From Patescibacteria group bacterium (GTDB taxonomy: Bacteria; Patescibacteriota; JAUYIX01; JBHPHK01), in the NCBI GenBank assembly GCA_042569365.1, contig JBHPHK010000006.1, positions 1 to 50,030 of the forward strand: a DNA stretch of 50,030 nt. The letters are read 5' to 3'. Numbering within the stretch: the stretch's first letter is position 1; each line of letters starts with the position of its first letter. The notes under the pieces are model-generated. The model saw only the letters and a list, made by a program, of their open reading frames with translations, searched no databases and was not told the origin of the DNA. A program made the translations under genes and the position numbers. Positions 1-50,030 of the stretch are shown in pieces.

Positions 1-891
1 CACACAAAAAGTAAAATCGAAGACAAGGTTGGTAAGAGGATAAAGGCAGAAAGGCTTAAAAAAGTAAAACTGCTAGCAAGTAAAGATAAAGACAGTAAGC
101 TTGCGCCGCCTCCAGAAAAGAAAGAGGAAACAGACAAGCCAGACGACAAGAAAATCACAAAAAATGAAGTCCAGCCAAGAATTCTTCGTAGAGCACGAAT
201 TATTTTTTGGAGTGCTATTGGTTTGATCGCAGTCCTGGGTCTTATTCCGGCAGCGTTAATCATTTGGCCGGAATATATCGACTTGGGAACTGACTTTTCA
301 CTAGTCAATGACGTGACTAACTCAGATGTAGAAGTCCTAGATGACAACGTAGAAATAGAAGATCTGACAACGAAAACAGAGTACAGTTTAATATCTGAAA
401 TGGTAGGAGACTTGGCAGCATTGCCGTTTGATTTTAGTCTTCCGTCAAGCTGGCATGTGTACGGTGACCTGGATATGTTGTTGCCAGGCAGTAAAGAGTA
501 CGGCACATTTTTACAAGTAGATGCACGTCCGATATTAAGTGGCAGTACACAGAATGCAATTCTGCAGGGGATAAGCTTTGCGAACGGCACCGCTGTTGAT
601 ACAGCGGACTCACGTGAGCAGGATCTAAAGGTGGACCCGGACATTTCTGGAGTTAAACGTTCAGCTGTCTCTTTAGGCGGCATTAACGCTGTGCGTATCA
701 GCTATACGATTGTTCCGGCAGAGACAGGACTGAACGAATCATACTTTGAGTATTATTTAGACGACACCGGCCATAACTTATCATACTATTTCGTGATTCA
801 AACAGAGGGTACGCCATACTTCAAGCCCTTCAGTAAGAATCTAGAATTTGCATCACTTTTTGAAGAAAATTTCGAGATAAGCCTTAAATAG
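1..891 (+). CDS. 5'-truncated single-pass membrane protein of unknown function (Lys-rich N-terminus, one TM helix, acidic external domain)
   Basis: Frame is open from base 1 to the TAG at 891, so the ORF track start at 223 is internal. Hydrophobic segment IIFWSAIGLIAVLGLIPAALIIW. Confidence 0.7.
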   Translation, partial: HTKSKIEDKVGKRIKAERLKKVKLLASKDKDSKLAPPPEKKEETDKPDDKKITKNEVQPRILRRARIIFWSAIGLIAVLGLIPAALIIWPEYIDLGTDFSLVNDVTNSDVEVLDDNVEIEDLTTKTEYSLISEMVGDLAALPFDFSLPSSWHVYGDLDMLLPGSKEYGTFLQVDARPILSGSTQNAILQGISFANGTAVDTADSREQDLKVDPDISGVKRSAVSLGGINAVRISYTIVPAETGLNESYFEYYLDDTGHNLSYYFVIQTEGTPYFKPFSKNLEFASLFEENFEISLK

Positions 892-915
892 AAAGATTGT
901 TTGTTTGTCCACAAC

Positions 916-944
916 TTGATTTTGCGGTGGTTTTAAGGTATATT
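916..944 (+). promoter_or_regulatory. Putative sigma70 promoter of ftsA
   Basis: TTGATT-17 bp-TATATT. Confidence 0.5.
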
Positions 945-1020
945 TATGTTAAGAAGTGCGAGAGACTAAAGTTTTCGCATTTATGAATTTAAGAGCATTA
1001 ATTATTAATTCTCCCTTCTT

Positions 1021-2268
1021 ATGGCAAACAGGGAGCAGATTGTTACAGGTTTAGATATTGGTTCTACGCATATACGTGTTGTAGTAGGGCAAATTAATCC
1101 GGAGAATCAAACTCCGAAGATTATTGGCGTTGGCCAGGCGGAAGCAACGGGCATTCGCAAGGGCGTCTTGATAGATGTCGAAGAGGTGGTGAGCTCAATG
1201 TCGGCAGCACTAGAGCAGGCAGAACGAATGGCGGGCGTCCCTATCGAGCACGCGGTTGTTTCAATTGGAGACGAGCATGTGTCTTCTGAGATTACTCACG
1301 GTGTGATCGCAATTTCTAAGACAGATGGCGAGGTTACAGAAGACGACGTCTCGCGTGCGATAGAAGCGGCGCAGACTGTGACCGTACCAGCCAATAAAGA
1401 AATTTTGCATATTATCCCAAAGACTTTTACGGTCGATGATCAGAAAGGCATCAAGGATCCTGTGGGCATGATTGGCGTGCGTCTTGAAGTAGAGGCGCTG
1501 ATTATCTATGGCATGTCGGCGATGATCAAAAATATTTCAAAAGCAATATACCGCACCGGTGTAGAGATTGATGACTTAGTTTTATCGCCCTTGGCCGCTG
1601 CAACTTCGGTAGTTTCTAAAAGACAGAAAGAATTAGGGATAGCGGTTATCGATATTGGCGGCGGCACGACCGGTCTGGCTGTTTTTGAAGAGGGAGACTT
1701 ACTGCATACTGCACTTTTGCCGATAGGTTCTATGAATATTTCAAATGATTTGGCTATCGGACTTCGAACCTCAGTTGATGTCGCCGAAAAAGTAAAAGTT
1801 GAGTATGGTTATGCGTTTTCCGATGAAGTTGATAAGAGCGAAGAGATAGATTTACAAAAAATAGATACTCAAGAGGAGGGAACTGTCAGTAAGCATGATG
1901 TCGCGATGATCATTGAGTCGCGTGTTGAAGAGATCTTCGAACATGTCGATGCGGAGCTTCGAAAAGTGGAGCGCAGCGCTAAATTACCAGCTGGAATCCT
2001 TCTGGTGGGCGGGGGAGCTAAGCTGCCGGGCATCGTCGATGTGGCTAAGCAGAAATTGAAGTTGTCAGCCCAAGTGGCGTTCCCAACACAGTTCCCAATT
2101 ACGGTCGATAAGGTAGATGACCCTAGTTTTGCTACAGCACTTGGACTCATATTGTGGGAAATAGAGAGTCAAAAAGTAGGCGGAAAAAAACTAAAATCAA
2201 GCTTTAAGGTTATGCCAAAGGATCTTCCTGATAAGATGAAAAAGATCTTCAAGTCATTCATGCCATAA
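1021..2268 (+). CDS. ftsA: Cell division protein FtsA
   Basis: GLDIGS and DIGGGTT actin-fold motifs, VGGGAKL, C-terminal amphipathic helix (KKIFKSFMP); lies upstream of ftsZ. Confidence 0.97.
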   Translation: MANREQIVTGLDIGSTHIRVVVGQINPENQTPKIIGVGQAEATGIRKGVLIDVEEVVSSMSAALEQAERMAGVPIEHAVVSIGDEHVSSEITHGVIAISKTDGEVTEDDVSRAIEAAQTVTVPANKEILHIIPKTFTVDDQKGIKDPVGMIGVRLEVEALIIYGMSAMIKNISKAIYRTGVEIDDLVLSPLAAATSVVSKRQKELGIAVIDIGGGTTGLAVFEEGDLLHTALLPIGSMNISNDLAIGLRTSVDVAEKVKVEYGYAFSDEVDKSEEIDLQKIDTQEEGTVSKHDVAMIIESRVEEIFEHVDAELRKVERSAKLPAGILLVGGGAKLPGIVDVAKQKLKLSAQVAFPTQFPITVDKVDDPSFATALGLILWEIESQKVGGKKLKSSFKVMPKDLPDKMKKIFKSFMP

Positions 2269-2293
2269 TATATGGGCTAGATCGTGTCCGATT

Positions 2294-2325
2294 GGACTTA
2301 TTGGCAAATAAGTCCTTTTTATTTT
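2294..2325 (+). terminator. Intrinsic terminator after ftsA
   Basis: GGACTTATT-GGCA-AATAAGTCC stem followed by TTTTTATTTT. Confidence 0.65.
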
Positions 2326-2353
2326 ATGAACACTATAATGTTTCAAGAAGGGT

Positions 2354-2382
2354 TTGTTATTGAACACAATATTTTCTATACT
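2354..2382 (+). promoter_or_regulatory. Putative sigma70 promoter of ftsZ
   Basis: TTGTTA-17 bp-TATACT. Confidence 0.45.
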
Positions 2383-2465
2383 TAACAACGGTTATAATTT
2401 TTTATGATCGTAAGTTTAACTTCCCTGCAGTATAAAGTTTTATTTATCTATCTAATATTTTTAAA

Positions 2466-3671
2466 ATGCAAGTACAACCAGAGATCGAATCATTTGCCAA
2501 AATTAAAGTCATTGGCGTTGGCGGCTCCGGAGGAGCTGCTGTTAATCGTATGCAGGAGGTTGGCGTTAAAGGCGTCGAGTTTATTGCGATTAATACTGAT
2601 GCGCAGGCACTCCATCACAACAATGCCGACCAAAAGATCCACATTGGTAAGACGCTGACGCGCGGACTTGGCGCAGGTATGAACCCTGACGTCGGAAAAG
2701 CGGCTGCCGAAGAGAATCAAGATGAAATCATCGATGCCATCAAAGGTGCTGACATGGTTTTCCTAACTTGTGGTCTTGGTGGTGGTACCGGTAGTGGTGC
2801 AACTCCAATTATTGCTGACCTTGCCCGCGAGCACGGAGCTTTGACAGTTGCCTTCGTTACCAAGCCTTTCGATTTTGAAGGAGCACAACGAAGACAGATC
2901 GCACTTAGCTCATTTGACGAGCTAGTCGGTCGCGTAGACACACTCTTGTCTATTCCAAACGACCGAATTTTCCAGATTATAGATAAAAAGACTTCAATGA
3001 TTGAAGCCTTTGGTGCCGTCGATGACGTCATGCGCCAAGGTGTCCAGGGTATCGCAGAATTAATCACTGCACCTGGCTTAGTCAATGTTGACTTCGCAGA
3101 CGTTAAGGCTGTTATGAAAGATGCCGGTTCTGCCTTGATGGGTATCGGTACTTCAACAGGTGAAGAACGTGCTGCGGCTGCTGCTAAGCAAGCCATTGAA
3201 AGTCCATTGCTCGAGCTTTCGATCAATGGAGCCAAAGGCATCTTGTTCAATGTTGTTTCTGGTCCAGACCTCGGTATGTATGAGATCGACCAAGCCGCTA
3301 AAGTTATTACTGAATCAGCTGATGCGAACGCTAAAGTCATCTTCGGTGCTACAATTGATGAGTCAATGGGCGAAGAGATGCGCATCACAGTTGTGGCCAC
3401 AGGTTTTGAAGGATCAGGCAACGCAACTACTAACTCAGTATCTTCCTTCATGAGTTCTCCAACTGAAAAAAGCTCTCCAGTAACTATTGGTAGCTCTGCT
3501 CCAAAAACTATGCAACGGGGCTCAGTTAATTTGGGAGGACAGCCAAAGCCAGAAGTCTTGAAGACTAATGAAGTTATTGCAGACGATGTGCCGGAAGTTG
3601 CCGAGCCAAAGCAAGAAAGCGATGAGCTCGACATCCCAGCATTCATTCGTCGTAAGATGAAACAAAAATAA
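2466..3671 (+). CDS. ftsZ: Cell division protein FtsZ
   Basis: GLGGGTGSG tubulin signature, NVDFAD T7 loop, C-terminal DELDIPAFIR peptide. Confidence 0.98.
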   Translation: MQVQPEIESFAKIKVIGVGGSGGAAVNRMQEVGVKGVEFIAINTDAQALHHNNADQKIHIGKTLTRGLGAGMNPDVGKAAAEENQDEIIDAIKGADMVFLTCGLGGGTGSGATPIIADLAREHGALTVAFVTKPFDFEGAQRRQIALSSFDELVGRVDTLLSIPNDRIFQIIDKKTSMIEAFGAVDDVMRQGVQGIAELITAPGLVNVDFADVKAVMKDAGSALMGIGTSTGEERAAAAAKQAIESPLLELSINGAKGILFNVVSGPDLGMYEIDQAAKVITESADANAKVIFGATIDESMGEEMRITVVATGFEGSGNATTNSVSSFMSSPTEKSSPVTIGSSAPKTMQRGSVNLGGQPKPEVLKTNEVIADDVPEVAEPKQESDELDIPAFIRRKMKQK

Positions 3672-3692
3672 CTTTAACTTTTAATTTGAGGG

Positions 3693-3738
3693 GGAATGCA
3701 CCGTTAGTCGAGATTGGATGACCCGGTGCATTTCTTTT
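3693..3738 (+). terminator. Hairpin/terminator after ftsZ
   Basis: GAATGCACCG...CGGTGCATTT stem followed by a T-rich run. Confidence 0.55.
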
Positions 3739-3813
3739 CCTGCTTTCTTCGCCATAAGACTGCTGTGAAAATCCTCTAGACACTCCTTTTCTAATATGGC
3801 ATTCTAAATAACT

Positions 3814-4353
3814 ATGCGTTGTCCATCCTGCCAATCAGCTGAAACGCGCGTGCTAGACTCGCGCGCCCTTGAAAAAGCGGTTTTAATCCGTCGTAGACGC
3901 GAATGCGCCGATTGCGGTTTTCGTTTTACTACTCATGAACAGCTGGAAGTTTTGGATCTAACTGTAGTGAAGAAAAGTGGCTTACCGGAGTCATATAGTC
4001 GCGACAAGCTCTTGACCGGCATCCGGACTGCCTGCGAGAAAAGGCCTGTCACCGAAGACGACCTTATGCGCCTGCTTGCCGAGATTGACCGTGAGCTTCT
4101 CCGTCTGGCAGACCAAAACCGTTCTGACTCAGAAGCACCTCTCGAGATCTCATCGCAAGTTATTGGCGAGGTTGTCCTGAAATATCTCCAAAGCTTTGAT
4201 GCTGTTGCATTTGTGAGATTTGCTTCAGTCTATCGAGCCTATGACGACGTTGATAGTTTTGTCGAAGAGGTCAAAAGTATTTCCAACAACAAGAACAATG
4301 TTTCAGCAGAAAAAGAACAGACTGAAATGTCAGCTAAGCCAGAAAACATCTAA
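3814..4353 (+). CDS. nrdR: Transcriptional repressor NrdR
   Basis: MRCPSC..RRRRECADC..RFTTHE Zn ribbon, ATP-cone, VAFVRFASVYR. Confidence 0.96.
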   Translation: MRCPSCQSAETRVLDSRALEKAVLIRRRRECADCGFRFTTHEQLEVLDLTVVKKSGLPESYSRDKLLTGIRTACEKRPVTEDDLMRLLAEIDRELLRLADQNRSDSEAPLEISSQVIGEVVLKYLQSFDAVAFVRFASVYRAYDDVDSFVEEVKSISNNKNNVSAEKEQTEMSAKPENI

Positions 4354-4365
4354 ACATCTCCAACT

Positions 4366-4941
4366 ATGATTTTATCTGACCAGGACATCCAGAAAGAAAT
4401 AGAAGCCGGACATATTAGTTTTGATCCGATGCCAGACTTTGAAACTCAGCTCCAGCCAGCTTCGATGGATATGCGCTTGGGCAACGAGTTCCGCGTATTC
4501 AATCACTCGCGTACTCCCTATATTGATCTGCAAAGGCCAGAAACATTCGAAAATCTTACACAAGCAACGTTTAGAGATGAGGGCGAACCATTTGTTATCC
4601 ATCCGCATGAATTTGTCCTAGGAATCGTAAAAGAATCACTCACTTTGCCAGATGATATTGCGGTTCGTATTGATGGTCGCTCATCGCTTGGGCGTCTTGG
4701 AATTATCGTACACTCCACTGCAGGAAATATCAGTCCTGGCTTTTCGGGTCAGATTACCCTCGAGATTACGAACATCGGCATGATGCCCGTACTACTTTAC
4801 CCTGATATGCGCGTTTGTCAGTATGTGTTCCATCGTCTGGAAAATCCTTCGATGATTTCATATCGCGAACGCAAAGATGCTAAGTACAACTACCAGACTT
4901 CGCCAGGCGAAAGCAAGATTACAGAGGAGATAAAAAAATAG
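4366..4941 (+). CDS. dcd: dCTP deaminase
   Basis: MILSD, QPASMDMRLG, GRSSLGRLG, PGFSGQITLE motifs. Confidence 0.95.
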   Translation: MILSDQDIQKEIEAGHISFDPMPDFETQLQPASMDMRLGNEFRVFNHSRTPYIDLQRPETFENLTQATFRDEGEPFVIHPHEFVLGIVKESLTLPDDIAVRIDGRSSLGRLGIIVHSTAGNISPGFSGQITLEITNIGMMPVLLYPDMRVCQYVFHRLENPSMISYRERKDAKYNYQTSPGESKITEEIKK

Positions 4942-4943
4942 TT

Positions 4944-5219
4944 ATGGAGAAATATTGCCTGCTAGTTCAGGTTACACCGGGCTCGCGAGAGAGCAGGGTT
5001 TTTAGTTATTGTCCTGAAGAAAACTTACTGCGCGTAAAACTAAAAGCGCGTCCCGAAAAAGGCGCTGCCAATAGAGAACTTATAGAGGTAATGAGTAAAA
5101 CTTTTAATATTCCGAAAGCACAGATCGGCATTCGTGTTGGTCACAAGACTAAGCGCAAGCTCGTTTGTTTTGAGAGGGTTTCTGTGGCAGATATTCAAGG
5201 GCAGCTGGCGAAAATTTAA
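4944..5219 (+). CDS. DUF167 (YggU/UPF0235) family protein
   Basis: VTPGSR, LKARPEKGAANRELIE and GHKTKRK resemble the DUF167 consensus. Confidence 0.85.
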   Translation: MEKYCLLVQVTPGSRESRVFSYCPEENLLRVKLKARPEKGAANRELIEVMSKTFNIPKAQIGIRVGHKTKRKLVCFERVSVADIQGQLAKI

Positions 5220-5254
5220 TATTTTTTTAATGTTGCTCCCGGTATTGTAGGGGA

Positions 5255-6730
5255 GTGTCATTTTTTAATCTCAAAATCACCAAAGGGAAAATAGGCTGGT
5301 GGCTCTTGGTCGGGCTTCTGGGAGGTCTTTTGTGTTGGCAGATTGGATCGATTTATATGGTCTATGGTTTTATTTTGGTGGTTAGTATTTTGACGTTTTG
5401 GCGCTATGGTTTGAAAGGATTTGCTTTATTGATGATTTTTGTGGCGGCGATGGGTATAGGATATCTGCGGACGATACCGCTAATCCCGAAATATAACCCG
5501 GATCATATTGCGCATCAGATCGGTCGCGGGGAGCAGTTTTACGAAATCGAAGTGAAGGGGACGGTGCAGACTAGCGTTACAGATGTAGCAAGTTTTAGTG
5601 GTCGTGTCTCGCAAAACGGTCGAGAGTTTTATGGTGATGTCTGGATGACTGGTCGTTTTTCAGGAAAACTTTTGCATGGCGATGTCATTAGCGTTATTGG
5701 TCCACTGGAAAGATCTCTCTACTATAAAAATTATCCGGCCGCGATGAGTTTTCCTGATTTGCAAGGAATTGAAGCGGGGGAATTTTCAATCACGCGCACT
5801 CTGCTCAGCTGGCGCCGAAATTTTATCGAACGGATCAATGCGCGCATCGGCGAACCTTGCGCGGCGCTGCTCTCTGGGATTTTAGTGGGCAACAAGAGTG
5901 GCTATACAAAAGAAATCAAGCAGGCTTTAAGTCAGGTAGGCTTGGCGCACATTGTGGTTGTATCAGGGATGCATCTTCTGATCGTGGTTGCGGCTCTGCA
6001 GAAGAGCCTCAGCAAACTGCTGGCGCACAAAAAAGCGACGATTATTTTGATGTTAAGTATTTTGCTTTTCGTAGTCTTCACAGGAGCGGCACCTTCTACG
6101 ATCCGCGCCGGGTTTATGGCGGCCCTGGTGATACTGTTGCCCTTATTCGCGCGTGGTAAAAATCCAGCACGCGTACTCCTGGTCACGGCCATACTAGCTT
6201 TCCTTTGGGATCCGACTCTGCAAAGCAATCTTGGTTTCCAGTTGTCCTTTGCGGCGACTGCTGGGATTTTATTTACACGGCACTATTGGGAAAGCATATT
6301 GTCTTTCCTGCCGAGCTTTGGGCAGATCAGAACTGTTGCGGCACTCACATGCGCCGCTCAAGTCGCCGTGGCGCCGCTCTTGTTTGTCTATTTTGAAAAC
6401 CTGGCCTGGATCGCGCCGCTTATCAATGTGATAGTTGCACCTCTGCTGCCGTATATAATGTTGAGTGGTCTTTTACTAGTTATTGTGCCGGGATTTCTGG
6501 CAAATACAATGCAGCTCACTGCGTTGCTAGTCAGCTGGCCGATCATAAAGATTGCCGACATGAGCGACCGTATCTTTGGCTGGAGTTTTACCATGAAAAT
6601 ATCAACGGCACTGATCATTTATCTCGTAATGATCGGAATATATTATCTGATGATCAAAATCCCGCTCTGGAAATGGCGTCGAGAAAGGAAAACTCAATCA
6701 ATAACCCATAAACCATGTCTCGTTTCCTAA
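5255..6730 (+). CDS. comEC: ComEC/Rec2 competence membrane channel (Competence domain, no fused MBL domain)
   Basis: GLAHIVVVSGMH, GAAPSTIRAGFM and GFQLSFAAT motifs; many TM helices; GTG start uncertain. Confidence 0.9.
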   Translation: MSFFNLKITKGKIGWWLLVGLLGGLLCWQIGSIYMVYGFILVVSILTFWRYGLKGFALLMIFVAAMGIGYLRTIPLIPKYNPDHIAHQIGRGEQFYEIEVKGTVQTSVTDVASFSGRVSQNGREFYGDVWMTGRFSGKLLHGDVISVIGPLERSLYYKNYPAAMSFPDLQGIEAGEFSITRTLLSWRRNFIERINARIGEPCAALLSGILVGNKSGYTKEIKQALSQVGLAHIVVVSGMHLLIVVAALQKSLSKLLAHKKATIILMLSILLFVVFTGAAPSTIRAGFMAALVILLPLFARGKNPARVLLVTAILAFLWDPTLQSNLGFQLSFAATAGILFTRHYWESILSFLPSFGQIRTVAALTCAAQVAVAPLLFVYFENLAWIAPLINVIVAPLLPYIMLSGLLLVIVPGFLANTMQLTALLVSWPIIKIADMSDRIFGWSFTMKISTALIIYLVMIGIYYLMIKIPLWKWRRERKTQSITHKPCLVS

Positions 6731-7539
6731 AAATACTCCTGATCATGACGGCACTTGCTGCAGGTGGCGCGGTACTGCTTTATTTGGCGCGGACTAATCA
6801 CATGGCGTATCTAAACTTTTGTGATGTAGGCCAGGGTGATGCGATTCATATCCGGATACCGCCAGATAAAGATTTCATAGTCGATACTGGTCCTGACCAA
6901 AGTGTCGTTAAGTGTCTCAGTAAAACTATGCCGCTCTGGGATCGCACGGTCGAGCATCTAGCAATAACGCATTTTGATGCTGACCATAGTGAGGGAGTCA
7001 AAACGATCATGCAGCGTTATGATGTAAAAAATTTTTATGCCTCCCAGGAAATTCCAGAAGCGATACAAAGAATCCTAAAGCCTGATACTAAAATAATAGA
7101 CTGGCGTGCCGGCCAAAAATTAATCATTGACCAGCTCGAACTAACCGCGCAGTGGCCGCCGGCAGATTATGAAAACGAAGACGTTAATGCAGCGAGCCTG
7201 GTTTTACAGGGTAGATATGGTGGACACTCTTTCTTGCTGACTGGCGATCTGGCGATTGAGCAGGAAGAAATGATGATCGCAAGTCATTCACTCTGGCCGG
7301 CCGACATTCTCAAAGTCGGGCATCACGGCAGCAAGTCTTCGACAGGCGAAAATTTGCTCACGGCTCTCCGACCAGAAATCGCAATCATTTCAGTCGGCGA
7401 GAAAAACCGCTACGGCCATCCGGCTGAAGAGGCTTTAGAAAGACTGGAAAGTATCCGCGTCTTAAGGACCGATCTGGACGGAACGATTCAGTGCGATCTC
7501 AATGCTTCAGAGCTCTCCTGTTATCCGCTTGCTAATTAG
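6715..7539 (+). CDS. ComEC-type metallo-beta-lactamase-fold nuclease encoded as a separate protein
   Basis: DVGQGD, THFDADH, LLTGD, KVGHHGS, NRYGHP; N-terminal TM anchor; overlaps the comEC stop. Confidence 0.92.
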   Translation: MSRFLKILLIMTALAAGGAVLLYLARTNHMAYLNFCDVGQGDAIHIRIPPDKDFIVDTGPDQSVVKCLSKTMPLWDRTVEHLAITHFDADHSEGVKTIMQRYDVKNFYASQEIPEAIQRILKPDTKIIDWRAGQKLIIDQLELTAQWPPADYENEDVNAASLVLQGRYGGHSFLLTGDLAIEQEEMMIASHSLWPADILKVGHHGSKSSTGENLLTALRPEIAIISVGEKNRYGHPAEEALERLESIRVLRTDLDGTIQCDLNASELSCYPLAN

Positions 7540-7633
7540 CAAGAACTAAGGCATAATGATCGGCAAGAAGTTATTCTCGACTTGAGTTTGAACTTCTCTT
7601 TTTATAAGACATATCTAAATCTATATAATCAAC

Positions 7634-8113
7634 ATGGAACAAGAACGAACAGTTTTACTTATGAAGCCTGACGGCGTGCGCCGCGGTTTGATCGGCAATG
7701 TCTTGACGCGCCTTGAAAACAAGGGCTTGAAAGTCATTGGCCTTAAGATGATGACGGTCGAAGATGCTTTAGTACAGGAGCACTATGGTCATCATGCTGA
7801 TAAGCCATTTTTCAAAACACTAAAGGCTTATATCCAGAGCGCACCGATCGTGGCGGTATGTATTGAAGGCATTGAAGCCGTGAAAGTTGTTCGCGCATTA
7901 GCGGGGGATACCAGTGGTCGCAAAGCTGATATCGGTACTATTCGCGGAGATCTTTGTATGAGCGTTCAGACAAATATCGTGCACTCTTCCGGAAATCCTG
8001 AAGAGGCCGAGGTAGAGATTAAGCGATTTTTTAAAGATGACGAGCTCTTCGACTACAGCAAAGGTAACGAAAACTTGATTTACGCAGAGGACGAGAAGGA
8101 TTATCGGGATTAA
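7634..8113 (+). CDS. ndk: Nucleoside diphosphate kinase
   Basis: ERTVLLMKPDGV, GTIRGD, catalytic His in NIVHSS. Confidence 0.95.
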   Translation: MEQERTVLLMKPDGVRRGLIGNVLTRLENKGLKVIGLKMMTVEDALVQEHYGHHADKPFFKTLKAYIQSAPIVAVCIEGIEAVKVVRALAGDTSGRKADIGTIRGDLCMSVQTNIVHSSGNPEEAEVEIKRFFKDDELFDYSKGNENLIYAEDEKDYRD

Positions 8114-8125
8114 TAATTTTGACAG

Positions 8126-8175
8126 ACAAAAGAAAAAACCTCGCTTGATCAGGATTGATCAGAGCGAGGTTTTTT
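8126..8175. terminator. Bidirectional terminator between ndk and cassette A
   Basis: A-run, CCTCGCT..TGATCA..TGATCA..AGCGAGG, T-run. Confidence 0.75.
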
Positions 8176-8191
8176 GATGGTTTAAAAGAAG

Positions 8192-8662
8192 TTATTCCGG
8201 TGGTGCCTTTGTGTCGTTGAGCATTTCCCGGATTTCGGTCCACGTGCAGGGGCTGAACATGTTGATCGCGTCCTTCACAGTGTCGGAATCGTTCCCGAAA
8301 ATTGTTAGTGATTTGTTGATTTCCAGCGCAGAACTTGGCCAGTGCAATTTAGCGCGCCAAAGATCAGAGCCAGCTACCATAGTTATATCCGGCGTCAGGT
8401 AAACTATTCCGTCAAAAGCGCCGTAGCTCTCAAAGGTCAGGTGGCCGGAAGGTTTTCGCGTAATGATATCGACATATTCTCTTGAATGATTACGCGACAC
8501 TGAAGGTTCTGCCACAATGGTCCCGAGGTATTCTGGAAACTGGATGGCAGTAGCCGTGCTGGTATCGTCAGCTTCTTTGCTGCTGCAAGCCAAGCTTAGG
8601 CACAGCGCAACGGCAACGATCACAATGATCACAAAGAAGGGAGCATGCTTTCTTATGTTCAT
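8192..8662 (-). CDS. Orphan putative lipoprotein (cassette A)
   Basis: AGGAGG SD upstream of the ATG; signal peptide ending in an LSLAC lipobox-like motif; paralogous to 8828-9343. Confidence 0.8.
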   Translation of the reverse strand: MNIRKHAPFFVIIVIVAVALCLSLACSSKEADDTSTATAIQFPEYLGTIVAEPSVSRNHSREYVDIITRKPSGHLTFESYGAFDGIVYLTPDITMVAGSDLWRAKLHWPSSALEINKSLTIFGNDSDTVKDAINMFSPCTWTEIREMLNDTKAPPE

Positions 8663-8729
8663 GAGACACCTCCTGTCTCTTTTTAAGGTTCGATTTACCG
8701 TCCTTTAAAGACTTTCAGAACGAGGGTTT

Positions 8730-8758
8730 AGGATAGCGTAAAGTAGGCTTACTGTCAA
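8730..8758 (-). promoter_or_regulatory. sigma70 promoter of cassette A
   Basis: TTGACA-17 bp-TATCCT on the minus strand. Confidence 0.7.
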
Positions 8759-8771
8759 GTCACTCTGCTGT

Positions 8772-8809
8772 ACAAAAGAAAAAGCCCCACTCATGCGAGC
8801 GGGGCTTTT
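8772..8809 (-). terminator. Terminator of cassette B
   Basis: GCCCCGCTC-GCAT-GAGTGGGGC then TTTTTCTTTTGT (minus strand). Confidence 0.75.
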
Positions 8810-8827
8810 GAATTTTCATAGGTTTTG

Positions 8828-9343
8828 TCACGGTGACGCGCCATCGAGCAGTCTTCGCACTTCGTCCCAGGGCAGGCAGAGCAGCTCGTTTACTTTTTCA
8901 TTAACGCTTGTGCGACTGGCGCCGATGATAGTAAGGTCTGTGTTGGCGTGCCGTTCAACGTTCGTATACCACTGAAGACGTGCGCGCCAGATCGGAGAAC
9001 CAATTGCAAATTCAGCATTCGACGCAACACAAAGAGTTGACAGATTCGAGATGGGGTAGCTCTCGATTTCCACTTTCCCTGTTGATGTTTGAAAGCAAAG
9101 CAAGAGCTCATTTTCACTTTCGGCTACCGGCGCTGCCAGAAGGGTTCCTGCATATTCCGTGAAGACAAGTATTGTTGCGTTCGGCGGAGATGATGGTTGC
9201 AGTATTGCAACTTCCCCAGCTTCGGTGAGGGGCGCTGCTTCGACTGGATGTGCTGTAAGAATGTCCACTCCTGGGAAAATCAAGCAAATCACCAATACCA
9301 AGAAAATGAAACATCCAATTATGAATTTTGGATTTTTAAACAC
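8828..9343 (-). CDS. Orphan N-terminally anchored or secreted protein (cassette B)
   Basis: AAGGAGGT SD before the GTG; hydrophobic N-terminus; shares EYxGT, ESY, GSxxWRAxLxW, LTIxG and WxExRxxL with cassette A. Confidence 0.8.
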   Translation of the reverse strand: MFKNPKFIIGCFIFLVLVICLIFPGVDILTAHPVEAAPLTEAGEVAILQPSSPPNATILVFTEYAGTLLAAPVAESENELLLCFQTSTGKVEIESYPISNLSTLCVASNAEFAIGSPIWRARLQWYTNVERHANTDLTIIGASRTSVNEKVNELLCLPWDEVRRLLDGASP

Positions 9344-9407
9344 GAAAGACCTCCTTGTATGTCTGTTTTTGATAAAGTTCGAACTGCTCTGAATTGAACA
9401 GTACGCT

Positions 9408-9437
9408 ATTCTAACACTATGGCGCTGTTCTCGTCAA
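9408..9437 (-). promoter_or_regulatory. sigma70 promoter of cassette B
   Basis: TTGACG-18 bp-TAGAAT with a TGn extended -10 (minus strand). Confidence 0.65.
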
Positions 9438-9656
9438 CCCTACAACGCAAAAGAAAAATCCCCGCCACAATGAAGTAGCGGGGGTTTGATCAGATAGGTT
9501 AAGAGGAGTTTCTCTTTGAGTGTCTTCTATTGCTTCGGGACTGAGACCTTTGAACGTGTCGGAGCGAAGAACTATAGAAGCAATAACAAACGATAAAGCC
9601 AGAACGATGACAAATAAAAATGCCAGATTAAGAATTCGTTTACTGAGCAATATCAT
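9417..9656 (-). CDS. Small single-TM orphan (cassette C), possibly truncated
   Basis: AAAGGAGGT SD and TM helix LAFLFVIVLALSFVIASIVL; the frame runs through its own terminator (9448-9487) before stopping. Confidence 0.55.
   Translation of the reverse strand: MILLSKRILNLAFLFVIVLALSFVIASIVLRSDTFKGLSPEAIEDTQRETPLNLSDQTPATSLWRGFFFCVVGLTRTAP
9448..9487 (-). terminator. Terminator of cassette C
   Basis: CCCCGCTAC-TTCATT-GTGGCGGGG then ATTTTTCTTTTG (minus strand). Confidence 0.75.
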
Positions 9657-9741
9657 TGACAGACCTCCTTTTTGTTGGTCGTATGTCGTTTATAAGTACA
9701 ACGCAAATAATGCGCTGCTGGTTTTTAAGTAACAAAATGTT

Positions 9742-9770
9742 AGCTTAACATAAACTGTACTTCTAGTAAA
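9742..9770 (-). promoter_or_regulatory. sigma70 promoter of cassette C
   Basis: TTTACT-17 bp-TAAGCT with a TGn extension (minus strand). Confidence 0.55.
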
Positions 9771-9777
9771 GAGTAAA

Positions 9778-9814
9778 ACAAGAAAATCCCCGCTATGGTA
9801 AGGTAGCGGGGATT
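9778..9814 (-). terminator. Terminator of cassette D (contains the ORF stop codon)
   Basis: AATCCCCGCTA-CCTTACCA-TAGCGGGGATT then TTCTTGTTTT (minus strand). Confidence 0.75.
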
Positions 9815-10383
9815 GGGGTTTCGAAATTGGTCTGTTGTGCGGCGGGTGTCTGCGGCGCATCTTCGTAGAAAAGTTCCGCGTGGCCTTGGCGGACGAACTC
9901 ATAGAACTTCTGGTCGGCGTCGGTGCAGGCGAGCTCTTCCATTTTCGCAAGGGCGATTTTGCGCAGGCGATGTTCAGTAGTGGCACTGAAGATGCGGTAG
10001 GCTTCTTCGGTAGTGGTCACTTGATCCAGTGCTTTCGAAAAGGCGCGCCAGTGGATGTCCGTCATATCGCCGGGGGAATGGCGCAGAGCGCTCGTGGTAA
10101 TGACAGAGAGACATTCTTCGAAGGTCTCTGCCTTTTCCAGCAGCTGCATTTCCACTTCGAACTGGGACTTTTTCGACCAGTCGACACTGTCGAGGTACGT
10201 AGCGTGAGCGTAGAGGAATTCGGCGTGGCATGCGGTTTCTTCGATTTGGCTTTGTCTTAACTTCCCGTCTCTCAATGTGGTGTAAGTAAGAGTCACAAAA
10301 AAGATTAAGAAGATGATCAGCAAAAAAGCCACAGCGGGCCAGCAAATGCCTTTCGACTTTGACGAGTGCGGTGTATCTGGCAT
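9793..10383 (-). CDS. Orphan single-TM helical protein (cassette D); start revised to ATG 10383
   Basis: AAAGGAGGT SD precedes MPDTPH; TM segment VAFLLIIFLIFFVTLTY. Confidence 0.75.
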   Translation of the reverse strand: MPDTPHSSKSKGICWPAVAFLLIIFLIFFVTLTYTTLRDGKLRQSQIEETACHAEFLYAHATYLDSVDWSKKSQFEVEMQLLEKAETFEECLSVITTSALRHSPGDMTDIHWRAFSKALDQVTTTEEAYRIFSATTEHRLRKIALAKMEELACTDADQKFYEFVRQGHAELFYEDAPQTPAAQQTNFETPIPATLP

Positions 10384-10458
10384 AACCAACCTCCTTTCGC
10401 GCAATTTGCGCAACGTGGTTATTGTTTCGTTTTCGTTGTTTTTAAGGAACAACACATT

Positions 10459-10487
10459 AACCTAACATATCCCGTGCTGTTTGTCAA
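10459..10487 (-). promoter_or_regulatory. sigma70 promoter of cassette D
   Basis: TTGACA-17 bp-TAGGTT with a TGn extension (minus strand). Confidence 0.65.
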
Positions 10488-10566
10488 CGTGTTTAGAGTT
10501 AATCTAGCAGCACGCTTAACAAGCGTTTCAGCGGTTTTAATTGACGCAAAAAGTAGGGTTTTTCCT

Positions 10567-10596
10567 TTGACAAAACATCAAAAAATAACCTATAAT
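10567..10596 (+). promoter_or_regulatory. Consensus sigma70 promoter driving the ncRNA
   Basis: TTGACA-18 bp-TATAAT with no credible ORF downstream. Confidence 0.8.
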
Positions 10597-10600
10597 TAAA

Positions 10601-10757
10601 AAGGCTTCGGACGTATATGGTAGTAGAAACGGAACTTGCCGATCAATGTCCAATATTGGGAGCTCAATATCTTTAGTGCCCGTGGGCACTAAGTGCGAAC
10701 ACCCATAATGCCTAGAATCTGGACAAAGTTCCACTGCCCTAAACGCCCCGAGGCCTT
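10601..10757 (+). ncRNA. Rod-shaped ncRNA, probably 6S RNA (SsrS-like)
   Basis: Nested pairings AAGGCTTCGG/CCGAGGCCTT, GGTAGT/ACTGCC, GGAACTT/AAGTTCC, TGTCCA/TGGACA, TGGG/CCCA, and apical TTAGTGCC-CGTG-GGCACTAA; starts just after a consensus promoter. Confidence 0.65.
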
Positions 10758-10804
10758 AAGGTATCTAACTTTTTCAAGAACAGATATCTATTATTTAGAC
10801 AAAC

Positions 10805-10839
10805 AAAAAACGCCATCTTTCGTAGAGAGGCGCTTTTTT
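10805..10839. terminator. Bidirectional terminator between the ncRNA and rpmB
   Basis: AAAAAA-CGCC..TCT..AGA..GGCG-CTTTTTT. Confidence 0.6.
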
Positions 10840-10855
10840 ATAATATCTAGGATAT

Positions 10856-11062
10856 TTAGAGTTTCGCGGCGAGACTCTGTTTGAAAGAGTCTTTATTGTT
10901 AATAGACTTGATGCACTTGGTGCAAGCACGAATACGTTGGTCGCCAACATTAATCCACTGCACGTTTGCGTGCTGTTTCTTCTTAGTTGCGATGTTGGAG
11001 TGGCTTCGCAAGTTCTTCATATTGTATGTGCGTTCGCAAACGCTACAGTTACTTAAGGACAT
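10856..11062 (-). CDS. rpmB: 50S ribosomal protein L28 (Zn-ribbon type)
   Basis: CSVC...RSHSNIATKKKQHANVQ...CTKCIKS; TTGACA-17-TATTCT promoter near 11112-11140 on the minus strand. Confidence 0.88.
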   Translation of the reverse strand: MSLSNCSVCERTYNMKNLRSHSNIATKKKQHANVQWINVGDQRIRACTKCIKSINNKDSFKQSLAAKL

Positions 11063-11166
11063 AATATTTTTATCAAATGTGTGATAAGATGCTAATTAGC
11101 ATGTACACTTGAGAATATCGAACATCTTTGTTATTGTCAAGTCTCTTAATCTAAATTATCAAAATC

Positions 11167-11799
11167 GTGCTTGTATCTCTTCTTTTCAGCGATCCCTTAA
11201 CTTTTTTTGCCTATCTTATGGCTCTCGTCGTGGGAATAACATTCCACGAATTTGCACATGCTTGGTCGGCGCGCATGTTAGGTGACCCCACAGCAGAACA
11301 GGCTGGCCGTCTGACCCTAAACCCTTTCAAACACCTAGATCTAGTGGGTACGCTCTTCTTGCTCTTCGCCGGTTTTGGCTGGGGTAAGCCCGTCCCGGTC
11401 AATCATCTAAACTTACGCAACGGGAAATGGGGCCGCCTCATGGTCTCCCTCTCAGGGCCCATCTCAAACCTGATTTTAATCTTCGTTTTTGGTATTGCCC
11501 TGCGCTTAGTCTTTGCCTTCACGGCACTGCCGCAGACCAACGGCCTGATTATTTTCTTGCTGGCACTGATTATCATCAATATCATCCTGATGATTTTCAA
11601 TCTGATCCCGGTTCCGCCACTCGATGGGGGAGAGCTGCTTGAGTTTTTCTTGCCGGAGCGCGCGCACCGCATCAAAGAGTTTATCCAGCGGTATGGTTTC
11701 TTCATTCTCTTCTTCTTGCTGATTATCGGATATCGCGTACTTCAGCCTATCTTTGAGAGCGTAATCAACTTCACATTGCGGTACTTAGTGGGGGCGTAG
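11167..11799 (+). CDS. Site-2 protease (peptidase M50 family)
   Basis: HEFAH zinc motif, [23 protein letters not shown]. Confidence 0.93.
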
Positions 11800-11818
11800 T
11801 TGGCAAATCGAGATGTTC

Positions 11819-11847
11819 TTGACGTATTTATAACAAATTGGTAAAGT
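11819..11847 (+). promoter_or_regulatory. sigma70 promoter of the str operon
   Basis: TTGACG-17 bp-TAAAGT. Confidence 0.6.
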
Positions 11848-11914
11848 ATTTCTTGCGTACTAGAGACGCATCTTTTTTATAAAACTTCATTATTATAGGG
11901 TTCTAACCGGTATT

Positions 11915-12421
11915 ATGCCCACAATAAACCAATTAATCAAAAAGCCACGCAAAACAAAGTCGAAGAAATCAAAATCTCCGGCTATGCAGCGTAACTATAA
12001 TGCGATCAAGAATCGCTCTGTAGACCTTAAAAAAGGTAGTCCTTTTAAACGAGGAGTTTGCGTGAAAGTGGGTACGATGACACCTAAAAAGCCGAACTCA
12101 GCACTTCGCAAGTTTGCCCGTGTTCGTCTTACGAACCGTATGGAAGTAACCGCTTATATCCCTGGCGAGGGCCATAATTTGCAGGAACACTCCGTGGTAT
12201 TGCTGCGTGGTGGTCGTGTGAAGGATTTGCCGGGTGTGCGTTATCACGTTGTCCGCGGACACCTTGATACAGGTGGCGTTGAAGGACGCCAGCGCGGTCG
12301 CAGTAAATATGGCACAAAACAGGGTGGTAAAGTTGGTGTTGCAGCAGTAGCTGGAGCAGAAGATGCTGGAGATGCAGGAGACACTGGAGATGCAGGTGGA
12401 GACGCACCAGCAGCAGAATAA
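11915..12421 (+). CDS. rpsL: 30S ribosomal protein S12 with acidic C-terminal tail
   Basis: [35 protein letters not shown]. Confidence 0.98.
12362..12397 (+). repeat. Four degenerate 9-nt repeats encoding DAG/DTG in the rpsL tail
   Basis: GATGCTGGA GATGCAGGA GACACTGGA GATGCAGGT. Confidence 0.8.
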
Positions 12422-12433
12422 TTTTAAATATAT

Positions 12434-12901
12434 ATGCGAAGATCTAAAGCATCCAAACGAAAAGTCAAACCAGACCGCAAGTATAATAGCGTAACTGTTA
12501 CACGTTTTATTAATTTGATCTTGGAGCGCGGTAAAAAATCCATCGCGGAAAGAATCGTGTATGATGCAATTGCAGAGCTAGAAGAGAAGACTAAGATGAA
12601 GGGCCTCGAGGCTTTTATGTTGGCGCTCGATACAGTTGGTCCTGCCTTAGAGATTAAGGCCCGTCGTGTTGGTGGCGCAAACTATCAGATTCCTTACGAA
12701 GTCCGCGGCGATCGCAAGTACACCTTGGCAATGCGCTGGGTAATCGAGGCAGCTAAAAGTAAGAAAGGCAAGCCAATGGCCAAACGTCTCGCAAAAGAAT
12801 TGCGTGATGCTATCAATAAAGAGGGCGCTGCTATGAAGAAGCGCGAAGACGTCCACCGTATGGCGGAAGCTAATAAAGCCTTTGCACACTTTGCTTGGTA
12901 A
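12434..12901 (+). CDS. rpsG: 30S ribosomal protein S7
   Basis: RRVGGANYQIP, HRMAEANKAFAHF. Confidence 0.98.
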   Translation: MRRSKASKRKVKPDRKYNSVTVTRFINLILERGKKSIAERIVYDAIAELEEKTKMKGLEAFMLALDTVGPALEIKARRVGGANYQIPYEVRGDRKYTLAMRWVIEAAKSKKGKPMAKRLAKELRDAINKEGAAMKKREDVHRMAEANKAFAHFAW

Positions 12902-12959
12902 ACCACAGAAAAACAAAGGCGAACGTAAATGTTCGCTTATTTAATTGATAAAAAACTAA

Positions 12960-15047
12960 ATGTCAGATCTCAAAAAATTTCCTTTAGAAAACGTTCGCAA
13001 TATCGGTATCATTGCCCACATCGATGCGGGTAAGACTACAGTTACTGAGCGCGTGCTTTTTTACGCCGGTATTATTCATAAAATTGGTGAGGTCCACGAG
13101 GGTGAGGCCACGATGGACTGGATGGAGCAAGAGCGCGAACGCGGTATTACGATTACTTCCGCTGCGACGACAGTTACTTGGAAGGATCACCGTATTAATA
13201 TTATTGACACGCCGGGTCACGTAGACTTCACGGTTGAAGTGGAGCGCTCTTTGCGCGTGCTTGACGGTGGCGTGGTTGTTTTTGATGGTGTGGCTGGTGT
13301 GGAGCCGCAGTCAGAAACTGTTTGGCGCCAAGCTGACAAATACGAAGTGCCGCGCATGTGTTTTATAAATAAGCTCGACCGTACGGGAGCTGACTTTTAT
13401 GCAGACGTTGAATCTATTTATGAACGTCTCACAGAAGATGCCCTGCCAATTCAGCTTCCGATTGGTATCGAAGAAAACCTAAAAGGAGTTGTAGATTTGA
13501 TTAAGAACGAAGCAGTTGTGTTTACAGATGAAATGGGAGCCGAGCCTACGATTGAAGAGGTTCCAGAGGACATGAAGGAAAAAGTCGCCGAATACCGCGG
13601 AAAGATGATCGAAAAAATCGTCGAGCACGATGACAAACTTTTAGAACAATATCTAGACGGCAAAGAGCCAAGTGTAGAGGACTTGCAGAAGACTTTGCGT
13701 AAAGCAACTCTTGAGCTAAAAATTATTCCAGTCCTTTGTGGTACAGCTTTGAAGAACAAAGGCATTCAACCTTTGCTAGACGCAGTCAATCTTTATCTGC
13801 CGTCTCCATTGGACTTGCCGCCAGTTACCGGTATCGACCCGAAAACTGGAGAAGAGGGCTTGGAGCGCAAGCCTAATGACGAAGATCCTTTCGCAGCCTT
13901 AGTCTTTAAGGTGGCGACTGATCCGTATGTTGGTAAGCTCGCTTTCTTTAGAGTATATTCCGGCATTATGAATTCCGGCTCTTATGTTTTGAATACAAAT
14001 ACAGGCAAGAAAGAACGCCTGGGCCGTATTCTGCGTATGCACGCGGATAAACGGGAAGAGGTCAAAGAGGTGTATGCGGGAGAAATCGCAGCCGCTGTTG
14101 GTCTTTCGGGTGTGACGACAGGGGATACGATCTGTGATGAGAAGAGTCCAATTATTCTTGAACAAATTACATTCCCAGAGCCTGTGATCTCTATTGCGAT
14201 TGAGCCGAAGACAAAAGCCGACCAGGAAAAAATGGGGGAGGCTTTATCAGCTCTTTCTGAAGAGGACCCAACATTCCGAGTGAAGTCTGATGAAGAAACC
14301 AATCAGACGATCATCTCGGGTATGGGTGAGCTCCATTTGGATATTATTGTTGATCGCATGAAGCGTGAGTTTAAAGTCGAGGCTAATATCGGCGAGCCGC
14401 AAGTTGCTTACCGAGAAACTATTAAGATCCAGGCCGAGGCTGAAGGCAAATACATCAAACAGTCTGGTGGTCGTGGTCAGTATGGTCACGTTTGGATCAA
14501 AGTTGAGCCGCAAGACGATAAAGAAAAAGGCAACGAATTCATCGATGCTATTAAAGGTGGTGTTGTTCCACAGGAATTTATTCCTGCCGTTGAGAAAGGT
14601 GTTAAGGAAGCTTTGAATGTTGGTGTCGTGGCGAACTATCCGATGGTGAACATGAAAGCTACTTTATATGATGGTAGTTACCATGATGTTGACTCTAACG
14701 AAGCCGCTTTCAAAATTGCTGGTTCAATGGCGCTTAAGGCCGCTACAAAAAATGCGCAGCCTGTCTTGCTTGAGCCGATCATGAAGATCGAAGTTGTTAC
14801 TCCGGAAGAATACATGGGTGATATCGTCGGTGACTTGAACAGTAAGCGTGGTCAAATCGAGTCTATGGAAGATCGTGGTAAAGGAAAGGTCGTGAAGGCT
14901 TTAGTGCCACTCGCTTCGATGTTCGGTTATGTCACAAACTTGCGTTCGATCTCTCAGGGTCGTGCTAGTTCGACGATGGAATTTGCGAAGTATCAGGAAG
15001 TTCCAAAGAACGTGGCCGCTGAAGTTATCGAGAAGCGCGCGAAGTAA
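12960..15047 (+). CDS. fusA: Elongation factor G
   Basis: [42 protein letters not shown]. Confidence 0.99.
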
Positions 15048-15064
15048 TAAATATCAATACAATG

Positions 15065-15096
15065 ACAAAGCGGGCTCTAGCGACCCGTTTTTGTTT
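15065..15096 (+). terminator. Terminator after fusA
   Basis: ACAAAGCGGG..CCCGTTTTTGTTT. Confidence 0.65.
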
Positions 15097-15099
15097 ATC

Positions 15100-15128
15100 T
15101 TGACTAAAACATAAACATGTGCTAAGTT
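15100..15128 (+). promoter_or_regulatory. sigma70 promoter of the orphan insert gene
   Basis: TTGACT-17 bp-TAAGTT with TGn. Confidence 0.6.
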
Positions 15129-15230
15129 TACCCATCACATTTATTTTAAGAGATAAGCTGTGATAGCAATTAAATCTAGTTTCTTAATGCATTTTAACAT
15201 CTTAAAACCACCTATAAGGAGGTGACACTC

Positions 15231-16127
15231 ATGACAACCGAAGTGCAAACTATTGCGCAAAAACTCATTGCGGCACTGTCTAAGATTTCAGCTACCTTGA
15301 CTTTGGATTGTCATAAGATTATCCAAGGCATTGAAGTAAATCTCAGGCTTCAGTCGCCAATTCTTGTTGACGCTGTTGATGCGTTTGACAAGAATAAGTG
15401 GAGACGGGACCATATCTTGATCCGTGATCGCTTCAGTCATCGACTCGAAGACGCTTATGAATTCGGTGTTAAAGAACAAGAATACCGAAAACATGAGGCG
15501 GTCCGAGTGAGTCTGTCTTTTAAGGAAACGTTGATCTCCGAAGGCTACGATTCAATCTTTCTGTTTTATGACAAAAAGACGGGAGAGTTTCTGGGCGGAT
15601 TGCTTCAGTCTTTTGAGCGAGACAAGCTCATTTCAGCGGTTGAATATCACTGCGATGTTCATAGTCCTCGCAAAATTGTCTGGGCGATGACCAGAGAACT
15701 GCGGTATCCATTGGTCAAGTACCATTCGGCACCGACAATTGATCCGCGCATCAACGAGATCATCGAAGAACAAGGACAGATTTTGATCGATGAGAAAGAC
15801 AAAGACACGGGCCATCTATGGAAGAAAACTATGTACTTGCGGCCAGCAGACGAAGGCAGCAAGCATCGCCGGCTCTACGAAGACGGACTGTTTCTGACAG
15901 GCAAACCCTCGACTGGTGTTGATAAGGGCGCCAAGTGGTTCAAGATCATCGAATGGCAGGACGGCAAAAAACATTTTATCATCCACGAAAGAGATGGAGG
16001 CCAGAAAAAGGGAGTGAAATGGTCTGAGAAAAACGGACTACTGCCTGACATGAGACTGAAACTTCAGCGCATGTTTAACATCAGAGTCTCTAAGGGCTTG
16101 TTTCCAAAGGAACTCAAGATCAAATAG
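15231..16127 (+). CDS. Orphan soluble protein (298 aa) between fusA and tuf
   Basis: Perfect TAAGGAGGTGA SD before ATG 15231 (start revised from 15222); no motif recognised. Confidence 0.8.
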   Translation: MTTEVQTIAQKLIAALSKISATLTLDCHKIIQGIEVNLRLQSPILVDAVDAFDKNKWRRDHILIRDRFSHRLEDAYEFGVKEQEYRKHEAVRVSLSFKETLISEGYDSIFLFYDKKTGEFLGGLLQSFERDKLISAVEYHCDVHSPRKIVWAMTRELRYPLVKYHSAPTIDPRINEIIEEQGQILIDEKDKDTGHLWKKTMYLRPADEGSKHRRLYEDGLFLTGKPSTGVDKGAKWFKIIEWQDGKKHFIIHERDGGQKKGVKWSEKNGLLPDMRLKLQRMFNIRVSKGLFPKELKIK

Positions 16128-16150
16128 GAGGAAATCTTTCCAATCATTTG

Positions 16151-16182
16151 AAAAGTCGCGGCTTAAAAACCCGCGGCTTTTT
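16151..16182 (+). terminator. Terminator after the orphan gene
   Basis: AAAAGTCGCGG-CTTAAAAAC-CCGCGGCTTTTT. Confidence 0.75.
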
Positions 16183-16232
16183 ATTGACAAAATTCGGTAA
16201 AAATGGCCCAATAGTGCTCATAAAAAAAGTAT

Positions 16233-16261
16233 TTGACACTGTATTTAAAATATCGTATAGT
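16233..16261 (+). promoter_or_regulatory. sigma70 promoter of tuf
   Basis: TTGACA-17 bp-TATAGT. Confidence 0.75.
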
Positions 16262-16266
16262 GACTT

Positions 16267-16376
16267 GGCAGTTTGTTTTCAGGCTGCCTGGATGTGGGGG
16301 ACCGGCCAGAAGCCATAAAAACCCATTTTCCGGAGCTTTAAGAGACAGGTGGAAGTCGTTCGGCCGACTCCCTCCT
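16267..16376 (+). promoter_or_regulatory. Structured tuf 5' leader
   Basis: Hairpins GGCAGTTTG/CAGGCTGCC, TGGG/CCCA enclosing GGC/GCC, and AGG..AGTCG/CGACT..CCT. Confidence 0.45.
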
Positions 16377-16426
16377 ATTTTTTAAGGCTATCTTAAATTA
16401 AATCCATTAATTAGTTTGCAAACTAT

Positions 16427-17620
16427 ATGGCAGATAAATTTGATCGATCCAAAGAGCACGTTAACGTTGGTACTATTGGTCACGTTGACCACGGTAAAAC
16501 AACCTTAACCGCCGCAATTACAGTATGTCAGGCTGCAAAAGGCTTGGCGGAAGTCCGTGCTTTCGAAGATATCGATAAAGCTCCAGAGGAACGCGAACGC
16601 GGTATTACTATCGCGACGTCTCACTGTGAGTTCAACACTGACAAACGTCACTACGCCCACGTTGACTGTCCAGGTCACGCGGACTATGTGAAAAACATGA
16701 TTACAGGTGCGGCCCAGATGGACGCAGCGATCCTTGTGGTTTCTGCAGCCGATGGTCCGATGCCTCAAACTCGTGAGCACATTCTTTTGGCGCGCCAAGT
16801 CGGTGTTCCTAAGATTGTTGTTTTCCTAAACAAAACAGACCAAGTTGACGACGCTGAGTTGATCGACTTAGTCGAAGAGGAGATTCGTGAGCTTCTTGAG
16901 AAATACGAGTACGACAAAGATGCTCCTATTATTCGCGGTTCCGCTTTGAAAGCACTAGAAAACTGTGCTGGCAAAAAAGACTGTGAAGACTGTAAACCAA
17001 TCGACGAGCTTATGAAAGCTCTTGATGAATACATCCCTGCGCCAGAGCGTGACGTAGAAAAGCCGTTCTTAATGCCGATTGAGGACATTTTCTCTATCGA
17101 AGGGCGCGGTACCGTCGTCACGGGCCGAATCGAGCGCGGTAAAGTAAACCTCAACGATGAGGTTGAAATCGTTGGTATACGGGAAACCTCTAAGACTGTT
17201 GTTACCGGTATCGAAATGTTCAACAAACAGCTCGATGAAGGTGTAGCAGGAGACAACGCAGGTATTTTGCTTCGCGGCACAAAGAAAGATGAAGTAGAAC
17301 GCGGACAGGTACTTGCCGTTCCAGGCTCCATTACTCCCCACACGGAGTTTGAAGCTAAGATCTATATTCTGAACAAAGAAGAAGGTGGTCGTCATACCCC
17401 ATTCTTCAAAGGTTATAAGCCTCAGTTCTATGTCCGTACCACGGACGTGACTGGTGAGGTCCAACTCCCAGAAGGAACAGAGATGATTATGCCTGGCGAT
17501 GAAGTAGATCTCAAAGTCAAACTTGTAGCCCCAGTCGCCATGGAAGATGGCATGCGCTTCGCTATTCGCGAAGGCGGTAAGACTGTTGGTGCAGGTGTTG
17601 TCTCTAAGATTATTAAATAA
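16427..17620 (+). CDS. tuf: Elongation factor Tu
   Basis: [41 protein letters not shown]. Confidence 0.99.
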
Positions 17621-17631
17621 CCAATAGGTAA

Positions 17632-17666
17632 GTAGAAGCTCCTCGCTCTTTAAGAGGAGCTTCTGC
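17632..17666 (+). other. Strong hairpin between tuf and rpsJ (no clear U-tract)
   Basis: GTAGAAGCTCCTC / GAGGAGCTTCTGC. Confidence 0.6.
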
Positions 17667-17702
17667 CTACTAGGTTAATCTCTTTGAAAAGAATCCTAAA
17701 TT

Positions 17703-18125
17703 ATGGTCGACAAACCAGAAAAAACTAAAGACACTGCGAAAACTACTAAGGCCAAAGCTGTTAAGTCTGTTAAGACTAAAGCTAAAGCCGACACAGGCAA
17801 AGACAAGAAAGCTGAAGAAGTAGGACAGCGTCTGCGAATCCGTATCAAGGCCTACGATAATAAAATTATCGACTTGAGCGCGAAGCAGATTGTTGAGACG
17901 GTCGTGCGCACGGGCGCTAAGATCGTTGGTCCCATTCCTTTGCCTACAGAAAAAAGTAAGTTTACAGTCAATCGTTCTTCGTTTGTTCATAAAGATGCGC
18001 GTGATCAGTTTGAAATGCGCGTCCACAAACGTTTGATCGACATCATCGAATCTTCTCCGAAGACCGTTGATGCGCTCATGAGCATGAGCTTGCCAGCAGG
18101 TGTCGATATCGAAATTAAGATGTAA
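17703..18125 (+). CDS. rpsJ: 30S ribosomal protein S10 with Lys/Ala-rich N-terminal extension
   Basis: [38 protein letters not shown]. Confidence 0.97.
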
Positions 18126-18133
18126 TTGACGTT

Positions 18134-18318
18134 TTCCTGCGAGAGATTAGTTGTCTAAACTAATTTCTAGCGGGGGTGCGGCAGTAATGTATATACGTTG
18201 TATCAAACGTATTGTAGATTACCCTCATTTTTTATTCGCATAATTTCACAAGTGAGCAAGTAAACTGAAAGTTTACGTCAGCGAACGAAGAAATTATGTG
18301 TCCCCGTGGAGACGGGGA
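18134..18318 (+). promoter_or_regulatory. Multi-hairpin structured rpsJ-rplC intergenic RNA
   Basis: Four consecutive stem-loops, detailed in the findings. Confidence 0.55.
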
Positions 18319-18345
18319 TCTATTCCTTATTTATTCAAAACTTTT

Positions 18346-18981
18346 GTGAAATTCATTCTCGGAAGAAAAGTCGGAATGACGCAAGTGCTTCAAGATGATG
18401 GCCAAGCGGTGCCGGTCACAGTGATCGCAGCTGGTCCATGTGAAGTTACCCAATTGCGTGACATCGAAAAAGACGGTTATTCAGCCGTTCAGTTAGGGTA
18501 TGAAAAAATTTCTAAGAAAACCGTTAAAAAAGCAAAGAAAACGGATAAGTCAGATAAAAGAGAGAAAAAAACTGCTCAGCCTCAGTTTAAAATCAAACAA
18601 GAGTTTAGGATCGATGAGCCAGAAGTAAAAGTAGGGGATGCGGTCAGCGTCGAGATTTTCGAAGCTGGTGATCGCGTAAAAATCTCAGGCACTTCTAAAG
18701 GTCGTGGTTTCCAAGGTCCAGTCAAGCGCCACAATTTCGCTGGCGGTCCAGCATCTCATGGTCACCGTCATGTTTTGCGCCAACAAGGCTCTATTGGTCA
18801 GCGTTTTCCGCAGCATACTCTGCGTGGCAAGAAAATGGCAGGACAGATGGGCAACAAAAAATCCACAGTCCGTAAAGTTGAAGTTGTCAGTATCGACAAA
18901 GACAACAACGCATTATTCATCAAGGGCGCAGTTCCTGGTGCACGCGGTGGAATCCTCCGCATTGAGTCCATGAAGTATTAA
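18346..18981 (+). CDS. rplC: 50S ribosomal protein L3 (start revised to GTG 18346)
   Basis: KFILGRKVGMTQ, DGYSAVQLG, SKGRGFQG, KMAGQMG, KGAVPG. Confidence 0.96.
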   Translation: MKFILGRKVGMTQVLQDDGQAVPVTVIAAGPCEVTQLRDIEKDGYSAVQLGYEKISKKTVKKAKKTDKSDKREKKTAQPQFKIKQEFRIDEPEVKVGDAVSVEIFEAGDRVKISGTSKGRGFQGPVKRHNFAGGPASHGHRHVLRQQGSIGQRFPQHTLRGKKMAGQMGNKKSTVRKVEVVSIDKDNNALFIKGAVPGARGGILRIESMKY

Positions 18982-18988
18982 TATTCAT

Positions 18989-19717
18989 ATGAAAGCTAAA
19001 GTTTTTGACATAACAGGAAAGAAAGTCGGAGAAGCAGACCTTGCCAAAGAAATCTTTGAGGTAAAGGTGCATCCGCATGTCTTGCGCACGACGATTGAGT
19101 ATCTACGCGCCAGTGAGCGTCAGCCTCTCGCACATACCAAGACTCGCGGCGAGCGCCGCGGTGGCGGTCGCAAGCCTTGGAAACAGAAAGGCACAGGTAA
19201 CGCGCGTCATAGTTCACGTCGTTCACCAATCTGGCGCAAAGGTGGCGTCACGTTTGGTCCGCGCAAGGATCGCAATTTCACAATCGATGTTAATGCCAAA
19301 GAGCGCCGCCAGGCTTTCTTAGGGGCACTTTCCAAACGCGCCGAGCAAGATGCAATCTTGATCATCAAAGAGTTGCCAACCAAGGAAATTAAGACCAAGC
19401 CTTACGCAGATCTGTTCAAAAAACTTCCGATTGAGCGCCGCGCGCTGTTTGTTATGCCGGCCAAGGAAAAGAACGGCATACTCTCCGTCAATAATGTTCC
19501 CAATATTTTTTCAGCGAGAGCACATAACTTGAACGCCTTGGACATTCTCTCGCACCAGCAAGTAGTATTCACAGAGGAAGCCCTCAAAGAACTTCAAACA
19601 TTATTTGGTAAAAAGTCTCGGTCGAAGACTCCTGTTAAGACGAAAGCAAAAACAGTTTCAGCGCCTAAGAAGTCAACACCGGCACCCAAAAAAGCAACAC
19701 CTAAAGCGAAAGCATAA
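18989..19717 (+). CDS. rplD: 50S ribosomal protein L4 with Lys/Pro/Ala tail
   Basis: RKPWKQKGTGNAR, SPIWRKGGVTFGP. Confidence 0.97.
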   Translation: MKAKVFDITGKKVGEADLAKEIFEVKVHPHVLRTTIEYLRASERQPLAHTKTRGERRGGGRKPWKQKGTGNARHSSRRSPIWRKGGVTFGPRKDRNFTIDVNAKERRQAFLGALSKRAEQDAILIIKELPTKEIKTKPYADLFKKLPIERRALFVMPAKEKNGILSVNNVPNIFSARAHNLNALDILSHQQVVFTEEALKELQTLFGKKSRSKTPVKTKAKTVSAPKKSTPAPKKATPKAKA

Positions 19718-19722
19718 ATCAG

Positions 19723-20241
19723 ATGGCATTCTTCTCATTCGGTAAAAAAGATAAGGAACAAAAAGCAGCTCCAAAGACTGACTCAAAGCCAGAGGCACTT
19801 AAGAAAGAAGATGCTCCCAAAAAAGCAGAGCAGCCAAAAAAAGTCAAAGAAGTGGCTAAGCCAGCAAAAGCTGTTGCCAAGAAAACTGTTGCCAAGAAAG
19901 CTGTTTCCAAAAAGCCAGCACCTAAAGCCAAGAAAACATTGCCAGCAAAGGTTGCGGGTCGTGCTACAAAAATCTTGATCAATCCGATCGTTTCCGAAAA
20001 AAGCACGCTTCTGCAAGGAGCAAACCAATATATGTTTCGAGTCGCTCCGCAGGCTGACAAAATTTCAATTCGCCAAGCTGTCCAAGATGCTTACGGAGTA
20101 TCCGTCGGACAGGTACGCATCCAGAGAGTAAAAGCCAAGAAAAGACGCTTTCGCTATAAGGAAGGTCGCATGCGTTCATGGAAGAAAGCTATTGTTACTC
20201 TTGAGAAGGGCGACAAGATCGATATCTTCTCCGGAGTATAG
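19723..20241 (+). CDS. rplW: 50S ribosomal protein L23 with ~80-aa Lys/Ala/Pro N-terminal extension
   Basis: PIVSEKS, YMFRV, WKKAIVTL; operon position. Confidence 0.93.
   Translation: MAFFSFGKKDKEQKAAPKTDSKPEALKKEDAPKKAEQPKKVKEVAKPAKAVAKKTVAKKAVSKKPAPKAKKTLPAKVAGRATKILINPIVSEKSTLLQGANQYMFRVAPQADKISIRQAVQDAYGVSVGQVRIQRVKAKKRRFRYKEGRMRSWKKAIVTLEKGDKIDIFSGV
19867..19911 (+). repeat. Three 15-nt tandem repeats (KAVAK KTVAK KAVSK)
   Basis: AAAGCTGTTGCCAAG AAAACTGTTGCCAAG AAAGCTGTTTCCAAA. Confidence 0.85.
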
Positions 20242-20267
20242 GAGAGCAAAAAGCCTAATTTACACAT

Positions 20268-21107
20268 ATGGCCATTAAACTATATAAACCAACAACACCA
20301 GCGCGACGCCACACATCAGTGGTCGATTATTCAGAGCTGACCAAAAAGCGCCCAGAAAAAGGTCTTAGTAAAAAACTCAAGACGAATTCCGGCCGCAACG
20401 CGCAAGGTAAAATCACGATCAGACATCGTCAGGGTGGCGCTAAAAAACTATATCGCGCTATCGATTTTAAGCGTGACAAATGGGAAGTTCCTGGTCTCGT
20501 AAAAAGCTTGGAGTATGACCCAAACCGCTCCGCGTTTATCGCTTTAGTTACTTATCCTGATGGAGAGAAGCGCTATATTATTGCTCCAGAAAAACTAAAA
20601 GTCGGACAAACTGTAGTTGCCAGTCGTAAGGCCGAAACTGAGATTAAGCTCGGCAATCATTTAACAATGAAGCATATTCCAGTCGGAACATTTGTACATA
20701 ATATCGAATTGACTGAAGGTCAGGGCGGGCAGATTGTCCGCAGTGCCGGATCTGGTGCCATGATCACCGCCAAAGAAGGCGAGTACGCACTCTTGCGTTT
20801 ACCTTCCGGCGAGATTCGTCGCGTATCAAAAAGCAACGGCGCTACTATCGGCACCGTTAGCAACTCCGATCACAACAAAGTCAGACTTGGTTTGGCGGGT
20901 CGCAAACGCCGCATGGGCTGGAGACCACAAGTACTTGGTAAGAGCATGAACCCTTGTGATCACCCTCACGGTGGTGGTGAAGGTCACTCTCCGATCGGCT
21001 TGAAGCATCCGAAAACTCCTTGGGGTAAGCCAGCGCTTGGTCCGCGTACGCGCCGCAAGAACAAATATTCCGATCGTCACATTATTAAATCTCGTCGTAA
21101 GAAATAA
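20268..21107 (+). CDS. rplB: 50S ribosomal protein L2
   Basis: [30 protein letters not shown]. Confidence 0.99.
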
Positions 21108-21110
21108 CAT

Positions 21111-21422
21111 ATGACACGCTCACTTAAGAAAGGTCCCTTCGTGGATGAAAAATTACTGAAGAAAATCACAAACCTGAAAGCAGGGGATAAGACGATGATC
21201 AAAACATGGTCACGCAGTTCTACAATTTTTCCAGAAATGGTTGGGTTCACTATCGGCGTCCATAATGGTCGCGAACACACCCCAGTCTATGTCACAGAAA
21301 ATATGGTCGGACACAAACTAGGCGAATTTGCGCCTACTCGTAAATTTACGAGTCACGGAGGTCGTATGGCTCGTGAGGAAGCAGCTGCCGAAAAGCAGCC
21401 CGACGCTCCTGCCGCTGAATAA
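21111..21422 (+). CDS. rpsS: 30S ribosomal protein S19
   Basis: [31 protein letters not shown]. Confidence 0.98.
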
Positions 21423-21430
21423 TTTATATT

Positions 21431-22084
21431 ATGGCAAACGCAACTATACAAACTAAAAAGACAAAGCCTGTCGTCAAAAAAACAAAAGACGTACAGCGTG
21501 TTTCCGCGAAGCTAAAAAACTTACGTATAGCTCCGCGCAAAGTTCGTTTGGTTGCAAATTTGATCAAAGGCAAGCAAGTCGATGAAGCTTTAGTGCAGCT
21601 CAAGTACCGCACTGAAAGATCAGCACGTCCAATGGAGAAGCTTCTCGCTTCCGCTGTAGCGAATGCCGAAAACAATGCCGAGCTCGAACGCGATAATCTA
21701 AAAATTGATTCAATCTTGGTGGATGAAGGCATGACGATCAAACGTTTTCAACCTCGTGCACAGGGTCGTGCCTATCGAATATTTAAACGCTCAAGCCATA
21801 TTACATTGCAGCTCGCTGAGATTGAAGCCGGCAAAAAGATTGCTAAGAAAAAAGCCAAGCCAGCTACGCAGCTCAAAAGCGCAAAGCCTGAAGCAGCAAA
21901 ACAAGCCAAAGACACAAAAACAGAAGCAAAAGATGTCAAAGAAGGTAAGGAAGTTAAGAAAGTTGAAGACACTCAGACAAAAACGTTGCCAGGCACAGCG
22001 CCTGTTGGTAAAAATCAAAAGAACCAAGGAGGAGGAAAGAAAGGTTTTAATAAAAACATCTTCCACCGGCGCGGTAATATGTAA
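21431..22084 (+). CDS. rplV: 50S ribosomal protein L22 with N- and C-terminal extensions
   Basis: RIAPRKVRLVA, SAVANAENN, PRAQGRA, KRSSHIT. Confidence 0.96.
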   Translation: MANATIQTKKTKPVVKKTKDVQRVSAKLKNLRIAPRKVRLVANLIKGKQVDEALVQLKYRTERSARPMEKLLASAVANAENNAELERDNLKIDSILVDEGMTIKRFQPRAQGRAYRIFKRSSHITLQLAEIEAGKKIAKKKAKPATQLKSAKPEAAKQAKDTKTEAKDVKEGKEVKKVEDTQTKTLPGTAPVGKNQKNQGGGKKGFNKNIFHRRGNM

Positions 22085-22104
22085 TTATTTATTTAAACTT
22101 ACTT

Positions 22105-22788
22105 ATGGGACAAAAAATTAATCCAACAAGTTTCCGCACAGGATTTTTATACAACTGGAAATCACAATGGTTTTCAGATCGCGATTTCCGTGACTTTCTC
22201 AAACAGGATGTAATGATCCGCAGATTTATCGAGGAAAAATTAACGGATGCCGGTATTGCTAATATTCAGATCGATCGTTCAGCCGGTCAGATTACGATTC
22301 GTCTTGAGACCTCTCGTCCCGGTGTTGTTATCGGCCGCGGAGGAAAAGGCATTGAACTATTACAAAAAGATATCCGTCGTAAAATACCGGGTAAGGTTAA
22401 CGTCAAGCTGGAGATCATCGAGATTCGCGAGCCAGAAAAACATTCAGCTTTAGTGGCGCAGTCTATGATTGATCAGATCGAAAAACGTATTCCTTTCCGC
22501 CGCGTTATCCGCCAAGCTATTGATCGCATCAAGCAGGCAGGTGTTAAGGGCGGTAAGGTTGAAGTTTCCGGCCGCTTAGATGGAGCAGAAATGTCACGCC
22601 GCGAATGGCTTGTCTGGGGCAGTGTTCCTTTGCAGACATTACGCGCTGACATTGATTTTACAGAGAAAACAGCTCACACAACCTACGGCACAATCGGCAT
22701 TAAAGTTTGGCTTTATAAAGGAGAGCGTTTTACGACAGATTTTGAAGAGCAATTTAGCAAGAAGAAAGATAGCCCTTTTAATAAATAG
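22105..22788 (+). CDS. rpsC: 30S ribosomal protein S3
   Basis: MGQKINP, RPGVVIGRGG, SGRLDGAEM, PLQTLRADID. Confidence 0.98.
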   Translation: MGQKINPTSFRTGFLYNWKSQWFSDRDFRDFLKQDVMIRRFIEEKLTDAGIANIQIDRSAGQITIRLETSRPGVVIGRGGKGIELLQKDIRRKIPGKVNVKLEIIEIREPEKHSALVAQSMIDQIEKRIPFRRVIRQAIDRIKQAGVKGGKVEVSGRLDGAEMSRREWLVWGSVPLQTLRADIDFTEKTAHTTYGTIGIKVWLYKGERFTTDFEEQFSKKKDSPFNK

Positions 22789-22794
22789 ATCCAT

Positions 22795-23205
22795 ATGTTA
22801 ATGCCCCGCAAAGTAAAACATAGAAAATGGCATGGCCTCGACAAAATGCTTCGAGGTAAGGCTCAGCGTGGAAATCAAGTTTCATTTGGTTCGTTTGGAT
22901 TGAAAAGCATGGACGCTGAAAATCTGACTGGTCGACAGATTGAGGCGGCTCGTCGTGCAATGACGCGCTATATCGCGCGTGGCGGTAAGGTCTGGATTAG
23001 AGTTTTTCCGGACAAACCAGTTACTCAAAAAGGTCAGGAAGTACCGATGGGTAAGGGCAAGGGCGCTGTTGATCATTATGTAGCCACAATTCGGCCAGGA
23101 CGTATCATCTTCGAAATCGATGGTGTTGATGAAGGCACAGCTCGTGAAGCGCTCCGTCGCGCATCCCAGAAACTACCAGTTCATACCCGCATTATTAAAC
23201 GTTAA
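22795..23205 (+). CDS. rplP: 50S ribosomal protein L16
   Basis: [35 protein letters not shown]. Confidence 0.98.
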
Positions 23206-23210
23206 CTCTC

Positions 23211-23432
23211 ATGACAAAGATTAACGAATTACGCAGTAAGAATAGAGCGGAGCTCCAAGGATTGCTCACAGAAAAGTTAGAAGCTCTCCGAAAAAGCCGT
23301 TTTGATATTATTTCCGGTCAGCTGACAAATGTTCGCGAGATCCGCAAATTGCGCAACGACATTGCCCGCATCAAGACACTTCTCAATGCGCCGCAGCAAG
23401 AGCAGGTAAAAACAGAAGCTAAAGAAGCTTAA
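23211..23432 (+). CDS. rpmC: 50S ribosomal protein L29
   Basis: ELR..., IRKLRNDIARIKT; operon position. Confidence 0.95.
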   Translation: MTKINELRSKNRAELQGLLTEKLEALRKSRFDIISGQLTNVREIRKLRNDIARIKTLLNAPQQEQVKTEAKEA

Positions 23433-23444
23433 TTTAACTATATT

Positions 23445-23690
23445 ATGACCGATAAACCAACCAAACTTAAACGAACCAAGAAAGGCGTAGTCGTAAGTAA
23501 ATCTGGCGACAAGTCTGTCGTGGTTGCTGTTCACACATTCAAAGCGCATCCAAAATATCAAAAGCGCTATCGTGTTACGAATAAATTTCATGTTCATGAT
23601 CCCAAAAACGAGGCTGAGGTCGGAGCCAAAGTTACCATTGTGGAAACTAGACCGCTATCTAAGTTAAAGCACTGGCGCCTAGCAAAATAG
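23445..23690 (+). CDS. rpsQ: 30S ribosomal protein S17
   Basis: GVVVS, DKSVVV, HPKYQK, ETRPLSKLKHW. Confidence 0.97.
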   Translation: MTDKPTKLKRTKKGVVVSKSGDKSVVVAVHTFKAHPKYQKRYRVTNKFHVHDPKNEAEVGAKVTIVETRPLSKLKHWRLAK

Positions 23691-23714
23691 GTTCACAAGA
23701 CTTAATTTCTTCAT

Positions 23715-24086
23715 ATGATCCAGACTGAATCAAGATTAAATGTCGCAGACAATACCGGAGCACGTCAAATCCAGTGCATTCGTGTCTTGGGAGGTACGCG
23801 TCGTCGTACAGCTGAGATTGGTGATGTTATTACAGCATCAGTCAAAGTTGCGATGCCAAATGGTGTGATCAAGAAGAAAGCTGTTGTCCGCGCGGTGATC
23901 GTGCGCCAACGCAAGGCAATCCGCCGTCCAGACGGTTCTCATATTCGTTTCGATGAAAACGCCGCTGTAATAATTGGCAAAGAAGATCTAGAGCCCATCG
24001 GCACCCGCGTTTTCGGGCCCGTAGCTCGCGAGTTGCGTGATCGTGGTTTCCGTAAAATCGTTTCCTTAGCACCAGAAGTTCTCTAA
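23715..24086 (+). CDS. rplN: 50S ribosomal protein L14
   Basis: [34 protein letters not shown]. Confidence 0.99.
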
Positions 24087-24092
24087 ATCCCT

Positions 24093-24404
24093 ATGGCTTT
24101 AAACATCAAAAACAACGATACAGTAAAGGTGATTGCCGGCAAAGACAATGGCAAACAGGGCAAGGTCCTGCAGGTTTTCCCAGAGGAAAATATGGTCGTC
24201 GTTGACGGTGCCAACAAAGTCTACCGACATATCCGCCCGCAAAAGGGGGGAGAGACGGGACAGCGCATTGAAGTCAACGGTCCTATCAATCTTTCTAACG
24301 TTCAATTAGTTTGCTCGCAGTGCAATAAGCCAACGCGCGTTGGCTTCCAAGAAAAAGAAGGCAAAAAAGAGCGCGTCTGCAAAAAATGTAAAGCCGTAAT
24401 TTAA
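24093..24404 (+). CDS. rplX: 50S ribosomal protein L24
   Basis: KOW motif DTVKVIAGKDNGKQG; SNVQL, CSQC..PTRVG..CKKC. Confidence 0.97.
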   Translation: MALNIKNNDTVKVIAGKDNGKQGKVLQVFPEENMVVVDGANKVYRHIRPQKGGETGQRIEVNGPINLSNVQLVCSQCNKPTRVGFQEKEGKKERVCKKCKAVI

Positions 24405-24408
24405 ATAT

Positions 24409-25104
24409 ATGACCACAAGTTTAAAAGAACAATTTGATACAAAGATCCTGCCAGCATTGCTGGAAGGCGACAAATTCAACAATCGTTGGGCGGTTCCGCG
24501 CATCGAAAAAATCGTTGTCAATGTCGGCTCTGGTCAAATGTCTACCGAAAAGAAGCTGCAAGAAGTCATTAAGGATACGCTGCGTCGCATTACTGGTCAA
24601 GAACCATCTTTGAGACGAGCACGTTTGTCTATTGCATCCTTTAAGTTGCGCGAAGGCGCGCCGATCGGCATGCAGGTCACGCTCCGCGGCAAGCGCATGT
24701 ATGATTTCTTAGACAAGCTTATCAATGTTACGATGCCGCGCGTACGTGATTTCCGCGGTATCTCACCGAATAGTTTTGATGGCAAGGGCAACTTGACCAT
24801 CGGTTTCAAAGAGCACATGGCTTTCCCTGAAATTCGTGCAGATGAAGTCGAACATATGCACGGCCTGCAAGTTGTTATCGTGACGACCGCGGATAATAAT
24901 GAAGACGGCTACGCACTCCTCGACGCTATCGGCGTTCCCTTCCAGAAAGGTGAACAGTTGGCAGCGGCTGAAGAGGAAAAACGTGTGCGTGAAATTGAGA
25001 AGCGCCGCGCTAAGGAGCAAGAAAAAGAAGCGCGCAAAATGGCTGAAGCCAAAGCTGAAGCAACGGCTGCTGAAGCTGCCGCAGCTGAGGCTGAAGCTGA
25101 ATAA
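24409..25104 (+). CDS. rplE: 50S ribosomal protein L5 with Glu/Ala helical tail
   Basis: ITGQEP, FKLREG, VTLRG, PRVRDFRG, FDGKGN. Confidence 0.98.
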   Translation: MTTSLKEQFDTKILPALLEGDKFNNRWAVPRIEKIVVNVGSGQMSTEKKLQEVIKDTLRRITGQEPSLRRARLSIASFKLREGAPIGMQVTLRGKRMYDFLDKLINVTMPRVRDFRGISPNSFDGKGNLTIGFKEHMAFPEIRADEVEHMHGLQVVIVTTADNNEDGYALLDAIGVPFQKGEQLAAAEEEKRVREIEKRRAKEQEKEARKMAEAKAEATAAEAAAAEAEAE

Positions 25105-25125
25105 TCAATATTAATTTAAGTATTT

Positions 25126-25308
25126 ATGGCTCGTAAAGCCCTCGTAGTAAAAGCAGAAAAAAAGCCCAAGTATACAACTCGTACTGTACGCAGATGTTGG
25201 AATTGTGGTCGCGCTCACGGATATATGCGCCGTTTCGGAGTTTGTCGCATCTGCTTTAGAGAATTCGCTCTCAAGGGAGAGATCCCAGGAATTAAACGTT
25301 CATCATAA
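25126..25308 (+). CDS. rpsN: 30S ribosomal protein S14 (Zn-binding type Z)
   Basis: RCWNCGR...CRICFRE. Confidence 0.96.
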
Positions 25309-25312
25309 ACCT

Positions 25313-25705
25313 ATGTCATCCGACCCGATCGCAGACCTCATCACAAAAATACGCAACGGCCTTATGGTGCAAAAAAACACCATCACCGTTCCATATTCAC
25401 AAATCAAGGAAAACTTGGCCAACGTTCTGGTTGCTGAAGGATATTTACATAAAGTGAAGAAGACTGAAGAGGAAGGCCATCCTGCACTAGAAATTGTCTT
25501 GAAATACGTTGACAAAGAGCCAGCCATCCGCGAGATCAAACGTGTTAGCAAGCCAGGTCACCGCATTTATCGCAGTAGTAAAGAACTAAGTAAGGTCTAT
25601 CAGGGCCTTGGAGTGGGTATTGTTACAACTCCGCAAGGAATTTTCACAAGCCGCGAAGCCCGCAGTAAAGGCTTGGGCGGTGAACTAATTTGTCAAGTTT
25701 GGTAA
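25313..25705 (+). CDS. rpsH: 30S ribosomal protein S8 (start revised to ATG 25313)
   Basis: SDPIADLITKIRNG, RVSKPGHRIY, GGELICQVW. Confidence 0.97.
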   Translation: MSSDPIADLITKIRNGLMVQKNTITVPYSQIKENLANVLVAEGYLHKVKKTEEEGHPALEIVLKYVDKEPAIREIKRVSKPGHRIYRSSKELSKVYQGLGVGIVTTPQGIFTSREARSKGLGGELICQVW

Positions 25706-25715
25706 TCATAAATAT

Positions 25716-26264
25716 ATGAGTCGCGTAGGAAAACAGCCAGTTGAAATCCCAAATGGAGTCGAAATAAAAGTCGAAGGTCTTAAGGTAATGGTCAAAGGAG
25801 CCAAGGGTCAGTTGGAAGAAACTTTTAAGGGTCCAATCAAGATTGAGGTTGCCGAAGGCAACGTAGTGATTACTCCGAAAAATATAGACAAGCCAGACCC
25901 AATGTGGGGAACTGCGCGTGCTAAGATCCAAAACATGGTCATGGGAGTGACAGAAGGTTTTAAAAAAGAACTGGAAATCAACGGCGTTGGTTATCGCGGA
26001 CAGGTCAGTGGCAAGAAACTAACTCTTGAGCTTGGTTTTTCACATCCAATCGAAGCGGAGATTCCGGAAGGGCTAGAGGCAGCAATCGAGAAAAATATTT
26101 TAACAATCAGTGGCATTGATAAAGAGAAGGTCGGACTCTTTGCTGATAAAGTTCGCCGTTATCGAAAACCTGAGCCCTACAAAGGTACTGGTGTTAAGTA
26201 TGTTGATGAGCATGTCCGCCGTAAGGAGGGCAAGAAAGCTGCTGCAGCTGGTGCAGGTGAATAA
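25716..26264 (+). CDS. rplF: 50S ribosomal protein L6
   Basis: MSRVGKQP, GVGYR, LGFSHP, PEPYKGTG. Confidence 0.98.
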   Translation: MSRVGKQPVEIPNGVEIKVEGLKVMVKGAKGQLEETFKGPIKIEVAEGNVVITPKNIDKPDPMWGTARAKIQNMVMGVTEGFKKELEINGVGYRGQVSGKKLTLELGFSHPIEAEIPEGLEAAIEKNILTISGIDKEKVGLFADKVRRYRKPEPYKGTGVKYVDEHVRRKEGKKAAAAGAGE

Positions 26265-26275
26265 TCTTTAAATCT

Positions 26276-26638
26276 ATGGCAACCCGCAAAAGTATTATCA
26301 AAAAGTATGAATCTCGTAGTCGACGACACAATCGTGTTCGTTCCCGTGTTCAAGGCACCGCCGATGCTCCGCGCTTGGTAGTCTTCCGTGGAAGTCAGCG
26401 TTTTGATGCGCAACTCATTGACGATGTAGCACAAAAAACACTTCTTGCAATCTCAGATCGCAAAGCCGATCACAAAGGCACCAAGATTGAGAAGGCGCAG
26501 GCTCTTGGTGAAGAATTTGGCAAGCAAATCGACAAGGCGGGAATCAAAACAATTATTTTTGATCGCGGAGGATTTCTTTATCAAGGGCGCGTCGCCGCTT
26601 TTGCTGAAGGCGTCCGCAAGGCCGGCATTAAATTTTAA
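26276..26638 (+). CDS. rplR: 50S ribosomal protein L18
   Basis: PRLVVFR, AQLIDD, FDRGGFLYQGRV. Confidence 0.97.
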   Translation: MATRKSIIKKYESRSRRHNRVRSRVQGTADAPRLVVFRGSQRFDAQLIDDVAQKTLLAISDRKADHKGTKIEKAQALGEEFGKQIDKAGIKTIIFDRGGFLYQGRVAAFAEGVRKAGIKF

Positions 26639-26648
26639 ATAACCATTT

Positions 26649-27401
26649 ATGAATCAAAAGCAAGGTACAAATAAGCGTTTCGGCGGAAAAGGTAGGGGCC
26701 GAGACAAACGGGAAAAAAGCGAATTCGACCAGATAATTGTCGATATCGCGCGCGTTGCGCGCGTAGTTAAAGGTGGTCGTCGTTTTCGTTTTCGTGCAAC
26801 TGTCGTAATTGGCGACAGGCGCGGACGCGTCGGTATCGGTACCGGCAAAGGCCAGGATGTTTCTGCAGCGATTGAAAAAGGCAATGCGGTTGCAAAACAA
26901 AACATGATCGAAGTGCCAATCGTCGAGGACACGATTCCACATGAGCTTTATATAAAGTACGGAGCAGCTAAGATTTTATTGAAACCTGCCCCGCTGGGTA
27001 CTGGTATTATCGCGGGTGGATCTGTGCGTGCCGTTATTGAGCTGGCCGGTATTAAAAACATTTTGTCCAAGATTCAGGGATCTGGTAATCATTTAAACAA
27101 TGTGCGCGCCGCTTTCGAGGCTCTGAAAAAATTAGAGTCTGTCGAGGCTGTACTTAAACGCCGTGGCAAGACTCGCAAAGAAATAGGTCTCAAAGCTCCA
27201 AAAGCTAAACATGTTCGCAAAGCAACTGAGAGTTCTGATGCACCTGCTCCTAAAAAAGAAAAGTCTGATGACAAGTCAGCTAAGTCTAAGCTAAAGACAG
27301 AGCCGGCAGCAGTAAAGCCAGTCAAAGAAGCTGACAAGAAAGTAGAAAAACCAGCAGGAAAAAAGGAAGAGAAAGCAGCAGAAAAGAAAGACGCTAAATA
27401 A
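26649..27401 (+). CDS. rpsE: 30S ribosomal protein S5 with Lys/Ala/Glu tail
   Basis: RVARVVKGGRRF, PAPLGTGIIAGG, ELAGIKNI. Confidence 0.97.
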   Translation: MNQKQGTNKRFGGKGRGRDKREKSEFDQIIVDIARVARVVKGGRRFRFRATVVIGDRRGRVGIGTGKGQDVSAAIEKGNAVAKQNMIEVPIVEDTIPHELYIKYGAAKILLKPAPLGTGIIAGGSVRAVIELAGIKNILSKIQGSGNHLNNVRAAFEALKKLESVEAVLKRRGKTRKEIGLKAPKAKHVRKATESSDAPAPKKEKSDDKSAKSKLKTEPAAVKPVKEADKKVEKPAGKKEEKAAEKKDAK

Positions 27402-27411
27402 TTTGATCGCT

Positions 27412-27909
27412 ATGGAATTACACGAACTCACAAAACATAAAACAACGAAAAAGCACCGAGCCGGTCGCGGCATTGGATCTGGTCTTGGTAAGACTGCTGG
27501 TCGTGGTACTAAGGGTCAAAAAGCTCGCTCAGGACATCGTAAGATGAGACCAGGCTTTGAGGGCGGTAAGACTCCTTTGATTCGACTTATGCCAAAGAAG
27601 CGTGGTTTTACTTCTCGACGTTATGTATTTTCAGAAATTACCCTGGCAGATTTGGAGAAACATTTTAAAAAAGGCGACAAGGTGGATCGCAAGACTCTGC
27701 GCAGTGCAGGCTTGGTTAAAGATCCCAAAAAGCCTATTAAAATTTTAGCCCAGGGCGAACTAAAAAAGGAACTTTCTTTGATCGTTCATGGCGCTTCAGC
27801 CAAGGCACAGGAAGCAATTAAAAAAGCGGGTGGCGACATTCGAGTGATCCCAGTACGCCCAAGTCGCGGCAAGAAAAATGAAAGAAAAGATAAGCCAGCC
27901 GACCAGTAA
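27412..27909 (+). CDS. rplO: 50S ribosomal protein L15 (start revised to ATG 27412)
   Basis: GRGIGSGLGKTAGRGTKGQKARSG, FEGGKTPL. Confidence 0.97.
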   Translation: MELHELTKHKTTKKHRAGRGIGSGLGKTAGRGTKGQKARSGHRKMRPGFEGGKTPLIRLMPKKRGFTSRRYVFSEITLADLEKHFKKGDKVDRKTLRSAGLVKDPKKPIKILAQGELKKELSLIVHGASAKAQEAIKKAGGDIRVIPVRPSRGKKNERKDKPADQ

Positions 27910-27980
27910 TAAGTCAGAAAGTGCGTTTTTACGACAGACTTGTTAAACTAAACAATAGTTAAAAAAGACTTCCCGTCCAC

Positions 27981-29258
27981 ATGCTAAAAAAAGTTCTCAG
28001 CATATTCACTGTTAAACAAATCCGCCGCCGAATCCTATTTACTATAGCGATGCTGGTGGTTTTTCGTTTAATGGCGGCGATTCCGATGCCGGGAGTGGAT
28101 GCGGCAGGTTTGGCGGCAGTCTTTGACGGCAACCAACTCTTCGGCCTGTTAAACCTCTTTACGGGTGGCGGTTTGGCGACCTTGTCTATTGCTATGCTTG
28201 GTGTTGGTCCCTATATCACGTCCAGTATTATCATGCAGCTTTTGACGTCCGTTATTCCTCGCCTGGAAGAGCTTCAGAAAGAAGAGGGACAGTACGGTCG
28301 TGCCAAGATCAACCGCTGGACTCGCTATCTATCGATTCCGCTTGGTGTGGTGCAGGCATACGGAACTCTGGTCTTGATCCGTAGCCAAGGAGGAGAAATA
28401 TTTACAGACTTTTCGATCGCAACTTTGATCGTCACGATTGTTATCGCAGTCGGTGGCTCTGTCTTACTGATGTGGATCGGTGAGATGATTAGCGAGAAGG
28501 GGATCGGCAACGGCGTTTCCTTAATTATTTTTGCCGGTATTTTAGCGGGTGCACCAAGTAGCGTTCAAACATTTTTCACAAACTATGATCCGTCCCAGCT
28601 CGGTACGATCATTGGTTTCTTGATCATTGGCCTTGCTGTGATCATGGGAGTCATCTTTATCACGGAAGGACAGCGGAATGTTCCGATATCCTATGCACGC
28701 CACCATAAAGGCAACCGGCTTTTTGGTAAGATTGCGACGCACTTGCCTTTGCGCGTAAATCAGGGAGGCGTGCTGCCGATCATCTTTGCGATTTCTATTC
28801 TGCTCTTGCCGGGTGTTGTGGCGGGATTCTTTGTTAACTCCGATATTACCTGGCTGGCGGCATCTGCTCAGTTCATCGTGGAGATTGCCCAAAATCCGGT
28901 GGTCTATAGTTTGACTTACTTTGTTTTGGTAATGGCTTTTACATATTTCTATACCGCTCTGATGTTCGATGCCAAGAATGTAGCCGAAAACGTCCAAAAG
29001 TCTGGTGGCTTTGTTCCGGGTATCCGTCCGGGAGAACCAACCGCCAACTATCTGCGCTATGTAGTGAACCGCATCACGTTTGCAGGTGCTATCTTCTTGG
29101 GTGTCATCGCCATTCTGCCGTTCTTGATGCAGACCTCCAGTAGTGTTGCATCGTTCACAATCGGCGGTACGAGCCTCCTGATCGTTGTCTCTGTTGCTTT
29201 GGAGACTATGAAGCAGATCGAGGCGCAGATGATTACACGCGACTACGAAACATTTTAA
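27981..29258 (+). CDS. secY: Preprotein translocase SecY
   Basis: LGVGPYITSSII, GIGNGVSLIIFAGI, GGFVPGIRPG, GGTSLLIVV. Confidence 0.99.
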   Translation: MLKKVLSIFTVKQIRRRILFTIAMLVVFRLMAAIPMPGVDAAGLAAVFDGNQLFGLLNLFTGGGLATLSIAMLGVGPYITSSIIMQLLTSVIPRLEELQKEEGQYGRAKINRWTRYLSIPLGVVQAYGTLVLIRSQGGEIFTDFSIATLIVTIVIAVGGSVLLMWIGEMISEKGIGNGVSLIIFAGILAGAPSSVQTFFTNYDPSQLGTIIGFLIIGLAVIMGVIFITEGQRNVPISYARHHKGNRLFGKIATHLPLRVNQGGVLPIIFAISILLLPGVVAGFFVNSDITWLAASAQFIVEIAQNPVVYSLTYFVLVMAFTYFYTALMFDAKNVAENVQKSGGFVPGIRPGEPTANYLRYVVNRITFAGAIFLGVIAILPFLMQTSSSVASFTIGGTSLLIVVSVALETMKQIEAQMITRDYETF

Positions 29259-29261
29259 GTT

Positions 29262-29918
29262 ATGGCCAAGCTCCCTGATATTATATTGATGGGCCCTTAT
29301 GGTTCCGGCAAAGGAACTCAGATTTCTTTTTTGGCGGATAAATATTCATTCGTCCGGTTTGAGATCGGCAAAGTGCTTCGTGAAGAGGTTGTTCAAGGAA
29401 CAGAGATCGGCAAACGTTCCGAAAAACCAATGAATGCAGGAGAATTGGTGGATCCAAAAGATATTTTGACGCTAACGCAGCGGTTTATTAACAAAACTGA
29501 TCCCAATACAACAATTCTCTTCGATGGAATACCGAGAGGTTTAGAACAGTACGAAGGTTTTCTGCAAATCACCAGGGAAGCCGGCCGCAAGCCAATTCCG
29601 TTATACATCAGTCTTACTCCTGAAGAGTCGCTTCGTCGTCAAATGACGCGCAAAATTTGTTCAGCCAACGGAAATAATATCGACGCTAAGCTTACTGTAG
29701 AAGAATGCGAGAAAATGGGCGGAGAAGTGATCGAACGGGCAGAGAACGATCCGGAAGTTGCGGAGAGGCGTACAAGAGTCTATGCAGAGCAGGTCATGCC
29801 GATGATTGAAAAATTTCGCGAGGCAGATGAGCGCTTTATCGAAATAGACGGGATGGGCACCAGAGAAGAAATTCATTCAAATATAATGCAAGCACTCAAG
29901 CCTTATGTCCAAGATTAA
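29262..29918 (+). CDS. adk: Adenylate kinase (divergent)
   Basis: GPYGSGKGTQ P-loop, GELV, LFDGIPR; position after secY. Confidence 0.9.
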   Translation: MAKLPDIILMGPYGSGKGTQISFLADKYSFVRFEIGKVLREEVVQGTEIGKRSEKPMNAGELVDPKDILTLTQRFINKTDPNTTILFDGIPRGLEQYEGFLQITREAGRKPIPLYISLTPEESLRRQMTRKICSANGNNIDAKLTVEECEKMGGEVIERAENDPEVAERRTRVYAEQVMPMIEKFREADERFIEIDGMGTREEIHSNIMQALKPYVQD

Positions 29919-30651
29919 GTCAGAGAAAGACATTGAAATTTTGAGGAAGGCTGGAAAGCTTCTAGCACAAGTATTGCAGGAGTTGAAAGAGCGCGTAAAA
30001 CCAGGTATTAAAACAGAAGAGCTCGATAGATATGCCCACGACCGGATTCGGGAGCTTGGTGGCGAGCCGGCTTTTTTAAATTATAGAGGGTTTCCAGGAT
30101 CGATCTGTATAAGTCTTAACAACGAAATTGTGCATGGAATTCCGGGTCCACGTGTATTGGAAGATGGAGATATAATCAGCTTGGACTTCGGAGTAGAGTA
30201 CAAAGAGCTTTTTGTGGACGCAGCGATCACGGTACCGGTAGGGGAGATTGATCCGAAAATTGCCCACCTGATGGAGATCACTAAAGACTCCCTTAAAAAA
30301 GGCATCCAGCAAGTGCGTGACGGGAAAACTGTCGGCGATATCGGAGCAGCTGTCGAGGAGTGCGCCAAGCCGCATCGTTATGGCGTGGTGCGTGTCCTGA
30401 CCGGTCACGGCGTCGGTCATGCGATCCATGAGCCGCCGATTATACCAAACTTCGGTACGCCGGGTGAAGGCGAGAAGCTTGAAGCAGGTATGGTGATAGC
30501 AATCGAGCCGATGTTTACCCTTGGTACGCATGAGGTAGAGCTTCAGCCGGACAAATGGACCTATGCCACCGCTGATGGATCTATCGCAGCCCACTATGAA
30601 CACACAGTCCTGGTCAAAAAAGGTGGATCAGAAATCCTAACTATTCTATAA
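29905..30651 (+). CDS. map: Methionine aminopeptidase type I
   Basis: VHGIP, GHGVG, HEPP, IEPM, AHYEHT. Confidence 0.97.
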   Translation: MSKIKSEKDIEILRKAGKLLAQVLQELKERVKPGIKTEELDRYAHDRIRELGGEPAFLNYRGFPGSICISLNNEIVHGIPGPRVLEDGDIISLDFGVEYKELFVDAAITVPVGEIDPKIAHLMEITKDSLKKGIQQVRDGKTVGDIGAAVEECAKPHRYGVVRVLTGHGVGHAIHEPPIIPNFGTPGEGEKLEAGMVIAIEPMFTLGTHEVELQPDKWTYATADGSIAAHYEHTVLVKKGGSEILTIL

Positions 30652-30658
30652 TTAAGTC

Positions 30659-31066
30659 ATGTCACGCATCTTAGGCATCGACTTTGGAACAAAAAGAGTA
30701 GGACTGGCCCTCTCAGATGAGAGCGGGACTTTAGCGCGTCCTTACACAGCATATGATAATAATTCCGATCTGATCGAACAGTTGATCTTATTGGTTAAAC
30801 AAGAGAAGGTAGAAACAATTGTAGTCGGAAAGCCCTTGACCATGGGCGGTAAAACTGGAGATACTCTTAAACGAACAGAATACTTTACAGAACAATTAAG
30901 GCGCGCACTTCCAGACACACAAATAGAATGGCAAGACGAGCGCCTTTCGACAAAAGAAGTTACGTTCCAGCGCATCCGTTCCGGCTGGTCGAAGAAAAAA
31001 CGCCAGAGCAGGAAAGACGCACAGGCCGCCGCGAATATCCTGCAAGTATATTTAGATAAAAAATAA
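30659..31066 (+). CDS. ruvX: YqgF/RuvX putative pre-16S rRNA nuclease
   Basis: ILGIDFGTKRVGLALSD, DERLST, DAQAAANILQ. Confidence 0.95.
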   Translation: MSRILGIDFGTKRVGLALSDESGTLARPYTAYDNNSDLIEQLILLVKQEKVETIVVGKPLTMGGKTGDTLKRTEYFTEQLRRALPDTQIEWQDERLSTKEVTFQRIRSGWSKKKRQSRKDAQAAANILQVYLDKK

Positions 31067-31097
31067 AAAACCCCGCTTTAATTCACGGGGTTTTATT
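31064..31097 (+). terminator. Terminator closing the spc/secY-ruvX unit
   Basis: TAAAAAACCCCG..CGGGGTTTTATT. Confidence 0.65.
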
Positions 31098-31220
31098 GAT
31101 GCTCATTTTATATTATTTAGGTTAGTCATCCACTTGTCTGTAAGCGTATTTCGTGTTCTAATAAATATACAAAGCTTAAGGAATTGAGCAAACTATTAAT
31201 GTTTTTAATATAATTTTAGT

Positions 31221-32720
31221 ATGGCTAAAAAATCACTTAATGTAGCCTTTTTTGTGTCAGAAGCGGCGCCGCTTGCAAAAGCTGGTGGTCTTGCTGATGT
31301 TGCCGGAAGTTTACCGATTGCATTAGAAGAAAATGGCGTTGAGGTTTCACTATTCTTGCCAAAATACGACATTATTGACTTAAAAAACTATAAACTGGAG
31401 CCAGCATGCGATAAGGCGAAAACAAGTTGTTCGCGAGAACTGAAAGCGGGGGACGAACAAAAAGAATTCAAGATTTGGAAAACAAAGCTCCCAAATACAA
31501 AAGTAGACGTCTATCTGATCGAAAATGAGGAATATTTCGATCGGGGCGGCATCTATGATGTTGATGGAGACTATTTCAAGGACAATGCCGAGCGTTATGT
31601 ATTTTTCGACAATGCTTGCTTAGTGGCGTTGAAAGAAATAGGACTAAAACCCGACGTAATCCACTGTCAGGATTATCAAACTGGTCTTGTTCCAGCGCTA
31701 CTCAAACATAAGTACCAAAAAAAGGATGCAGAATTTTACGCTGGTATCGCAACAGTCTTTACGATCCATAACCTTGCTTATCATGGCGATGCCGATCCGA
31801 GCATTCTAAAGTTTGCCGGTCTTGCTGAAGAGCAAGATCCGCTGTTTGGCTATGACCTTCAAGACGGCGATATCGATCTGATCCTAGAGGGTATTGGTTC
31901 GGCTGATATTATTAACACTGTGAGCGAAAAGTATGCCGAGGAGATATTAACAAAAGAGTACAGCGCAGGCATGGAAGATATCTTAGAGAAGCGCAAAGCA
32001 GATCTGTACGGAATACTTAACGGTCTTGATCAGGATAAATTTAATCCCGAGACCGATCCAGATATCGCGGCTAATTTCACAGTGTCCGACTTGAGCGGAA
32101 AAGCGAAAGCCAAGGCCGCTCTCCAAAAAGCGAACAAGCTAAAAGTGGATCCTGATGTTCCTACGATCGGAATTGTATCTCGCGTAGCCTGGCAGAAAGG
32201 CTTCGATATCTTGGGAGATATTGCTGATGAGCTCGCCAAGCGTGATATTCAATTGTTTCATCTTGGAAACGGGGAGGAAAAATATGAAAAGATATTGCAT
32301 GAGATGGGTAAAAAATATCCGGATAAATTTGCGATGAATGTGATCTTCGATACAGTCATGGCGCGCGAGATTTATGCTGGTGTTGATATGTTTTTGATGC
32401 CGTCCCGCTATGAGCCATGCGGCCTCGGGCAGATGATCGCGATGCGCTACGGAACTGTACCGGTCGTGCGCAAGACCGGAGGCTTGGCTGACACAGTCAA
32501 GGACTACAATGAAGATCCAGCGAGCGGAAACGGATTTGTTTTCGAGGAATACTCAGGTGAAGCGATGCTAAAAGCAATCGATCGTAGCCTTGAGCTTTAT
32601 AAAGAAAAAAAGACCTGGCAAGAGTTGGTCAAGCGCGATATGCAGATTGATTTTTCCTGGGATGCGCGTGTACAAAAATACATCGAGCTTTACGAAAAAG
32701 CCATTAACAAACATAAATAA
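31221..32720 (+). CDS. glgA: Glycogen synthase (GT5)
   Basis: KAGGLADV, FTIHNLAY, PSRYEPCGL, KTGGLADTV, DFSW. Confidence 0.96.
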   Translation: MAKKSLNVAFFVSEAAPLAKAGGLADVAGSLPIALEENGVEVSLFLPKYDIIDLKNYKLEPACDKAKTSCSRELKAGDEQKEFKIWKTKLPNTKVDVYLIENEEYFDRGGIYDVDGDYFKDNAERYVFFDNACLVALKEIGLKPDVIHCQDYQTGLVPALLKHKYQKKDAEFYAGIATVFTIHNLAYHGDADPSILKFAGLAEEQDPLFGYDLQDGDIDLILEGIGSADIINTVSEKYAEEILTKEYSAGMEDILEKRKADLYGILNGLDQDKFNPETDPDIAANFTVSDLSGKAKAKAALQKANKLKVDPDVPTIGIVSRVAWQKGFDILGDIADELAKRDIQLFHLGNGEEKYEKILHEMGKKYPDKFAMNVIFDTVMAREIYAGVDMFLMPSRYEPCGLGQMIAMRYGTVPVVRKTGGLADTVKDYNEDPASGNGFVFEEYSGEAMLKAIDRSLELYKEKKTWQELVKRDMQIDFSWDARVQKYIELYEKAINKHK

Positions 32721-33731
32721 ATGTCAGAATTACGCAGAGACTTAATCACAGATCGTTGGGTTGATATTGCGACAGTTCGCGCAAAAAGACCTGATGCTTT
32801 CGTAGGCAAGGCGCATACGGCTGATAAGCATGACAAGGGCAGGTGTGTTTTCTGTCCGGGAAACGAAGAGATCGTCGGTGATGAGCTCTTCGTAACGCGT
32901 GACAAAGGAAAACCAAACGATCGCAATTGGAAGATTCGTGTCGTGCCAAATAAATTCCCATCCTTTGCTCCGCTAGATAAGCTTGATCGTCGCAAGGTCG
33001 GACCATATTCTATGCAGAATGCATCTGGCAAAGCAGAAGTAGTCTTGATGCGCGACCGCAATAAATTTGAAGCACAGATGACGGCGCAGGAAGTTGGTGA
33101 TCTGATATTAGCTTACCGAGAGCGCTACCGAGACTTGGCAGATGACAAGCATATTAATTACATATTGATATTTAAGAATCATGGTAAGCAGGCTGGTGCC
33201 TCGATAGCACATCCACACTCGCAGATCTACGCGCTACCGATCATTAGTGACGCAGTCCAAGATGAGCTCACGACGGAAAACAAATACTTCAAGACGCATA
33301 AGAAATCAGCCTTAAGCGCAGCTATTCAATTTGAGAAGCGCAACAAAAAACGTATCGTCTTTGAAAATAAAGACTTTATCGTCTTTTGTCCATTTGCATC
33401 GAGCGCGCCGTTTGAGATGCGCGTTGCGCCTAAGAAGTATGAACAACGTTTTGAAGACATCAAAGACTCTCAGCTGGAGCTTGCTGGCGAAGCTTTGCAT
33501 AAAGCACTCAAAGGCTTGTACTACGGATTGAAGAATCCACCATTCAACTATTACATTCATAGTGCTCCGGCGATGAATAAGAATTTCCCAGGACATCACT
33601 GGCATCTTCGCATCATCCCGCGACTTGCAATTCGTGCTGGTTTTGAGCTTGGCACCGGAATTATTGTCAACCCGGTCAAACCTGAAACAGCCGCTGCACA
33701 CTTACGCAAATTTGCTCGTCGTAAAGTATAA
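32721..33731 (+). CDS. galT: GalT-family (HIT) hexose-1-phosphate nucleotidyltransferase
   Basis: ELRRD..RAKRP, CVFCPGNE, NKFP, GASIAHPHSQ, AGFELGTG. Confidence 0.88.
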   Translation: MSELRRDLITDRWVDIATVRAKRPDAFVGKAHTADKHDKGRCVFCPGNEEIVGDELFVTRDKGKPNDRNWKIRVVPNKFPSFAPLDKLDRRKVGPYSMQNASGKAEVVLMRDRNKFEAQMTAQEVGDLILAYRERYRDLADDKHINYILIFKNHGKQAGASIAHPHSQIYALPIISDAVQDELTTENKYFKTHKKSALSAAIQFEKRNKKRIVFENKDFIVFCPFASSAPFEMRVAPKKYEQRFEDIKDSQLELAGEALHKALKGLYYGLKNPPFNYYIHSAPAMNKNFPGHHWHLRIIPRLAIRAGFELGTGIIVNPVKPETAAAHLRKFARRKV

Positions 33732-33734
33732 TTC

Positions 33735-34199
33735 ATGATCTTTGGCGCCGAAATCATAACCGTTTTACTTGCGATCGCTCCGATCGGCGAGCTTCGCGCC
33801 GCCATTCCTGTTGGAGTTAGTATGGGTCTTGTTCTTTGGTATGCCGTCGTCATTAGTGTCATTGCAAATATTTTAATCGGCCTGTTGCTTTTGCTTTTGC
33901 TCGATCCGATTGCAAAATTCTTGCGCAAATATATTCCGATCTTCGACCGTTTCTTTGACTGGCTCTTCAAAAGAACGCGCCGCAAAACAGCCAGCAAAAT
34001 GCAACGCCTTGGCAGGTTCATGGGAATCTTTGTCCTCGTCGGCATTCCGTTGCCGGGCACAGGAGCCTGGACCGCCGCTGCCGCCGCCTTTGTCTTTGGA
34101 ATCAAGTTCAAAGTTGCATTCCCAGCCATCGTCTTAGGCATATTTGTTGCGGCAACGATCACAGCCCTGGTAACCGCGGGTGTAATCTCGCTCTTTTAA
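33735..34199 (+). CDS. COG2426 small multi-drug export family membrane protein
   Basis: PIGELRAAIP and GIPLPGTGAWT signatures. Confidence 0.88.
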   Translation: MIFGAEIITVLLAIAPIGELRAAIPVGVSMGLVLWYAVVISVIANILIGLLLLLLLDPIAKFLRKYIPIFDRFFDWLFKRTRRKTASKMQRLGRFMGIFVLVGIPLPGTGAWTAAAAAFVFGIKFKVAFPAIVLGIFVAATITALVTAGVISLF

Positions 34200-34208
34200 A
34201 TTCGAAAT

Positions 34209-34955
34209 ATGCGCAAACCTTTCATTGCCGCCAACTGGAAAATGCACCTCACAACTGACGAAGCTGTAGCTTTGGCAGAGGAAGTGAGCGCAGAGCTTTC
34301 CAAACAGAAGAAAGTCGACGTCGTGCTATGTCCTTCCTTTACTCTTTTAGGCAGCATCGCGAGAAGTAAAAACAAGCTCCCGCTGGGAGCCCAGAACATT
34401 TACTTTGAAGAAGAGGGAGCTTTCACAGGCGCAATAGACGCAAAACAAATTAAAGAATTTGCTGAATATGTAATCGTCGGCCATTCAGAGCGCAGGCAGA
34501 TTTTTAAAGAGACAGACGAAGATGTTAATAAAAAATTAACCACGGCACTTAAAAATCAATTGACTCCTATCTTGTGCGTTGGCGAGGATCTCAAACAGCG
34601 AAGCAATGGCGAGGCAAAACCCTTTGTGACAGACCAGATCGTTGTTGCCCTCCAGGGCCTTACAAAAGATCAGGTATCCAAAATTGTTATCGCGTATGAA
34701 CCTATTTGGGCGATCGGTACAGGAGTAGCTGCTGAAGCTAAAGACGCGGAAGACATGGCGGCGCATATTAGAAGCCTGATAAGTCGTCAGTACGATATCG
34801 AAACAGCGGACGAGGTACGCGTGCTGTATGGAGGGAGCATTAAACCTGATAATGCAGCAGAATTTTTCACACAAGATAATGTCGATGGAGGTCTTGTAGG
34901 CGGAGCCAGCTTAATAGCCAAAGACTTTATCAAAATAGTTAATTCAATCTTATAG
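34209..34955 (+). CDS. tpiA: Triosephosphate isomerase
   Basis: ANWKM, GHSERR, AYEPIWAIGTG, YGGS, VGGASL. Confidence 0.98.
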   Translation: MRKPFIAANWKMHLTTDEAVALAEEVSAELSKQKKVDVVLCPSFTLLGSIARSKNKLPLGAQNIYFEEEGAFTGAIDAKQIKEFAEYVIVGHSERRQIFKETDEDVNKKLTTALKNQLTPILCVGEDLKQRSNGEAKPFVTDQIVVALQGLTKDQVSKIVIAYEPIWAIGTGVAAEAKDAEDMAAHIRSLISRQYDIETADEVRVLYGGSIKPDNAAEFFTQDNVDGGLVGGASLIAKDFIKIVNSIL

Positions 34956-34972
34956 TTAAATAACTTAAAAAT

Positions 34973-35851
34973 ATGCTCTCAAATGTAAAAGCGCTCATGC
35001 GCGAGGCTAATAAGAAAAAATATGCTCTTCCCGCACTTAATATGGGCAGCCTTGAGTCGCTTCAAGGAATTATTCAGGCGGCCGAGAAGATGCGCTCGCC
35101 AGTTATAGTCCAGACTTCTGGCGGCGAATATAAACACTTTGGTGCTGACTTGGTGGTAGATCTAGTCACTTTCTTTGCGAAGAAAGCAAGCGTGCTAGTC
35201 GCGATGCATTTAGACCACGGCCATTCTTTTGAAGACGTGAAGACTGCCGTCAAAGCCGGTTATACATCGGTGCATATCGACGGCTCAGCTCTGTCACACG
35301 ACGAAAATATTAAGCTCACACGAAAAGTAGTAAACTATTGCAGGCCACGCGGAATTTTTGTCGAAGGCGAAATCGGGCATGTAGCAGGGACATCTGTACC
35401 GTTCAAGAATATTAAGGCCGAGACAATGGCGAAGCAAAATGTTTTCACGGACCCGGACGAAGCGCAAGCTTTTGTCAAAGCCACTGGCGTGAATACGCTG
35501 GCAGTAACTTTCGGAAATGCGCATGGTGTTTTCTCAGCAGCTCCCAAACTCGACTTTGACTTGCTTAAAAAAATTGTCAAGAAGGTGCCAGTGCCGATAG
35601 TTCTTCACGGAGGATCTGGTATTCGCCCGGTCGATTTCAAAAAAGCAATCAAACTTGGAGTCCGCAAAGTAAATATGAATACATATCTCCGTATGGCCTA
35701 TCACGACACACTTCACAAAATGGTCTGCAAAAAGAAAGACGTCTTCAAGCCGTATGACATTTTGCCGCCAGTCATAAATGAAATAGCAAAAGTTGCCGGC
35801 AAACACATGGAGATCTTTGGATCAGCCGGAAAAATAAAAACCCGCAAATAA
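34973..35851 (+). CDS. fba: Class II fructose-bisphosphate aldolase
   Basis: HLDHG, VEGEIG, GNAHG, VLHGGSG, KVN. Confidence 0.93.
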   Translation: MLSNVKALMREANKKKYALPALNMGSLESLQGIIQAAEKMRSPVIVQTSGGEYKHFGADLVVDLVTFFAKKASVLVAMHLDHGHSFEDVKTAVKAGYTSVHIDGSALSHDENIKLTRKVVNYCRPRGIFVEGEIGHVAGTSVPFKNIKAETMAKQNVFTDPDEAQAFVKATGVNTLAVTFGNAHGVFSAAPKLDFDLLKKIVKKVPVPIVLHGGSGIRPVDFKKAIKLGVRKVNMNTYLRMAYHDTLHKMVCKKKDVFKPYDILPPVINEIAKVAGKHMEIFGSAGKIKTRK

Positions 35852-35877
35852 TCATTCACTCAACTAATAAAAAATAT

Positions 35878-36960
35878 ATGTCACCAGCAAACTCAAAAAA
35901 AATCCGTCTTGCCATTAACGGCTTTGGTCGTATCGGCCGCGCCGCTTTTAAGGTCGCGGTAGAAAATCCACACATTGATATTGTAGCGATCAACGATCTC
36001 GTCCCAAAAGAGAGTTTGATCTATCTTCTTAAATACGACACAGCCTACGGTCCGTATCCCCACGAAGTGACCGCGACAAAAGACGGCTTCAAGATTGATA
36101 AGGAAGAGGTACAATCCTTCAGCATTCCAGAGCTCGAGAAGCTTCCATGGAAGGACCTGGATATCGATGTTGTGATCGAGTGTACAGGTGTCTTCACAGA
36201 ATATGACAAAGCCAAGCTTCATGTGGAGAAGGCTGGCGCCAAACACGTCATCATTTCAGCTGCTACAAAAGATGAAGAGATCAACACTTTTGTACAGGGA
36301 GTAAATGCAGATGATTTTGATGCATCGAAGGATATTGTATCATCCTTGGCATCCTGTACCACCAACTGCATCACTCCGGTCACAGAAATTATCCACAGAG
36401 AGCTAGGAATCGCAAAGTCGTATATGACGACGATCCACGCCTATACTTCCACACAGGCGCTCGTGGATGGTCCGCATAAAAAAGATCCGCGTCGCGGACG
36501 GGCAGCCGCTGCTAATATCATTCCGACCAGCACCAGCGCCGCGATCGCAACGACTAAAGTCATCAAAGAACTTGAAGGAATGTTCCAAGGCGTAGCCTTG
36601 CGCGTCCCGGTTATTACCGGATCAATATCTGACATGACCTTTATAGTCAAAAAGAAAACGACTAAAGAAAAGGTAAACAAGATCTTGAAGATGAACGCCA
36701 ATTCTCCGCGGTATAAAGGCATCCTAGGATACTCTGAAGACCCATTGGTTTCATCTGACATTATCGGCCGTTCAGAGTCTTCGATTGTTGACTCAACTTT
36801 GACTGACGTAGTCCAAGATGACTTAGTGAAAGTCTATTCCTGGTATGACAACGAATGGGGCTACAGCAATCGCTTAATTGATCAGGCAGTCCAGATCGGT
36901 ACCGGCAAACCAGCGAACGGTAACGGAATCGACTATCAAAATACGCTAGTCAAAAAATAA
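35878..36960 (+). CDS. gap: Glyceraldehyde-3-phosphate dehydrogenase type I
   Basis: INGFGRIGR, ASCTTNC, WYDNEWGYS. Confidence 0.98.
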   Translation: MSPANSKKIRLAINGFGRIGRAAFKVAVENPHIDIVAINDLVPKESLIYLLKYDTAYGPYPHEVTATKDGFKIDKEEVQSFSIPELEKLPWKDLDIDVVIECTGVFTEYDKAKLHVEKAGAKHVIISAATKDEEINTFVQGVNADDFDASKDIVSSLASCTTNCITPVTEIIHRELGIAKSYMTTIHAYTSTQALVDGPHKKDPRRGRAAAANIIPTSTSAAIATTKVIKELEGMFQGVALRVPVITGSISDMTFIVKKKTTKEKVNKILKMNANSPRYKGILGYSEDPLVSSDIIGRSESSIVDSTLTDVVQDDLVKVYSWYDNEWGYSNRLIDQAVQIGTGKPANGNGIDYQNTLVKK

Positions 36961-36981
36961 TTATCTAAAATCACTAAATCT

Positions 36982-38169
36982 ATGTTAATAGACCAACTGC
37001 CACTTCTTTCAGATTCAAATGTCGAAAATTTGACCGCCCTAGTGCGTGTTGATATGAACGTGCCGATCCAGCACGAGAATGTTGCCGATGACACGAAGCT
37101 TCTCGCGATCATCCCAACGATTGAATATCTGATGGCTGAAAATGCCAAGATAATCTTAATGTCGCATCTCGGTCGTCCCGAAGGCAAAGTTAGTGAAGAG
37201 TTGCGCCTAAATATTCCAGCTGCCAGACTTGAGGAGTTGTCCGGGAAAATTGTTCATAAGCTCAACGAAACCAGCGGTCCAAATGTCAAGAAGTTATTGA
37301 GCAAAATGAAACCGCAAGAAATCTATCTTCTGGAAAATGTTCGATTTGATCCTCGCGAAGACGTTGGCGATATTACGCTAGCGCAAGAAGTTGCTGAGCT
37401 AGCAGATATTTTCGTAAACGATGCTTTTTCGGTCAGTCACAGAGACCACGCGCTAGTTACGAAGATCGCTACACTCCTGCCGCACTACGCCGGCCTGAAT
37501 TTAGAAAACGAACTGCGTATTCTAGAGCCAGTCCGGGATAATCCGCACAAACCATTAACGGTAATCATCGGTGGCGCTAAGCTAGTAACAAAAATTGGCT
37601 TGATCAAAGAATTCATGAAGAAGGCAGATACAATCATGGTGGGTGGTGCGTTGGCAGCAAATTTTCTTGCCGCGGAAGGATTGGATATTGGAAAGTCTTT
37701 ACATGATCCAAATTTGACTGCAGAAGCAAAGCAAATTATCACAGATGCAAAAACGCAGGGCGTCAATTTAGTTCTGCCTAAAGACGTACTGGTAGCGGGA
37801 GGTTTGGAAGATACCGATGGTGCGGTCATCGTGCCGATTACAGCAATTCCTGAAGATAAAATGATCTTAGATATAGGACCGCAGACTCTTAAGGTTTTTG
37901 AAACAGAAATAAATAAAGCTAAGACTGTAATCTGGAACGGGCCGATGGGCGCTTTCGAAACTCCACCTTTTGATACGTTCACAAAAAAACTGGCCGAGCT
38001 GATCGCGCAGAGTAAAGCCGACAGTTATATCGGCGGGGGTGAGACGGTCGAAATAGTCAACGATCTTGACTTGAACTCTGGTTTTACGCATATATCGACA
38101 GGCGGGGGAGCGATGCTCGAGTTTATGGAGGGCAAACCGCTTCCTGGCATAGATGTATTAATGCAATAA
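36982..38169 (+). CDS. pgk: Phosphoglycerate kinase
   Basis: RVDMNVP, SHLGRP, LENVRF, WNGPMG, ISTGGGA. Confidence 0.98.
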   Translation: MLIDQLPLLSDSNVENLTALVRVDMNVPIQHENVADDTKLLAIIPTIEYLMAENAKIILMSHLGRPEGKVSEELRLNIPAARLEELSGKIVHKLNETSGPNVKKLLSKMKPQEIYLLENVRFDPREDVGDITLAQEVAELADIFVNDAFSVSHRDHALVTKIATLLPHYAGLNLENELRILEPVRDNPHKPLTVIIGGAKLVTKIGLIKEFMKKADTIMVGGALAANFLAAEGLDIGKSLHDPNLTAEAKQIITDAKTQGVNLVLPKDVLVAGGLEDTDGAVIVPITAIPEDKMILDIGPQTLKVFETEINKAKTVIWNGPMGAFETPPFDTFTKKLAELIAQSKADSYIGGGETVEIVNDLDLNSGFTHISTGGGAMLEFMEGKPLPGIDVLMQ

Positions 38170-38175
38170 TTCAAT

Positions 38176-39438
38176 ATGACCAATATACTACAAGTACGAG
38201 CGTTAGAAATATTAGACTCGCGTGGCAATCCGACGGTGATGGCAGAGGCGATCTTAGAAGACGGCACTAAAGCACGCTCTGGAGTGCCTTCGGGAGCCTC
38301 CACTGGCGTCCACGAAGCTTTGGAATTACGTGATGGTGATCAGGATCGCTACCTTGGAAAGGGCGTCCAGAAAGCCTGCGACAATGTAAATAACATTATT
38401 AGTCCAGAATTGCGCGGAATGGATGTTACCGACCAAGAAGCAATCGACAATAAAATGCTGGAGCTGGATGGTACAGAAAATAAATCCAAGCTTGGCGCTA
38501 ATGCGATACTTGCAGCCAGCTTGGCGTGCTTGAGAGTTGCGGCTAAAGTAAGCGGTCAAGAACTCTATGAATATCTAGCGGAAGATACAGACTCTTATGA
38601 GCTCCCAATGCCGTTGATCAACATTATCAACGGAGGACAGCACGCAGACTCTGGTCTCGCCGTGCAAGAGTTCAAAGTAGTGCCGGTTGGTGCGAAAGAT
38701 TTTAAGGAAGCGATGGAGATTTCATCAGAAATCTTTCATGCACTTGAGAAGATCTTAAGTGAGAAAGGTTATGCGACTGGCGTCGGAAATGAAGGCGGTT
38801 TTGCACCGCATCTCGAAAACAATCAGATGGCACTAGAGGTCATCATCCAGGCGATTGAAAAATCAGGCCACAAGCCTGGCGAGCAAGTCGCAATTGCGCT
38901 CGATACGGCGGCCTCAGAGTTTTACAAAGACGGGTTTTATATGCTCGAAGATAATACAGAGCTGACCGCAGAGCAGTTGGTCAATGTCTACGCTGAATGG
39001 ATCACTAAATACCCAATTATTTCTATCGAGGATGGGTGCGATCAGGACGACTGGGACGGCTGGGAATTACTATACGAAAAACTGGGCAGCAAAATCCAGA
39101 TCATGGGGGATGACTTGACTGTCACCAATATCAAGCGTATCCGTGAGGCGCACGAGCGCGGTGTTATTAATTCCGTTCTTCTAAAGCTAAACCAGATCGG
39201 TACAGTCACCGAGACTAAGCAGGCGATCGACTACTGTAAGGCAAATAATCTTGCCACGATTATCTCACACCGCTCAGGCGAGACTTGCGATAGTAGCATC
39301 GCAGACCTAGCCGTCGGCTGGCGCCTTGGACAGATCAAGTCCGGCTCAACCTCTAGAAGCGAACGCCTGGCCAAATATAACAGGCTATTGGAAATACACT
39401 CCAAGACCGAAGGCAAGAACACATTCTTTCATTATTAA
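38176..39438 (+). CDS. eno: Enolase
   Basis: DSRGNPT, VPSGASTG, KLNQIG, SHRSGET, RSERLAKYN. Confidence 0.98.
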   Translation: MTNILQVRALEILDSRGNPTVMAEAILEDGTKARSGVPSGASTGVHEALELRDGDQDRYLGKGVQKACDNVNNIISPELRGMDVTDQEAIDNKMLELDGTENKSKLGANAILAASLACLRVAAKVSGQELYEYLAEDTDSYELPMPLINIINGGQHADSGLAVQEFKVVPVGAKDFKEAMEISSEIFHALEKILSEKGYATGVGNEGGFAPHLENNQMALEVIIQAIEKSGHKPGEQVAIALDTAASEFYKDGFYMLEDNTELTAEQLVNVYAEWITKYPIISIEDGCDQDDWDGWELLYEKLGSKIQIMGDDLTVTNIKRIREAHERGVINSVLLKLNQIGTVTETKQAIDYCKANNLATIISHRSGETCDSSIADLAVGWRLGQIKSGSTSRSERLAKYNRLLEIHSKTEGKNTFFHY

Positions 39439-39448
39439 TCTCGAGATC

Positions 39449-39487
39449 AAAAAATCACCCCGACTCATGAGGGCGGGGTAATTTTTT
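39449..39487. terminator. Bidirectional terminator between eno and the membrane gene
   Basis: A-run, ACCCCG-ACTCATGAGGG-CGGGGT, T-run. Confidence 0.7.
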
Positions 39488-39529
39488 ATTGACTCTATTT
39501 TACTAGAGAAAATGTCTAGGTTGAAGGTT

Positions 39530-40069
39530 TTACTTCGCGTCGGTAGCTTCCTTATTGAATCCGCCTGCGACTGCAAAACCGATCAAGGCCACGATTAGAC
39601 CTCCGATTATGTTACCAACAATAATCCAAATCATTGAGAAGACCGTAGCGCCTACTGCAAAGCTGACACCAAGGGCGGTTGTAAACACGAAGACGGTCAT
39701 AATAGTCGCCAGTAGAGTTATGACAGCATGAATAATGCCGTAAACACCACCCAAGACAGCACCGCCGATCAAAGCTTCTTTGATCTCTTGACGCTTATCT
39801 TTAGCGAGTTTGTAACCAATCATGAAAGTGATGTACAAAGTACAGAGCCAGAAGGCAACTGAATAAATCCACCAGAAGAACCATCCGATGACAGGTATGA
39901 GAGACAATACGCCAAGCACAATAATGATCACCAAAGTAACCATCAAAGCCCTCTTGTTGTAGGTCAAGTATTGTCCAATCGAAAGCTTGCCAATTTTAGT
40001 TTTCATGGCATCACTCTCCATAACCTTATCAACTTTTTCTTCAACCTGATCCATAGGTTTTTGTTCCAT
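39530..40069 (-). CDS. Hypothetical multi-pass membrane protein (start revised to ATG 40069)
   Basis: 4-5 hydrophobic Gly-rich helices; the upstream extension in the ORF track is AT-rich and overlaps the pfkB promoter region. Confidence 0.75.
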   Translation of the reverse strand: MEQKPMDQVEEKVDKVMESDAMKTKIGKLSIGQYLTYNKRALMVTLVIIIVLGVLSLIPVIGWFFWWIYSVAFWLCTLYITFMIGYKLAKDKRQEIKEALIGGAVLGGVYGIIHAVITLLATIMTVFVFTTALGVSFAVGATVFSMIWIIVGNIIGGLIVALIGFAVAGGFNKEATDAK

Positions 40070-40282
40070 TTCGATTTCTTTAAAAATTAAATTAATTAAT
40101 TTAACGGTTAAATTCTTTAACCTGGCTTCATTATAGCGCCTCTTGTGCGATTCTCGGCCAATTAATGTGGATAACACCAAATGGTGGCCAAATACGGCCA
40201 GGTAGTGAATTGTACGCTTCATATAACTCTTAAAAACGACTATAATAACAGTAATAATCACAAATTTAGCAAACAGAAATAT

Positions 40283-41275
40283 ATGGATATTTTAGTATTT
40301 GGAGGAGCAACAAACGACTTGTATGTGCCACTCCCAGACCCTATTCACATTCAAACCGAACGCAAAGGCAAGCAAGCTAAAAAATGGCTACGGATTCCTT
40401 ATAGTACAAAGGTTTTGGCAGACGGAATGGTCTTGGGGACCGGCGGCGGCGCAGCTAATGTTGCGGTTGGCTTAAGTAAGTTGGGTCACTCTGTTGCGCT
40501 GGCGGCGATGATCGGAAATGATGTTGAAGGCCAGTTGGTATTGGATAATATGAAAAGAGCCGGTGTAAAGACAGACTGCGTCAAGATCAATAAAAAAGAA
40601 GCGACTGGCTTGTCAGTCGACCTGACCATCCCGGGAGAAGACCGGACTGTAATTGCACAACGCGGCGCCAATAATCACATGGATAAGGTTAAATGGCCGC
40701 TTTCAAAGATGACACCGCGCAAAGCGATTGTCGTAATGCACTTGTCGGGCACGAGTCATCGAATGCTTTCACAGATACGTAAAATAAAGAAAGCAAATCC
40801 TGAGCTTCTGCTTGCGTGGAATCCCGGAAGTACGCAGCTGACAAAAGGGTTAAAGGCACTGCAGAGCACGTTGAAGGTGACAGATATTTTAAACTTGAAT
40901 GAGCGCGAGGCGCGTGAACTTCTCGGACGCAGTGCTAATCGTTTGAGCTATCAAAAAGTGGCTGCCAAGATCGGAGAATTTGGGCCGAAAGTTGTTTTGA
41001 TCACGCGTGGGCGCGTCGGGGCCTATGGCTGGAGCGCGGAAGAGCAGGCCTATGCCATTCCTTTGCCGACTAAACGTTTGAATGTTACTGGAGCAGGGGA
41101 TTCGTTTACTTCAGGTTTTGTGGCGGGCTATCTAGAACACGGTGACGACATTAAAAAAGGCCTGCAGTACGGCACTGCGAACGGATCTTACGTGGTCACA
41201 AAAGTCGGAGCCCAGCATGGACTCTTGACCGATAAACAGATTAAACGAATTGCCCGCACAGTTAAGTTTAAATAA
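40283..41275 (+). CDS. PfkB/ribokinase-family carbohydrate kinase (start revised to ATG 40283)
   Basis: GGGAANVAVGLSKLG, IGND, NEREA, TGAGDSF. Confidence 0.93.
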   Translation: MDILVFGGATNDLYVPLPDPIHIQTERKGKQAKKWLRIPYSTKVLADGMVLGTGGGAANVAVGLSKLGHSVALAAMIGNDVEGQLVLDNMKRAGVKTDCVKINKKEATGLSVDLTIPGEDRTVIAQRGANNHMDKVKWPLSKMTPRKAIVVMHLSGTSHRMLSQIRKIKKANPELLLAWNPGSTQLTKGLKALQSTLKVTDILNLNEREARELLGRSANRLSYQKVAAKIGEFGPKVVLITRGRVGAYGWSAEEQAYAIPLPTKRLNVTGAGDSFTSGFVAGYLEHGDDIKKGLQYGTANGSYVVTKVGAQHGLLTDKQIKRIARTVKFK

Positions 41276-43054
41276 ATGCCTTCTCCTCTTGAGGATGCGC
41301 TGCCTGAGCCTATTTCGGCGACTGGGGCGCATTGGAAAATCCTAAAAAAGCCGAGTGCAAATGCACTAGCAAAATTAGGCGACCTGCCCGAGGTGGTCGC
41401 GCAGCTTTTATATTTGCGCGGGATTAAAAACAAGGAGGAGAAAGATATATTTCTAGAGCCGGATTATGCGCGGGACTTGCATGACCCTCTGCTTCTCAAG
41501 GGAATGCCGGAAGGAGTCGAGCTGATCCGCCAGGCGATCACGGATGAAAAGAAAATCGTGGTCGTGGGAGACTATGACGTGGACGGGATCTGCGGTTTGA
41601 CTATCCTGGTCGGGGTCTTGAAAGACTTAGGTGCTAAAGTCGGGCACTATATGCCGTCGCGTTATCGAGATGGCTACGGTCTCACGATGCGTGTCGCTGA
41701 AAGACTGGTAGACGATGGCGTCGATCTCATTATCACAGTCGACAACGGGATCCGCAGCGTCGACGAGGTCGAGTATTTCAAAAAACAGGGCAAACAGGTG
41801 ATCGTTACAGACCATCATGGGATTGGCCCTAAGCTGCCGCCAGCAGATGTGGTCATCAACCCGCACCAGAAAGGCGACAGATACCCAAACAAGCATTTAG
41901 CGGGCGCTGCGGTTGGCTTCAAGCTAGCGACAGCGTTACTTCGCGCCTACAAATCTCCTGAGGATGCGGAAAAGGAAGAAAAATGGCTCTTAGATCTAGT
42001 GGCACTGGCAACGGTCGCAGATATGATGTCCCTGACCGGAGAGAATAGAGCACTTGTGCATTATGGATTGAAAGTTTTAGAAAAGACAAAACGCTTGGGT
42101 CTGAAAAAACTAATAGAGCTTACGCGCAGCCCGCGCGATGAAGACCAGTCGCCCACAGCAGAAACGATCGGCTGGCGGCTCGGACCGCGTCTTAATGCGG
42201 CCGGCCGGCTCGCCGACGCCAACACCGCCTATCAGCTCCTGATGGCCGACAATGATGCAGACGCCCAAAACCTCCTGACCGAGATAGAACGCCTCAATGT
42301 CATGCGTCAGGAATGGACCGAGCGCATCCGGAAAGCAGTGCAGCAGCAGATTGGAAACATCTCAGATGACAAAAAAATAATTATCGCCTCTGATACGGGC
42401 TGGCCGCACGGGGTCTTGGGGATTGTAGCCGGCAGGCTGACAGAAGAATACCAAAGACCCGTGATCTTACTAGACGAAGAAAGAGAATTTGCGACTGGTT
42501 CCGCTCGGAGCATCGAATCTTTTGATATTACTGCAGCGCTAGATAAGCACGCTGATCTTCTCGAACGCTTTGGAGGACACGCCGCCGCCGCAGGTTTGAC
42601 ATTGGAGACTGCGAAGATAGGAGAGTTTCGCGAAGAGATAGAGAAATACGCCGGCAAAATACTCAAAGACCATGACTTTAAGCGAGCGCTTATGATTGAC
42701 GCCGAGATCACAGCAAAAGACTTCACACTCGAAGTATTTGAAGCCATCCAAAAGCTTCAACCTTTCGGCGAGGACAATCTTGAGCCAGTCTTTATCCTCA
42801 AAAACGCAGAAGTCAAAGACCTTCAGACTATGGGCGACGAGGGACAGCACTGGCGCGCTCAAGTGAAGCAAAAAGACGGTCCGCTCATCAAAGTGATCGG
42901 TTTTTGCTTGTCAGATGCGTGTGCGCACGTTAAAGTGGGGGATATGATCGATGTGGCTGGCCGGCTCACGTCCAACACCTGGAACGACCAAACCACGATC
43001 GAGTTTAAAATCGAAGATGTAAAATTTTCACAAAAATATGACCGCAAAACATAA
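41276..43054 (+). CDS. recJ: ssDNA exonuclease RecJ
   Basis: GDYDVDG, GYGL, TVDNG, TDHH, PRLNAAGR, GSARS, FGGHAAAAG. Confidence 0.97.
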   Translation: MPSPLEDALPEPISATGAHWKILKKPSANALAKLGDLPEVVAQLLYLRGIKNKEEKDIFLEPDYARDLHDPLLLKGMPEGVELIRQAITDEKKIVVVGDYDVDGICGLTILVGVLKDLGAKVGHYMPSRYRDGYGLTMRVAERLVDDGVDLIITVDNGIRSVDEVEYFKKQGKQVIVTDHHGIGPKLPPADVVINPHQKGDRYPNKHLAGAAVGFKLATALLRAYKSPEDAEKEEKWLLDLVALATVADMMSLTGENRALVHYGLKVLEKTKRLGLKKLIELTRSPRDEDQSPTAETIGWRLGPRLNAAGRLADANTAYQLLMADNDADAQNLLTEIERLNVMRQEWTERIRKAVQQQIGNISDDKKIIIASDTGWPHGVLGIVAGRLTEEYQRPVILLDEEREFATGSARSIESFDITAALDKHADLLERFGGHAAAAGLTLETAKIGEFREEIEKYAGKILKDHDFKRALMIDAEITAKDFTLEVFEAIQKLQPFGEDNLEPVFILKNAEVKDLQTMGDEGQHWRAQVKQKDGPLIKVIGFCLSDACAHVKVGDMIDVAGRLTSNTWNDQTTIEFKIEDVKFSQKYDRKT

Positions 43055-43451
43055 CAAACTAATCAGCTACACAGACGGAGGAGCAAGGGGTAACCCAGGG
43101 CTGGCCGCGATCGGAGTCGTGCTTCAAGATGAGCACGGCAAGCTCGTGAAGGAATTTGGCGAGGCAATGGGCGAGGCGACCAATAATCAAGCCGAATACC
43201 AAGCTATTATCCGCGCTTTAGAAACAGCGGCAGAGCTGGGTGCGTCCGAAGTCGAGTCTTATCTCGACAGCGAGCTTGTCGTCAAGCAGCTTAACAGCGA
43301 ATACAAAGTCAAACACGCCAATATGAAGCCGCTTTTTGAGAAGGTTCAGGCTCTGGCCGGACAGTTTGATAAAGTATCTTTTGCGCATGTGATGCGCGAA
43401 GACAATGTACGGGCCGATGAGCTTTTGAATGAGGTTTTGGATAGTCTTTAG
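43038..43451 (+). CDS. Ribonuclease HI family protein
   Basis: TDGGARGNPG, TNNQAEY, DSELVV, N-x-x-AD catalytic acidic residues. Confidence 0.93.
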   Translation: MTAKHNKLISYTDGGARGNPGLAAIGVVLQDEHGKLVKEFGEAMGEATNNQAEYQAIIRALETAAELGASEVESYLDSELVVKQLNSEYKVKHANMKPLFEKVQALAGQFDKVSFAHVMREDNVRADELLNEVLDSL

Positions 43452-43456
43452 TACGT

Positions 43457-43511
43457 GTCATCCCGGACCCCGGATCAAGTCCGGGGCAAGCTTTATTGAT
43501 CCGGGATCCAG
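43457..43511. repeat. Nested REP-like palindromic element
   Basis: GTCATCCCGGA..TTGATCCGGGATCCAG interrupted by CCCCGGA-TCAAG-TCCGGGG-CAAGC. Confidence 0.6.
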
Positions 43512-43605
43512 AAATCAGCGAAAAGTCTTTGCAGTTCAAAAAACTAAGAGTATAATATAGGAGATGGAGAATACCTTAATTAAACTAGAATCGAGGTGAT
43601 TATCC

Positions 43606-43803
43606 ATGAAAAATCGAAAAGGTACTCAATGGACCAGTTCTGAAGTTGCAAATCTTAGAACATATGCAAAACAGAATACGCCCACAAGAGTAATTGCCTT
43701 AAAGATAGGTCGCACACCGACAGCCATACAGAGTAAAGCGCAGGAAAAGCATATTTCGCTTAAGCCTACAAATCAATCTCCGTATAATCGTCGAAAGAGG
43801 TAA
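43606..43803 (+). CDS. Small basic Myb/HTH-like protein (65 aa)
   Basis: WTSSEVANL...IALKIGRTPTAIQSKA pattern; GAGGTG SD; TATAAT at 43551-43556; own terminator. Confidence 0.8.
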   Translation: MKNRKGTQWTSSEVANLRTYAKQNTPTRVIALKIGRTPTAIQSKAQEKHISLKPTNQSPYNRRKR

Positions 43804-43810
43804 TAAACCA

Positions 43811-43838
43811 AGAAAACCGCCCGGGAGGGCGGTTTTCT
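43811..43838 (+). terminator. Terminator after the 65-aa gene
   Basis: AGAAAACCGCCC-GGGA-GGGCGGTTTTCT. Confidence 0.8.
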
Positions 43839-43840
43839 GC

Positions 43841-43869
43841 TTGACAGAGCGGAATTTTATAGATATTCT
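43841..43869 (+). promoter_or_regulatory. sigma70 promoter of mod (very short leader)
   Basis: TTGACA-17 bp-TATTCT, 8 bp before the ATG. Confidence 0.6.
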
Positions 43870-43877
43870 TAAATTAT

Positions 43878-46133
43878 ATGAATCTCACCGAAAACGAAAA
43901 ACGCGATGCTATAAAGCTTATTCAAAAAGGCAAACCTCTGCCAGATAAGTATCGTTTTTTGCTTTTTGATCAAGATCGTGAGGTTGAACTTGTCTGGAAT
44001 GGTAAAACTAGTGAAGTTACAAATACTATCCTACCTTTTCAGACAATTGAACATATTGACGAGCCGCGCAGTGACGAAAAAATTGAGATGCAAGGCTCGC
44101 TTTTCGATACATCCGGTCGCCAACAAAAAGGCTGGACTAACAAACTTATTTGGGGTGACAATAAACTAATCCTTTCCAGTCTTAAGAATGGACCCCTAAG
44201 AAAAGAGATTGAAAAACAGGGAGGCATAAAGCTTATCTATATTGATCCGCCTTTTGATGTGGGTGCTGATTTTTCAATGGATATTGAAATAGGCGATGAA
44301 AAGCTGACTAAGAAACCATCACAAATTGAGCAGGTTGCCTATAGAGATACATGGGGCAAAGGTGCAGATAGTTTCAATGCCATGATCTATGAACGACTGA
44401 AATTAATGCATGATCTTCTCGTAGAAGATGGAAGTATCTATGTGCATTGTGATTGGCGAGTCAGTGGACACATGAGATTAATATTGGACGAGATATTTGG
44501 AGCTGATAATTTTAGAAATGAAATCATATGGAAAAGGAGTGCTAATATTTCGTCAATTAGTAATATATTTAGAAAAGCTCATGATTCAATTTTTTATTAT
44601 TCAAAAAGCCCTAATACAAAATTGAATAAGACCTATAAAAAACATACAACCGAATATTTAGCCCAATATAATAAAGAAGATAAACTTGGTCGATACAGAC
44701 ATGCTCCACTACTTGTAAGTGGAAAAAGATCTGGTTCTACGGGTTCGACTTGGCGAGGATTTAATCCCAATACATTTGGACGCAATGGAATGCACTGGAT
44801 AACTAAGATTGAAAAATTAGAAAAACTTGACGCTGAAGAAAGAATTTATTGGCCAGAAAATGGACAGCCAATGTTGAAATATTATTTTGATGAAACAAAG
44901 GGTGTTCCAGTTTCTGACATATGGGACGATATTAAACTAATATCTCCAACTAGTATTGAATCCGCAAACTATCCTACGCAAAAACCAGAGACGTTAATGG
45001 AGAGAATAATTCAAGCGTCTACAAATACTAATGATTTGATTGCAGATTTCTTCTGCGGATCAGGGTCAGCATTAACTATGGCAGAAAAACTAGGTCGTAA
45101 GTGGGTAGGATCAGATCTCGGACGATTTAGTATTCACACTACCCGCAAGCGCATGATTAATGTACAACGAGAACTCAAAAAAGAGAGTAAAGATTATCGT
45201 GCCTTTGAAATACTAAACATTGGTCGCTATGAGCGTGAAAATTATATTTCAGTTAATAATAATCTCAAGCCAGAAGAGGCTGAAAAAGTACGCAGACAGA
45301 AAGAAAAAGATTTTGTTAATTTGATGCTGTCTGCCTATAAAGCCGAGTCTGTAAATGATTTTACGACTTTTGTTGGTAAAAAACGTGATAGATTAATCGC
45401 TGTTGGTCCTATTAATACTCCAATCACTTCAGATTTCATTGATAGTATTGTTGCTGAATGTAAAGAAAAAGGTATTACAAAAGCGGATGTATTGGCATTT
45501 GAATTTGAAATGGGCATTGACTTTGACGAATATAAAAAAGATAAAGGAATTGATCTTGCTTTCCGTTATATACCTAATGAGGTTTTTGATAAGAAGGCTG
45601 TCGAAAAAGGTCAGGTTAAATTTCATGATGTTGCCTATATCGAAGTAAAGCCGATCGTAAAAGGACGAGGCAAGAAAAAGACGTTAGCAATTGAGCTGGT
45701 GGATTTTGGTGTATTTTATAATCAAGATGCTGATGTTGATACTGATAAGCTACGACCGGGTGGTAATAAAGTCGTTATTGATAATGGTCAGGTGATCAAA
45801 ATTTCTAAAGATAAGAAGAATAATCTTGTTGATCGTGAGGTTTTGACAAAGAAATGGAGCGATTGGATTGACTATTGGTCTGTTGATTTTGATTATGAAA
45901 GTAAGAAAGAAATTATCCGTTCAGTCGATCCAAAGACCAAGAAAGAAAAAGAAGAATGGACGGGGGATTACATTTTCGAAAACGAATGGCAGTCTTTTCG
46001 AACTAAAAAAGATCGTGACCTAGAATTTATGAGTGCCGCTCGCGAAGTAACACCCGGCAAACGCAAAATTGCTATCAAGGTTGTCGATATTTTCGGGAAT
46101 GACACTACTAAAGTTATAGAAATAACAGTTTAG
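43878..46133 (+). CDS. mod: Type III R-M modification methyltransferase (beta class)
   Basis: IYIDPPF motif IV precedes DFFCGSG motif I; YPTQKPE; C-terminal KVVDIFGND. Confidence 0.92.
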   Translation: MNLTENEKRDAIKLIQKGKPLPDKYRFLLFDQDREVELVWNGKTSEVTNTILPFQTIEHIDEPRSDEKIEMQGSLFDTSGRQQKGWTNKLIWGDNKLILSSLKNGPLRKEIEKQGGIKLIYIDPPFDVGADFSMDIEIGDEKLTKKPSQIEQVAYRDTWGKGADSFNAMIYERLKLMHDLLVEDGSIYVHCDWRVSGHMRLILDEIFGADNFRNEIIWKRSANISSISNIFRKAHDSIFYYSKSPNTKLNKTYKKHTTEYLAQYNKEDKLGRYRHAPLLVSGKRSGSTGSTWRGFNPNTFGRNGMHWITKIEKLEKLDAEERIYWPENGQPMLKYYFDETKGVPVSDIWDDIKLISPTSIESANYPTQKPETLMERIIQASTNTNDLIADFFCGSGSALTMAEKLGRKWVGSDLGRFSIHTTRKRMINVQRELKKESKDYRAFEILNIGRYERENYISVNNNLKPEEAEKVRRQKEKDFVNLMLSAYKAESVNDFTTFVGKKRDRLIAVGPINTPITSDFIDSIVAECKEKGITKADVLAFEFEMGIDFDEYKKDKGIDLAFRYIPNEVFDKKAVEKGQVKFHDVAYIEVKPIVKGRGKKKTLAIELVDFGVFYNQDADVDTDKLRPGGNKVVIDNGQVIKISKDKKNNLVDREVLTKKWSDWIDYWSVDFDYESKKEIIRSVDPKTKKEKEEWTGDYIFENEWQSFRTKKDRDLEFMSAAREVTPGKRKIAIKVVDIFGNDTTKVIEITV

Positions 46134-46141
46134 ATAAACCA

Positions 46142-46321
46142 ATGAATAAACCTATTAGACAAAAAAGATCAGATACTAAGGTTGGTACAATTGAAAAAAA
46201 ATACGGTATTGACTTAGGCGCAAGATCTGATATGAAATTGGGCAATTATTTGAAAAATAAGGGTTTGCCTTCAATGAGTAAGGCCTTGAAAAATATTGAA
46301 AAAAAGGAATCTAAGAAGTAG
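46142..46321 (+). CDS. 59-aa basic protein missed by the ORF track
   Basis: MNKPIRQKRSDTKVGTIEKKYGIDLGARSDMKLGNYLKNKGLPSMSKALKNIEKKESKK; fills the mod-HEPN gap with 8-bp and 2-bp spacers. Confidence 0.75.
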   Translation: MNKPIRQKRSDTKVGTIEKKYGIDLGARSDMKLGNYLKNKGLPSMSKALKNIEKKESKK

Positions 46322-46323
46322 TC

Positions 46324-46842
46324 ATGTCAAAAGCAGTATCTGATAAAATCTTTTATAAGAATATCAAGATCAGAATTACTGATATTGCAGTTCAGATAGA
46401 TCACGCCTCAAAGAAAGGAATAAGCAATCAGGCTAAATCCGGATACTATAGATTTGCAATACTATTAGCTTGTACAATTGCTGAAGGTCTACTATACAGA
46501 ATAATAAGAAATGAATTAGACAAGACTGGAGATCATATCAGTACTATTACAATATATAAATACCCTCATAATATTCCATCTCGATATTCGAGTAAGAGCA
46601 CGGTCCTATGTCTTCAGGAGAAAAAAGATATTTCATTGTCAAATCAAACCAAATTCAGTGAAATGATCGATTATGCTGCAAAAAATAATTTAGTATCATT
46701 AAGAGAAAAGAACAAATTAATTAAGATTATGCGCCTGAGAAATAAAATTCATTTACAATCTCTGGATATTGCAGATAGGGGATATACAAAAAAGAAATTA
46801 GATGAGATATTTAGCACAATTAATTACCTAATAAGAAAATAG
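46324..46842 (+). CDS. HEPN-like protein
   Basis: Helical; AILLACTIAEGLL segment and C-terminal RLRNKIH (R-x5-H) motif. Confidence 0.65.
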   Translation: MSKAVSDKIFYKNIKIRITDIAVQIDHASKKGISNQAKSGYYRFAILLACTIAEGLLYRIIRNELDKTGDHISTITIYKYPHNIPSRYSSKSTVLCLQEKKDISLSNQTKFSEMIDYAAKNNLVSLREKNKLIKIMRLRNKIHLQSLDIADRGYTKKKLDEIFSTINYLIRK

Positions 46843-46848
46843 TGTTTT

Positions 46849-49515
46849 ATGGCTCTACATAAAGATTTTCCAAAAGATAAATTCGCAATAGCTGACCCTG
46901 GAGTTCGCTGGTTTCCGGCTGATGAGGATTTGCGCGATAAAGGATATGAAAAGTTGTTACCGCCATTGGTAGCTGAGATTAGGAATGAAGTACATGAGTG
47001 GCGCAAGAAGAATTATGAAGGTGTTTCTGAGACATCAAAAGCCTTATTGAATTGGTGGTTTAATGAACAGCATAATATTTTTTCAGAAAATGGAGAACCT
47101 ATTTCATTCCAATATTATTTTGCACAGCGTGAAGCGGTTGAATCCATCATCTGGCTCTATGAGGTTGCGCAGGCGCGCAATAAATACGATCTAATCAAAT
47201 ATGATAGTAGTGGCAGAGTTAGCGCTGGAATGTTTGACGAAGAATGGTTGCGTCTAGTTATTAAGATGGCGACGGGTAGTGGCAAGACAAAAGTCATGAG
47301 CTTACTGATCGCATGGTCATATTTTCATAAGCTTTACGAGAAAGACTCAGAATTGTCTAAGAATTTCTTATTTATAACACCAAATATTATTGTTCTTGAA
47401 CGCATTAAGACAGATCTTGAAGGACTTAAGATATTCTATGAAGATCCAATTTTGCCTGACAATGGATATCAGGGTCAAAATTGGGGAGATGATTTCCAGG
47501 TTACTCTACATTTGCAAGATGAGGTTGGCACCATTTCGAAGACCGGTAACATATTTTTGACAAATATCCATCGTGTATATGAGGGAGATTCAAACGAGCC
47601 TAGTATAGAAGATGATAATTTAGAGGAATATTTCCTGGGGCCGAAGCCGGTTGCAAAAACAACTGACACAAAAGTGGATCTCGGTGATATCATTCGTGAT
47701 ATTGACGAATTAATGGTGATCAATGATGAAGCGCACCATATTCACGATCCAAAAATGGCGTGGTTTAAATCGATTCAAGATATTCATAATCAACTATTAC
47801 TCAAAGACAGCAAATTAGCATTGCAGATTGATGTTACAGCAACACCTAAGGGAGAAAAGGGTAATATATTTGTACAAACCATTTGTGACTATCCGCTAGT
47901 AGAAGCAATTTATCAAGAAGTAGTTAAGCAACCAGTTGTTCCAGATGAACCAAGTCGCGCCAAGCTTGAAGAGGTCGAAAGTGCTATCTATTCAGAAAGA
48001 TATAAAAGTTATCTTGATTTAGGAGTAATCGAATGGAGGAAGCAATATAACGAATTAATAAAAAACAATAAGAAGTCGATTTTATTTATAATGACCGACG
48101 ATACAAAGAATTGTGATGAGGTAGCAGAATACTTGGAAACAACATATTCTGAATTAAAGGGCGCGGTATTGACCATTCACACCAATAAGAGTGGTGACAT
48201 AGCGGAATCAGCAACTGGTAAGAAAAAAGAGGAACTCGATAAGTTACGCAAGCAGGCAAATGAAATAGACAGTATGGAAAGTCCGTACAAGGTAATTGTA
48301 TCAGTCTTGATGCTGAAAGAAGGGTGGGATGTAAAAAATGTAACTACAATTGTTGGTTTACGTGCATATACTTCAAAATCAAATATTCTACCTGAACAAA
48401 CTCTTGGACGAGGGTTACGTAGAATGTTTTTTGGACAGAATGTTAAAGAATCTGTTAGTGTCCTTGGAACGGAAGCATTTATGGACTTTGTTAATACAAT
48501 CACTGCAGAAGGTGTTGAATTTGAACAAAGGACTATTAATAAAAATACAGGCGCTATTGCCCCAGCTGTTATTGAGGTAGATAAGGATAATACTAACAAG
48601 GATATTGAGAAGCTAGATATCGAGATACCTATTATGACTCCTCGTATTCAGCGAGAGTACAAAAATCTAAGCGATCTAGATGTATCCAATTTTAAGAACA
48701 AGAAAATGGTCTATGAGACATTTTCTAAAGAACAACAAAAGGAAATTATTTTTGCTGATGTTGTTGAGAACATAGAACATCATAAGACTATTATGGATAA
48801 CGCAACTTATACAAATTATCAAAACGTTATTGGTTTTTTTGCTAATACCTTAGTGCGCGATATGCATCTTATTGGAGGATTTGATATATTATTCGGAAAA
48901 ATAAAAGAATTTATTTTGACTAAATTATTTGATCAAAAGGTTGATCTAGATGATCCTAATATGATCAGAAACTTATCAAGCGCCAGGAAAGTGTTAATGG
49001 AGGTCTTCAAGAAGGAAGTAAATGATCTAACTGTAAAGGATATTGGAGATACTGAAATTAAGAATTATATTAAAGTCAGTGAGGCGCGGCCATTTGTCGT
49101 GAATGATCAGAAATATTTGAAACCAAAAAAGAGCGTATTCAATAAGATAGTAGGTGACAGTGATTTTGAACTTGAGTTTGCTGATTTTCTCGAGGGAGCG
49201 GATGACATTATTTCATACGCAAAAAATTACATAGATATTCACTTTAGGATCGATTATAGAAATGCCGATGGAGCGATCGCAAATTATTATCCTGATTTCT
49301 TAGTGAAAGTTGACCCTAAAACAATATATGTTATTGAGACAAAAGGTCGAGAAGATTTAGATGATATTGAGAAAATCAAACGTCTCGAGCAATGGTGTAA
49401 AGACGCAACTGAACGACAGAAGAAATATGCATACAAAATGCTTTATGTGAAGCAGGATGAGTGGGAAAAGTATAAACCGAAGAGTTTTAAGGAGTTAGTC
49501 AAAAATTATGAATAA
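46849..49515 (+). CDS. res: Type III R-M restriction subunit (SF2 helicase plus PD-(D/E)xK nuclease)
   Basis: MATGSGKT, INDEAHH, TAT, LKEGWD, QTLGRGLR, YYPDF..IETKG. Confidence 0.92.
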   Translation: MALHKDFPKDKFAIADPGVRWFPADEDLRDKGYEKLLPPLVAEIRNEVHEWRKKNYEGVSETSKALLNWWFNEQHNIFSENGEPISFQYYFAQREAVESIIWLYEVAQARNKYDLIKYDSSGRVSAGMFDEEWLRLVIKMATGSGKTKVMSLLIAWSYFHKLYEKDSELSKNFLFITPNIIVLERIKTDLEGLKIFYEDPILPDNGYQGQNWGDDFQVTLHLQDEVGTISKTGNIFLTNIHRVYEGDSNEPSIEDDNLEEYFLGPKPVAKTTDTKVDLGDIIRDIDELMVINDEAHHIHDPKMAWFKSIQDIHNQLLLKDSKLALQIDVTATPKGEKGNIFVQTICDYPLVEAIYQEVVKQPVVPDEPSRAKLEEVESAIYSERYKSYLDLGVIEWRKQYNELIKNNKKSILFIMTDDTKNCDEVAEYLETTYSELKGAVLTIHTNKSGDIAESATGKKKEELDKLRKQANEIDSMESPYKVIVSVLMLKEGWDVKNVTTIVGLRAYTSKSNILPEQTLGRGLRRMFFGQNVKESVSVLGTEAFMDFVNTITAEGVEFEQRTINKNTGAIAPAVIEVDKDNTNKDIEKLDIEIPIMTPRIQREYKNLSDLDVSNFKNKKMVYETFSKEQQKEIIFADVVENIEHHKTIMDNATYTNYQNVIGFFANTLVRDMHLIGGFDILFGKIKEFILTKLFDQKVDLDDPNMIRNLSSARKVLMEVFKKEVNDLTVKDIGDTEIKNYIKVSEARPFVVNDQKYLKPKKSVFNKIVGDSDFELEFADFLEGADDIISYAKNYIDIHFRIDYRNADGAIANYYPDFLVKVDPKTIYVIETKGREDLDDIEKIKRLEQWCKDATERQKKYAYKMLYVKQDEWEKYKPKSFKELVKNYE

Positions 49516-49936
49516 TAAACAATCAGGAACACAAGGCGAAATCGAAGTAACAAAACAAATTCCTTGCCTAAACTGTGGTAAGGAATTAATGCTATTGCCT
49601 CCAAACTATCCACTCTATGATGTGCAGTGTACAGGCTGTAATTTTCGTGCGCAAGTAAAGACTAATAAATCGAAACCTAAAAATATTGTTTTCGGTGCAG
49701 GTTGGGACATTATGGATAAAATTTTGAAGTCTGGCTTTATTACTCCACCTTTGTTTGTTAATTTTAAATGGGAAGAAAAAGGTAAGAAGAAACAACAAAT
49801 AATTTATTATCCATTTATTCCAAAAACTCATCTTAGAAAATATCAGCTCTCTAAGACAGCACGAAGAGCTAATTATAAAATGTTTAACTATGTCGGCCTC
49901 GATGAGTTGCCTTCGATGGTTGTTTACGAAAAATAA
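49508..49936 (+). CDS. DpnI-like catalytic domain protein without the winged-helix domain
   Basis: CLNCG..YDVQCTGC..AQVKT..GAG..IPK..LSKTARRA resembles the DpnI N-terminal domain; overlaps the res stop. Confidence 0.7.
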   Translation: MNNKQSGTQGEIEVTKQIPCLNCGKELMLLPPNYPLYDVQCTGCNFRAQVKTNKSKPKNIVFGAGWDIMDKILKSGFITPPLFVNFKWEEKGKKKQQIIYYPFIPKTHLRKYQLSKTARRANYKMFNYVGLDELPSMVVYEK

Positions 49937-50030
49937 ATTTAGTAGATATGAACATTTCCCTAGAAACACATTTAGCCATTTGGTTCACGCACCAATAAAA
50001 TGCGTCGTTCTTTATCAGCAAACATCGTAA

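Follow-up and report, generated by a model that had tools for sequence, protein, structure and literature searches.

A tandem array of four promoter-to-terminator units between ndk and rpmB in a Patescibacteria genome

The window analyzed here is a 50,030-nt stretch (contig JBHPHK010000006.1 of assembly GCA_042569365.1) from a Patescibacteria group bacterium. Four units on the minus strand, U1 to U4, lie between ndk (7634..8113, plus strand; PF00334, E 6.7e-46) as the left anchor and, on the right, a structured RNA-like element followed by rpmB, the gene for ribosomal protein L28 (10856..11062, minus strand; PF00830, 26.8 bits vs. a cut-off of 27), whose position is kept in 5/5 relatives. The flanks of the array (ndk, rpmB, an M50 peptidase gene, and rpsL) keep the order MBL-ndk-gap-L28-M50-rpsL in all five relatives examined, which are related at order or class level, the nearest genomes being order-level. 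The ndk-rpmB gap is 2742 nt here vs. 0.27–0.73 kb in these relatives (three have 273–326 nt; the other two have ~0.7 kb and a single membrane ORF in it), and the extra 2.4 kb is missing from all five. A scan of species-representative genomes for rpsL gave matches scattered over many phyla, which helped with neither placement nor synteny.

The RNA-like element (10567..10790, plus strand) is the right-side neighbor of the array and stands outside it. Its predicted fold is rod-like (-62.4 kcal/mol, z-score -4.16), and it has a promoter with TTGACA, an 18-nt spacer, and TATAAT (10567-10596, plus strand, 12/12 match) that is divergent from the U1 promoter. Alignment with the ndk-rpmB gaps of three relatives (G001, G002, and G004) gave no convincing homology. 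Rfam offered no family for the element; searched at gathering thresholds for the window and at E up to 10 for positions 8000-11300, it gave no credible family. No tRNA or tmRNA was detected in the window, and no tmRNA was present among the aragorn lines listed for the genome (20 lines, 21 contigs).

Every unit is laid out in the same way, with a TTGACA-type promoter, a leader of ~58–79 nt, a AAGGAGGT Shine-Dalgarno (SD) sequence, an ORF with a hydrophobic N-terminal stretch (4/4 ORFs, with a lipobox in U4), and an intrinsic terminator. The leaders of U1, U2, U3, and U4 would be ~69, 79, 58, and 61 nt, assuming that transcription starts 7 nt past the -10 box, and their folds (z-scores from -0.45 to -2.0) give no sign of riboswitch-like structure. 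The 3′ elements are GC-rich stem-loops of 22–31 nt with T-tracts immediately after them, and judged by sequence they are ordinary terminators. At the three junctions (J12, J23, and J34), the terminator is 10–25 nt from the next -35 box. Between positions 7000 and 12000 the scan counted 18 promoter-like and 11 terminator-like sites, where shuffled sequence gave 6.4 ± 2.3 and 4.9 ± 2.8, respectively. The plus-strand core genes nearby have AT-rich starts without an SD, and beyond the four units only one AAGGAGG start occurs in the window, at 15231. An initial annotation of this DNA had described four tandem minus-strand units, each with promoter, leader, SD, and ORF, their terminators adjoining the next -35 box, amid core genes lacking SDs, and in these respects the sequence bears it out. 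GC content across the array (0.395–0.555 vs. 0.444 for the contig) is inside the range of the flanks, and GC3 of the four unit ORFs runs from 0.35 to 0.63. A repeat search found no long inverted repeats, and the largest tandem repeat it returned, at 21 nt, is a 9-nt unit repeated 2.3 times, so we see no sign of a switch.

In U1, the promoter-leader-SD region (10384..10487, minus strand) comprises TTGACA at 10487-10482, a 17-nt spacer, TAGGTT with an upstream TG (TGtTAGGTT ending at 10459), and the SD AAAGGAGGT at 10397-10389; the leader fold has a z-score of -0.47. The ORF (9793..10383, minus strand, ATG at 10383) encodes 196 aa, predicted to form a TM helix at the N-terminus and then an all-helical domain of repeat-like character, and its membrane topology is ambiguous. 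The AlphaFold2 model (pLDDT 74.3, pTM 0.59) had no Foldseek match in the PDB at E up to 0.001 and no usable feature match in the protein atlas (TM scores of 0.47 or less), and the structure searches yielded generic helical-repeat resemblances only. A word-indexed search of 5.8 billion proteins returned one homolog besides U1 itself, P0006, with 49% identity. The terminator (9775..9814, minus strand; stem 9814-9785, -15.6 kcal/mol) reads TCCCCGCTACCTTACCATAGCGGGGA then TTTTCTTGTTTT, and the TAG stop codon of U1 is located in its loop.

The corresponding region of U2 (9657..9770, minus strand) has TTTACT at 9770-9765, a 17-nt spacer, TAAGCT with an upstream TG (TGtTAAGCT ending at 9742), and the SD AAGGAGGT at 9670-9663. 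It leads into an ORF (9417..9656, minus strand, ATG at 9656) of 79 codons, coding for a TM helix and a short tail. The frame has no stop before the unit's own terminator (9449..9483, minus strand; stem 9483-9460, -18.8 kcal/mol; CCCCGCTACTTCATTGTGGCGGGG then ATTTTTCTTTT) and ends at a TAG (9419-9417) inside the spacer of the U3 promoter; in the same collection of 5.8 billion proteins, U2 found no match, not even itself. U2 is doubtful as a gene, and the earlier view that each unit carries an orphan ORF stands for U1, U3, and U4 and is weakened for U2.

No similarity was found between the U1 and U2 proteins, and the ORF bodies are unalignable. Their control regions are alike: the promoter-leader segments share 36/50 nt (72%; repeat D1), with 26/32 nt matching at equal offset from the -35 box, a score reached by 0/500 shuffles. 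The gene-tail and terminator modules (32–36 nt) agree in 28/36 columns (78%; repeat D3; again 0/500 shuffles), and both shared modules are in the same register. The two terminators score 13 against each other, which places them in the top 0.2% of the 6320 terminator pairs compared. The C-terminal codons of U2 (TPATSLW) are in frame with PIPATLP* of U1 and with IPPTLW, which ends P0006. U2 has probably arisen from a copy of U1 through decay and internal deletion; this origin is read from ~90 nt of flanks and seven codons, because the proteins show no similarity and GC3 differs (0.35 in U2 vs. 0.63 in U1).

U3 begins with TTGACG (9437-9432), an 18-nt spacer, TAGAAT with an upstream TG (TGtTAGAAT ending at 9408), and the SD AAGGAGGT at 9356-9349, all within 9344..9437 on the minus strand. 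From a GTG at 9343, its ORF (8828..9343, minus strand) encodes 171 aa, with a predicted signal/anchor helix, a low-confidence linker, a beta-rich domain, and two C-terminal helices. Since the AlphaFold2 pLDDT is 48.5, this topology is only indicative and the model is too poor to search. In the word-indexed search of 5.8 billion proteins, U3 matched only itself, called there as 154 aa from a later start. The terminator (8770..8809, minus strand) has a stem at 8809-8780 of 13 pairs (7 GC; -17.6 kcal/mol) and reads GCCCCGCTCGCATGAGTGGGGC then TTTTTCTTTTG, the latter a shared tail also found at terminators elsewhere in the genome.

U4 follows with TTGACA at 8758-8753, a 17-nt spacer, TATCCT ending at 8730 (10/12 match), and the SD AGGAGGT at 8674-8668 (region 8663..8758, minus strand); the SD sits in the loop of a 6-bp hairpin, and the leader has a z-score of -1.13. 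The ORF (8192..8662, minus strand, ATG at 8662) encodes 156 aa, beginning with MNIRKH and a hydrophobic core, then a signal peptide end of LSLA-C26, and then a Ser/Thr/Asp-rich linker. LSLA-C fits the lipobox pattern with its invariant Cys, and Lgt (E 2.2e-77) and LspA (E 4.9e-32) are both encoded in the genome; with a lipobox signal peptide and these two enzymes, U4 is a predicted lipoprotein. A bidirectional intrinsic terminator (8126..8172; stem 8169-8139, 31 nt, -17.8 kcal/mol on both strands, T-runs on both sides) serves U4 on the minus strand and the convergent ndk on the plus strand. The U3 and U4 proteins are 28% identical over 115 aa (E 8e-13), and by this sequence similarity they are paralogs. 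An exhaustive profile search with both returned the two query proteins and a weak match to an RTX protein (E 1.7e-4 summed over seven repeats). An HCBP_related (PF06594) beta domain, for which this match was the one lead, was considered for the pair and rejected, as hhalign gave a probability of 2% and there was no Pfam match at E up to 1.

Beyond these two pairs, likeness within the array fades. The U2/U3 terminators are in the top 4% of the 6320 pairs; the U1/U3 pair and all pairs with U4 rank at 11–58%. Leader pairs other than U1/U2 rank at 29% or worse among 703, with U4 outside the leader set. The statement that the units have related terminators thus applies to U1/U2 and does not extend to the remaining pairs, above all those with U4 and U1/U3, and in the same way the boundary motifs are homologous in U1/U2 (promoter-leaders and terminators) and elsewhere no closer than genome-wide ones. 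A genome-wide search for other copies of the boundary elements, as had been proposed, found no second copy of the junctions beyond a generic T-tract. The suggestion that the array grew by local duplication is upheld by the U3/U4 paralogy and by the 72% and 78% matches in register of U1/U2. A common origin of the U1/U2 pair and the U3/U4 pair is not demonstrable, and own-genome tblastn with U1–U4 revealed no additional paralogs.

Relatives of these proteins are scarce. Searches of U1–U4 against Pfam, NCBIfam, PHROGs, and PADLOC gave nothing significant (no PHROG match below E 0.003), and U3 and U1 matched in 0/40 relatives. Of 146 metagenome loci found through ndk relatives, 80 were retained, and none of the 80 contains a relative of U1–U4; the best ndk identity there was 63%, and the ndk-M50 gaps hold ordinary housekeeping-sized ORFs. 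The U1 alignment found nothing in species-representative genomes, and neither the U1 nor the U3/U4 alignment found relatives in viral contigs.

The layout of the units recurs across the genome (725 kb, 711 ORF-genes), in which a strong SD is present at 101 genes and no SD at 593, the former count being an upper bound because simple ORF calls were used with a start choice favoring an SD. Strong-SD genes more often have a downstream terminator (35% vs. 3.9%), an upstream promoter (51% vs. 15.5%), and a hydrophobic N-terminus (41% vs. 26%), and 24 genes combine promoter, SD, and terminator. The promoter pattern TTGACN-N13-15-TGNTANNNT has 75 sites in the genome, 69 of them outside ORFs. Of the 56 such extended -10 promoters that lie no more than 400 nt upstream of a called gene, 39 precede a strong-SD gene. 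Strong-SD genes are also clustered, with eight runs of at least three vs. 1.7 expected, a number that none of 2000 shuffles reached. Further tandem arrays lie on contigs C7, C11, and C1; the last two consist of paralogs. On C7, four ORFs without detectable similarity have terminator modules 88–97.5% identical over 40–44 nt and similar promoters, and on C11, proteins 21–27% identical have terminators identical at 22–23/23 nt. The promoter-SD-terminator shell is the standard dress of ~100 accessory genes in this genome and is not peculiar to the U1–U4 locus. Taken alone, this is an accessory locus of the ordinary sort, coding for orphan envelope proteins; the genome as a whole holds two sharply distinct gene classes, an SD-less operonic core and ~100 self-contained, strongly signaled, often secreted orphans in tandem arrays. 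A literature search found no paper on SD usage in Patescibacteria by title, and nothing relevant on orphan tandem membrane genes in CPR.

With moderate confidence, we favor the reading that U1–U4 are a lineage-specific accessory cluster built by local tandem duplication and divergence of envelope-targeted genes. The four genes would be monocistronic, independently transcribed, and coding for small membrane or cell-surface proteins, with U2 probably decaying. At the sequence level each carries the accessory-gene module usual in this genome, through which it would be expressed: a sigma-70 promoter, in most cases of the extended -10 type, followed by a 58–79-nt 5′UTR, an SD almost perfectly complementary to the 16S tail, and an intrinsic terminator that is strong. 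Whole promoter-to-terminator units were probably duplicated locally in tandem, after which the coding parts diverged fast or lost internal sequence; U2 would be a U1-derived remnant that keeps the start of the promoter-leader, the N-terminal TM helix, the last seven codons, and the terminator. The cluster sits in an ndk-rpmB gap that is short in the relatives examined, and its predicted products are U1, a helical-repeat protein with a TM anchor; U4, a lipoprotein; and U3, a signal-anchored paralog of U4. The U1, U3, and U4 products probably act at the envelope or host interface; their surface location is suggested by N-terminal hydrophobic segments and one lipobox.

The same junctions invite comparison with a phage system. 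Promoter-early stem-loops (PeSLs) are described by Arbiol et al. 2010 (PMC2839356) as regulatory cassettes of T4-type phages, in connection with hyperplastic regions. If terminator-promoter junctions acted here in the same manner, as short substrates for homologous recombination, units could be duplicated, deleted, replaced, and circularised, and the present array would be an old product of such shuffling. A follow-up to that PeSL study dates from 2014 (PMC4122927). The likeness is real at the level of sequence, with strong sigma-70-like promoters paired with terminator stem-loops in the spaces that separate the small orphan genes of a variable region, each junction being a terminator and then, 10–25 nt on, a strong promoter; moreover, both junction modules are common to U1/U2 although the ORF bodies are unalignable, and the C7 and C11 arrays repeat this contrast of diverged proteins and near-identical terminators. 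Yet this array is on a bacterial chromosome and not in a phage, most of its modules are unlike one another (U1/U2 being the one related pair, at 72–78%), and with longest near-identical stretches of 26/32 and 28/36 nt they are too diverged to recombine now. Highly similar repeats of the recombining kind are found in the separate C7 array and not here, the U3 and U4 junctions are no closer than random genome pairs, no junction has a second copy elsewhere in the genome, and the fact that each array has its own terminator type suits local duplication or gene conversion equally, so that we hold shuffling of this kind to be improbable. Horizontal acquisition of the four genes from a phage, plasmid, or other bacterium, as ready promoter-to-terminator units inserted between ndk and rpmB, would account for the 2.4 kb missing from the five relatives, for strong SDs that contrast with SD-less core genes, and for GC3 values of U1 (0.63) and U4 (0.56) above the genome mean of 0.44. 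The review PMC3594210 defines phage morons as having a promoter and a terminator of their own and a GC content that deviates. The units resemble them in forming separate transcription units that bring their own promoter and terminator and enlarge the DNA between conserved genes, but they have no prophage context or mobile-element genes nearby, show no clear GC deviation (0.40–0.555, inside the range of the flanks), and use host-type promoters of the genome's own TTGACA-N14-TGnTAnnnT type. Viral contigs, PHROGs, PADLOC, the 40 relatives, the metagenome loci, and the species-representative scan supplied no homolog, the sole exception being the one 49% relative of U1, and we think such an island unlikely.

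Integrons are recognized by an IntI-type tyrosine recombinase beside the array, and CALINs by at least two attC sites, which are imperfect palindromes of roughly 57–141 nt with conserved core sites at cassette 3′ ends; most of the cassettes lack a promoter and depend on a common one for expression. The initial annotation had called the array integron-like in layout, and layout is what the two share, namely same-strand tandem single-gene units each ending in a hairpin. Its remark that no integrase is in view was correct for the window in a six-frame PF00589 search, and there is none on the whole contig, the sole match in the assembly being a partial one at a contig end (C19:7-285). The hairpins are terminators, with short GC stems and T-tracts rather than attC-sized imperfect palindromes (judged by stem features), every unit has its own -35/-10 pair, and no long inverted repeats or extended tandem repeats were found. 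With neither an integrase, an attC-like site, nor junction copies found, and with a shell that is genome-wide, the integron comparison fails, and a site-specific cassette array is very improbable.

The favored reading, local duplication and divergence, can be set beside other known systems. Mycoplasmas have variable surface lipoprotein loci (vsp, vlp, and vsa), which likewise line up small genes for surface proteins or lipoproteins in tandem within a minimal genome; the present array differs in having one lipobox only and 5′ ends that are not conserved between units, and no invertase, inverted repeats, or homopolymer switch was found for it. A bolder generalization, which we put forward as a speculation with little chance of holding, is that accessory surface genes of small-genome (Patescibacteria-type) bacteria are kept as complete modules, with terminator-promoter junctions as local substrates for recombination or gene conversion, a chromosomal counterpart of phage PeSLs; orphans would come and go, by duplication, replacement, and loss, at hot spots like ndk-rpmB, the present array being aged and the C7 array fresh. 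Control signals can remain alike while coding parts diverge beyond recognition, and, given close strains, such arrays would be a good place to gauge the speed of surface-protein turnover in ultra-small host-dependent bacteria and any role of junction modules in driving it.

Translation initiation offers a last comparison. In Bacteroidia-type initiation, genomes are SD-poor and a minority of genes is SD-led. The present genome is similar in that core starts lack an SD despite the anti-SD in the 16S tail (the 16S 3′ end bears CCTCCTTT) and a strong SD is confined to a minority of mostly accessory genes; it differs in that the SD class coincides with the full monocistronic shell and clusters in tandem arrays. 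Upstream regions of strong-SD genes are also mildly enriched in the leader motifs TCTTAAAA (7/101 vs. 2/610) and CTTAAAAAC (4/101 vs. 2/610).

Genes in the window, which is contig C6 of an assembly of 724,943 bases in 21 contigs (87% complete), lie on the plus strand nearly throughout. A minus-strand block departs from this; it lies between ndk (7634–8113; PF00334) and an M50 peptidase gene (11,167–11,799) and contains rpmB (10,856–11,062), the four units analysed here (U1–U4), and a structured RNA-like element. Among the species representatives searched, no other belongs to the family of this genome. Gene order was compared with four relatives from the same order and one from the same class, whose ndk is only 31–37% identical. 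The order MBL-fold protein, ndk, gap, L28 (opposite strand), M50 peptidase, and rpsL is found in all five. The ndk–L28 gap measures 304 nt in G001, 273 nt in G004, and 326 nt in G002, with no convincing ORF inside, and ~0.7 kb in G005 and G007, where it holds one membrane-protein ORF (118 and 155 aa, respectively) co-directional with ndk; other small membrane genes have occupied this slot independently. In the window the gap is 2742 nt, so that U1–U4 are additional sequence when compared with these distantly related genomes. No relatives of U1–U4 were identified in 40 related genomes, in 80 ndk loci from metagenomes (ndk at most 63% identical), in the species-representative scan, or in viral contigs. 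GC content over the array ranges from 0.395 to 0.555, compared with 0.444 for the contig, and does not clearly indicate a foreign origin.

Read on the minus strand, each of U1–U4 has all the parts that the initial annotation had listed. The −35 boxes are TTGACA (U1), TTTACT (U2), TTGACG (U3), and TTGACA (U4), followed after a 17–18-nt spacer by −10 boxes of the form TAnnnT, which are preceded by TG in U1–U3. Assuming that transcription starts 7 nt past the −10 box, the leaders of U1–U4 would be ~69, 79, 58, and 61 nt long. The SD is (A)AGGAGGT with the start codon 6–7 nt further on, every ORF has a hydrophobic helix at its N-terminus, and 10–25 nt ahead of the −35 box of the next unit comes a hairpin that is rich in GC and has a T-tract. 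A pattern scan detected the promoters of U3 and U4 and the terminators of U1–U3, among 18 promoter-like sites (6.4 ± 2.3 in shuffles) and 11 terminator-like sites (4.9 ± 2.8 in shuffles). The U4 terminator, from a separate hairpin scan, is bidirectional (−17.8 kcal/mol) and shared with the convergent ndk. Folding of the four leaders revealed no unusual structure (z-scores −0.45 to −2.0). In the U4 leader (8663–8679), a hairpin with six perfect base pairs (GAGACA/TGTCTC) ends at the start codon and has the SD GGAGG within its loop.

This anatomy is non-random, yet it is the standard format of accessory genes in this genome. Among 711 genes from simple ORF calls, 101 have a strong SD (AAGGAGGT) and ~593 have none, where the SD counts are upper bounds because the choice of start favours an SD; the 16S rRNA retains the CCTCCTTT tail (anti-SD). 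Among the closest known likenesses are genomes poor in SDs, where only a minority of genes is SD-led. The two gene classes differ in the presence of a strong terminator within 110 nt (35% of strong-SD genes vs. 3.9%), of an upstream promoter-like site (51% vs. 15.5%), and of a hydrophobic N-terminus (41% vs. 26%), as well as in GC3 (0.49 vs. 0.44). The full shell of promoter, SD, and terminator is present in 24 genes. The promoter form TTGACN-N13-15-TGNTANNNT has 75 sites in the genome, 69 of them outside ORFs and 69 with 14-nt spacing, and where a called gene follows within 400 nt downstream, a strong-SD gene is next in 39 of 56 cases. Strong-SD genes also cluster, with eight runs of at least three genes against an expectation of 1.7, a count that none of 2000 shuffles attained, and two runs of at least four (0.23 expected). 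The leader motifs TCTTAAAA and CTTAAAAAC are mildly enriched before strong-SD genes (7/101 vs. 2/610 and 4/101 vs. 2/610, respectively).

Further arrays occur elsewhere in the genome. On the minus strand of contig C7 (22,690–26,960; L101), four monocistronic units, with two tRNA-like genes on one side and rpsP on the other, encode proteins of 122, 268, 281, and 312 aa that have no detectable mutual similarity and no Pfam domain. Their terminators, of the GGCGGACGATCATATGATTGTCCGCC type, are 88–97.5% identical over 40–44 nt, and their promoters are similar, three sharing TTGACA-N14-TGCTAGGnT. As an instance of "same shell, different cargo", the C7 array is far more convincing than the C6 array. 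The minus strand of contig C11 (21,465–27,135; L102) carries three paralogous TM proteins with the N-terminus MKxxxKxRAERRR and 21–27% identity; the terminators are identical at 22–23 of 23 nt and the SD regions are 90% identical, which suggests that the control signals may have been homogenised or are under strong constraint. The paralogs arrayed in tandem on contig C1 (41,051–46,283; L104) include a fusion of an ECF sigma factor with a domain common to two neighbouring TM proteins, and three near-identical bidirectional terminators (CCCCGCCTCTCCAAAAAGCGGGG) lie between the genes. Pfam searches of 16 array proteins gave nothing above threshold except the ECF-sigma fusion. Judged by sequence comparison, these three arrays show that control signals in this genome can stay alike as coding parts diverge, and C6 offers a weak example that looks old.

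The terminators of the units had been described as related; similarity of the boundaries beyond the genome average holds for U1 and U2 only. Among 113 strong hairpin terminators (6320 pairs), the U1/U2 terminators score 13, in the top 0.2% and beyond the 99.9th percentile of distant pairs, while U2/U3 rank in the top 4%, U1/U3 and U1/U4 at 11%, U3/U4 at 26%, and U2/U4 at 58%. For leaders that follow an extended −10 promoter (38 leaders, 703 pairs), a set that leaves out U4 because its −10 box lacks the TG, U1/U2 fall in the top 3.8% and the remaining C6 pairs at 29% or worse. From these ranks against the genome, the boundaries of U3 and U4 are no more alike than average, the outcome that the initial annotation had named as counting against its reading; U1/U2 alone depart from it. 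A search for further junction copies found none in the genome apart from the terminator tail TTTTTCTTTTG, which C6 has in common with terminators on C3, C7, C9, and C11.

The tie between U1 and U2 extends into the units. The start of the promoter-leader region is identical at 26 of 32 positions, at an equal offset from the −35 box, and gene tail plus terminator at 28 of 36 columns, each score being reached by 0 of 500 shuffles; an independent repeat search recovered both modules (D3, 32 nt, 78%; D1, 50 nt, 72%). The last codons are in frame and similar (U1 ...PIPATLP*, U2 ...TPATSLW..., and ...IPPTLW in P0006, the one U1 homolog found), and the ORF bodies of U1 and U2 are not alignable. The U1 TAG sits in the terminator loop, where U2 has TTG TGG at the homologous position. 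The U2 frame (79 codons) crosses its own terminator and stops only at 9419–9417, within the U3 promoter, past its −35 box and ahead of its −10 box, so a transcript ending at the T-tract would carry no stop codon. U2 had no self-match in the protein collection. Our reading is that U2 probably arose as a duplicate of a unit of the U1 type and has since decayed and lost internal sequence.

All four products are orphans, with no significant match in Pfam, NCBIfam, PHROGs, or PADLOC. In U1 (196 aa), a TM helix precedes a repeat-like domain that is entirely helical (AlphaFold2 pLDDT 74.3, pTM 0.59); a Foldseek search with this model had no match at E ≤0.001, and the best-ranked entries were designed helical repeats (TM ≤0.43). 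A search of 5.8 billion proteins returned, for U1, the protein itself and one relative of 49% identity (P0006), from a single 3,251-nt contig, and for U3 only the self-match. The 171-aa U3 and the 156-aa U4 are paralogous to each other (28% identity across 115 aa, E 8e-13) and have a putative beta-rich domain, for which the AlphaFold2 model was too poor for use (pLDDT 48.5). An exhaustive profile search with both yielded nothing beyond the two query proteins and a weak, multi-repeat match to an RTX protein, a likeness that profile-profile comparison ruled out (2% probability). U4 has a lipobox, LSLA-C26, and Lgt and LspA are both encoded in the genome. For U3 (8828–9343), the public gene call is 154 aa, starting 17 codons downstream and losing most of the signal/anchor helix; GTG 9343, with AAGGAGGT 6 nt upstream, is the more likely start. 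The array is predicted to encode envelope-targeted orphan proteins.

The best explanation of the C6 array is, in our view, that units were duplicated locally in tandem and then diverged; U3/U4 would be one duplication pair and U1/U2 the other, with U2 decaying. The integron analogy first proposed is not supported, since no unit lacks a promoter of its own, the hairpins are of the ordinary terminator kind, and a search of the assembly for tyrosine recombinases matched only a fragment, located where C19 ends. The repeat search gave no sign of a switch: it yielded no long inverted repeats and no tandem repeat larger than 21 nt (a 9-nt unit in 2.3 copies). Two other close likenesses come from phages. 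Phage morons are defined by their own promoter, own terminator, and deviant GC (PMC3594210), and the C6 units are likewise autonomous in the style described there. Promoter-early stem-loop (PeSL) cassettes of T4-type phages mediate modular shuffling (PMC2839356). The C6 array does not pass the membership tests for any of the three mobile-cassette families (integron, PeSL, moron). A PeSL-like role for the C6 terminator-promoter junctions has a low probability, and is still considered mainly because of the C7 array.

The RNA-like element beside the array (10,567–10,790, plus strand) has a sigma-70 promoter matching at 12 of 12 positions (TTGACA, 18-nt spacer, TATAAT), divergent from the U1 promoter. 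It is rod-like, ~160 nt long (−62.4 kcal/mol, z-score −4.16), and had no Rfam match even at E 10; its predicted shape suggests that it may be a 6S-like RNA. The ncRNA of the initial annotation is probably on this plus strand. Nearby, ribosomal protein S12 (11,915–12,421) carries an acidic, Gly/Ala/Asp-rich C-terminal extension of ~30 aa, and tblastn matches of relatives end near residue 133–136.

Follow-up and report, generated by a model that had tools for sequence, protein, structure and literature searches.

The segment described here lies between ndk and rpmB in the genome of a member of the Patescibacteria, on contig 6 of an assembly that comprises 725 kb in 21 contigs, is 87% complete and contains no N runs. 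This contig is the window, the stretch of 50,030 nt that was analysed. The genome stands alone in its family among the relatives sampled, and the size and completeness of its assembly bear out the reduced genome assumed in a preliminary description of the sequence. Three lineage-specific genes separate ndk from the segment, which is 99 nt distant from a convergent rpmB gene and 410 nt distant from a gene of the peptidase M50 family. The features of the locus are as follows.

7634 to 8113, plus strand: ndk, given as context
10366 to 10599, plus strand: overlapping open reading frame of 77 aa, Pfam-negative at E ≤ 0.01
10537 to 10734, minus strand: overlapping open reading frame of 65 aa, Pfam-negative at E ≤ 0.01
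10567 to 10596, plus strand: sigma-70-type promoter, read from the sequence, with 12 of 12 consensus matches
10601 to 10757, plus strand: 157-nt rod, the structured core of the putative 6S RNA gene, assigned from folds, homology and synteny
10693 to 10884, plus strand: overlapping open reading frame of 63 aa, Pfam-negative at E ≤ 0.01
10759 to 10789, plus strand: extra hairpin in a 3' extension between closing stem and terminator
10805 to 10839, both strands: bidirectional intrinsic terminator with its stem at 10811–10832, A6 on the left and U6 on the right
10856 to 11062, minus strand: rpmB, ribosomal protein L28, 68 aa (PF00830, E 5.2e-6, score 26.8 bits with the cut-off at 27)
11167 to 11799, plus strand: peptidase M50 family gene (PF02163, E 5e-17)

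The preliminary description had reported a consensus TTGACA-18-TATAAT promoter ahead of a structured transcript. The promoter is present with all twelve consensus positions matched, its −35 element TTGACA at 10567–10572 separated by an 18-nt spacer from the −10 element TATAAT at 10591–10596, and it ranks first among the five promoter-like sites detected between 10300 and 11200 (shuffle mean 1.9). The 157-nt segment starts about 7 bases past the promoter, and the promoter spacing leads us to predict transcription initiation at approximately 10602–10604. Downstream, the terminator is common to the RNA gene on the plus strand and to rpmB on the minus strand; it folds with −12.5 kcal/mol (z −3.6) on the plus strand and −18.3 kcal/mol (z −5.0) on the minus strand, and a consensus scan of 10300–11200 did not list it. 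The transcript probably extends past 10757, the first terminator being the hairpin at 10811–10832, and the primary transcript may be about 235 nt long. No credible open reading frame had been seen initially, and Pfam searches with the three overlapping frames gave no match at E ≤ 0.01, on which basis a small protein gene was rejected. A riboswitch or leader, and likewise a retron or other reverse-transcriptase-linked RNA, was rejected on the grounds that no plus-strand gene precedes the terminator and rpmB is convergent. The tmRNA gene is located elsewhere, on contig 10 at 14975–15384, and neither a tmRNA model nor an RNase P RNA model matched the candidate (Rfam, E ≤ 10). The locus thus has the make-up of a stand-alone gene, as 6S RNA genes do, with its own promoter, a terminator, no open reading frame and a single copy in the genome.

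6S RNA is a small RNA of rod-like shape which mimics an open promoter and thereby restrains RNA polymerase. On the plus strand the segment folds with −55.5 kcal/mol (z −3.88), a value equalled by one of 200 dinucleotide shuffles; in a second shuffle test, confined to 10601–10757, the z-score was −4.17 and none of 100 dinucleotide shuffles folded as well. The fold of the minus strand is of almost equal strength (z −3.04), and the strand was therefore assigned from the promoter, from the G-U pairs and from the profile matches: four G-U pairs of the plus-strand fold would become A-C on the other strand, and profile matches to the candidate occur on the plus strand only. The parts of the rod, all on the plus strand, are listed below.

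10601 to 10610: outer closing stem, 5' strand AAGGCUUCGG, from the fold
10631 to 10637, pairing with 10726–10732: inner closing helix GGAACUU/AAGUUCC, from the fold
10638 to 10646: 5' central bulge GCCGAUCAA, 9 nt, unpaired, with no 3' counterpart
10647 to 10652: bubble-bridging helix, 5' strand UGUCCA, pairing with 10720–10725
10658 to 10704: apical domain, consisting of GGGAGCUC, AAUAU, a hairpin and UGCGAACACCC; matched by the covariance model of the phylum's 6S RNAs
10673 to 10692: terminal hairpin, a perfect 8-bp stem (10673–10680/10685–10692) with a CGUG loop, from the fold
10705 to 10719: central region, 3' strand AUAAUGCCUAGAAUC, in the place of the CCUGG...CCAGG hairpin of the phylum
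10720 to 10725: bubble-bridging helix, 3' strand UGGACA, from the fold
10748 to 10757: outer closing stem, 3' strand CCGAGGCCUU, from the fold

The architecture outlined in the preliminary description was recovered in each of its elements. The transcript ends, said to pair, form an outer closing stem of 10 bp that includes one U-G (10601–10610/10748–10757); the successive nested helices with internal loops correspond to five helices (10612–10614/10743–10745, 10616–10617/10740–10741, 10619–10624/10733–10738, 10631–10637/10726–10732 and 10647–10652/10720–10725); and the apical stem of 8 bp is indeed perfect. The closing stem, bulge, apical stem and terminal loop that characterize the 6S rod are therefore all found, and the departure from that rod is the bridging helix. 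Instead of forming an open bubble, the central region of the minimum-energy fold is spanned by a helix of 6–8 bp. A pairing like that of the family, GGG/CCC plus GCUC/GAAC, contains one C-A mismatch and lies 1.5 kcal/mol above the minimum.

Searches with the existing database models did not identify the RNA. No Rfam family reached its gathering score anywhere in the window, and at E ≤ 10 the 501 nt from 10400 to 10900 gave four chance-level matches, with no 6S model among them. The check proposed at the outset, a search of the candidate with the Rfam 6S model, was thus negative at both the gathering score and E ≤ 10, and RF00013 had no match in the whole 725-kb genome. The candidate falls short of the RF00013 gathering threshold, a database criterion and not a biological one; in a control, the model passed its own cut-off in only 4 of 14 well-known genomes. 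RF00013 does detect RNAs in other members of the phylum. It matched in 10 of 61 relatives at E ≤ 0.01, three of them over the cut-off, and in 20 of 151 phylum genomes (the sampled genomes measuring 0.5–2.1 Mb) at E ≤ 0.001, seven of them over the cut-off and the best at 73.2 bits. These matches are 142–197 nt long, mostly about 150–160 nt, which is the size of the candidate, and named contigs carrying the same RNA family include those of Candidatus Peribacteria and Berkelbacteria. BLASTN of 10560–10850 against 40 relatives returned short chance matches only, and a search for related loci through the M50 protein, in metagenome and genome contigs, found nothing closer than 52% identity and supplied no close relatives for the analysis of covariation.

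Profiles were built from the phylum RNAs. Twenty-one of them, namely the 20 RF00013 matches from the 151 genomes and one further RNA (L208), were aligned with MAFFT into alignment A1, from which a partial sequence (L207) and the candidate were left out. A covariance model, R1, was constructed from A1 with a hand-set structure of 42 pairs, and 40 family members were realigned to R1 to give alignment A4. Each profile found the candidate. In searches of the whole genome, nhmmer with A1 gave one match, on contig 6 at 10654–10705 of the plus strand (E 7.3e-4; next E 3.4), and with A4 the same single match (E 1.3e-5; next E 6.2). R1, whose E-values are rough by the tool's own statement, gave one match in the genome at E ≤ 10, covering 10658–10704 of the plus strand and model positions 55–101 (33.3 bits, E 6.8e-5); with filters off in the window, the candidate had an E-value of 4.7e-6, and the runner-up, at E 0.062, was a terminator hairpin. 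Profiles made without the candidate thus match this locus only, and they match it locally, in the 47–52 of 157 nt that form the apical domain, the closing stem adding nothing to the score.

The specificity of R1 was apparent in two samples. It gave exactly one match per positive genome in 20 of 40 genomes, and in 160 loci with related M50 genes and their flanks (843 kb) it gave only four matches at E ≤ 1e-3. In three of these cases the match follows closely behind the M50 gene of its locus and shares its strand; in the remaining case, L135, the match precedes that gene and is on the opposite strand. In A4, 84.5% of cells are paired, compared with 58.5% in shuffles, and changes on both sides occur in 39 of the 42 pairs. 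The covariation score of A4, an alignment fitted to R1, is 0.663 against at most 0.176 when the partners are slid.

The gene neighbourhood provides a second line of comparison. The 6S RNAs of the phylum occupy 36 distinct places, corresponding to 39 loci of which three are duplicates. Their commonest neighbour is the M50 gene, which lies within 1.5 kb of 28 of the 36 places, mostly just upstream and on the same strand; rpmB is near 11 and ndk near four. All eight order- and class-level relatives share the sequence ndk, then rpmB on the minus strand, then the M50 gene on the plus strand, followed in five of the eight loci by rpsL. In the ndk–rpmB interval, where the candidate lies, each of the six order-level relatives contains a rod of 165–195 nt with ndk directly upstream. 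These rods present a 5' bulge of the type GCC..(A/U)CA(A), a UGUCUC/GAGACA helix, GGG(A/G).. and an apical stem, followed by ACCCA with an extra hairpin ahead of it and then by a terminator. Folding gave them z-scores of −4.6, −1.2, −1.9, −2.6, −2.9 and −4.8. The terminator follows the rod directly in these relatives, in which no extra hairpin of the kind found at 10759–10789 in the candidate was seen. The rods were found by place and motif: a search with R1, filters off, of the loci of all eight relatives brought no significant match (best E 0.088, in G005), and no counterpart was seen in the two class-level relatives. The candidate accordingly occupies an orthologous position in an ndk/rpmB/M50 neighbourhood, a gene order unlike that of most of the phylum, and the synteny near rpmB that had been suggested for homologues is confirmed in relatives.

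Covariation among homologues near rpmB, also suggested at the outset, was seen as compensatory change in the bridging helix. The helix is UGUCCA/UGGACA in the candidate and UGUCUC/GAGACA in the relatives, so that two positions differ and each has changed on both sides. The helix just outside the bulge is kept with unrelated sequence, GGAACUU/AAGUUCC here and GCAUGAA/UUCGUGC in G005. When the candidate and its six counterparts, or the six alone, were submitted to MAFFT and RNAalifold, the alignments were poor and almost no consensus structure emerged; consequently, covariation in the closing stem rests on single-sequence folds, two of which have weak z-scores (−1.2 and −1.9).

Several sequence hallmarks of 6S RNA are shared by the candidate: GCCGA in the 5' bulge, GGGAGC, a hairpin capped by CGUG, and CACCCA. 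The Rfam 6S consensus line reads 'CuGAgCCgAaaauuuuuauaauaGGGagccc ... gggcaCCCACC'; its counterpart in the candidate is CUUGCCGAUCAAUGUCCAAUAUUGGGAGCUC ... GAACACCCA, identically spaced. The motif TTGGGAGC, which the first reading of the sequence had likened to Firmicutes-type 6S RNAs, is part of this line (GGGagccc ... gggcaCCCACC). The GCCGA of the 5' bulge matches its 'GAgCCgA', and the bulge, GCCGAUCAA, together with its distance to GGG agrees with the Rfam consensus 'GAgCCgAaaauuuuuauaauaGGGagccc', an agreement that lies outside the profile-aligned part. CCGTGG stands at the spot of the terminal hairpin in 6 of the 21 rows of A1 (L209, L214, L216, L205, L206 and L212) and also in the partial sequence L207 that was left out. 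Other features of the phylum family are missing. Of the six columns that are invariant in A1, the candidate deviates in two (CCCAUAA versus CCCACCU); the invariant CAC.T columns are unmatched, and its closing stem does not resemble the family in sequence. The 3' hairpin CCUGG...CCAGG, found in nearly all phylum members, is absent; opposite the bulge the candidate has AUAAUGCCUAGAAUC instead, where at best a 4-bp CUAG/CUGG hairpin is possible. A hairpin opposite the 5' bulge, present in B. subtilis 6S-1 and the 6S RNAs of lactic acid bacteria and likewise in the consensus of the phylum, is not a universal feature.

The bulge was also considered as a template for product RNA (pRNA). According to an excerpt of PMC8414754, conserved features of 6S pRNAs are a GG, which occupies positions 4/5 or 5/6, and an adenine adjoining the start site. 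Were synthesis to begin at C10644, the pRNA would be GAUCGGCAAGUUCC, with its GG at 5/6 and A10645 beside the start; from U10643 it would be AUCGGC..., with its GG at 4/5. These six bases are also the first six of the E. coli pRNA as it appears in an excerpt of PMC12005410. The bulge is in this way compatible in sequence with a pRNA template for which we infer the start site. Phylum members with the bulge UUUUGACCCAAC would encode GUUGGGUCAAAA, which differs at 1 of 12 positions from the B. subtilis 6S-1 pRNA given in the same excerpt of PMC12005410, and this near-match supports the phylum family, by its predicted product, as true 6S RNA. A gene for the primary sigma factor is present in the genome (TIGR02393, over the cut-off).

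These features suggest a mechanism that follows established 6S biology as set out in excerpts of PMC8414754 and PMC12005410. The RNA would be transcribed on the plus strand from its own promoter, ending at or before the terminator common with rpmB. By analogy with known 6S RNAs, the rod would compete with promoters for the holoenzyme that contains the primary sigma factor and bind it as a substitute for promoter DNA, with the closing stem (10601–10637 with 10726–10757) and the apical domain (10658–10704) serving as the double-stranded flanks and 10638–10657 with 10705–10725 as a stand-in for the open bubble. Upon nutrient upshift the polymerase would copy the 5' bulge from U10643 or C10644 toward the 5' end, with 5'-(G)AUCGGCAAGUUCC as the predicted pRNA product, and the pRNA would unzip 10631–10637/10726–10732 and release the enzyme. 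Transcription, processing, polymerase binding, pRNA initiation and release are all steps that we infer.

The segment is very probably the 6S RNA (SsrS) gene of this bacterium in a divergent form. This reading is based on the promoter, the fold, the homology to RF00013-positive RNAs of the phylum, the synteny, the single copy and the primary sigma factor gene. The models derived from RF00013 matches of the phylum find this locus only in the genome, which supports the divergent 6S RNA put forward in the preliminary description; the new class of non-coding RNA offered there as an alternative is unneeded given the phylum-profile matches.

Four other explanations were weighed. The first, to which we assign a low probability, is that the RNA descends from 6S and is no longer an open-promoter mimic, having perhaps another partner or acting as another type of regulator. 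The conservation of the bridging helix across the order with compensatory changes, the loss of the near-invariant 3' hairpin of the phylum, and the extra hairpin next to ACCCA in the order-level relatives would fit such a change of function. However, the GCCGA of the 5' bulge, its spacing to GGGAGC and the pRNA-like template with the conserved GG are all kept, and minimum-energy folds of the free RNA do not show the polymerase-bound state. Moreover, a collapse helix forms across the bulge of B. subtilis 6S-1, as described in an excerpt of PMC12005410, and pairing across the bubble is therefore compatible with 6S function.

An unrelated new class of structured small RNA, sharing a short motif with 6S by chance, is very improbable. 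It would account for the lack of an Rfam family match and for the alignment of only about one third of the RNA to the 6S-derived models, but it would leave unexplained that two kinds of profile each find a unique match genome-wide, that size and gene neighbourhood are as in the RF00013-positive RNAs of the phylum, and that the resemblance reaches beyond the aligned part to the 5' bulge motif and its spacing. It is scarcely credible that the segment is not a gene at all and represents either a chance palindrome or a by-product of the rpmB region, such as a structured tail or an antisense product. The near-equal fold of the minus strand (z −3.0) speaks for such an origin, but the plus strand carries a perfect consensus promoter, the terminator separates the segment from rpmB, counterparts occur at the same place in six of six order-level relatives, and the profile matches are strand-specific to the plus strand. 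A GNRA-capped helix 8 is a feature of signal recognition particle (SRP) RNA. We attach practically no probability to a divergent SRP RNA: none was found elsewhere in the genome (RF00169, RF01854), but the candidate itself matches neither model, no GNRA-capped helix-8-like motif was seen in it by eye, the related phylum RNAs reach 73 bits on the 6S model, and neither the partner protein Ffh, sought as its M domain and as an SRP54-type GTPase, nor FtsY was found in this assembly or in any of 39 relatives.

If the candidate is the 6S RNA of this bacterium, a global transcription regulator is missed in this genome by Rfam-based annotation. Detection in the phylum amounted to 20 of 151 genomes with RF00013 and to 20 of 40 with the phylum-specific model, and a full-text literature search turned up no paper that connects 6S RNA to Patescibacteria, to the candidate phyla radiation or to Saccharibacteria. 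Some 6S genes of the phylum are already picked up by the Rfam model, and the candidate is probably a new divergent member of that known family. Its placement closes a gap in the annotation of organisms for which very few regulators are known, and it yields a testable pRNA prediction; the ndk/rpmB/M50 neighbourhood offers a practical guide for locating the 6S gene elsewhere in the group. The structural variant seen here, with its bubble bridged and the 3' hairpin missing, could also inform how much promoter mimicry is needed. A further-reaching idea, which we consider unlikely, is that 6S RNA has been remodelled in this order: with the hairpin opposite the template bulge lost, the bubble strands of the free RNA would be held together by the conserved and covarying helix UGUCCA/UGGACA, much as in the collapse helix that B. 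subtilis 6S-1 forms only after pRNA synthesis, and these ultra-small bacteria would use a variant with the 'released' conformation as its resting state. Were the idea correct, either RNA polymerase must open the remodelled 6S RNA or the latter has a different partner.

Among known systems, the actinobacterial Ms1 RNA is a structured RNA for which an association with RNA polymerase is reported in an excerpt of PMC11077062; neither sequence nor family membership was found to link it to the candidate (Rfam, E ≤ 10: chance matches only). With E. coli SsrS and B. subtilis 6S-1 (RF00013) the candidate has in common a strong promoter of its own, gCCgA in the 5' bulge, GGGagc and caCCCA, and its predicted pRNA has the conserved GG. 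It differs from them in size (157 nt against about 200 nt for 6S RNA in an excerpt of PMC12005410), in scoring nothing on the RF00013 model, in lacking a hairpin opposite the 5' bulge and in the helix that bridges the bubble, and a 6S function would be assigned to it by analogy.

The compact 6S RNAs of the phylum resemble the candidate more closely, sharing GGGAGC, AUAU, a hairpin of the CCGUGG type, UGCG.CACCC, the size, the occurrence of one copy per genome and the rpmB/M50/ndk neighbourhood. In contrast with the candidate, which lies beyond rpmB and is convergent with it, most of them follow closely behind the M50 gene and share its strand. Their almost invariant hairpin CCCACCUGG...CCAGG opposite the bulge is absent from the candidate, and whereas their closing stems often end in a U run, the separate terminator of the candidate stands some 50–80 nt further on. 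The rods of the six order-level relatives (G001–G006) are longer (165–195 nt), contain an extra hairpin ACGCC...GGCGU just before ACCCA, and have too little sequence identity to the candidate for BLASTN or MAFFT. With the candidate they share the same place and orientation, the GCC..(A/U)CA(A) bulge, the UGUC../..GACA bridging helix, GGG ... ACCCA and a long, irregular closing stem.

Neither RNA models nor protein domains gave any sign of a signal recognition particle (SRP) pathway in the source genome of the window (G000) or in its 39 relatives. None of these 40 genomes, 35 of which are at least 90% complete, was matched by either SRP RNA model (RF00169, RF01854) or by the Ffh M domain (PF02978), and none gave a match to the SRP54 GTPase domain (PF00448) at E<=1e-5. 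The same two protein domains were each detected in 14/14 well-known control genomes, RF00169 in 12 of the 14, and RF01854 in seven, three of these over the cut-off. G000 itself returned only weak P-loop matches, and its six-frame translation contains no DTAGR motif. Either the SRP is absent from the group, or very divergent forms were missed by the first-look filter. Among other housekeeping RNAs, tmRNA is present in G000 (C10:14975-15384), and no type A RNase P RNA (RF00010) was found at E<=1 in this 87%-complete assembly.

The features surrounding the putative 6S RNA gene in the window are as follows.

Features flanking the candidate 6S RNA gene
8192-8662, minus strand: lineage-specific gene 1
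8828-9343, minus strand: lineage-specific gene 2
9793-10455, minus strand: lineage-specific gene 3, no Pfam match
10759-10789: 8-bp hairpin AGGUAUCU/AGAUAUCU with one G-U pair and a 15-nt loop
10856-11062: L28 protein, 68 aa, short and divergent
11915-12421: ribosomal protein S12, 168 aa

On the rpmB side, L28 scores 26.8 bits against PF00830, slightly below the curated cut-off of 27. The alignment of S12 with relatives covers residues 1-136, past which the protein carries a C-terminal Gly/Ala/Asp-rich tail of ~30 residues. The hairpin at 10759-10789 sits between the closing stem of the candidate RNA and the bidirectional terminator; no counterpart was found in the relatives, and the hairpin may either act as a signal for processing or be a remnant.

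On the opposite side, the three lineage-specific genes (8192-10455, minus strand) separate ndk from the candidate, whereas in the order-level relatives, which carry a 6S-like rod between ndk and rpmB, ndk lies directly 5' of the RNA. The first two of these genes are paralogues (28% identity, E 8e-13), both with N-terminal hydrophobic segments. The relatives also differ in their upstream sequences: inverted repeats of the ACGTGAA...TTCAC(G) type recur 60-130 nt 5' of the 6S-like RNA at five of their loci (L241, L242, L243, L244 and L247), suggesting an operator for a regulator, while the candidate is preceded by a plain consensus promoter.

Follow-up and report, generated by a model that had tools for sequence, protein, structure and literature searches.

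A low-GC Type III restriction-modification operon of a Patescibacteria group bacterium and the p59-HEPN gene pair at its mod-res junction

Genes and signals of the locus

The window, that is, the whole stretch of DNA analyzed here, is an entire contig of 50,030 nucleotides (JBHPHK010000006.1) from a Patescibacteria group bacterium, and toward its end it carries six ORFs, all on the + strand, which encode in order a 65-aa protein, Mod, a 59-aa protein (p59), a 172-aa HEPN-fold protein, Res, and a 142-aa protein termed mini-DpnI. Because the window is the whole contig, the island is truncated 94 bp past the last of these ORFs. A sequence-only reading of this DNA had described tight packing from mod onward, and this matches the ORF coordinates exactly: the spacers are 8 bp (mod/p59), 2 bp (p59/HEPN gene), and 6 bp (HEPN gene/res), and res overlaps mini-DpnI by 8 bp. 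The AT-richness that it reported is also borne out, as GC is 0.351 in the island (43878-49936) versus 0.458 in positions 1-43500; p59 (0.306) and the HEPN gene (0.297) lie below mod (0.361) and res (0.358), and the 65-aa gene stands at 0.399.

The mod gene (43878..46133, + strand) encodes a 751-aa Type III DNA methyltransferase, matching PF01555 (2.7e-40) and PADLOC MTase_III (5.9e-113), and the order of its motifs, read from the translation, is DPPF (motif IV) ahead of FCGSGS (motif I). The res gene (46849..49515, + strand) encodes an 888-aa Type III restriction subunit that matches PF04851 (ResIII; 2.7e-17) and PADLOC REase_III (1e-20), along with PF19778 (1.9e-4; 21.7 bits, short of its cut-off of 23.4) and NF046055 (1.6e-82, below that model's cut-off); its translation reads as an SF2 helicase (GSGKT, DEAH) followed by a C-terminal PD...ETK nuclease. 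The labels given earlier to both proteins therefore hold at the family level, and Mod and Res make up a complete Type III restriction-modification (R-M) pair. Homologs of Res in sampled genomes of the phylum are 59-71% identical, with matches at E<=1e-20 in 23 of 401 genomes (G000 included), and Mod proteins, 52-61% identical, lie upstream of Res in 10/10 related loci.

A promoter-like site (TTGACA-17-TATTCT; 43841..43869, + strand; 10/12 consensus matches) ends 8 nt before the mod ATG, and past the mod start the only terminator-like sites on the + strand are three weak ones, all within mod. The sequence is consistent with a single promoter driving the genes from mod to mini-DpnI, and the island genes may be co-transcribed; promoter-like sites as such are not enriched in the region (32 versus 24.5 +/- 5.2 in shuffles). 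No Shine-Dalgarno sequence is visible ahead of mod, so its mRNA may have no leader or almost none.

The 65-aa gene (43606..43803, + strand) encodes a basic protein (pI 11.7), probably an HTH DNA-binding protein, with matches to phrog_323 ("transcriptional regulator, D5-like"; 1.1e-9) and phrog_2511 (7.3e-4) and none in Pfam, NCBIfam, PADLOC, or PDB. It is a separate transcription unit, and it has its own promoter-like site (TTTGCA-17-TATAAT; 43528..43556, + strand; a consensus match only, 10/12) and is divided from mod by a 12-pair G+C-rich terminator-like hairpin (43811..43838). The hairpin scan scored this element on the - strand; being a palindrome, it reads the same on the + strand. The HTH label thus stands, but the supposed membership of this gene in the system does not, as a tblastn search found it in none of the related loci, and it is an unrelated neighbor outside the conserved system.

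The HEPN-fold protein and its predicted partner

The HEPN label of the 172-aa protein (46324..46842, + strand; pI 9.9) holds by fold only. Its AF2 model (pLDDT 91.4) aligns in VIA-align with HI0074, HepT SO_3166, AF_0298, and the HEPN toxin 7ae2 at Z 10.6-10.0, and Foldseek pairs it with HepT (prob 1.0, E 0.03). By sequence, this protein matched none of the HEPN models of Pfam, NCBIfam, and PDB; its relatives give sub-threshold matches to PF18735 (HEPN_RiboL-PSP), membership in PF01934 is unsupported (3/27 relatives match, best E 0.032), and the match to PADLOC PDC-S64 is weak (6.7e-4, residues 129-171).

Within the family, E54 and R139-N140-x-x-H143 are invariant; across 126 relatives (18-37% identity), only R139 and H143 are invariant, with E54 and N140 at >=90%. 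In the model, helix 3 (126-144) ends with R-N-x-x-H and E54 sits in helix 2, in agreement with the placement of the HEPN active site given in PMC3710099. The spacing of the invariant residues is Rx3H, outside the published Rx4-6H, and the canonical spacing is possible only via R137, which is present in 24/27 sequences. The protein is probably a metal-independent RNase.

The gene for p59 (46142..46321, + strand) encodes a basic protein (pI 10.2) whose family is undescribed and comprises 49 other clusters; no match above threshold was found for it among Pfam, PADLOC, NCBIfam, and phrog profiles. Its invariant residues are R9, D11, I17-E-K-K-Y21, L37, and S44, and its AF2 model (pLDDT 87.8) consists of three short helices, for which a fold search gave no match. 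The predicted complex of p59 with the HEPN protein scores ipSAE 0.79/0.79/0.78 versus 0.01 for the best control, and the three runs have >=96% of contacts in common, with a partner pLDDT >=77. The mark for binding was reached by 116/157 solved complexes and 2/215 mismatched pairs in calibration, counts that apply only roughly here, since own alignments were used. Both the p59-HEPN family and the predicted p59-HEPN binding are new here.

These data bear on the alternative that the HEPN fold is non-catalytic, being an MtlR-like regulator or a substrate-binding module, and that p59 is a small protein that binds DNA and regulates the operon. The unusual Rx3H spacing would suit such a protein, as would fold matches to MtlR and YggD (Z 8.3-8.7), the strongly basic character of p59 and its occurrence alone, and the precedent of RptR, a small R-M island repressor (PMC12255303). 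We nevertheless consider it very improbable, as the conserved residues constitute the HEPN RNase signature in its expected structural place, and p59 is docked onto the HEPN protein at high confidence in the predicted complex and is encoded in mid-operon rather than at the operon start.

When loci were collected by way of the HEPN protein, 14 of the 15 that could be assessed had p59 immediately 5' of the HEPN gene (L017 has no p59, and L008 begins inside the gene). Six of these pair loci are mod-res loci, and at least four distinct ones have neither Mod nor Res (L003/L013, L015, L016, and L018), to which L053, found through p59, is added. Because the pair is found apart from any mod-res pair, it appears to be an autonomous cassette, independent of Mod and Res. 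The co-occurrence counts overstate independence because near-identical populations are among the pair loci: L005-L008 and L011 have one common p59 sequence, and L003 and L013 are apparently the same locus. In the p59-led search, 8/12 p59 loci had no adjacent HEPN gene of this type; p59 is therefore no exclusive partner of it and may be a small regulator. Most occurrences of the pair lie inside R-M loci, a distribution that would also agree with a functional link to R-M.

Variable cargo at the mod-res junction and the mini-DpnI gene

Different cargo lies between mod and res in 9/10 related Type III operons, and one operon is without an insert. Recognized families in this slot are OLD-like AAA_21+TOPRIM, AIPR, Schlafen AlbA_2+HATPase_c_4, DUF3800+ClpP, and NYN; other slot proteins, of 185, 219, 204, and 101+113+288 aa, are of unrecognized type and share no relationship with one another, with the HEPN protein, or with p59. 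In these loci, the alignment of Mod runs to its C-terminal residue and that of Res begins at residue 1. In the Res tree, the three HEPN carriers with full-length Res do not form one clade, the starred branches require at least two changes, and the HEPN carrier L002 is sister to an AIPR carrier (support 100/100). Variation of the accessory genes at this site, which the sequence-only reading had named as evidence against itself, is largely what is found, but it is not random, as the p59-HEPN pair recurs in the slot of six other loci. The related operons L009 and L042 adjoin serine recombinases and prophage genes.

The mini-DpnI gene (49508..49936, + strand) starts inside the end of res with its own AGGAG and encodes a Cys4 zinc-ribbon/PD-(D/E)XK-like nuclease domain matching PF06044 (5.9e-12; score 46 bits, cut-off 26.7; 27-153 of the 183 profile positions), PADLOC mREase_II (7.3e-8), and PDB 4esj (E 0.025). 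It shares with R.DpnI (Type IIM, Gm6ATC-dependent; PDB 4esj/4kyw; PF06044 + PF17726) the Cys4 zinc ribbon and a PD-(D/E)XK-type core, in which D38 and K51 align with the DpnI D and K. It is, however, 142 aa long rather than about 260 aa, it has no DpnI_C winged-helix domain, Q49 stands throughout the short family in place of the E of the E-x-K motif, and its Pfam score compares with 274-278 bits for the true DpnI homologs at L036 and L037. The DpnI-like label is thus sound, but the cutting of methylated DNA that had been attached to it is not established, because the winged helix and catalytic E are missing; a methylated substrate would be conjectural.

The family is large (1352 clusters). Close homologs occur in just 4/400 other genomes, and they follow a Type I hsdR (L033) and an AlwI-type REase + MTase (L034). 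None of the 12 related Type III operons with downstream sequence has the gene. Mini-DpnI is an independent accessory nuclease that hitch-hikes 3' of several R-M types. In the immigration control region of E. coli K-12 (hsdRMS, mrr, mcrBC), modification-blocked and modification-dependent nucleases likewise share one variable locus, which is a neighborhood of independent systems and not an operon, the same conclusion that is drawn here for mini-DpnI.

A single three-layer system, as first proposed, is therefore not supported, since slot cargo differs and mini-DpnI and the HTH gene do not accompany the operon. The locus is instead a stack of independent defense modules with interchangeable passengers.

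Proposed mechanism and relation to known systems

The reading that we hold to be reasonably likely is a low-GC Type III operon with a cargo slot holding a self-contained p59-HEPN cassette, with mini-DpnI and the HTH gene independent of it. The operon (mod, res) of this Patescibacteria/CPR bacterium would have been acquired horizontally, and its mod-res junction would act as the slot, here filled by the two-gene cassette. p59 would bind the helix-1/helix-4 face of the neighboring HEPN protein, a stand-alone protein that would cleave RNA without metal using E54, R139, N140, and H143. If the cassette works as HEPN toxin-antitoxin and abortive-infection modules do, p59 may keep this RNase restrained until it is freed by infection or when the locus is lost, and the released RNase would be an RNA-level back-up behind DNA-level restriction. 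The basic character of p59, which sets it apart from many antitoxins, speaks against such a role.

HEPN genes within R-M operons as a second line of defense are an idea already published (PMC3710099). PrrC in EcoprrI (Type Ic) and the R-M-linked HEPN clades, at least 16 according to Anantharaman et al. (2013; PMC3710099) and a review (PMC12707154), likewise place HEPN inside an R-M operon as an RNA-level defense, and this precedent suggests a guard in which physical contact with the Type III Mod/Res complex, for which p59 acts as adaptor, silences the HEPN RNase, which fires once an anti-restriction protein from a phage inactivates that complex; together with a methyl-directed mini-DpnI, this would amount to a co-evolved three-layer system. 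The embedding of the pair with 2-8 bp spacers, its recurrence in the slot, and the Abi-type effectors carried there elsewhere (AIPR, OLD-like, NYN, and Schlafen) are in keeping with a guard. It is unlikely, however, given that at least five distinct loci have the pair without Mod or Res, that cargo is exchanged without regard to Res phylogeny, that all related operons are without mini-DpnI and the HTH gene, and that the HEPN protein, for which a separate binder is predicted, is of 172 aa and lacks the ABC ATPase of PrrC. Compared with the published cases, the host here is a Type III rather than a Type I system, the HEPN protein stands alone and comes with the 59-aa predicted binder, the pair is also found outside R-M, and the invariant motif is RNxxH (Rx3H).

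The cassette also resembles HEPN toxins with a protein neutralizer, namely, HepT-MntA (SO_3166/SO_3165; PDB 5yep, 7bxo) and RnlA-RnlB/LsoA-LsoB, in its best fold matches, its two adjacent genes, and the direct contact predicted here. It differs in that the partner is of only 59 aa, has no recognizable fold, and is not a nucleotidyltransferase, that the small gene lies upstream, and that PF01934 membership is absent at the sequence level. The two-gene layout, with the small gene first and binding predicted, would also fit addiction only, in which the pair, as a toxin-antitoxin, stabilizes a mobile R-M island by post-segregational killing and has no direct anti-phage role; the foreign composition of the island and the recombinases and prophage genes beside related operons point the same way. 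We judge it rather improbable, as R-M systems are addictive already, p59 is frequently without a HEPN partner, and the families annotated as defense effectors in the slot (AIPR, OLD-like) argue for defense cargo.

The cargo-slot reading also resembles "guilt-by-embedding" (Payne et al., 2024 preprint, 10.1101/2024.01.29.577857), in which variable effectors are nested in multi-gene defense operons; those given in the accessible part of the preprint include HEPN, NYN, OLD/TOPRIM-ATPase, GmrSD-like, and others. The hosts given there are Hma, BREX, DISARM, and Type I R-M, whereas the host here is Type III. The HEPN candidate HEC-08 of that work is a DUF3644 protein with zinc fingers, whereas the HEPN protein described here shows only the weak PADLOC match to PDC-S64.

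Type III operon and the slot between mod and res

The locus comprises a 65-aa HTH gene (43606..43803), mod (43878..46133), a 59-aa ORF termed p59 (46142..46321), a 172-aa HEPN ORF (46324..46842), res (46849..49515), and a 142-aa DpnI-like ORF termed mini-DpnI (49508..49936), all on the forward strand. The ORF calls reproduce the layout described in the sequence-only reading, with spacings of 8, 2, and 6 bp followed by an 8-bp overlap, and the AT-richness reported there is also evident: GC is 0.351 from mod to the last ORF versus 0.458 in the remaining window, and is lower in the p59 and HEPN genes than in mod and res. The source genome is 725 kb and 87% complete, and the window represents one entire 50,030-bp contig. 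A promoter-like TTGACA-17-TATTCT upstream of mod ends 8 nt from the ATG (43841-43880), and a single transcript starting at mod is plausible; promoter-like sites in the region are not enriched relative to shuffled sequence. Mod, p59, HEPN, and res have no obvious Shine-Dalgarno sequence, and the mini-DpnI ORF has AGGAG approximately 10 nt upstream, within the 3' end of res.

Assignment of the central pair to Type III is borne out by both profile matches and motifs. Mod matches PF01555 (2.7e-40) and PADLOC MTase_III (5.9e-113), and its translation carries the motif order of a Type III beta-class N6/N4 methyltransferase, with IDPPF (motif IV) ahead of FCGSGS (motif I). Res matches ResIII (2.7e-17) and PADLOC REase_III (1e-20); its RE_endonuc domain, at 21.7 bits, is slightly below the 23.4 cut-off, and the translation contains GSGKT and DEAH of an SF2 helicase together with a C-terminal PD...ETK nuclease motif. 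Type III systems hemimethylate an asymmetric site, and their ATP-dependent cleavage requires two inverted unmodified sites.

Of 401 genomes sampled from the phylum, 23 (counting the source genome) have a match to Res at E<=1e-20, with identities of 59-71% for the closest. Ten related Type III operons, all without a match to the HEPN profile, were extended to survey the space between the two genes. Mod (52-61% identical) precedes Res (60-71%) in all ten, and other genes stand between them in nine. The cargo that can be named includes OLD-like AAA_21+TOPRIM, AIPR, Schlafen AlbA_2+HATPase_c_4, DUF3800 with a ClpP-like protease, and NYN; the remainder are unknown proteins of 185 aa, 219 aa, 204 aa, and 101+113+288 aa, which are related neither to one another nor to p59 or HEPN. 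That the unknown cargo of four loci (L041 and L043-L045) represents diverged HEPN or p59 was ruled out (best hmmsearch E 0.13; no mutual blastp matches). Because Mod of the related operons aligns through its final residue and Res from residue one, exchange takes place exactly at the mod-res junction. Three HEPN carriers have a full-length Res, and in the Res tree they do not form one clade; well-supported branches require at least two changes, and one HEPN carrier (L002) is sister to an AIPR carrier with 100/100 support. Genes downstream of the related operons are variable as well and include GmrSD, PDDEXK_1, HARE-HTH+PDDEXK_5, NERD, PIF1 helicase, and RuvC, among others.

A preprint on "guilt-by-embedding" (10.1101/2024.01.29.577857) describes nested defence genes; in the portion of its text available, the hosts given are Hma, BREX, DISARM, and Type I R-M, and Type III is not among them. 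The operons surveyed here lend independent support to treating Type III mod-res junctions as search sites for new defence genes, alongside Type I, BREX, DISARM, and Hma loci.

Several individual operons deserve mention. In one (L042:11094-13429), whose slot holds the DUF3800 gene and the ClpP-like protease gene, res is followed with a 4-bp overlap by a PDDEXK_1/Cas4-like nuclease gene and then by a serine recombinase gene. One genome (G185) has two paralogous Type III operons (L046 and L044, on contigs C4 and C2), one with a 219-aa cargo gene and the other cargo-free with mod split into 233 + 496 aa. In another locus (L047), res is split into ORFs of 320 + 576 aa. In a metagenomic locus (L009:5166-9844), mod-p59-HEPN-res adjoins a serine recombinase gene, large and small terminase-like genes, and a ParB-methyltransferase gene, and this system appears to lie at the border of a prophage or phage-like element.

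The p59-HEPN cassette

The HEPN label given to the 172-aa protein is supported by fold and not by sequence. No curated HEPN model matched; Pfam, NCBIfam, and PDB sequence searches returned nothing, nor did a search of the protein's profile against the PDB. There are 28 close homologues of approximately 170 aa, and a profile search recovered 292 cluster representatives at E<=0.001; the family lies outside every curated model. Sub-threshold matches to PF18735 (HEPN_RiboL-PSP) were obtained for 8/27 aligned relatives (best 1.1e-4) and 8/126 more distant ones (best 1.7e-6), and some relatives also have sub-threshold matches to HepT-like and DUF4145.

The AlphaFold model (AF2, pLDDT 91.4) has helices at residues 2-28, 35-68, 126-144, and 156-171, with a beta-hairpin plus helix inserted at 73-120, between helices 2 and 3. 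VIA-align places it closest to HI0074 (1jog; Z 10.6, rmsd 3.7, 124 aligned), HepT SO_3166 (5yep; 10.5), AF_0298 (10.3), and HEPN toxin 7ae2 (10.2), followed by sacsin HEPN, RnlA, Csm6, AbiV, and others; Z values below about 13 can be generic for helical bundles, and a Z near 10 is not decisive alone. HEPN proteins or MNT-partner proteins nevertheless fill nine of the top 11 rows, and Foldseek ranks HepT chains first (probability 1.0, E 0.03). Judged from this model, the 172-aa protein is a HEPN-fold protein.

It is also probably an RNase. E54, R139, N140, and H143 are invariant in an alignment of 27 sequences; among 126 relatives with 18-37% identity, R139 and H143 are the sole invariant columns, and E54 and N140 are conserved in at least 90%. 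The HEPN RNase site, as described in the available part of an earlier survey (PMC3710099), consists of Rx4-6H ending helix 3, a polar residue after the arginine, and an acidic residue in helix 2. The placement of the motif, N140 as the polar residue, and E54 as the acidic one all agree with that description, but the spacing deviates: the invariant pair is R139-x3-H143 (Rx3H), and Rx5H is obtained only via R137, which is present in 24 of the 27 sequences.

The small protein encoded 2 bp upstream in the same orientation, p59, is basic (pI 10.2) and strongly conserved, with the consensus KRxDTxxGTIEKKYGxDLGxRSDxKLGxYLKxxGxxSLSxxL. It matches no family. Its model (pLDDT 87.8) comprises three short helices and finds no usable counterpart among solved folds (best VIA-align Z 3.5, best Foldseek E 1.2). 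Starting from HEPN, p59 lies directly upstream in 14 of 15 assessable loci; one locus (L008) starts within the HEPN gene, and another (L017) has no p59. Near-copies reduce the number of independent observations, as one p59 sequence is common to L005-L008 and L011, and L003/L013 is apparently a single locus.

Structure prediction supports binding of p59 to the HEPN protein. The predicted complex scored 0.79 in three runs versus 0.01 for the best control, on a scale whose mark was reached by 116/157 solved complexes and 2/215 mismatched pairs, counts that are only approximate here because our own alignments were supplied. At least 96% of contacts are shared among runs, with a partner pLDDT of at least 77, and p59 is placed on HEPN helix 1 (residues 7-29) and helix 4 (156-171). 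Adjacent, co-oriented small genes with products predicted to bind each other correspond to the layout of a protein toxin-antitoxin (type II-like) pair.

Besides the window, six loci (L002, L004, L009, L010, L011, and L012) have the pair inserted between Mod and Res. It stands outside mod-res in at least five loci without Mod or Res (L003/L013, L015, L016, L018, and L053), where HEPN identity is 27-36% and p59 identity 53-67%. The cassette is therefore autonomous, and the contents of the slot vary. R-M operons with an embedded HEPN gene are already known: the survey cited above (PMC3710099) set out such genes and multi-pronged defence in 2013, linking at least 16 HEPN clades to R-M, and PrrC provides an experimental precedent (PMC12707154). 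What is new in this locus is the p59-HEPN cassette itself, a very small two-gene candidate (59 + 172 aa) whose interface is predicted with confidence and whose active-site signature is reduced to a few invariant residues (E, R-N-x-x-H). It comes from CPR bacteria, a group in which hardly any immune genes have been characterised.

The PrrC precedent raises the alternative that the R-M complex itself keeps the RNase silent. In PrrC/RloC, however, an N-terminal ABC ATPase is fused to HEPN, whereas the window protein has 172 aa and the HEPN fold only. The occurrence of the pair outside R-M, together with its own predicted binder, weakens this model, which we regard as improbable.

A search led by p59 found it in 13/400 other genomes, with HEPN profile matches in 3/400. 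No HEPN of the type in the window is adjacent in 8 of 12 p59 loci; the genes found there instead encode, among others, DUF4062 and DUF3892 proteins and unknown proteins. The p59 loci without HEPN count against p59 as a dedicated antitoxin, and hint that it pairs with several kinds of partner.

Among the loci without a HEPN neighbour, one p59 homologue lies directly upstream of a gene for a 378-aa DUF4062 protein (L059:1336-2971) and another directly upstream of one for a DUF3892 protein (L061:386-1710). A population variant is represented by L005-L008, in which HEPN stops at about residue 149-151, so that the last helix, half of the predicted p59 interface, is gone. In these loci, the truncated HEPN gene is followed by one for a 299-aa N6_N4 methyltransferase where res would stand.

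Mini-DpnI and the HTH gene

The DpnI-like label holds at family level. Mini-DpnI matches PF06044 at 46 bits (cut-off 26.7) and PDB DpnI only weakly (E 0.025), and its Cys4 set (C20, C23, C41, and C44) is invariant. Of the D...E-x-K motif of R.DpnI, it retains D38 and K51 but has Q49 in place of the catalytic glutamate; this column is nearly invariant as Q in rows of the short family, whereas two full-length DpnI rows have E. The winged helix of R.DpnI (DpnI_C, PF17726) is also absent, the ORF ending at residue 142; full-length homologues with DpnI_C occur at two loci (L036 and L037, 274-278 bits). The short family has 142-144 aa and 1352 clusters at ~70% identity. Such an identity might suggest a conserved housekeeping gene, but close homologues are found in only 4/400 sampled genomes, and that role was rejected on this ground.

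Homologues follow a Type I hsdR at L033, an AlwI-type REase and methyltransferase at L034, and a Schlafen helicase and RadC at L032; L035 offers no such context. A D12 Dam methylase was not found in the 87%-complete host genome, and GATC is not depleted there (observed/expected 1.13), which is compatible with a putative methyl-directed mini-DpnI. Neither mini-DpnI nor the HEPN family had relatives in a viral_contigs scan, a result that is not evidence of absence from phages, and a full-text literature search for DpnI with Patescibacteria found nothing related.

One of the full-length DpnI homologues (L037, G320:C1:293864-297217; 264 aa, DpnI + DpnI_C) lies ~13 kb from the Type III mod-OLD-res operon of its genome, with DUF3800 and HNH genes at its flanks; the region looks like a larger defence neighbourhood.

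For the 65-aa gene, the HTH assignment is likely, with a match to phrog_323 ("transcriptional regulator, D5-like", 1.1e-9) and no further match, but the gene stands as a separate unit. It has its own promoter-like site upstream, a 12-pair hairpin lies between it and mod, and a homologue is absent from every related locus. With promoter-like and terminator-like sites of its own and no conservation with the R-M genes, it does not resemble an R-M controller (C) protein or an island repressor.

Assembly of the locus and its borders

The proposal that these genes form one three-layer composite system gives way to a stack of exchangeable parts: nine of ten operons differ in cargo, and the 12 related Type III operons with sequence past res all lack mini-DpnI. 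The defence modules stacked at this locus are separately mobile, which calls for caution in naming a new three-layer system from a single locus. On balance, we favour a mobile Type III R-M operon, a self-contained p59-HEPN cassette, an independent mini-DpnI, and an unrelated HTH neighbour. The R-M operon would restrict unmodified DNA; the cassette would occupy the cargo slot, probably as a toxin-antitoxin-like or abortive-infection RNase module in which p59 would be the restraining partner of the HEPN RNase; mini-DpnI would be an independent nuclease gene added after res; and the HTH gene would be a neighbour without relation to the operon.

A bolder and rather doubtful proposal is that p59 is a modular "clamp" of ultra-small bacteria that keeps varied effectors (the Rx3H HEPN RNase, the DUF4062 protein, and others) inactive, that p59-HEPN is an undescribed abortive-infection system, and that the 3' end of mod and the 5' end of res serve as recombination arms. 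If so, the mod-res junction would resemble a cassette-exchange site for immune genes.

Between 43000 and 50030, there is no tRNA, Rfam family, or convincing flanking repeat, and hence the search yielded neither an att site nor an insertion scar; on the right, the flank is cut off by the contig end. The last 300 bases match no other contig of the assembly, and in an attempt at synteny across the insertion point, RecJ was only 35-42% identical to that of the nearest sampled genomes. Directly after the RNase H gene, where GC changes from core genes to island, lies a 14-nt inverted repeat (43465-43509; 93% complementary, 17-nt spacer), which may be a terminator or a scar of recombination.

Two other contigs of the source genome are low in GC; they may represent more defence loci that were acquired, or the part of the island that is missing here. 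Contig C21 (2593 bp, GC 0.343) carries a second N6_N4 methyltransferase (564-aa ORF, 95.5 bits), and contig C13 (16571 bp, GC 0.383) carries tandem ORFs of 886 aa and 534 aa.
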